Shown here: positions 1 to 52,374 of the stretch, one piece after another
How positions within the stretch are numbered: the first letter of the stretch is position 1
How the letters are laid out: every line of letters starts with the position of its first letter
Source of the DNA: Perkinsus chesapeaki ATCC PRA-425
Taxonomy: Eukaryota; Protista; Perkinsozoa
Length of the DNA: 52,374 bases
Direction of reading: 5' to 3'
Assembly (NCBI GenBank): GCA_013115145.1
Contig: JAAPAO010000213.1
Span: 1-52,374 of the forward strand
Notes under the pieces: generated by a model
The model's database searches: none
What the model saw: the letters and a program-made list of their open reading frames with translations, nothing else
Told to the model about the DNA's origin: nothing
Made by a program: the position numbers and the translations under genes

Positions 1-60
1 TTCAGGCCCAGTTATAGCAATAACTGTGGGCGTTCAAGACTGTCATCGCAACCGTTGCAA

Positions 61-330
61 AACGACATACTTGACGATGACAATGTCATGATACCATTCA
101 ATAGAATGGCTTTCCAATAACTCCTGGCACATCATTTGTGCCCGATATAGGCACTTGGGGCACAAACGGCCCCTTAGGGGCAGCCCCTAGATTTGCCTTG
201 GGTCACTTGCTGCTTTGACATGGATACCCAAACCGAAACCTCTTGCCGCTCATACTGAAGTAACTTGATCATATTTGCTACAATGCCATATGAGACCAAA
301 GGACAGACTTCCACCTTTCATGTTTCAACT
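61..330 (-). pseudogene. Possible degenerate non-LTR reverse transcriptase fragment
   Basis: Minus-strand translation gives TQGKSRGCP*GAVCAP (about 150-205), resembling the RT GxPQG motif with CAA mutated to TAA. Downstream WYHDIVIV resembles YxDDIVI. Frames are broken and similarity is weak. Confidence 0.3.
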
Positions 331-965
331 TGGTAACAAAGAAGCCGTTGCGGCAAAGCTAACTGGGTTGTTCCTACAGCAGAAACTACTTTTGAGCTTT
401 TTCTGTTTTTTGTTCCTGACCTGCTATTCTAGGATTCGGTGCAGCACTTACGAGTTCTCGGCAAAGGCTACACTGAAGGGGTTCACAGCAAATCGCTAGA
501 CAGTTCGGGTCAAACAGGGGAGCAGTAACTTATAAGGAACTTGTAAGTTACACTTTCGCACTGTCATCCCCGTCTCCTAGTGGCTACAACACGCTCAGTT
601 TTATGGGGAAACGGTGAGAATAGAGTGCGCGACATTCAGCGTGGATTCGCATTTTTGTGAGCCTTGAAGCCTATACTGACTCTATGGGGCATTAACAGCG
701 CAACAGGGAATGGGTATACCAAGCTTACAGACTTAAACATAGGAGCCCTAAAAAGCTAATGACTCAATGTCAAGGCGTCCCACGACCCGAGGCGGGCACT
801 ACAATGACCCCACCGACATGACAGTGATTAGTATAGGACCAGACATTTTGTGACTAATAGTCGCTCATCATGGGTCCAAGTCACAGACAATACAGAATCT
901 GGACCCCACTTTGATATCATCGCGATAACAGGGGTTGTGGTTTACGACCAAAAAAATATGATGGC

Positions 966-1009
966 TCAAGAACACTTTTCCTCCTGCTTCTTAGGCGCAG
1001 GAAGATCAC
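966..1009 (-). other. Displaced 3' tail of Cys-rich gene copy A (DLPAPKKQEEKCS*)
   Basis: Removing the LTR element and one TSD copy joins 2931 to 1005 in frame: ...KCSGLSGDLPAPKKQEEKCS-TGA (stop at 966-968). This matches the paralogue tails LPPAPTKQEDQCS* and PIPAPTKTEDKCS*. Confidence 0.9.
1006..1009 (+). repeat. Target site duplication TCAC (left copy)
   Basis: TCAC immediately precedes the TG of the left LTR, and the same TCAC follows the right LTR. Confidence 0.9.
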
Positions 1010-1167
1010 TGTAACCTTATTAGGGTATAAAGCACAACACTTAGTAGGCTCTAAGATACAATTCACCTAACTTAATACTTATTACTGCTCACAGTAGCTT
1101 TCTAGCTTAGCGCAGCTTATAACACAAACGGGGACAATATTCATTGTGTTAGGATACTTATCCTACA
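1010..1167 (-). repeat. 3' LTR (158 bp)
   Basis: TGTAACCTTAT...TTATCCTACA, identical base by base to 2773-2930 on manual comparison. Confidence 0.95.
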
Positions 1168-1170
1168 ACG

Positions 1171-1184
1171 TTTTCCCCTCCTTC
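1171..1184 (-). promoter_or_regulatory. Polypurine tract (GAAGGAGGGGAAAA)
   Basis: 14 consecutive purines on the minus strand, 3 nt upstream of the 3' LTR. Confidence 0.85.
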
Positions 1185-1227
1185 ATCAGAGAAGGATAAC
1201 AAAAATAGAAATACAAGCTTACAATAA

Positions 1228-2700
1228 TCACTTCAAAATCTTATCCTCATAACTCTGGCTTTTCCCAAGGCCTAAACTTAATCTTCTCACAGCTATCTTC
1301 CTTCTAGTGCTTCTCCGCACAACGTTCTCACAATCTTCGTTATCATCATTCACGGCTATACTATCATCATCACTTTCAAGCTCAATACTACAATTATCAG
1401 TTTTCTGCTCTTTAATATTCACTTTAGCAGGTGATACCGGCAACTCTTTGACTCCCTTCTCTAAGCTCTTATCAACTTTCACATATCGTAAGTTAATGGT
1501 CTTTGTAACTTTACCATTTGTTATCAATACTGTATTAGGATACCGAAGTGAAGGTCCTTGAACAATCTTCCAGCCTCTTTGGAACACATCTTGTAGTTTA
1601 TTGCCAACACCCAAAGAACCAATTCTTCTTTGATACAGTAGCACATCTTGGCCTGGCGCATAATCACCACTCATCCGTTGTTTCACATTATGACGTCGAT
1701 CATATCCTAGCTTATTATTACGAAACTGTTGAGCTTGATGTAGACGGACATCGTCCCATATCTCATATAGGTCTCGTAGATCATATTGTCGTTGACCGTG
1801 CTCGGAAAAAGAAGGATTCCTACCAAACAATACCTCATAAGGACAACGGTATGACAAAGCCTTGTGTGGTCTAGAGTTATACACATGAACCAATTTCTGA
1901 AACTCTCGCCGAAGTAATTCCGGGGAGTTCAAACCATAGGTGCGTGCAAGTTTGTGTAGAGTTCGATGAACTCTCTCGCAAACCGCGTTGCCCTTTGGGT
2001 AATACTCACTAGAGTGGGTGAGTTTAACCTTAAAGCTTTCAAGTAATCTCAGCACTTCTGGTCCTTGTAGATTTCGAGCATTGTCAGCAACAATCTGATT
2101 GGGCGGGCCCAACTTCACAAAACATTTTTGCAATGCATTAGCAACCGAACCACTCGACATAGTTGATAACCATTCCCAAACCAAGTACTTGCTAAAAGAA
2201 TCTATTACCGTTAACATATGAACAGACTCATACGAGACGATATCCATATGTAACGTGTGCCAAGGTGACACACTAGATACTGTAGCTCTCATAGGTAATA
2301 CGGCTTCTGGTTTGCTGTTCAATATACATCTCTCACAGTTTGATACAATATCATAAGTAGTTCTCCATAACCAAGGAAAATAACATAATTTCCTCAAACA
2401 CTTTACCGTTGCCTCTACATTAGTATGACCAAGTTGATGAACGTCATTTATGATGTTACCACACATTGATAATGGAATAACCGGAACAGTCATTGCTTCA
2501 CTAGCCGAAGCGGTACTCTTGCACCAATGTAAAATACCATCTACAATACGTAGTTCATGAGCAATTTTGGAGTAGTGGCTGAGAACTTGAGTAGTAGGGC
2601 GTATATAGTATCCTCGACGAATAGCTTGAGTAACAATTTTCAAGTCAACATCTTCTTCTTGACGTCGTTGAATCTCCTTCAAAGGTAGACTTATCTTCAA
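1228..2700 (-). CDS. Retroviral-type integrase (H2C2 zinc finger + rve core + C-terminal tail)
   Basis: HQLGH...CERC zinc finger; LHMDIV and VADNA...VCERV with exactly 35 residues between the second D and the E; C-terminal RRSTRR. The frame is open for 490 codons. It starts at TTG, and the first in-frame ATG lies about 68 codons in. Confidence 0.93.
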   Translation of the reverse strand: MKISLPLKEIQRRQEEDVDLKIVTQAIRRGYYIRPTTQVLSHYSKIAHELRIVDGILHWCKSTASASEAMTVPVIPLSMCGNIINDVHQLGHTNVEATVKCLRKLCYFPWLWRTTYDIVSNCERCILNSKPEAVLPMRATVSSVSPWHTLHMDIVSYESVHMLTVIDSFSKYLVWEWLSTMSSGSVANALQKCFVKLGPPNQIVADNARNLQGPEVLRLLESFKVKLTHSSEYYPKGNAVCERVHRTLHKLARTYGLNSPELLRREFQKLVHVYNSRPHKALSYRCPYEVLFGRNPSFSEHGQRQYDLRDLYEIWDDVRLHQAQQFRNNKLGYDRRHNVKQRMSGDYAPGQDVLLYQRRIGSLGVGNKLQDVFQRGWKIVQGPSLRYPNTVLITNGKVTKTINLRYVKVDKSLEKGVKELPVSPAKVNIKEQKTDNCSIELESDDDSIAVNDDNEDCENVVRRSTRRKIAVRRLSLGLGKSQSYEDKILK

Positions 2701-2754
2701 AGGTATATTATCAATGCATGCGGCGCAAATATGGTCATGTGCTTCGACAATATG

Positions 2755-2769
2755 ATAACCATACTACCA
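2755..2769 (-). promoter_or_regulatory. Putative primer binding site (TGGTAGTATGG...)
   Basis: Begins with TGG (complement of tRNA CCA) 3 nt inside the 5' LTR. The priming tRNA was not identified. Confidence 0.55.
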
Positions 2770-2772
2770 CGT

Positions 2773-2930
2773 TGTAACCTTATTAGGGTATAAAGCACAA
2801 CACTTAGTAGGCTCTAAGATACAATTCACCTAACTTAATACTTATTACTGCTCACAGTAGCTTTCTAGCTTAGCGCAGCTTATAACACAAACGGGGACAA
2901 TATTCATTGTGTTAGGATACTTATCCTACA
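2773..2930 (-). repeat. 5' LTR (158 bp)
   Basis: Identical to 1010-1167, with TG...CA termini. Confidence 0.95.
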
Positions 2931-3265
2931 TCACCACTCAGACCACTGCACTTTAGGAACGCTGGATTGCAGTTTTTATCCATACATGTTTTACAGCTTG
3001 GGTTCGAAGGAGTCATGCAGTCAGATAGACAGTCATCGAGGACGCACTTCCCGGACTCGGTGAAACAGTCGGCGCAGCCGTTGGTCAAACCACAACCCTG
3101 TTCGAGGCATTGGCTTATCTTGGAGGGGTCAAGCATAGCCTGCATGCCACAATGCCACAGGAAACCAGGGAATAGACTCCCTCCAATCTTTGCCTTGTCT
3201 CCGTCATTACAGGCATTGTCAGAAGCCGTAACAGCAATGAGGAAAAAGTTGACCAAAGAACGCAT
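2921..3265 (-). CDS. Small secreted cysteine-rich protein, copy A (C-terminus truncated by LTR insertion)
   Basis: Signal-peptide-like MRSLVNFFLIAVTASDNA and 13 Cys. It now ends on a stop inside the LTR (SGDVG*). Two paralogues lie nearby. Confidence 0.85.
   Translation of the reverse strand: MRSLVNFFLIAVTASDNACNDGDKAKIGGSLFPGFLWHCGMQAMLDPSKISQCLEQGCGLTNGCADCFTESGKCVLDDCLSDCMTPSNPSCKTCMDKNCNPAFLKCSGLSGDVG
2931..2934 (+). repeat. Target site duplication TCAC (right copy)
   Basis: TCAC directly follows the LTR-terminal CA. Confidence 0.9.
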
Positions 3266-4667
3266 AGTTGTGCTGAATAGATGTCAGGAAACCTTGAGCT
3301 GCGCGGTGACTGCTTTCGATGATGTCCCTCCAGGAAATGACGACAGTACGCGCGTACAGCTATTCTTGGACCATACAAGTTCTAGCAGGACGCCATGACA
3401 ACGACCGTTTTACGGTATCTGAAACACGGAGATCGGATATCCTGAAGACCGTATCATGTTGAGGACCCAGCGGGTTACTGATTGTGATGTTCCAAACTGC
3501 TCTTATCCATGTCCAGGAAGAATGTCGATCAAATGTGACAGAAAATTGTCTGCACGTGACCGAATACGCGCGAATGCCAAATTTCTCGTTGGACTTTGAG
3601 TAGTCTCGCGGTAGAGACTAGCAGCCTAGAACTTCTGGACATCTATGTCTATTATTCTTCATGCAAGTGGGATATGTATCACATACCAGCGATAAATCAC
3701 AAAAGCGGCACCACGGCTATATCATATCTGTCTCCTCCTCTGGCCTGACCCATGAGGGTCTCTGCCTTGGTTCCGAATCTCAACCTAAACCCGAACTTAC
3801 AGTACTTGTAGCCAATATGCCGAGAGACAAGCATCATGCACGATGCATGCGTGAAAATTGAGGCATCGTTTGTTCCTCGGGAGAGGTCTGTTTCGCGGTT
3901 GAATGTGCACGCCGAGCACACTGTATGGTGTACAGTGGGCCAACTAAATCCCTGCTACGGTCCCGTCACGAAACACCCAGCACCCTCAAGACTCGTCGAG
4001 CCTGCGGCAATGAGACCATCAATCGGGACTTCGAATGGAATCACCCGTGCTTGAGGATGCCAGAAAGCAGACCGACTGGGCAAGGAAGTTATATGCCGCA
4101 GGTGCACTACATAGCATGCACAGAAGCAACGAGCCTATCAGATATATCGATGAATCATCGACTTACTTCACGGCCTATTGTGACGTGTTTGTATGATAAT
4201 AAAATGTGCAGTATACCAGGGCTGAATGATTTTCAGTAGATGACGACTACTGTTAAACTACGTACTCGTGAGCATCCGTATATAATATATCTGCATCAGG
4301 CTACAGCAGATGTTTACTTAGTCGTAGGGTCGTGGAAGCTTTCGAAAGAAAAAGGTAATTTACGATTATCCTGTTGCACTGAACTTTAAAAACACAAATC
4401 AATAGAGTTCAGATATCTCAATACAAGCGAAAATATGTCGTCTATTGGTACCCGATAGAGGGCCTAGTCCGCGAGCTGGCAGAAGTCAGAACTCATTTTA
4501 ATCACGTCAGCGAGATGTGAGAGGCCATAAGGCCCACAGATATATCTCGCACCCTGTCAAGGGTACGTCTATGAGATATAGACCTCCCACAGCGGGCTCT
4601 AAAGACTAAATGGTAAAGCATGAGTCATTCATATAAACTCTGCCTGGTGAGTATCAAAGCTGACTGC

Positions 4668-5043
4668 TCAGGAGCACTGGTCCTCTTGTTTCGTAGGAGC
4701 AGGAGGAAGCTTATCCAGACCCGTGCAATCACGGAGCGCTTCGTTACAGTGTTTATCCATACACTCTTCACAGCCGGCGCTTGCGGGAGTAGACATGCAC
4801 GGTCCTAGACAGTTTTGTAGCACGCATTTCCCGGAAGAACTGAAACAGTCAGCACAGCTTGAACCCAGTCCAGCCTCGTTCAAGGCATTGGCCTATCTTG
4901 GATGGGTCCAAGCCAGCACCCGCACCACAGTGCCATAGAAAACCAGGGAACAGACTGCCGTTAATCTTGGTCTTCTCAGCGTCAGTACAAGCATCACCAG
5001 AAGCCGCGACGACACCGAGCAAGATGCTGGCCAAAGCACGCAT
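4668..5043 (-). pseudogene. Small secreted cysteine-rich protein, copy B (frameshift near 4870)
   Basis: The N-half (MRALASILLG...CLERG) and C-half (GLGSSCADCF...QEDQCS*) are in different frames. The segment is 49 nt versus 51 nt in copy A, and restoring TG gives ERGCGLGSSC. Confidence 0.8.
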
Positions 5044-7392
5044 TTGTGACGAAGTTGGGAGAATCCTGAAAGGCAATGGCAGACTGGCAAGTCTGGTGCG
5101 AAATAAACGCAATACACCGGGAAGTTGCAACCCTCACCTCTAAGAGACGTACGAAGAGACGAGTTGCTAGAGTCAAGCCCAGCACTGGAGATAGAATTTC
5201 TAAAGAATGGCTTGGCTGATACATCAAGTTCATTCAACGAAACTCAAGTGAAGTTCCGCATGACGTGGCTCCGTGATATACAGCAGGGAGCCTAGTAGCT
5301 GTCTATCTACGAGTCGTAGCTCAAGGAGGAGTACAGGTTCCTGTTGTTACAACAGGAACGAGATGTGTTGCAACACTGTTGTACCAGCAAGCTTATCAGT
5401 ACTGTCACATTCAAGACATGTTGATGTATCCTTCAACGGGAAGGGTGTTCCATGGCCTTTTCGATAATCGCCTGTGGAGTGCGATTGCGCCACGTGACTA
5501 GGCTGTGGCGCAGACTTTCTGAGGATGTTAACGTACGCCTCCGAAGAACTCTTTCCTAGTGGAAGTTTATCCGAACAATCTAATGTCACTGCTGCCTAAA
5601 TTATCATTTTAATACCACGCAGAGCGGTGATTTGGAGCATCGATTGCGGTACACAATCAGAAACGCGCCGTGGCGACCGAGGGACAAGGCAACTCGGTGA
5701 CGGATGGCTCGCACCCTTGCACAGGTTCACTGGGGGGCTCGCTAGCGTGACTCAAACAGGGTGGGCCCTGGACACAGCGTGAGGACTGATGTGTATAACA
5801 AGCAGAGGAGCTTAAGATAAGAGTTTGAAAATGTTAGTTATCGAGTGTTACGTTGATCTAGCATTGAAATTCCGAGGAGCGCACTGCGCTCAGCGCAAAG
5901 AACTGTCTATACGTGCATCAGCGAGTTGAATTCCGCCTTCGTTGCATTGTAGCACAGTGATTCTACTGAATTAGAGTTTTGAATAACTTGAGAACATCGC
6001 AGAGGTCGTTTCGCGTGCGGCATGGCTGGTGTATGGAATACACTGTGTACTGTAGAAGGAAACACGGGAGGGCTCGCCAGCCACCATCCAGTTAACACGT
6101 TGCGCGCATGGGCTCGCCGGACGAACGTTTCTGGAGATCTCACGAGCCGCACAAGTGAGGCACTTGCACTGTGGGTCGGCTCACCCTGTGGCCGAAAGTA
6201 ACAAGAAGTGTTATTCAGCCAAGTCTTTCTGTGTATGGCGCTGGCGACGAAGCTGGCCCTAGAAGGGACGGCTCCACAATAGAACAATTGAATGTAGATT
6301 CTGCAGTTTCCTGAGACTACGCTGTGTACTCTCATATAAATGTAATATACTCAGTGATTGTAACCATTCGCCTTGTGCGGTATTATACTACTAGTGGTAG
6401 TCCACAAGTGGCTGAATTCGAGTCTTCAACTTGCTGTTCTGTGATAGATAGCCTACTGATTTCAAGCTGTCATATCGGAAACCCCAGAGACCGAGTCGTA
6501 CAGTCTAGCCCAGCGCATGGATTCCTCAACTTGAGAGAGTAATACCTATAAATTGTATAATATAGAATTTTAGTGCTTTAATGACGTGTTTGCTATCATA
6601 GACTGATGCGTGCTCTCGTTCCCCGCTACTGGCACCCAATTCAAGGGTGTAGGCGAAAGTAAAGGAGCTTAAAATAATAGCGTTATCCTAGGTTTCGCCG
6701 GAATTACAAGTTGTTTTCTACTACTAAATGACCGGCTAGAACTAGGTTGGGATTCTGGGGAGGCAAGCCGATGATGATCGGGCTTCGTATCACCCTCGAT
6801 AGGGAGGCTCCCGAAGATTATCTAGGCTTACTTCACGAGATGCTCGAATCGATACGGGCCGAAGTTGAAGAAGTCCTTCTTGGCTCTCCTCGGATATTCT
6901 ACCCGTTGCGGCGGATGGTGAACATGCAACAGGTCATCATCACGCGTGTTGTGAAGTGGACGTTGATCAACCATTTTGGCAGAATGGATGTATTTGAACA
7001 GTAGCTGCCTGAATCAAGTTACTCGCTCGAACACTCAGCGACAATGTGTGATCTGCTGTACAAGTCCTCAAACTATACTGTCTGGGTGAACTATTAGCAG
7101 CGCAACTGTGATTGGAGCAGCAAAGCTGATGAGTATTAACTGAGTGGCCCTCTCGAGGGTCTAATGTTATGAGTTGAGGCATGCCATTAGACCATAAGAG
7201 AGCATTACAATATGACTGACTGGACGTGGTGGATAATAATTGGACCATAGATAGTGTGAGTGTATGCCGAGGTTTTAGGACGATGAGCAGAGTAATGAGT
7301 GCGCGCAAGTACTGCAAGAGCAAAACATGCCACACTTAGTTCATCCATATTGTAGACATAATACTCGTACTCGAGACCAAAAGTGTGATTAC

Positions 7393-7688
7393 TCATGAAC
7401 ACTTGTCTTCCGTCTTAGTGGGTGCAGGAATAGGACTGGCTAGACCAGTGCACTTAAGGAGTGCTGTGCTAGACCGGACTCGGTGAAACAGTCGGCGCAG
7501 CCGTTGGTTAAACCACAACCCTGTTCGAGGCATGGGCCTATCTTGGAGGGGTCAAGCATAGCCTGCAGGCCACAGTGCCACAGGAAACCAGGGAACAGGC
7601 TCCCCCCAATCTTCGCCTTGTCTCCGTCATTACAGGCATTGTCACAAGCTGCAACAGTGAAGAGGAGGATGTTGGCCAAAGAACGCAT
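7393..7688 (-). pseudogene. Small secreted cysteine-rich protein, copy C (internal deletion plus frameshift)
   Basis: Near-identical to copy A up to CFTESG. The next 87 nt of copy A are replaced by 8 nt, and the tail ALLKCTGLASPIPAPTKTEDKCS* (stop 7393-7395) is out of frame. Confidence 0.8.
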
Positions 7689-7741
7689 TGTTAGGCTGAA
7701 CAGATATCGAAAATCCTAAAGTTCGTAACGACTGAAGCTCT

Positions 7742-8288
7742 GTGACCTCGAGGTTGTCACCGTGACACTTCAACGATAACACTGTCTTACAACGCAACAC
7801 TGATCCGGTGGGATGTTAGCCGTTTCTTCGGTCTGGCAAGCTTGCGCGTGGATCTATGCCGGTGGAGAACACATCAACGATCGGGATCTAGGCACTGGAT
7901 CCTAGTCATTAATGTATTAGTGTAACGACGAGTAAACACCCTCGGCCAGATGCTCGGGGTCACGTCACCATGTGTAAGCATATTCGATTATTTTATTCCA
8001 TTTAGCCTCCTTACTAAAGAGGAGTTTTGGAAGTGGTATTCCCTCTCTGGTAAGTATACATGTAAAATCCACTAACTACGCTGGAACATGACCGTGAATG
8101 CCTCGGGACGTTGGCACGTTCCCTGGTCGGATGACTTACCCTATACTCCGTCGTGAACGCTTAAGCGATCGCGATCGTTCGTATGAGTATTGTGTAATCG
8201 ATATATGATTGTTACCTCCGGCAGTGACATGAACGGCTCACAATCTGTTGGTCATAAGTTATGACCAATCGTTACGACTCATAACGAT
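7742..8288. repeat. Cluster of short palindromes/inverted repeats
   Basis: ACCTCGAGGT (7745-54), TGTCAC-C-GTGACA (7755-67), GCAAGCTTGC (7836-45), CGATCGCGATCG (8166-77), TTGGTCATAA-G-TTATGACCAA (8248-68), ATCGTTA-7nt-TAACGAT (8268-88). Confidence 0.6.
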
Positions 8289-8550
8289 CACCAATAGGAT
8301 AGCAAAGAATATTAGCAACTAAGTTTACCGTTGGTGAATTGCTAAGGTGGTCGCTCTAAATTATTGGTATTGGTGTTTTGTTAAGATTGATGATAGTGTG
8401 TATGGTACCTCTCAATCCCTCAAGACTGATAACGCAATGTCGAGCAATAGCCAACACGCATGTCATGCGTAAAATAGGTCTGGCTTTTAGCAGCTAATCG
8501 TACTTACGACGAACATCAATCTGCATGGTATTCAATGTACATCACCTAAT

Positions 8551-8814
8551 TCATTCCACTTGTTTCTCTTTTGGTTCACACCATTTATAGCAATTAGTAA
8601 TACTTCGAGTCACTGGACGACAAGTCTTGTGTTTCTCCTCGCCCTTCATGCAAAAGCAAGGTGACTCGGTGCCACTGTCGGCGTCACCGCAGTACATGGC
8701 CTTCCTAACGCGGTCTATGATACCCTGCTCTGCTATACGAGCTCTGTTTATACCCCCTATTGAGGTTATTCGCAGGACGAGTAAAAAGATGCTCCAAGCA
8801 GTAGGCGTGTACAT
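8551..8814 (-). CDS. Putative small secreted 6-Cys peptide precursor
   Basis: True ATG, hydrophobic N-terminus (WSIFLLVLRITSIGG), basic RVRK segment, then C-x10-CxC-x9-C-x9-C-x3-C. No homology recognised. Confidence 0.45.
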   Translation of the reverse strand: MYTPTAWSIFLLVLRITSIGGINRARIAEQGIIDRVRKAMYCGDADSGTESPCFCMKGEEKHKTCRPVTRSITNCYKWCEPKEKQVE

Positions 8815-9743
8815 AGTTATAACCGAATACTGGAAAACTACAAATCAACGGCGAAACGGTATACGCTTCTTCAAGATATATTCCGAGGTAAAATCGCTAA
8901 AGGGTGCGAAAGATACTCCACTAAGCGTCTTCGGGGTCATCAGTGGAAACCGCCTCCAGAGGTTTTCGTAGTTTCCTGCTACTTTGCGAGGTGATGTGGC
9001 AAGCGGAAAGCGGCTAGTCCACTGTGGGTGCATCTCCACTGCATTTGCGATTTCGCACATCCCGCAGGATACTCCAAGGTGACTGACCATTATTTCGCAT
9101 GGAGAAGTTAATCAATTTGTTTTAAGTGTAAGATCGTAATGAATTTTTGGATCTGCACTCGACGTTAGCCTTAGTAGAACGGAGCAGGATAGAATTTAGG
9201 TCATTCTGCGGGATACTTTTCAACATCGGTCTCTTTTAGGCCCTCCCTCGTGCATATCTGTAAGTCGTTTATATCAATTCATGAAGTTCAGCGATAATAC
9301 ATAAACATATTGATGATTTTGCAACCCATTCGAGTCACAACACATTCGGAATATATTAGCCGATTCGAATGGGTTCAACCCATTGGGTTGAATCTAAATG
9401 GAAAAGATGTGATGACAATATTATTTCGACCTTCAGAAAGTGATCCCTAGGAAAATGCAAGTTCGACAAGATAGTCAAGATTGTTCCGGCACATTTGATT
9501 TGGTTGAATTGAGCGCCCAAGGATAGTGCGTTTGGAATACGTAGTACGACCATAATAGGCCCAATGTTCATTAGACCAATTCTGGGAATAATACTCAGAA
9601 TCGGCTCCAGCATCGCATTTTACGTGTAAAAAAGCTGGAATCGATTCTGAATTTCAAAATCGGTTTATTGAACGATCCCTGGAGCTCTGGTGAGTTTTAC
9701 GTTTCCTCTTTCTATCTGATCCGTCGCCTTCGTCATCACCAAT

Positions 9744-12639
9744 ATGTCATCTGGAGGTGCGGCAGCCTCGAGCTCTCCAACTGCAGCATATGAACGATGG
9801 TTCAATAAATGTACTATAGATCAATTAAAGGATATAGCGCGGTAGTACTAGCTGGGAGGTAGATAGCGACCAATGGTTCAAGCGGTCAGGCATTTCCGTC
9901 TACGGGTTAGCGGTCGAAAACAGGAGCTCGTTCAACGGCTTATCAATTACATTACGGAGAACCCTCATGCTTGGCAAGACTTGCAGCGTACAGGAGGTAG
10001 GCAACGCGACAATGGGTTATGGTAATTGTTGGTAATAATAAGGTAATTCAGTATATGGTGGATTTAACACCAACAGCTATTCGCGTGGTGATATGTATTT
10101 TAGTCATGCTGAGAACGCTGCTCGGACGTTTGGAGGTAATAATTGAACAAAGGAGCGGTATGCAGTGATACATTACATAGCTTCCTCGTCGAGTATGCCA
10201 GAGCGAGGAGGGATGCCCGGACAACCTGTGAAGGATCCTGACCTAGAGGAAGTGTTTGAGGCGATGGACCCTTTCTGGGAGGCAGCACCGTCAGCGGTAG
10301 TAAAGGTACATGGGGGGTTAGACAACCGAGGGAATACTGCTTCCTCTTATTGCTGGGCATGATAGTCTTACCTGCCTCTTGTGGTTTGATGAAGAGCGGG
10401 TCTGTTCAGGTGAATAGTAGGGCGGTACTTGGTATGTGGAGATTGTGTTACGGTAAATTCTATTGTGAGCTAAATACAAAGCATATTAAAGAATGGAGAC
10501 GACAGGGAGCACGAGTGTATGCCAGGATGATACGCTGTCCAGCAAAGAGGTAGGGCTACAAATCGGCCATAGTGGTAATAACGGTGATTTAGTCGCATGA
10601 AGCTGAGCAGTGAGCGTATTGCTCATCAATGGCCATATACTCTAGAAGTCCGAATTAACAATAGCGAGGCGATTAAGGTGAGGTTTCTGTAGGAGGCGCC
10701 TCTAGTAAATATGGCGTATCTTTCAGATTGATCCCCCTAAGTACTTGAAGGTCCGCCGAGATGAGCCCATTGATGTTACCACTTGTTTAAGCTCTCATGA
10801 AGAAGTGAATCGTATTGTGGTAGGAGGTAGTTGGCATGGGCAGGGGTGCTATGCGTGTCAGGTGTCATCGGCGCCTTCGCCCAAAGGAGAGGACAGACCG
10901 GAAGACTTTGTCTTGGCTTTGGTTTTATGCATCCGTCGGAGCACTGATGAATTGGTCGACTCGGTAAGTTTGGTGGTGAGAGAGCGGTAGGAAGGTTTGT
11001 TGGTCAGGTTCCAGTTGCTGATAGCATCGAATGTAAGGAGAGGATAGGTCGGGTGTTAAACAAGGAAAGGGGCGATGATGATGTACTAATAGAGGGGAGT
11101 AAAGAGGAGCTTGAGGGCAATACAAGGTGCTTCATACCGTCTTTTCCTCATCGTTATGTTAATTATAGGATATTACCATTGACTTGCCCTTTGTCCATGT
11201 GCCCTATGATGAGACCGGCTCGGGGTAGGCATTGCACTCACATGCAGGTAATCAGTAGCATGCCCATCGGTAATAGGGAATTGGTCGTATTAGTGCTTCG
11301 ATTTGGAGATGTTTATTGGTACACAACCGAAGATGTCGGCCTTCAATAACCGATGGAAGTGTGGTGTATGCTCCAAGGTGGTTCGACCAGAGGATCTAGT
11401 GGTGGATGGCTTCGTACTGGATGTTATAAAGGCAACTGCAGATGCCTCTGGGGTACCTACGTGCGATTCGGTGAGAGAGCGGTATGGAAATAGGGTAGAG
11501 TTTGTATAGGTTCACTTGGATAAGAGAACTCTGGATTGGGCAGTGGACCCGTCTGATTATGCTTCTGGTGATGATGATGATTATAATGAGACGGATGACA
11601 ATGGAGAGCAACTAGTGACGAAAAATGAGGATGAGGTGATATAAGGGGTGGCTAGTGAATGAAGGATGAAGAGGTATATCACACTCCCTCATTGCTGCTG
11701 CATTGCACTGTACACAGATGAATGTTTGATAACATAACCACCTATATAAACAGCTTTAGTGGTGGTACCAGTAGTACTATTCATCAATGAAGGGGTTGTT
11801 AGTCACGACGACGACATCGAGTGACGACGATTTTATTGTGTGTTCAGGATGGCGGCTCTACCACAGCCCCAGCCACTAGTCTTGGCTCCTCCTCCTCCTC
11901 CGCTGCTGCCCGGGCTACTGATAATGCCCTCGTGGATCTACTAGATGGAAGTAGTAGTTCTAGTGATGATGAGGTGCCTTTGTTACCGAACCCACGATAT
12001 CCCGTAGGCGTCACAGCTGCTTACTATGTTGCTTGTATTATTGGCTTTGTCAGCTCTTGTCCGCCCCTCATCACGGCCCTGTCGGTGGGGTAATGCAGCA
12101 TGGTCCCCCACCTTCAGTAGAGGACATGCTTGAGGAGCGTTTAAAGGTAACGGCTCACGATGGTAGCGTGCCGTCATCATCCTCGGCATCAACATCGGCA
12201 GAGAAGGATTGGTATATGGAGGAGGTAAGAGCCTCATCTAGAGCTAGCTGGTGGAAAGCTCATCAGTGCCCTATTCTACCACCTACATCTGCGAATGGTG
12301 TGCCACCGCCTTTGATGGAAGGGCGATACTACCCTGCTAGTGGCGTGCTGCCATCACCGAGGAAGGCCGATCAAGAACAGTATAGCATGGCGTTACTGAG
12401 GCAAGCGTATAAGCCATATGAGGAGGCTGAAAAGGAGAGGCATAGGAAGAGACGTCTAAGGAAGAACGGCGAGTCTGATGAGGAAAGCAAGAAAGCGAGG
12501 CGACGGAAGCGGCATGGGCGGTAGGAGGGCCAGGGGAACTGATTAGAAGAACGATGTACCTTTCAGAGGGGCAATACCTCGTGGACCGGTCGGGAAGGTG
12601 ATCTCGGGCGGAGTAATTGATATATGCGACAGCGACTAG
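9744..12639 (+). CDS. SIZ1: SIZ/PIAS-family SUMO E3 ligase (multi-exon)
   Basis: SAP domain (DQLKDIARAFRLRVSGRKQELVQRL), PINIT-like region (QWPYTLEVRINN...RRDEPIDVT) and SP-RING zinc finger (LTCPLSMCPMMRPARGRHCTHMQ...WKCGVCSK). Candidate SIMs are LVDLLDGSSSSSDDE and the terminal VIDICDSD*. Confidence 0.85.
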
Positions 12640-12854
12640 GATGGAACCTTGCCTTAGCACCGGCAGCTAACTGCTGCTGGTTGGGGTTGGAAGGCATTGT
12701 GCATACGGAAACTATTTGTAATATTGGTCGTTCAATAGGCAGCGATGATGCCACATACGTAAGAGATAGTAGAGCTTCTACCACATCATTGGTATTGTGT
12801 TGTGGAGGAAGATGGCCACCCTTGGGGCTTTTGTCAAAACAAGTTTATGAAGCA

Positions 12855-13144
12855 ATGTCATCTTCTTCAAAGAGCCGGCGAAAGAGGAGGGAAAGAGATG
12901 CGTCTGGTAGGGACTCGGGTTCGATGCCTGCTCATGTCATCTTTCCGTGTTCTAGAGAGGCCCAGTAGGGAGGCACGGGAAAGGCCGAACCGCGTTAGGG
13001 AGCTTCCTGTGAAGCAGAAGCAGGCTGTGAAGAAGAATAGAGTAAGTGCCTGATCAGAGGATTGAGGGAAGACCGAACATTGGTGGCAATTGCGGCCAGT
13101 TAGTAGCCCATCGAGAGAAGGCACTAGACGTAGACAGTAGTTGA
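12855..13144 (+). CDS. Small basic spliced ORF (possibly 5' exons of the downstream ankyrin gene)
   Basis: Two GT-AG introns join in frame to give MSSSSKSRRKRRERDASERPSREARERPNRVRELPVKQKQAVKKNRLVAHREKALDVDSS*. No homology recognised. Confidence 0.35.
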
Positions 13145-13449
13145 TAGATGTCTTCTGTACACATACTGTCGTACATGTTGATACAGTATTACTTCATACA
13201 TGTATATGAAGGGGATTGTCAGGACAATGAGGGATATCTAGTGCTAGTCCTAAGAAGCTACTCAACTACACCCATCCACAGAATTATATCACATACAGTC
13301 TTTTATTCAATAGAATGAGTTCAATGCTCACTTTATGTTAGGCCAGTCAATTGTTACCAAGTTAACCTTGCTATTTATGTTCTTTCTGATTATCGTTTTT
13401 TTAGCGGCTTTGAAGTTCAAAGGAGTTTGAATGACGCTTGATGTAAGGT

Positions 13450-16350
13450 TCAATCAGCACGTGGAGCTGGGCCGGCGGCATCCCCGCCATCCTCCTCTCC
13501 GGGACCAGCTAAAGCTAGAGGACGATGGAGCCGTTTTGTTATAGAAGGCTTCAATCTACTAGGCGAAGTTATGATATCTGACAACTATGGTGGAGCAGCC
13601 TTTGATGCGATGGCAGAAGCTGCGCGACTGGAAAAGATCAAAGTTGGGAGGCAAAAAGTAATGTTAGTGGGCTGGATGGGAATACATGTCGCAAGCATCC
13701 GGTCGGGGATGAGGGAGGAGGATTTCGATAGTGTAGGATACGGGAGGATTAGGGGAAGGGGTTATTTTGAGGAGTTGAGTAGGGCAATCTCGTGGGCTGC
13801 TGCTGTTGCGTAGTAGTAGGCTAGTTGGCATGTAGGGAGATGATCGATTTATAGGTGAATGCAAGTTGTGTGCGGGAGCTGCTGCGTTAAGGATGAATTG
13901 ATAATTATATTATTAATAATATTGCAACATTTTAGTGCTCTCTGATCAGGTTCTTAAAGGTTTATTAATGAGTAACACTACTTGGATTAATGATCAAGTT
14001 ATATGTACCACATCTACCAATAAGGCCCGGGATGTCTCCTGTAACTGCCGTCATCACACCGCACTCCTTACCGTACAGCAGTCCTTCCTTCCCTCAGCAC
14101 CGGAATACGACTATATAACTTCTGCTCAGGAGGACAGGCTAGTTGATATAACCAAGCCGAGGTGCTCTAAAGCGTCATCGTTCACCCGTCTGCTCGACTG
14201 TAACTGTTTCTCAGACACGCAGTGATATCGGTCGATTACGGTGGCTCCATCGGTCTCATGACCCGTCCAGCTCTGGCGAGGGCCCCCGGGGCTGTAAACG
14301 GTTTAGCAAGTCCAATGTCTCCTGTTAGTGGTAATGCGTTAACCATTCAGCGTGTAGCTAAGGCGTAGCTAGGTTACTCTGCACCAAGCCCTCGGGATGC
14401 AGGAATGCAGGAGGTGGGCGGCAGGTTCATGCGTTATTGGCAAGGAGCTGTGACAGGAGACACAGCGCTTCACATGGCTGTCAGGTAGAGTAGAGGGTAT
14501 GGATGGTGTTGGCTGCAGCAGCAGGTGCTGCTGTTGTTATTAGGGCACATGACAGGCTGTTAGTGGCGGCATTACTTTTGATGGGTGCCGATATTGATGC
14601 TCGGAATGGTCAAGGGGTTATACCCGAGAACGCGCTCAAGTTCAATCCAGCGGATCGACTCGATGCTGGCTTGAGGATGGGCAGCCTGGTAGAAGTACTA
14701 GCAGTCATTATTGTTATCGCTTAGTTCAGGATCCTCGTATCGGTGGGCGCGGGTATCTAGAGGGTCTGTACCTGCGGGTTGCTAAGCCTGGTACTACAGA
14801 GGAGCCCTTCACTACCTTCGACTCTAGTGCTACTACACAAAGCGTAGGACAGACATGGTGTGTAGTGGAGGAGATGATAGATGCAGGCTAATGCATTTGA
14901 AGCTGCAGCAGCAGCGGCCGCACGCGTAGATTCATTGGTCACGGAGGGCACCTTGTGGCAGGAGGAAATCCTTATGAGCATTCGTAAGTGGTCCCGTTAC
15001 GTGTCATACGGTATCGGTGGTGATGCTGCTGCTGCTCAGAGCGGTTTAGTGCGTACAATAAAGCTCCTATGGATGCAGCACAGCTAGAGATTGGCAGTGA
15101 TATAATAGCGTCACTTTGCAGACGGGTAATAGATTGGCGGGTATTGTATGCATTTGTAGCTGCAGCTGTTTTGTTGTTGTATAGGGAGCTGTGGAGGGCG
15201 CCCTATCCAGCAGTGGACCGCGGTTTAAGTGGCTTGTTCTAGCAAGTGAGGCGAATGCTATTCGGATGCAGGCAGTGAAACGGGGAAGGCCACGCCGAGA
15301 CGAGTTCGTCACAAAGCCTAATGTGTGGTCAGAAACACGAGTGTGGATGGGGAAGTGAGCTGGGTCGGGGAATGGGGGCCTTGGGGGAAGAAGGCATCTT
15401 ACATAGGCATGAGGAGATATACCCTGGTGGCCCGTCACGGTTACTCAGCCTGCCGGAAGCCGCCGAACACATTGCTGTTGCTGAGCGATCCGGAGGGCTT
15501 GGGGTGCTATGGGGCGGACATAGCAGGTCGGGTGGTATAGCACCACAAGCACCACAGAATAGGGATGCTCCATTGACCCATCCAACGCAGAGGATGCTAA
15601 GGCTCATGATGGAGGAAGAGAAAAAGGCTGCAGCAACCAAGGTAAGGAGGATCAATGTAAAGGGGGAGAAATACTTGGTGTTAATGGTAGTCAGTTGATA
15701 TAATTAGTGAAGGTGATGGTGACACGAAGCAGCGTCACCATCACCATGTCACGGAGAGTGATATACTCCCTGCTGAGGGGGAAATGCTACGATATCGCGG
15801 TATAAGATTTGGGAACGCAAGATCGTAAGGGGTGATGGTGACTTTAAAGGAGGATTCTCTGCCTATTATTAGGACTCTCTTCCAGTCTAGTAACCTCGAG
15901 ATTGTTAATGGTGACTCATTGCTTCATGTAGCAATAAGGATGAAGAACTTCTATTTAATAAGGTAGGCTTGCCTCCTCAGTCAGGGAGGCTCAGGATTGA
16001 CGCTAGATTAGCTCCCCGAGGGAACGCGTCTGTCCGGGAGAGTATTCTCTTCCGGCTTATCTAATGTATCTTCATCGCATTAGGCAGCCTCGAATAACAC
16101 ATTCTTGCGCTACTACGTGGCTTCCGGGCTGCCTGGTTACCAAGCTGCTGTTGAGTGTACTGGGGCAGGTTCTTGCTGGCATGTGCTGCGGCTAGGGGCC
16201 GAATGCGAGCGGTTATGGGCTTGAAAAATAGTGAGGTAGCCTTATCGTTATCTGAAGATTCGTAGAAGGTCGGAATGCTGTCCTAGGGCGTGACGTGTAA
16301 GAAGTTATCGGAGACAGTGGGGCTGGGCCGCCTGGGTGAGATGTGTCCCA
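13450..16350 (+). CDS. Ankyrin repeat-containing protein (multi-exon, ends uncertain)
   Basis: TGDTALHMAVR...VAALLLMGADIDARNGQGVIP (about 14450-14630) and a second repeat NGDSLLHVAIR (about 15907-15940). Intervening exons are fragmented by introns. Confidence 0.55.
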
Positions 16351-16814
16351 AATTGAAGAAAGCAAAGAAGCATAAGAAAGGTCTTCCCATAATAGAATTC
16401 ATTCTCAGTAACATACCCACCCACGACACCTTTGGCGATTGGTAGTAGCGTTGGGTCCTCCTTTTTAGGCGTTCTGAGGTTTGCTAGACCGCAGGGTAAG
16501 CAAAGCGGTAAACTGTCCCAGTTCCTCAGCCTTAAAAAGAAATATGGCACTTACCAGTATGTCGGGAAGGTATGACTGAGTTAAGTGACTTATTATTCTA
16601 GGATTAAGACGAAAAAGAAGAGATAGGTCGGTGGTCCAAGTAGTAGTAGAGGAAATTCAAAAGCAGTAACAGCAGCAGCAATGATGCAACATTACCATCA
16701 GATGTGTTACCTTTGTTGTCAACCCGCGGTCATCATCTTGTGTTATACCGAGGCGGTTATCTCCCTAGCAATTTTTATCTCTCTTCTTTGACCCTTTGCC
16801 ACCACCATTCGTTA

Positions 16815-19018
16815 ATGTTAGAAGCTCTCGTCCGGCCGGGGAATATCGGTGCTGCACTCTTCCTTGTGGCATGTGTGGCTATCAATCTGGGTATGATACT
16901 GCAGAAGTTGGCTACTGTGAAGTCTGGTATCATTGGTAAAGGCTTTTGGGCGGCATGTGGCTTCAGTATGGACTATTTAACTAGCGGGTAGGACCATGTT
17001 ATTACTACTACTAGGTGTCGCTATCATCTATCAATTACAATTATTCTTACCTGTGCTGTCTTCTATATCCTATATAGAAGCTTGAGTTATGGGTCACTGC
17101 CGTCGGAGAGGGAGTAGTATACTGTACAAGTTCCCTTCCCGCCTTTGCGCCAACCGTCGATGTGGTCCGGTAGTTGTGTTTCGTGTTTAGGTATCTTTGG
17201 CTCGGTTTGGCATTGTACACCTTGGGTCAGTACGGATGCCTCCATGCTTTGGCACTTGCACCACACTTTACTAGCGCATCTCTCAACGCCATTATAATAC
17301 TCAGTAACTCCCTCTTAGCACCATTGGTGCTCGGGGAGAAGCATCGGGGGTAGGAACTCCTCGACTTCCTTGCTATAGGCCTTTGATACAGGTGGTCGAT
17401 GCAGTGCACCTGGCTAATGGCAGCAGGGTCGACTGCTGTCCTTATGGCCGATGGTTCGACACTTATCATGCTGTTGGTCGATGATGGCAGTACGCCTTAT
17501 GCTGTAAAGGAGCATGTCTGGCAGAAGGAGTCCCAGCTGGAGTCGCAGTAAGCAGGACTCGTACGTACTGAATAACATGTGACGTTCAGTTTCGCGCAGC
17601 GTCCCTTTCTTGCCCTCATTGCTGTTATCTTCATAGTGGTCCTTGCTGCAGCGTTTCTGAAAATGTAAGTCCTTCGCCTCCTTCGATAATACGGTTTTTC
17701 TATCAGTTTGTCGATAACATCCTCTCGTGTGGACTGGGCACGGCACAGAATCGTAGATCTCCTGGTGCATGCTATACCGGCCGCTATGCTAGCCTCATTG
17801 GCTCTCCTCTTTGTGAGGTATCAACCTTCGTGTCTCATTATTGCTCTACCCTCCACACAGGTCTGTTGTCCATCTTGCTCTCACCTCTATCGCTCACCCA
17901 GAATCGATTTGGCTGCTAACTCGTCCGCAATGGGGTATACTGGCCGTAGGTGCCGCAGCTGGAACAGGAGGTCTCTTCCTGCTTAATCTCGGCCTTATAA
18001 GATTCAATGTATACCAACAAGCTTTTACTTGGTTAGATACCTTGTTTCCATTCAGACACTCTGGTTTCTACCGGTGTACTACTCCATGGCTGCAGTACTA
18101 CAGACAGTCGTGGCTGGGGTATACTTTGAAGGTAGGCGTATTCTGAATATATTATTTGTTATATACGAACTTAGATCTGATTGGATTACGTTATATTGAG
18201 GTACCCTAATTTAGTACTTGTAATTTTTCATTAATCATAGTATCATCGAGCTTCGTTACTCGTCCTACCAATCTCACCTGAAGTTGAGGTATAAAACCTT
18301 GCCATCGGCGTGAGCAATAGACTTTAGCGCCTAATGATACCTTCAGGGCACTGCTTGGATACCTGAAGCTTCACCTTCCCTCTGTGCTGCGTCCAGTCTG
18401 TATGATAAGTCTAATCGTTATCTTCCTTCAGAATTCCACCATCTGGGCATGTGGTCGATGGTGTCAATTGGTATTGGGGTGGTTCTGAATATAATAGCTG
18501 TGTGGATCCTCCTGAGGAGTGTAGACCAAGATGATGTCGTATCGTCACAGACTCATCATCGCTTGGAAAGGAGCCGTATATGCCCACGTGAGCGTCTACC
18601 TCAGCTTTACACAGAAGATGATGATGCTCAGTGGCTGCCATCAAAGGACCCGTCTAGTTTAACAGGTAGCTATCAGTGTACTTCAGGAAGATCTGTTACT
18701 GCAGCCGCTTCACTGTTCAAACTCGCTGGCCTTCGGCTATCTGAGTTATCACCGGATTCCTCGCTCCGGCTTGCACGGAATAGAGACCTTTCGGCGCCGT
18801 ATATGGTCGGAAATGAAGAGGTGGACTCCTCCATATGGTCATGGTCGGGGGCACCTTCGGAAGCTGCATCCATCCATGGGGAACAGTCAGACAATACCTC
18901 GGATGTCTCAACCAAGCGCTGGAAGAAGCAAGGTAGCAGCAGCATGATGGTCAGCACCGCCGCTGCCGCCACCCCTGGGGTTAGTATAGATTGTCTTCCG
19001 AGGCGCTCCAGTTTATAA
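16815..19018 (+). CDS. NIPA-type magnesium transporter (DMT superfamily), paralogue 1; 3' end uncertain
   Basis: INLGMILQKL, SNSLLAPLVLGEKH, NLGLIRF and PVYYSMAAVLQTVVAGVYF match paralogues 2 and 3 and the NIPA family pattern. Intron-rich. Confidence 0.75.
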
Positions 19019-19502
19019 GGTACTTGTATAAAAGTCCAAATAATAAATTCCCACGACACAATAGCTTCACACCCCTTGGAAGCCATAGTGTAGTTGATTG
19101 AGAGATCTTATTGGTGTCTATATTTCGGAAATTGGGGAATAGAAGTCCGTTAGTTCTGTTATCGATAATAGTGTCTTCATTGGCAGGCAAAGACGAGACT
19201 GTGATACATACAAGCACCGGTAGTGTGGTGACACCAGCAGTATCAGAGTGTCTAGGAGGATCCCCACGTGCCACAGCAGTACCAGCAGCAGCAGGAGCAG
19301 CAAAGGCTTCTAGATGGGGGATACCATTCAGGTTCCTGAGAATGAGGGAGATCAACAGGTGAGTTGTTCATGCCGAGGTGAAGCTATGAGCTCAACTCAG
19401 GACGGCTACGAACGGCGAAGTTGTTGGCTCTTCGTCGGAGAAGTCCCCTTGCCGAGCGGCTTGATATTTGTCACAAAGTGACTTCTTGTTCGACATGACC
19501 AT
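18673..19502 (-). CDS. Hypothetical membrane protein antisense to the NIPA1 3' tail
   Basis: ATG at 19502 with plausible exons, hydrophobic segments (LLLLLLVLLWHVGILLDTLILLV; GVAAAAVLTIMLLLPCFF) and a 137-codon open frame at 18673-19086. The exon chain is not resolved. Confidence 0.3.
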
Positions 19503-19594
19503 CTGTGCGCCTACCGTTAAATAATAGTTGTTGTTGTGTTGTTGGTTGTTGAGGTCCTGTCCCCTTTGCCAGTGTCTTGTATATAGTTCCTAAA

Positions 19595-20828
19595 ATGGAG
19601 CACCTGGCGCTTGCTTACGTCTATGCCACCATTCCACGCTGGATTTTCGGTGCTTTGCTCTGCCTGGCCAGCTGCGTTATCATCAACTTGGGCATGGTCA
19701 TCCAGAAGCGAAGCGTGAAGTTTTCCGCTGTCTCACGGCCGGTGTATCTCCAGCCTCAGTGGTTGAGTGGCTTCACAATATTCTTGCTTGGTCAAATTGT
19801 GTCTCTATGGTCCCTGAGTATGGCTCCGCAGTCGATGCTTTCCTCGCTAGGCAGCGTGTCTCTCGTCAGCAATTCCATATTGGCTCCATTGCTCCTCGGC
19901 GAGAAGCACACTGCAGTTTCGCTCTATTCTACTGGTGTCCTACTGGCTGGCAGTCTCCTTGTGGTATCCTGTTCGAGCCATCAGTCCCAAGAGTATAGCC
20001 CCGCCGCACTAATGGACTTGTTCATAAGACCGCAGTTCCTAGCGCTCACCACCGTTATAGTGCTTTCGCTAGGATACCTTGTTTTGAGGAGGCTCCGGAA
20101 GGGTCAGTTGGAGTCTGTGTACTTCGGGACCCTGAGTGCTCTATTAGGGGCGCTATCGGTGCTCTTTGCCAAGTGTGTGTCTATATTGGTTCTAGGTGGC
20201 AATGCATTAAAACCAGTAGACACTACTATGAGACTGGCATACATCCTACTGTTGCTTCTCAATATTACCTTTTCCATTTTGAGTGTATACGTCATGAACT
20301 TGGGAATCATAAGATATCGAGTAAGTATTCAACCCTCAATAATTCTTCCAGAGTTGTCCATCATTAGGCGCTTGATATACTGCCGGTATACTACTCGTTA
20401 GCGGTAGTCTTCCAGACCATCACAGGAGGCATCCTTTTCCAAGGTCGGTTGGCATTCACTCGCATCACTGATCGTCTCCCCTTTTAGAGTTCGTCCAGCT
20501 ATCATTCGGGCAGTGCCTTGGCTTGACATTGGGTGTCCTACTAACGTGTGCCGGTGTGCAGACGATAGCCTCTGGCTCACCCGGTGATGCAAGCGGCGGT
20601 GTGACATCCGCCGCACGAGAGCCTCTTCTTGGCCATGTTCCCCAGAGGCGGTCATATTCAGAAAGCCTTGGGGAGGGCAAGCCTGATGCATACACGATAA
20701 TCGCCGATAGCTGTGGTCAATCGCTCCGACGTGAAGGTTATAGTGCCATTCCCGTACCAGCTTCTGATGGCCCATCATTAGCATGCCTTGAGTTCAGACT
20801 TGCAGCACGTAGCAAATCGTCTATGTGA
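19595..20828 (+). CDS. NIPA-type magnesium transporter, paralogue 2
   Basis: A long first exon with multiple TM helices (INLGMVIQKR, APQSMLSSLGSVSLVSNSILAPLLLGEK, SVLFAKC), then two short introns and PVYYSLAVVFQTITGGILF. Confidence 0.88.
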
Positions 20829-21156
20829 TGATGCCTACACTTACACCTTTTACCTATGGTTTACTACTAGTCCGAAAGTTGCCTCTTCGGTCCTTCCTGA
20901 GTATCTCGAAATTGATATCGAACCTTGCTCGTCTAGTCCATCTACGGCTCAGTGTATCCCAGTGTACCATTCTAGAGTTCGTCTTGTGTACGTTTTATCC
21001 TATATCATTTAAAGGTGTATCGCTGCTCTGCGTTCAGCAGAAAGTGAAGTCTTATAATAGTGATCACGACGTTGATGATGCCTTCACTGTTGTGTTTACT
21101 TATCAGGGCTCCGTGCTGGTTGCCTACACAGTGATTTCTATTGTGCCCTTTTTTAA

Positions 21157-23377
21157 ATGGGTCTACAAGAGTGGCAGGTCGGGGTGGGACTGTGTCTTGC
21201 TGCATGTGTGATATCTAATATGGGTATGGTTGTCCAAAAGCTCAGCGTATATAGATACGAGGAGTATGCACGCTCAAATGGTAGCAGCCCTTCTCTTGAG
21301 GAGGGCGATGAGAGCGGCGCCTCCGCAGCCCGACCACCCGATGAGTCGGCCTCATTGTCGGACGGTCTTTTGCCCAAGGAGAGTATGTTGGTGCCAGTCT
21401 ATCGGCAACCACTGTGGTTGCTTGGATTTGCGGTTTTCCTCTCTGGACAATTGATATCTATGTGGGCACTGGGAATGGCTCCCCAGTCTATGCTGTCTTC
21501 GCTAGGGAGCTTTAGCTTAGTTAGCAACTCCTTCCTAGCACCCCTTATACTCAATGAACAACATAATTCAATGTCAATTTATGCTACAGTTTTACTGGTC
21601 GCTGGTAGCGTAATGGTTGTTTTGTTTTCGCAGCACAGTGATGAAGAGAATACTCCAGAGGAGCTCGCTCGTAATCTGAGGGGCTTCCCTTTCATTATTA
21701 TGATGATCACTATAGCTGCCTTGCTTGTTGGTCTAGCCACACGAGCGTATAGATTGCGGAAGATTCAGCAGATGTTAGAGCCCATATACTTTGGTATGGT
21801 GTCTGCTCTCCTCGGTGCTCTATCGGTACTCTTTGCTAAATGTGTGTCTACTCTCCTCCATACCCTAGTATCTAAGCATGATGATGAAAGTGACGGTATT
21901 GGCATAGCCACTGGAACAGCTATATTAATATTCACTCTGAGTGCACTATGCTCCTTGATGAGTGTTTACTTTATGAATTTGGGCCTCATTTGCTTCAAGG
22001 TAACAACTACCTTGTGTAGTATTATGAAAAGTATGTTTCCTATTAGGCTCTCTATATCTTGCCGGTATACTACTCCTTGGCTATAGTCTTCCAGACTATA
22101 ACAGGGGGTGTATTCTTCAAAGGTACGTGCTCATTTGGCTGTCCCTCGTTCGATCCCATTCCCTCAGAGTTTTCCGAGTTCACAGTTGCACAGGCGCTTG
22201 GCTTCAGTGGAGGGGTTTTGCTTACAGTGGCGGGCGTGTGGGTCCTAACCACAGCAGACCTGGCTAGCACCTGTCCCGAGGAGACCAGCTCGAGCGAAGA
22301 GGGCACCAGCTGTGTGGAGGAGTATCCACGAAGGGCAGTTGTGGAGGTTGTAGAGAATGAAGATGGAACAGCAGCCGACTTGGAATCTGGGTGAGCCAGA
22401 AGACGTTTATAAACGTGGTTTATAAATTGTATTGCTGCCTTAGCGCCGCAAAAACATCGAGCATCGGCGTAGCGGCAGAAAGAGTTATTGATGTGAACGG
22501 ATCATTCCAGAATTATGCCCGGTCGAGAACCCTACCGGCGGCGGTGGTGCCGATAAGCTATAGTAATCCGAGCTTATATCGACCACATGAGAACTCTCCA
22601 GCAACATCATCATCCCCAAGGAATGGCGATCTAGTTCTAGATCTACCTCTCCACCATAGGGTAGGACGCTTTGTGACAAGTAACTAATTTATATTTAGGT
22701 GCCTGCCAACAGCGCTCCTGTGACCCCCCGTGGAATTACCTACCAGTATCATCACGCTGGTACAGTTGGTACTGGTGGCGGAACATATAGGCATAGCGGG
22801 CCTCGGCATAGACTGAGTGTGCCGACACCACTGACGCCTGCTGAGCTCGCCAGGACTACGACGACTACGCTTCAGCATGCCATGGTGGGATATCTCTATG
22901 CTTGCCTGGTTTAAGGATCCACTTTTAGTTCGACACTACACCGAGTAACTGGGGCCTTCTTATGCGTGGTGGCATTCCAGAAGAAGAAAGGACTGGAGAT
23001 TGGACCTCTCGATCGCACCATAGACGCTCGATTCATCATGGATATCATCCGCTGGGCCACACCAATGTGGGGGCAATGACCACGACAGCTGCAGCAGCTG
23101 CGAGGGCTGCTATGGAGATGTCCTCAGTGACGTTGTTGGCTTCCCAGGTAGGGTAATCCTATCCCACTTTTCTAGGGATTTTGTTTGGCAGATGGTTGAC
23201 TGTGGAGCACGGCTAGATAGGGCTCATACATGCGACGATTTCTCTCCCCGAGCGGCGGGGGACAGAACCTCAAGGTCGCATCGTAGGCGGTCTATCGTGG
23301 AGCAACACGAGGAAAGGCGTCGGCGCAGCGAGGGCGTTAGAGATAGGTTCCACATCGAAGTTGAGAACGTACATTAG
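21157..23377 (+). CDS. NIPA-type magnesium transporter, paralogue 3, with long disordered C-terminal tail
   Basis: The core matches paralogue 2. After 22390, four GT-AG introns (22391-22443, 22661-22698, ending 22928, ending 23191) each preserve the frame and extend the protein to EVENVH* at 23377. Confidence 0.82.
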
Positions 23378-23620
23378 AGTGAAGCCTCGATCTGCTATCA
23401 TTATCCCAAACATATTGTCAATGTAACCGTTTGATTTCATCCATTTTGTACACTTGATAATGTCTATTGAGCGCCGTTGGGTGGCGGCTTCGTCAACGTT
23501 GTATACATTCCGAGCATTGTGTCACTGGTGGTCGACCCTAGGCTTTGAGTTGAGTATTAAATATAATGTGGTTCTAATGTAGGGTCATTTTTATAGGGGG
23601 TGCGAAGAACACTGCGGAAG

Positions 23621-25976
23621 ATGTCCGACGTTGAGGGTACGACAGCCGTTGTCTCACAGTCGCCTTGGAGTAGTGCCTTTTAGAATTTGCGTACGAGTCC
23701 GATGGAGACTATTATGTAGACGATGACTACGATGTGGATGGGGAGGGGGAGATGGATGATGATGCTGTCGAGCTTGAGAATGCTTATTATGATGCCACTG
23801 GTAGGCAGCAGCCACTGGACCTTTAATAAGGTATCACTGCTCTAGATAATTTCCGATCGAACCCAACTCTGGCATTAGAGCAGTTCAATAAAGTTATCAA
23901 GTTGGAGAGAGAGTCAACGGGTCAGGACTCCATCTCCTGGTGTGCTCGAAAGCGCCCCTTTATGATGTCACTTTTGTAGTTCAGGCGATTCAAAGCACTT
24001 CGGCATGTAGTGGTCCTCCAGTGTCGGCTCGGTTACCCTTCTGAGGTGGTGGAGGCATCCTACAAGCAGCTGTTGTCGTACATGGGAGAGGTGTCGAAGA
24101 ACGAGGCTCAAGAAGCGATAGATTTCGTCATTGACGCGGTAAGACTATTTCTGACAGAAGGTTGCAGGGCATTATCACCTTCAAAGTTACCTCGAGACGT
24201 GTACTTTCCTTAGTTGTCGCCCCCTACGGTTTCAAGTGCAGGGGGGCCTCCCTCACCAGAGGACAGTGCGCTTAGTGATAACCAACTTCAAGCAGTGTAG
24301 ATAACTCCTTCAACGATGTAGCAGTGTAATTGTCATTATAGATACGAGTTAACATTGGAAGCCTTGATGAGCGCAAGGAACGATCGCCTGTGGTTTGCTA
24401 CATCGCTCAAGCTAGCTAAGCTCTATTTGGGTAAGGGTCAGACTGAGCGGATGAAGAAGGTGGGACCGAGGTTCGAACCTGCGCCGTTGTGAAGTTTACT
24501 GGATAGGTGCTGGCGGATTTGCATGCCCATGTTGAGCAGTGTGATTATAACGGCGACGAGGGCGCTAAGAGCGCCAAACTCCTTGATGTAGCAGCACGTT
24601 GGAAATATTTTGTTTCCTGAATCCTGTGGCAGGTGTACTCCTTGGAGCTGCAAGTAGCTGTAGCTGAGCGGGATAATGCCCGAGTCCGCGGGATCTACCC
24701 GAAGACTCTCAGTCTTACCCACACCATCGCTGATCCACGAAATGTGGCGGTGATCAGAGAGAGTGGAGGGAAGCTTTTCATGGCCGAGAGGAGATGGAAT
24801 GATGCCTACAATGAGTTTTTTGAGTCATTCAAGAACTACCAAGAAGCGGGAAATTCCAGAGCCAAAACCATCTTAAAGTGAGAGACCCCCTCGTCTGCCT
24901 GGCAAGCGGGATGCCATAGGCCATACCAGGGCGAGGAGTGGCACTCGATACGTTTAGGTACGTCGTCCTCGCCTCAATGTTGTCACTGTCAGATATCAAT
25001 CCATTTGATTCACGAGAAGCTAAAGTGTAATTTCTGATGATTGTTCCCTCCTATCATAGCTTGGTGGGTAGGTACCAGAATGATCCCGATGTATCAGCTA
25101 TAGTGGAGCTTAGAAGGCTCTATGAGGCGGGGGATGTTAAGGCTTTGAATAGGCTATTACAAAATAATACCAAGTAGGGTCGGCGGTGAAAGCAAGAGTT
25201 TCGCATTTTTCCGTGTAGTATCAGTCGGGATGCCTTCATCACTGAATACGTCTCTGTATTGCTGATTAATGTCCGCCTTAAAGTACTGGAAACGATGGTG
25301 CGGCCTTACCGTCGGGTGAGGCTAAGTTGCCTAGCAGAGGTTAGCAATGCCTTATTCTCCTCTTCCTCCTCCCCGTAGCATTCGTTCAGTCATTATGCAT
25401 GCCCGAAGAGGAGCTAAGATCATTGCTTGTGCGGCTTGTTATCGAAGGCCGAGTTGATGGTGGTAGGATTACTATCGTTGATGATGAAAGCCAGAGCTAC
25501 CTGGAGATGCCTTGCCGGTGAGTTTCGATGGTGTCGTATTGTACCTATCTTTTTATGCACAGGATTCAACGCCAAGCGTCCTTCTCCTCTGCAGCCCATC
25601 ATGAAGCGATAAGCAACTGGCTCAATGCTACTAACAAACTAGCTGAAATGTGTTCGCCGATGGTCGCATCTTTACCCGCACCAGGAAAGGATTGCCCCCC
25701 GGCTGGAGGTCGACAGCAACATCATGCCCATCAATATCAACAACATTATGAAGGAGCTCCACGACGGTATCAAGCTCGCGACAGGCAGCAGCAGCAGCAA
25801 GCGGAGAGGTTTGTAAATTAACACTACATCGAGATGGAGGCTTCTATATTAGGCAGTCTCCTGATAATGGCGTGTGGTCCACGACATCATCTCCCAGTAT
25901 AGATGATGATGGTGATGTTGTTATGAGTGGTGGAGGTGCCCCTCGCCGACGACTGGTTGACGATCCGCAAGTCTGA
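23621..25976 (+). CDS. CSN2: COP9 signalosome complex subunit 2 (multi-exon)
   Basis: Acidic N-terminus ELENAYY, RFKALRHVV, NDRLWFATSLKLAKLY, IRESGGKLFM...AYNEFFESFKNYQEAGN, YVVLASML...INPFDSREAK. The 3' end is either 25821 or 25976. Confidence 0.9.
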
Positions 25977-26315
25977 ACTGCTTAACGTTGTTCTTTTTCT
26001 AATTGTAAACATTGGTAGCGTCTTTTGTGGCTGCTGTTAAGCGATGTGTTACCAACACTGCTGTGGAGTATAGCAAGTACTGGCGTAACGGCGTAATAGG
26101 CTTGGTATATATACTAGATACGTTGAGCAAGATGTAGAAAAATTAACTGACAGGAGCTCGGGATTTTTCAACCAAGCTCAACTTGGCCCTGAAGAACCTT
26201 TCCAACTCTAGATCGTTGCCGTCGACACTTTCAAGGGAGGTTAGTTGAGCTCATTGGAAAGGTCGATCCATTTCACAATTACCCAGTGGGTGTATTTTTG
26301 CTCTTTGTTGGTCCA

Positions 26316-28489
26316 ATGGAGAAGCCAATAGCAGCTGAAGGGTCTCCAAGCACTGCAGCTAGTGCGCCCACAGGAAGTGATGAACCTATTGGCTCTCATA
26401 GGGTCTTCAAGCCCAGAGGAGAGACGCAGTTAGAAAGGCGTCGGAAAGCTCTGAAGGAGCAAAGGGCTCGTATAAGGGAGGAGAGACTGGAGGAGCTGAG
26501 ACAGGTTAGTCAACGGTGTTTATAAGGGAGACAGCACTGTCAGATAGCGCAAGTTACCGAGGCAGACGACAACGAAAAGATCGAAGTGGAGCTCCCATTG
26601 GCAGAGGAGGAAGTTGCCGAGGATCACAGCGGTGAGGATGATGCTGAGATGAATGAAGATCAGAAAGCCGACCGGAAGAATGTTAAACAACGACGGAAAG
26701 TGAAGAGGTTCAGGTTTTGGGCTAACCAACTGATGTGAGCCCCACCACCACCACAGGGGATAGTACATCAATTACAATGATGACTGCTCATTAGGTACCC
26801 GGATTGGCTGGTTGAGGTGCCTGGTGATCTCACCACTCAATGGCTCGTCAAACTGCGACCAGAGGGAAAGCATTGTCTCTTAATAATTCACGCAGGTCAC
26901 GGTCCTGATGCGCGTTAGCGGTGTAGTTCTACCTAGGGTACCTGCCATTTTCTCCACGGTTTGTATACACCAATGGCGACCGCTGATGGATTGCCATTAT
27001 AGCGTTAAATATCGTCATCAATAGGGGACTTGATTCGGACTTTAAGTTTTACCCGAATGCAGTTGGCCAATTTGCTGTACCCTACTACCTCGATTCGACA
27101 TATAATATGAGCCTCCATACACTCCCATTGTCCATCGGGGTCTTCAGGTACAGCTACTCTGCGTAGTAAGAATGGACGGTATTATTGGAGCTACTACGTG
27201 GGACCTGAGTTTGCCGGAATGGGCCTCACTGTTTTGGATGTTGTCTATCCCGATACAACACCTGGTTTCCGTCGAGCAATGTATCATTGACCTCCCTTCG
27301 AAAGAGCTGCGCTTTGAACGTGCTTGCCTCAGATTCGTGATGGATGTGATTATCTGGAACCATAGTGAGCTAACATCAGCTGATGCGGAGTGTCGACAGT
27401 ACTGGTTGAAGTCCAGATTGGAAGATATGAACTCCAAAAGGGCAGACCTCTTTGGAGGGGATTCCTCCATGCTTGCTATGGATGCCAGTGAGGATGACGA
27501 CACTATGCTACCAGACCTAGTCTATGTGCCAGTAAGCTGTATGGGACAATTTACGCCCCTGGTTGTCAGGGTAATGCATCCTGTCTTCTTGCTGTGCTGA
27601 CTGTGTATTCGATTGTGATGTGATCGGGGATAGCGGTACACTATTTGGTTGCTCAATTCAGGCATTCGATGCAACGTGCGAGACAATATCAGAGTTGTAC
27701 AACGGTGAACACGAAGGGATAGACTACCAACCGGATAGCTTCGTATTCATGCACAAGCAGGGCCTCTACTGGCAAGGCCTCACTCCACTGGTACTATCTC
27801 CTTTGCGCAATACGTTATACTAGAGGTCTCAGGTGCTGTGCTATAGAGATAAGCACCTTTCCAGGTTTTATATCGATACTCCAGATGAGGCTGGGTATTC
27901 TGGTGATAAGAAGGACTCTGTCATGCCGGTTGTTCTGCAAGTATGGAAGCCCTCCCGGCGGCCGGTTGCATCCCTTACATCGAGCAACGAGGACAAGGCA
28001 GCAACACAGCAAGAACCACTTTATCTTCGTAGGATATTTGTGCCTATGCTGCATACCTTATTATTACCTGTGCTTTAGGCACATGGGATAAGATTGTCGT
28101 GGCCGAATTGCCTGAGGACGTACGGAGTAGTGTTAAGCCCAAACAGCTTGTGAGGGTGCAAGTGTCAGTAGTGTGTGGCGGACATGCAGTTTGCATGGAA
28201 AAAGGCACCATTAAAGGCCTTAATGCTGCTGAGCTGCGAGGAATACAGTGGAACACCCTCAAGTCTGTGCCAAGTAATAATCATGGAACTATGAAATGGT
28301 GCAATAGTGAAACACAAATTCTGTTGTGGTAGGAGATACGATGAACTAGAAGCCTTCTCGTCAGGTTCTCGCCTCTTCCCGGACTCCTGGTCTCGGATTT
28401 TAAATCAGGAACATCTCCGCCGCCGAGGCGAAAACTTGGTCAGCATTAAAGACATTATTACTGGAGCTTCCAATATGGAGTACTCATAA
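26316..28489 (+). CDS. SNUPN: Snurportin-1 (m3G-cap snRNP import adaptor, multi-exon)
   Basis: IBB-like ERRRKALKEQRARIREERLEELRQ, then FWANQLMYPDWLVEVPGDLTTQWLVKLRPEGK, DVIIWN...AECRQYWLKSRL and YQPDSFVFMHKQGLYWQGLTPLVL. Confidence 0.82.
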
Positions 28490-28819
28490 ACTGTCGTCTG
28501 TATAGTTGAATGCATTCTTATAACGGTGTTTCATTGTTGCAAGACGAATCTTTTGCTAATTGCTAGGCAGTTAATCGAGCCGTTGAGGGCGGGGGCAACT
28601 ACATATTGCGACTCCAGGGTGCGAATCCTTCACCACCACCCTCACAGATTCAATGCCTTATAACCAATGGAGTCCTGTTTGTCTATCGTGGGAAAGCTCT
28701 ACAATGGGAGGGTGAGTTCGCATTAAGGAGAATGGGCAGTACGATGAATGATTTAAACACTAAGAGCGTGACGAGCTCGATGGGATACAGTCAGGGTGAA
28801 GAACGTGGATGGAACATAA

Positions 28820-29466
28820 TTAGTCGCCAACTTTTAGTCTTACTGGTGAACCTCGTGACATCGAATCCAGTGCACCTGCTAGTTTTGACTCCTCTTGAAT
28901 CAACCTCGAAGCACTTCTGGTCGATCCGCGCAAAACCTCGCGACCCCGATTACAACAACAGAGCAACACGTCGGCGTGATGGATAGTAAATTGTTGCGCA
29001 TCGGACATATGTACAACTAAGCCTCATCTTATTATCGCCTTATTATCGAGTTACAGTGTATATCTGAACGGTATACCTTGAGCACGCATGTACAGTGTCC
29101 CGCCGGTGGCGGCGCGTGGAGCATAATGATTGACCGTCCTGTGAATCTCACCGCCTTTTGGCCCAAAAGTTTTGAGCAGAATTGCAGGAATCCGATCATG
29201 AGCTTTCGATTGAGCGTCTCATCACAAGCGAAGGACAGAAGGGGAGGATCTCGAATCAAGGTTCTTGATTGAATGGCAACAAATTGGTGCACGCATGCGC
29301 ATCGACGCGCATCGAGCCGTCGCCGGCGACGGCTGGTACCCGTCGCTGCTACCTCCGCCTGACTCGGGCGGCCAAAGCTGAATCGGTAGGGCGAATCTAA
29401 GCGTGCGTACATATATTTAACAGTCACCTGTACATGTCGCACTAGTGTCAAACTATCATTTATCAT
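28820..29466 (-). CDS. Hypothetical protein (divergent from GH92)
   Basis: ORFs 29032-29508 and 28820-29008 with possible splice sites. No recognisable motif. Confidence 0.25.
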
Positions 29467-29490
29467 CTCCAATAGGTCTTTGGCCTTTTC

Positions 29491-31994
29491 ATGGCATTCT
29501 CTATCCACCAGCTCCTCATTTCACTAACCACGGTCATCGTCGGCGTGATAACTTCCGACGATATCTTCGATAATGTTAACATACTCGCTGGAACCTCTAA
29601 TTCTTACCCGCTCTCTACTGGAGGATCGATGCCTGTTATGTCCAGGCCATTTGGTTTCAATCACTGGTCTGTGCAGACTGAGCCTGATTCAAGCCAAAGC
29701 CGTTACTTCAACCCCGGCTCGAATAGCTTCTACGGTGTTCGATGTACACATCAACCTTCTGTCTGGATAGGCGACTATGGCTACTTCGTGGTAACAGCAT
29801 TGATATCCAGCCAGGGCTTCGATCGTTCGTTTGAAATGATGGACTTCTCCCCCCTCTATACTATCTATAAGCCTTACTACTTCAAGTCGTCCACTCTGGT
29901 CCCCTCCTTCCAGGCTTCGGCTATGGGAGGCGTTACCATAGAGATGACGCCAACTAATCACGCGGCCTACTTTCGCTTCTCTTTTCCCCCAAAGATGAAC
30001 TCACGTGTATTAGTGAGGCTTATGGATGGGCAGGCCGACACACCTGTTACGACTGATGAGGGTACTTTCTCGACGAGGACGCATGTTAACAGTGGTGGTG
30101 TACCGAACAACTTCACTATGTTTATTCATGGTGTAGCGAGCTCGAGCGTAAAGGTTGTGAATCTTGGTGGGTCTATAGCTTTAGATTACGACAACAGAAA
30201 GAGTCCAAAAAGGGAGCTAATCGAGCTCCGTGTTGCGACGTCTTTCATCTCCGAGGCCCAGGCGATGCTAAATCTGGCCAAGGAGCTTCCGGCTGATCGA
30301 TCATTCGATTCGGTTGTGAAGGAGGGGGAAGATGTTTGGCTCAAACGGCTTGGTTATGTAAAGATCGATCACAGCGTGCAATCAGGTAACTTTTTAAGAA
30401 CTTTTTATACCAACTACTATCGAACAATGCTATTCCCTCGACTTCTGACAGAGTATGATGAGACGGGAAGAGCCGTCCACTATAGCCCCTACACCGGGGG
30501 GACGCATCCAGGAGAGTTGACCACAGATAGTGGTTTCTGGGACTCCTACAGGACTGTATACTTGTGGCTAAGTTTAAGTGCTCCAGACATTCTGGATCGT
30601 TTATTAGAGGGGTGGGTTAATGCGTATAAGGAAGCTGGATGGCTGCCGACTTGGGCATCACCTGGCCAGCGAGGGTCCATGGTGGGGACAATGGGAGATG
30701 TGGTAATACCAGAACCCATTTATCAAATGGATCACGTAGAACAGCTTCATTTCTACAGGTCCTAGCGTGGGCTATTGTAGCCAATAAATCGCCGCACTTG
30801 GCCGATGATATGTATGCAGCAATCAGGAAAGATGCTTTTACAGACGGCGATGGTCGATATGGGAGAGACGCCTTGACGGAATATTCTAGAAAAGGGTGAG
30901 CCCGAAGGAGTATAAGAATTAATCTCAATATTTATCGCAACTCCTCATTTAGATACATACCAGTGGGATCTACATCCGAGGTGGTATCGAGGACTCTCAA
31001 CTATGCCTTGGCCGATGATGCGATTGCTCATGCTGCCGAGAAGCTTGGACATTCTTCAGATGCCCACGAGCTGAGCCAGCGGGCACATAAAGCCATTGAG
31101 CAAACGTTCAATGTGGAAACCAAGCTCTTCGAGGCCCGCGACAACGACGGTTTCGTTAAGGGAGTATCTCCGGCTTCTTGGTCGGATGAATATTTCACAG
31201 AAGCGTCAGGATGGCAGTATCGATTCTACGCTCCCTTCGACGTTGATTTCCTCGTCGCCAAGTACGGTGGAAAAGCAGATTTCTGCTCGCATGTGAAGAA
31301 TCATTTTACGGCTCAGGAAGCTCCCATCTTCATTACTGATCGCCGTGGCGTCTTCCACGAAGAAACTGAGCTATCTCTGCTAAGTGAAGGGTTTGGACAG
31401 TACGGTCAGAACAACCAACCTTCACATCACGTGCTGGGTGTTGCATTAGCTGCTGGATGCTTCGAACATGCTGATAAATACATGCGTAAAGTCCTGAGAG
31501 AGCTTTATACTCCTAATGGATGGCCAGGCGATGAAGATAATGGTGAAATGTCTGCTTGGTTCATGTTGAATGCTCTCGGCTTGTATATGATAGACTTTGG
31601 TAAGGACGAGGTATTGCTATTCTCACCAATGGTTAAAGGAGGTTATGAGATATCTCTCCCCGGAGTAGACAAGCCCTTATCTGTCCATAATAATGGATCT
31701 TATGATCACGCTTACGTTTGTCAAGTACGATGGTTCCCGGAGGACGCTCCCGATGGTCAGAATAAATCGCCAGATAGTAGCTTACGCCACAAGCATGCAA
31801 ATGCGGCGCACCTCCCATCCGCTGTGGCCCTGCGAGCGTTCGGCAAGGGCGTACATGGTGATTTGATGGGCAAACCGGGGCCTCCAGTTGATCAGGCCAC
31901 TACCGGCTCTCTTCCCAGCAGACGAGTGCCGCGTTCTGCTCTTACCAATGGCGGTAGGTTGGACTTCATTACTTCTTCTAAGCCTTGTCAATAG
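29491..31994 (+). CDS. Glycoside hydrolase family 92 alpha-mannosidase (secreted)
   Basis: Signal peptide, then RPFGFNHW, THQPSVWIGDYG, DSGFWDSYRT, GWLPTWASPG, FTEASGWQY, FHEE, NNQPSHH and PGDEDNGEMSAW. Introns 30703-30758 and 30896-30952 restore the frame. Confidence 0.92.
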
Positions 31995-32541
31995 CCAGCT
32001 TTTGAGTGTATGCAATCGAATTGTCCGTAACTTGCTATATTTTCGTGAGGGTCGTGACCTGTCTCATCAAGATCGTAAGGAAAGAACGAGGTCACATTAG
32101 CATGCTCAGTTTTGCCACAAGTACTCGTTGTCGTGTGACAGCTAATTCCGTAGGCGTGCTTAGCCTATCTTGTAAGCGCACGTAGCTGGACCTCGCAGGA
32201 TTGTCATGTGGACAGGTTGACCAACGTATCACGGATACTTCCGTGAGAAGTTGCCGTGGATGTCTTTTGTCTATGGCGTGCAAGGGTCAATACTACCCCC
32301 TCGAGCTATTATGTATACGTAGTCGTCATATTGAACACGCTATATTCTCACCTGTTATTACAAAAGTTTCAAATACTACTATTGCATTGAGTTAGTTAGC
32401 AACCTCCAGAACTCGGGGATCGTATGTTTCGGGTTAGAAATTCTAACTTCTGAATTTCAAATTATTCTTGACTTATAATAATAACTGGACCGGATCAGTT
32501 AGACTCCCTAGTAATAATAATAGCTCTGATTCCATTTTGTA

Positions 32542-34013
32542 ATGTTTAACCAGTCGGCAGCAAGAGCTGTTCGAGAGATCCCAGAGGATCGTTTTCCTCA
32601 TCACCGTCGACCCGACGAATTGCTCCTCCGAGGCTACACCGCTCCGGTCTCGTCATCGTGGGGCACATCAGAAAGCAAGCCTAATCTCGCTGAATATATA
32701 ACGGGACCTAGTCAGCGTCGTGTTCCACGGAGCTCTCTGCTTCGGGTTGATACGGTTACTCAAGAAGTTTCTGATCACTTTCCTCAGGTTGGTGAATCTT
32801 CAACACTCAGCTTATTGATACATTAGTCCCTCCGACGTCTCAGGTCTATTGGGTGAATCCATCGATACCGGTAATGACTTGGAATGTTATGACACGAGCA
32901 CGTTTTGATCATATCAAAGAGCATCGAAACAACGCCTTTAGCAAGAATGAGAATCTAGAAGAGTATGCGCGGCGTAGGAGGAGACATTGACAACTTTCTT
33001 CATCAATTTGTATGGGTTCCAGGCATTCTCGGTCCAGCCCTCCATGTTGTGCGAGAGTTCTTTCTCCAATATCCTGCAACAGCGGTCTGCTGCCTACAAG
33101 AGTTCTCAACTGATCGGCGTCTACAGGAAGAATTTGCCAACAGATTACAGGAATCGCTTCCTGAAAGTATTTCACCGCAAGCTTATCACCTTGTTGGTCA
33201 CTGTAGTCACTTTCTCAGGGACGATTCGCTTCGAGTTCGCAGCATTGACTCACTCCCTGGGAAACGTCATTGTATGGGATGAACGTGTTTTCAAAGGAGC
33301 GAGAGTTACTGATCTCCCGTGTGAAAGAACAGCATGTGTAGATCTTTGGCCGCCCATGAGGAGACCGGATCTTGCGCCGACGCGAGTAAGCTAAATCTTT
33401 CATATTTGTTGGGTTAGTTCCATTGCAGATATGTAACTGCCATCTAGTGTGGAGAGCTTCACCAGGAGACCCTCGATACGGAGCCCACCTCGCAGAAATA
33501 GCGAAAGCCATAAGATATTTGTGGAGCCGAGCTCCTCCTGGCTTATGTGTTGTTGTGGGCGATTTCAACGTTGACTTGAAAGATATAGATATGGAATCCC
33601 ATGGTCTCATACATATTGAATCTGGTTCATCAGCATCGCCCGTTAAAGATATTCATCCATCCTCTGAAAGAATGGCGGTGCGAGTTCAACGAATTCCAGG
33701 ATCATCTGTCATTTCCATGATGGACGGGGCTCAGAAGTCTGCTACCAATGACGGCTGTATTTCTGGTCAAACTACTTCAAATCATCAGCCTCTACCGGAC
33801 CCTGGTACCGATCCTACGTACGGGTATCTCAAAGAGTCTGGATTCGAGTTGTACTTTGGTAAATCCCGTGAACAGTTCATCGTGCAGCACGTCGCATTCA
33901 GTATCCAGGATGCAGCAGCCCAGCTCTCTGATGACGAATTAGATATGCTAGGCCGGATGGCTTTTCGAGATCAACCTTCGAAGCTTGAGATGATCGTTGC
34001 GAACCGTCGATAG
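32542..34013 (+). CDS. Endonuclease/exonuclease/phosphatase (EEP, DNase I-like) family protein with permuted motif order; 5' end uncertain
   Basis: Four frame-preserving introns (32792-32826, 32974-33022, 33167-33218, 33386-33428) give SDHFP, VMTWNV, VCCLQEF, GNVIVW, ICNCHL and VVGDFN in that order. Confidence 0.78.
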
Positions 34014-34250
34014 CTGCAGCTCGTCAGGTTTTCAACGGCTGCATTTTCGTATGTTGCTTAAGGACCGTCGTTGTGTCAGCGTGAAATTATTCTATGATCA
34101 CTCCTTTTCTTAGTGCAATAATGGATTGCGTTATCTTTGAGTTCGGCCAAACAAGACCAGATACACAATAAGACCGCGGAAAATACCACACTAAATTACT
34201 TCAAGTAACACCTCGGAACACGACCGAAACCTTTCGATGAAAGAGGACGA

Positions 34251-37200
34251 TTATGCACTCGCATTGAGAAGGCTGTGGAAGCGTGTCATCTCAACGGTAT
34301 ACCGCTCTTTCAGCAGCCGATGCTCATTCATAAGGTCGGACAACGCCACTTCACTTCGTCGGAGCTCTTGTTGGTGGACCGCTATCGTATCAGACAACTT
34401 CACTTTAAGTTGAGCGATCTCACGAAGAAAGGGAAGCGATACTTCTCGTCTGGCGACTGATACCGCCATTTCGAGCTCCTGAGTCATAACCAAACTAACG
34501 GTGAATTAGTCCAATCATTATCTTGTACTTCCTTGTGTGATTGGATCAGCTGCTCTCGACTCTCCCTCTCTCTTGTGGAAATTTCCAGCCTATCCTCTTC
34601 CTGCTGTTCGGATGCCATAACTCTATCGTTAAGCTCCTGTGTACAGTGCATGTGAGAACACTTCACTTCACCGGAACCTTTATTGTGGACTGCAGCTCTT
34701 GTTCAAGACAATCACTCTTCTCCGCCAGTTCTCGAATCTTGCTCTGATACCTATTCGGATGCGAACGCGTCGCCGGATGTAGAAATCACTCATGTTGACT
34801 TTTGCTCGAGTGACGACGTAAGGGCTTTAAGCTTCGCCTTCAATTCTCGCTCTAGTTGGTCTTTCTCGTCAATCAGTTCGAAAATTTTGGCTTCGAATGG
34901 TTTGGCTGAGCACAAGCATCATGTACATGGATATACTCTAACGTTTCCCGACTGATGTCTGCTATCTTATTCTCAAATGTTCTCCGTATCAGGTTAGGAT
35001 CAGGGACGAGCACACCAAGTCCGACCGCTTCAAGAACCTGCTCCAACCTGAACGACTATGTCGGAGCTAGTGCCACGGGCTCGGATCTCACCGCTCTTCC
35101 GCGCTTTTTTGTTTGGCTAATGCCACCTCGGCCCGCTCGCGGAGGTTCTTCAGTTCATGCTCCAGCCTCCCATAGTTGGCATCATACGATCGTCTCTCAG
35201 CATCATGCACCCGTGCCTATCAGGATTTATTCTCCAAACGAATCTCGAGAGCCTTGTCCGACCGTCGTTCTCGCCTGATCACGAGCTGCCTTTCTATGAT
35301 GCGATAACAATCCAAGTAAGCCATCCATCTTCATCACACTCCATTCCTCAGTCATGCGTACTTTCTTCCCTATGTCGTATCGTACGTCTTTAAACTCCTG
35401 TCGCATCTGAGGGCACATCCTACCCAACGTCACTGCCTGACCCTCTACTTCTTGTGCCAGTTTACTCAGGTGCTTCAGCTCTCCGAGTGTCTCTCTTTTG
35501 AATTGATCATTATTTTCCCTCAGTTTTAACAAGTGTTCTTCTGTTAGCGTTAACCTCTTCTGTAGCTTGTTTTCACGACGCTCTAGGCATGCTAGTTTCC
35601 CCTCCCTCTCGTAGTCACGTGCTTCGACTTTACCAAGCTGCTCTCTAAGATTTTGAACCAGCTCGGCTGAGCCGCTGAGTTTAGCCTCGCAGTTAGCTAG
35701 TCGGCTTTCTGCCTTAGCAAGTTTTGCTAGTGCTGCTGTTTCTCGCTCAGCAGTGGCTGATAGAGTCTTTCGCAACTTCCCCAATTGTTCTTGCTCCCTG
35801 CTGGTTCGTTCTTCTAATTCGGCCTTGCATGCCTCCAGGTCCGCCAACCTTATGTTCAACCTCTCATTGTCCTCCTTCAAGTTGAGAGTCTGAGTCTATC
35901 CCTCATCAGGTCATTTCCCGTAGCGTTTAAGCTCACGTATTCCTTAGCTTGATTTAGCTCTCTCTTCATCTCTTTTATCTCATTGTGAGATTCTCCTTGT
36001 GATTTTTCTGCGTCAGCCACCAGTGTACCATAGCGATCAGAGAGCACACGAAGCTCCTCGGAAAGGCGCCGGCTCTTCTCAGTTTCTCGGGAGTGTCTCG
36101 AATGGCCTTCCTTGCAAAGTGCAGCCTAACTTTAGTTAACTCACTCTAGGGCGATTCTTTCAAGCTCTCCTTTTATTTCCATAAGTCGACTTTCTGCCTC
36201 TTGCCGTCTCTGCTTCTCCTCACTCAGTTCTTCACTCAGAGCTGTACGAGCGGACTCGAGGCTCTGAGAACGGCTGCACGGGAGGCCAGCAAGCTATACC
36301 GACCGCAACCAACTCAACTAGGCGGGATTCTTCTTCGATGGTTTCGCGTTCTAATCTGTTCTTATCTAAGTTTACGATGCAATCTGTTGCTCAAAGCTCA
36401 AAGCTTACCAGCGCTTTGTTTAATAGATGCTAGAACACCTGAAGATGATGCCTCGCCATCACCATGCACAAAGTGAGTTGATAGTCGTTCCAATACCGAT
36501 TCTAAAGCGCACAACAGGGTAGTCAAACATTGAACCGTTATGTGAATGATCCGTGCCCCCAGTGTTGAGTGATCGCGGTCTTTCTGTGAGCCTCAGGATT
36601 TTCCTTCGTAAGCTGTCAGCTTCCGCTGTCAGCACGTCACAGCGAACCTATCCGTATTATTCAAATAGGGCAGTTGTGCGTGATGCTCGGGTGATTGCTT
36701 GATATTCGGTAGATTCTTTGATCCACTTTGAGAGCTGCCGCTCTTTCTCTCCGTTCAGAGCATTTGTTATAATTGCCACCACGGACTCCTCGGATATGTA
36801 ACCAACATCTGATCATGCTTTTGCTCAACGCAGAGAGATTGGTGGTCTTATCAACTAGCAAGTCTACCTCGTCTATCGATCTCTTTCAAAGCTTCTTTGA
36901 TTGCCTCTGCGAAGCTTCTCAATCGGCGTTCGTAGGCAGACCGTAATAACTCGAATTCGGCATTATCTCTGACTGTGGTGCCACTTTGATCAGAGGGCAT
37001 GGTAGGTATTATCTCCCCAGGTCCGTGATAAATGCTGTTTTATGCGAGGGTTCGGTCTGATATGGTACGGTTGGCAGGAGTACAGTTCGGCAATGGTCTG
37101 AACTCGATGACAACGCAACTGGTGAACGAAAAAAGAAACCCTATTAACATGATTCTCTTTTGCCAGGGAAGTCGAGTATGGCATGCGTTACGAAGACCAA

Positions 37201-52374: not shown

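Follow-up and report, generated by a model that had tools for sequence, protein, structure and literature searches.

A probable circular permutation in an EEP-fold protein of Perkinsus chesapeaki

We describe here a gene (32542-34013, + strand, five exons) from Perkinsus chesapeaki, a parasite of clams; in our judgement it probably encodes an EEP-fold enzyme with a real circular permutation, the C-terminal element of the domain having moved to the N-terminus. All positions are those of the window, the whole stretch of 52,374 nucleotides that was analysed (contig JAAPAO010000213.1). Few hydrolase folds are as widespread or as well studied as the EEP fold, whose members also include LINE-1 endonuclease and bacterial CdtB and whose motif order serves as a diagnostic. 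An ordinary EEP chain ends with a D-Y-I strand, a penultimate strand, a loop, S-D-H-x-P and the last strand; in the sheet, the last strand runs antiparallel beside strand 1, as seen in the structures of APE1 and DNase I.

According to the arrangement that we propose, the conserved part of the Perkinsus protein would open with RRVPRSSLLRVDTVTQEV-SDHFP-QVYWV, pass a tight NPS(IP) turn and run directly into strand 1 (VMTWNV). From there the usual order would be followed, with the CLQE Glu, the NCHL His, the Asp and Asn of GDFN and the TNDGCI Asp, and just past the TNDGCI strand the chain would exit the domain through a linker, loose and rich in Pro, that leads to a small module of helices. Asp78 and His79 would stand at the head of the QVYWV strand beside Asn96, Glu152, Asp274, Asn276 and Asp337, completing the catalytic set, and a late SNHQP would have no catalytic role. 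The product is best explained as a divergent Mg2+-dependent phosphodiesterase or nuclease, as a prediction.

Gene structure and splicing

The exon-by-exon translation of the gene matches NCBI protein FOL47_003622 (P0001, P. chesapeaki, 423 aa) residue for residue. Exon 1 (32542..32787) encodes residues 1-82, equal to P0001 1-82, with SDHFPQ at its end, and exon 2 (32844..32973, residues 83-126) contains VYWV, the NPSIP turn, VMTWNV and the start of a helical insert. Intron 2 (32974..33022, 49 nt) leads to exon 3 with CLQE (33023..33166, residues 126-174), and intron 3 (33167..33218, 52 nt) to exon 4 with SLGNV (33219..33385, residues 174-229). Beyond intron 4 (33386..33428, 43 nt) the first part of exon 5 (33429..33776, residues 230-345) holds NCHL, GDFN, a long loop and TNDGCI. 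It continues into SNHQP and the Pro-rich linker, which are poorly constrained (33777..33845, residues 346-368), and ends with the C-terminal helical module of ~55 residues and the stop codon (33846..34013, residues 369-423). No second copy (paralogue) of the gene was found in the P. chesapeaki genome.

A preceding sequence-only reading of this DNA had joined the frames over four introns, and the four GT..AG introns do join them. Its boundaries for intron 1 (32792-32826) are probably wrong, and comparison with Perkinsus olseni favours 32788-32843 (56 nt, GT..AG, phase 0 between Gln82 and Val83). In P. olseni the CAG/GT donor and the TCTCAG/GT acceptor of this intron are kept around a diverged interior of different length (52 nt, a 4-nt difference), and the ATTAG acceptor used in the earlier version is missing. 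Were intron 1 retained, an in-frame TAG would be read at 32824-32826. SDHFPQ is kept under either version and the junction of exons 1 and 2 is conserved in P. olseni, so that the SDH lies in coding sequence, as had been claimed. All four intron positions are conserved in that species, with diverged interiors and with lengths that differ, some of them not by multiples of three. A GH92 gene lies upstream of the locus in both species, and the loci are thus syntenic.

It might still be argued that exons 1 and 2 are never spliced together in the mRNA, for example owing to spliced-leader trans-splicing near 32843 with translation from Met93, in which case the SDH block would be an artefact of the gene model. 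Perkinsus uses spliced-leader trans-splicing, a single further start codon is in frame, the ATG within VMTWNV (32874), and a look for RNA support found none: none of the listed sequencing runs contains the stretch, and two small runs of the same species gave zero coverage. We nevertheless regard such an artefact as very unlikely. When codons of P. chesapeaki and P. olseni are compared, with silent sites saturated at pS about 0.78, residues 59-82 (from 32716), encoded by the final 24 codons of exon 1, differ by 14 synonymous changes and by no non-synonymous one, which at saturated silent divergence is the signature of translation in that frame. Furthermore, both splice sites of intron 1 are conserved and keep the phase, P. 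olseni shares the start ATG although the DNA upstream of it cannot be aligned, and a start at Met93 would cost strand 1 its first residues.

Order and conservation of the motifs

Read directly from the sequence, all motifs of the + strand are located where they had first been noted. SDHFP (32770-32784) comprises Ser77, Asp78, His79, Phe80 and Pro81, with the His79 codon at 32776-32778. VMTWNV (32871-32888) is strand 1 and carries Asn96 at 32883-32885; CLQE (33091-33102) carries Glu152 and lines up with the strand-2 motif (LQE/xE) in ten paralogues. In exon 5 follow NCHL (33435-33446), GDFN with Asp274 and Asn276 (33558-33569), TNDGCI with Asp337 (33744-33761), the final core strand of the domain along the chain, and SNHQP with His348 (33777-33791). 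SDHFPQ (residues 77-82) stands 15 residues ahead of VMTWNV, and CLQE, NCHL, GDFN, TNDGCI and the late SNHQP come after it. Asn96, Glu152, Asp274, Asn276 and Asp337 are all present and conserved in P. olseni; the Asp-His pair (Asp78-His79) is present as well, but N-terminal. SDHxP and the last strand are not at the C-terminus of the domain, the sole conserved SDHxP followed by a strand being at residues 77-86.

The block around the N-terminal SDHFP is the most constrained part of the protein. Residues 59-97 differ from P. olseni by 23 synonymous changes and 1 non-synonymous change (pN 0.011), compared with pN 0.08-0.09 for the EEP core, while residues 1-58 are poorly conserved (pN 0.45) and probably disordered. 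When 14-residue windows were scored against the tails of seven canonical paralogues, EVSDHFPQVYWVNP was the top-scoring window of both orthologues (8.3 and 7.7), and TTSNHQPLPDPGTD scored -1.4. With hhalign against the canonical tails, the N-terminal block gave P 0.0048 and the C-terminal tail P 0.5. In a six-frame reading of the window (104,744 codons) SDH.P is found a single time, at 32770-32784; when the protein was shuffled 200,000 times, 0.04% of the shuffles had it within a fixed stretch of 30 residues. The SDHFP motif is unlikely to be there by chance, and we propose that it is the relocated catalytic Asp-His.

An alternative, already offered by the sequence-only reading, keeps the canonical order: SNHQP, for which P. 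olseni has YDHPV, would be the true though degenerate catalytic end of the chain, and the upstream SDH a remnant or, as we would add, a chance match. TNDGCI followed by S-[ND]-H-x-P does mimic the usual arrangement, the His lies within one position in both species, and around the P. olseni site (YDHPV..DVIT) LAYDHPVTQADVIT scores 5.9 against the canonical tails. The details of the stretch speak against this. Residues 343-368, which include SNHQP, are the second least constrained part of the protein after residues 1-58, at pN 0.32 against 0.011 for the N-terminal block. The His codons are not homologous, since the P. chesapeaki CAT aligns with GAC of P. olseni and the P. olseni CAT with CAG of P. 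chesapeaki, and a 6-nt indel lies near them. GDFNVD and TNDGCI are invariant across P. chesapeaki, P. olseni and a distant fragment (P0019), and in this fragment no His follows TNDGCICG, although GDFNVD and TNDGCICG are kept. The seven canonical EEP paralogues of the same genome end in [STFP]DH and a hydrophobic strand, 26-57 residues after the DYI Asp, whereas His348 comes 11 residues past Asp337 and is followed by PLPDPGTDP, with neither a penultimate strand nor a hydrophobic last strand. With the hhalign result and the models described below, we consider a catalytic SNHQP most improbable. The stretch may be what is left of the former C-terminal His site, or a mere linker.

Structure models and alignments

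A first AlphaFold model (full length, 6 alignment rows) was too poor for use, with a mean pLDDT of 49. The second reached pTM 0.69 and has a strand at 82-86, a three-residue turn and a strand at 90-96 (block pLDDT 66 and 82). In this model the turn would force the QVYWV strand to lie beside strand 1, where we infer that it fills the slot of the last strand, that His79 is the catalytic base and that the enzyme is active. For the tail (346-372) the model shows coil, with a pLDDT of about 33; SNHQP is not placed in the fold and is reached by no structural alignment. In both models residues 59-78 are below pLDDT 50, with His79 at the edge of this low-confidence stretch, and the C-terminal module is helical; the proposed penultimate strand LLRVDTV is modelled as no more than a two-residue bridge. 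The alignment behind the models is shallow, effectively of two species, and the added paralogue rows cover the N-terminal half only, because MAFFT found no sound alignment for the paralogues' C-terminal halves, pushing their DYI strand past the query end or onto the linker. When residues 56-91 were modelled as a separate chain with residues 89-345, ipSAE was 0.35 (best control 0.00), which speaks weakly for the permutation. In the benchmark of this split-chain test, passes at 0.60 or below occurred in 5 of 78 solved complexes and in all 4 passing mismatches; such low passes being rare in solved complexes and including every passing mismatch, the result adds little.

The core has the EEP fold: Foldseek recovers the four-layer alpha/beta sandwich with probability 1.0, and with VIA-align 297 chains align to the second model at Z >= 8. 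TDP2 aligned at Z 14.9 (rmsd 3.5 A, 194 residues, 14% identity; model 30..288 against chain 112..327) and DNase I at Z 13.3 (chain 1..220); CNOT6L was aligned to residue 497 and nocturnin to 385. All four alignments end shortly past the DYI Asp of the target and well ahead of its SDH strand; on the Perkinsus side, every alignment to a solved EEP enzyme closes right behind the TNDGCI strand, and nothing past Asp337 aligns with the penultimate or last strands of the targets. For TDP2 the alignment ends at residue 327-336 of 362, so that its C-terminal His strand has no counterpart after Asp337. Alignments from the ESM Atlas, in rows that all carry PF03372, stop at model residue 286-293 in eight of nine cases and at 309 in the ninth. 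The canonical C-terminal strand after Asp337 is absent.

A further explanation has to be weighed against a permutation, namely that the N-terminal block is conserved for another reason and that the enzyme is an EEP protein lacking the histidine, its resemblance to SDHFP being a coincidence. The block would then serve for docking or regulation, or form an additional strand comparable to the segment ahead of strand 1 in CCR4-type enzymes, and the protein would be a pseudo-enzyme or one of altered chemistry. Conservation by itself, however strong, does not reveal the role of a segment, and in both models the SDH residues lie at the border of the low-confidence part. Structural alignments to CNOT6L, nocturnin, PDE12 and ANGEL2 start at model residues 13-16; these relatives have some structure ahead of strand 1, and a strand at the N-terminus might in principle occupy a different slot. 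On the other hand, the full canonical pattern is matched, S-D-H-x-P and then alternating hydrophobics, in the best-scoring window, and such a match is rare by chance. The three-residue turn would put QVYWV beside strand 1 and the core offers no other candidate for the last strand. The retention of Asn96, Glu152, Asp274, Asn276 and Asp337 in both species would be odd for a dead enzyme. We hold a histidine-less enzyme to be rather unlikely, and favour the permuted one.

Relatives of the protein

Searches for relatives returned few sequences. In a protein word-index search with the whole of P0001, and with residues 59-345 at E <= 10, the sole match was the P. olseni orthologue, and with exon 5 there was no match. 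When exon 5 was run through an exhaustive phmmer search, the matches were P0001, a single EEP fragment (P0019) and repeat proteins whose similarity is confined to the C-terminal module. As far as these searches go, the family is carried by the two Perkinsus species and by the fragment P0019. Patterns built from GDFNVD and TNDGCI gave no confirmed relative in metagenome and viral contigs, a scan of genome contigs with one canonical EEP paralogue gave no match, and no P. marinus orthologue was among the matches of the protein searches.

Pfam PF03372 scored 20.3 bits on the whole protein and 21.5 bits on residues 59-345, both below the gathering cut-off of 24.5, and matched in part (profile positions 20-163 of 225); Pfam scans of short N- and C-terminal pieces gave no match. 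Among PDB chains there was no sequence match to the protein. Sequence and profile matches in the PDB to FecA, AMH and eIF2B, and one match in NCBIfam, were put down to chance. The C-terminal module (residues 369-423) is one copy of a repeat that is present 6-11 times in transcriptome proteins of marine eukaryotes; the phmmer matches to it (P0002-P0018, from MMETSP, Tara, JGI and Logan) have up to 11 matched stretches.

Discussion

The protein shares with the EEP superfamily (PF03372; DNase I, APE1/ExoIII, CCR4, TDP2, sphingomyelinases) the sandwich fold and, in the usual order, TxN, LQE, xHL, GDFN and the D-x-x-I strand. It differs in the place of one element: in the superfamily SDHxP and the last strand are C-terminal, whereas here they stand ahead of strand 1. 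That the strand with the terminal catalytic His had moved to the N-terminus was the favoured claim of the sequence-only reading, and it gains support from selection, tail-match scores, AlphaFold and the structural alignments alike.

The nearest solved structures are TDP2, PDE12, CNOT6L, nocturnin and ANGEL2, tied within about one Z unit. TDP2 (PDB 5ino, 5j3p) gives the best structural matches and has the (S/T)WN motif of strand 1 and the xHL His in common with the Perkinsus protein, which is set apart from it by two helices between strands 1 and 2 in the second AlphaFold model. The longest alignments (208-217 residues, Z 13.5-14.1) are those to CCR4-type enzymes (CNOT6L 3ngo, nocturnin 6bt1, PDE12 4zkf, ANGEL2 6rw0), which also have a long helical insert between strand 1 and CLQE. 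CCR4-type enzymes end with SDHxxL and a last strand, unlike the protein described here, and no significant sequence similarity to them was found. CCR4-type paralogues exist in the P. chesapeaki genome (L006, L013), and this ending is seen in L006. Our literature searches turned up nothing relevant on circular permutation in EEP or DNase I-like enzymes, and no paper on EEP enzymes in Perkinsus.

For other folds, circular permutation through duplication followed by trimming has been described. Here the block at the N-terminus looks like the former C-terminal hairpin, and close to the former position there is still a faint likeness of the motif (S-[ND]-H-x-P), traces such as one expects of a duplicated intermediate. 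It is conceivable, though we are doubtful, that the gene is a snapshot of such a process, in which the block 59-88 arose by copying the beta-hairpin of the ancestral C-terminus (with the penultimate strand, the SDH and the last strand) and took over catalysis, while the original decays separately in each species. The decaying original would then be seen as SNHQPLP in P. chesapeaki, as YDHPVTQADVIT in P. olseni and as nothing in P0019. An intermediate or an unpermuted close relative was not found, and the route of the permutation is therefore conjectural. If SNHQP is a relic, the duplication route to a permutation would be documented, and if the snapshot is true, the gene would be one of the rare intermediates in nature that show an enzyme active site on its way to a circular permutation.

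If the permutation itself is true, the active site of the EEP fold tolerates a re-threading of its chain. This would explain why profile searches stop half-way and why such proteins are labelled "hypothetical", and it would offer a natural template to engineers of split or permuted EEP nucleases.

Gene structure and synteny

The gene (32542-34013, forward strand) has five exons, at 32542-32787, 32844-32973, 33023-33166, 33219-33385 and 33429-34013. Translated separately, they give exactly P0001, a protein of 423 aa named at NCBI hypothetical protein FOL47_003622 of Perkinsus chesapeaki, which a whole-database search had returned with 100% identity to exon 5. Individual exons were used for database searches and the stored protein P0001 for full-length analyses. 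The P. olseni orthologue, P0029, has 424 aa and 77% identity, and the two loci are syntenic, each with a GH92 gene upstream. In P. chesapeaki this immediate upstream neighbour, of glycoside hydrolase family 92, occupies 29491-31994 (+) in two open frames (29491-30765 and 30963-31994), a split presumably due to an intron.

DNA alignment of the two species showed that donor and acceptor are conserved at all four introns. Between these sites the introns have diverged, with length differences that are partly not multiples of three (56, 49, 52 and 43 nt at 32788-33428 in P. chesapeaki; 52, 50, 47 and 45 nt at 3244-3878 of the P. olseni locus L003). The four introns are all tiny, identical in position and phase and essentially unalignable inside. 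This interspecies comparison supports the gene model and would place intron 1 at 32788-32843. The sequence-only reading had proposed 32792-32826, which appears less likely, as it requires an ATTAG acceptor and an extra coding stretch, VPPTSQ, without counterpart in P. olseni. SDHFPQ is kept under both versions, so the SDH stays in the coding sequence either way. None of the public sequencing runs listed for this DNA contained the stretch, and two small same-species runs gave zero coverage of it. That the arrangement is an artefact of the gene model seems very improbable, given that the final 24 codons of exon 1 (residues 59-82) carry 14 synonymous and 0 non-synonymous differences from P. olseni.

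Constraint on the two candidate histidines

The motifs lie where they had been reported from the sequence: SDHFPQ at residues 77-82, VMTWNV at 92-97, CLQE at 149-152, NCHL at 232-235, GDFN at 273-276, TNDGCI at 335-340 and SNHQP at 346-350. Among shuffled versions of P0001, 0.04% are expected to have SDH.P inside any one fixed window of 30 residues. Silent sites are saturated between the two species (pS about 0.78), and therefore amino-acid conservation reflects constraint. Residues 59-97 (RRVPRSSLLRVDTVTQEVSDHFPQVYWV.PSIPVMTWNV) show 23 synonymous and 1 non-synonymous differences (pN 0.011); pN is 0.08-0.09 in the EEP core (98-342), 0.32 in SNHQP and its linker (343-368) and 0.45 at the N-terminus (1-58). 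Constraint thus marks the N-terminal SDH block and not SNHQP. In the DNA alignment the C-terminal His codons differ, P. chesapeaki CAT standing opposite P. olseni GAC and P. olseni CAT opposite P. chesapeaki CAG, followed by a 6-nt indel.

The C-terminal ~55 residues (369-423; 33846-34010), FGKSREQFIVQHVAFSIQDAAAQLSDDELDMLGRMAFRDQ..., are a single copy of a repeat that is present 6-11 times in tandem in P0002-P0018, otherwise unannotated sequences from marine eukaryote transcriptomes (MMETSP, Tara, JGI, Logan). P0002 as a whole protein matches the Pfam family SF3b1 PF08920 (E 6e-13), and no individual stretch of it passes alone. P0020 (1402 aa; near-perfect ~73-residue repeat, …AAIPEIPPTGRCQAKTRPGAKIGPNPHSFAFCLFF…) matched exon 5 residues 88-130 (E 3e-10); the match, to the loop region, looks compositional or due to chance rather than a sign of an EEP relative. 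Taken together, the searches for relatives yielded a family of two Perkinsus species and one fragment, P0019 (UniRef A0A2V0RJM7), the sole more distant relative found. Its 166 aa, filed under "viral metagenome", keep GDFNVD and TNDGCICG and then one repeat copy, and contain no histidine after those motifs. P0019 thus shares, as a fragment, the EEP-plus-repeat-module architecture of the Perkinsus protein, and because of this it looks like a eukaryote transcript rather than a viral gene. With non-homologous codons in the two species and no counterpart in P0019, the C-terminal histidine behaves unlike a catalytic one.

Comparison with canonical paralogues

Seven canonical EEP paralogues of the same genome could be read to their ends (L005, L006, L009-L012, L014). 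All seven end in [STFP]DH and a hydrophobic strand, 26-57 residues beyond the DYI-type Asp. In contrast, His348 lies 11 residues past Asp337 and is followed by PLPDPGTDP, which leaves no space for a penultimate or a last strand. The canonical reading, in which SNHQP is the catalytic end, is hardly credible. When every 14-residue window was scored against the seven paralogue tails, EVSDHFPQVYWVNP ranked top in both orthologues (8.3 and 7.7); TTSNHQPLPDPGTD scored -1.4 and its P. olseni version LAYDHPVTQADVIT 5.9. Profile-profile comparison with the same tails aligned VSDHFPQV to xSDHxPix (P 0.0048) and gave P 0.5 for the C-terminal tail.

Structure models

A first AlphaFold model (full length, six rows) was poor (mean pLDDT 49), and Foldseek still matched it to EEP enzymes. 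The second used residues 59-372, and the ten paralogues added to it were restricted to their N-terminal halves, from strand 1 to GDFN, which align at all motifs in MAFFT and bias neither protein end. It reached pTM 0.69 and mean pLDDT 63.5 (core 75-93). QVYWV (82-86) is predicted as a strand that a turn of three residues separates from strand 1 (90-96), with block pLDDT of 66 and 82. DGCISGQT (337-344) is also a predicted strand, and residues 346-372 are coil (pLDDT about 33). Residues 59-78, through Asp78, have pLDDT <50, and His79 lies on the border of this low-confidence segment.

VIA-align gave TDP2 as best match (Z 14.9, rmsd 3.5, 194 aligned), then PDE12, CNOT6L, nocturnin and ANGEL2 (Z 13.5-14.1) and DNase I and CdtB (Z 13.3). 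Model residues 30..288 cover TDP2 112..327 (of 362) and DNase I 1..220 (of 260), and reach 497 in CNOT6L and 385 in nocturnin. The alignments stop a few residues past the Asp of the DYI-type strand (DNase I Asp212, CNOT6L Asp489, nocturnin Asp377) and well short of the SDH histidine (DNase I His252, CNOT6L His529, nocturnin His414, TDP2 His351). Since they end between the two, TNDGCI is the DYI strand, and no later element fills the canonical C-terminal hairpin. An ESM Atlas search mostly agreed: 8 of 9 rows ended between model residues 286 and 293, and the ninth ended at 309. SNHQP as a degenerate canonical end, the other option raised from the sequence, is disfavoured by its pN, its non-homologous His codons, its low-confidence coil and its tail comparison.

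A circularly permuted enzyme?

In the APE1/DNase I-type fold the DYI strand leads away from the active site and the penultimate strand comes back; SDH is at the top, and the last strand descends antiparallel and adjacent to strand 1, which rises to its Asn. This geometry would be reproduced exactly by the block LLRVDTV - TQEV - SDH - FPQVYWV - NPS - IPVMTWN. Between His79 and Asn96 there are 17 residues of sequence distance and a tight turn, so that the two would end at equal height on neighbouring strands. In this reading His79 would be positioned in the active site. His348, eight strand residues and a turn past Asp337, would sit at the opposite end of the sandwich. The permutation cut would be the bottom turn following the DYI strand, where conservation ends (residue 344) and from where it resumes at N-terminal residue 59.

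It is also conceivable, though unlikely, that the N-terminal block is conserved for another role in a His-less EEP. CCR4-type enzymes, whose alignments begin at model residues 13-16, have structure ahead of strand 1, which leaves room for a different placement of the N-terminal segment. In split-chain ESMFold2 (residues 56-91 vs 89-345), ipSAE was 0.35 against 0.00 for the best control, with partner pLDDT 36-37; of 78 solved complexes only 5 passed at <=0.60, as did all 4 mismatches that passed, and the result, which speaks weakly for the proposed arrangement, carries little weight. That the N-terminal SDH strand is the relocated catalytic strand, as first proposed, is supported by selection, by the matching to paralogue tails and by strand 82-86 of the second model. 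Full-text literature searches turned up no relevant account of an EEP or DNase I-like enzyme with circular permutation. In conclusion, the protein is probably a permuted enzyme with an N-terminal catalytic histidine: in fold and residue set it is a member of the EEP family, but its motifs do not follow the order by which the family's profiles are defined.
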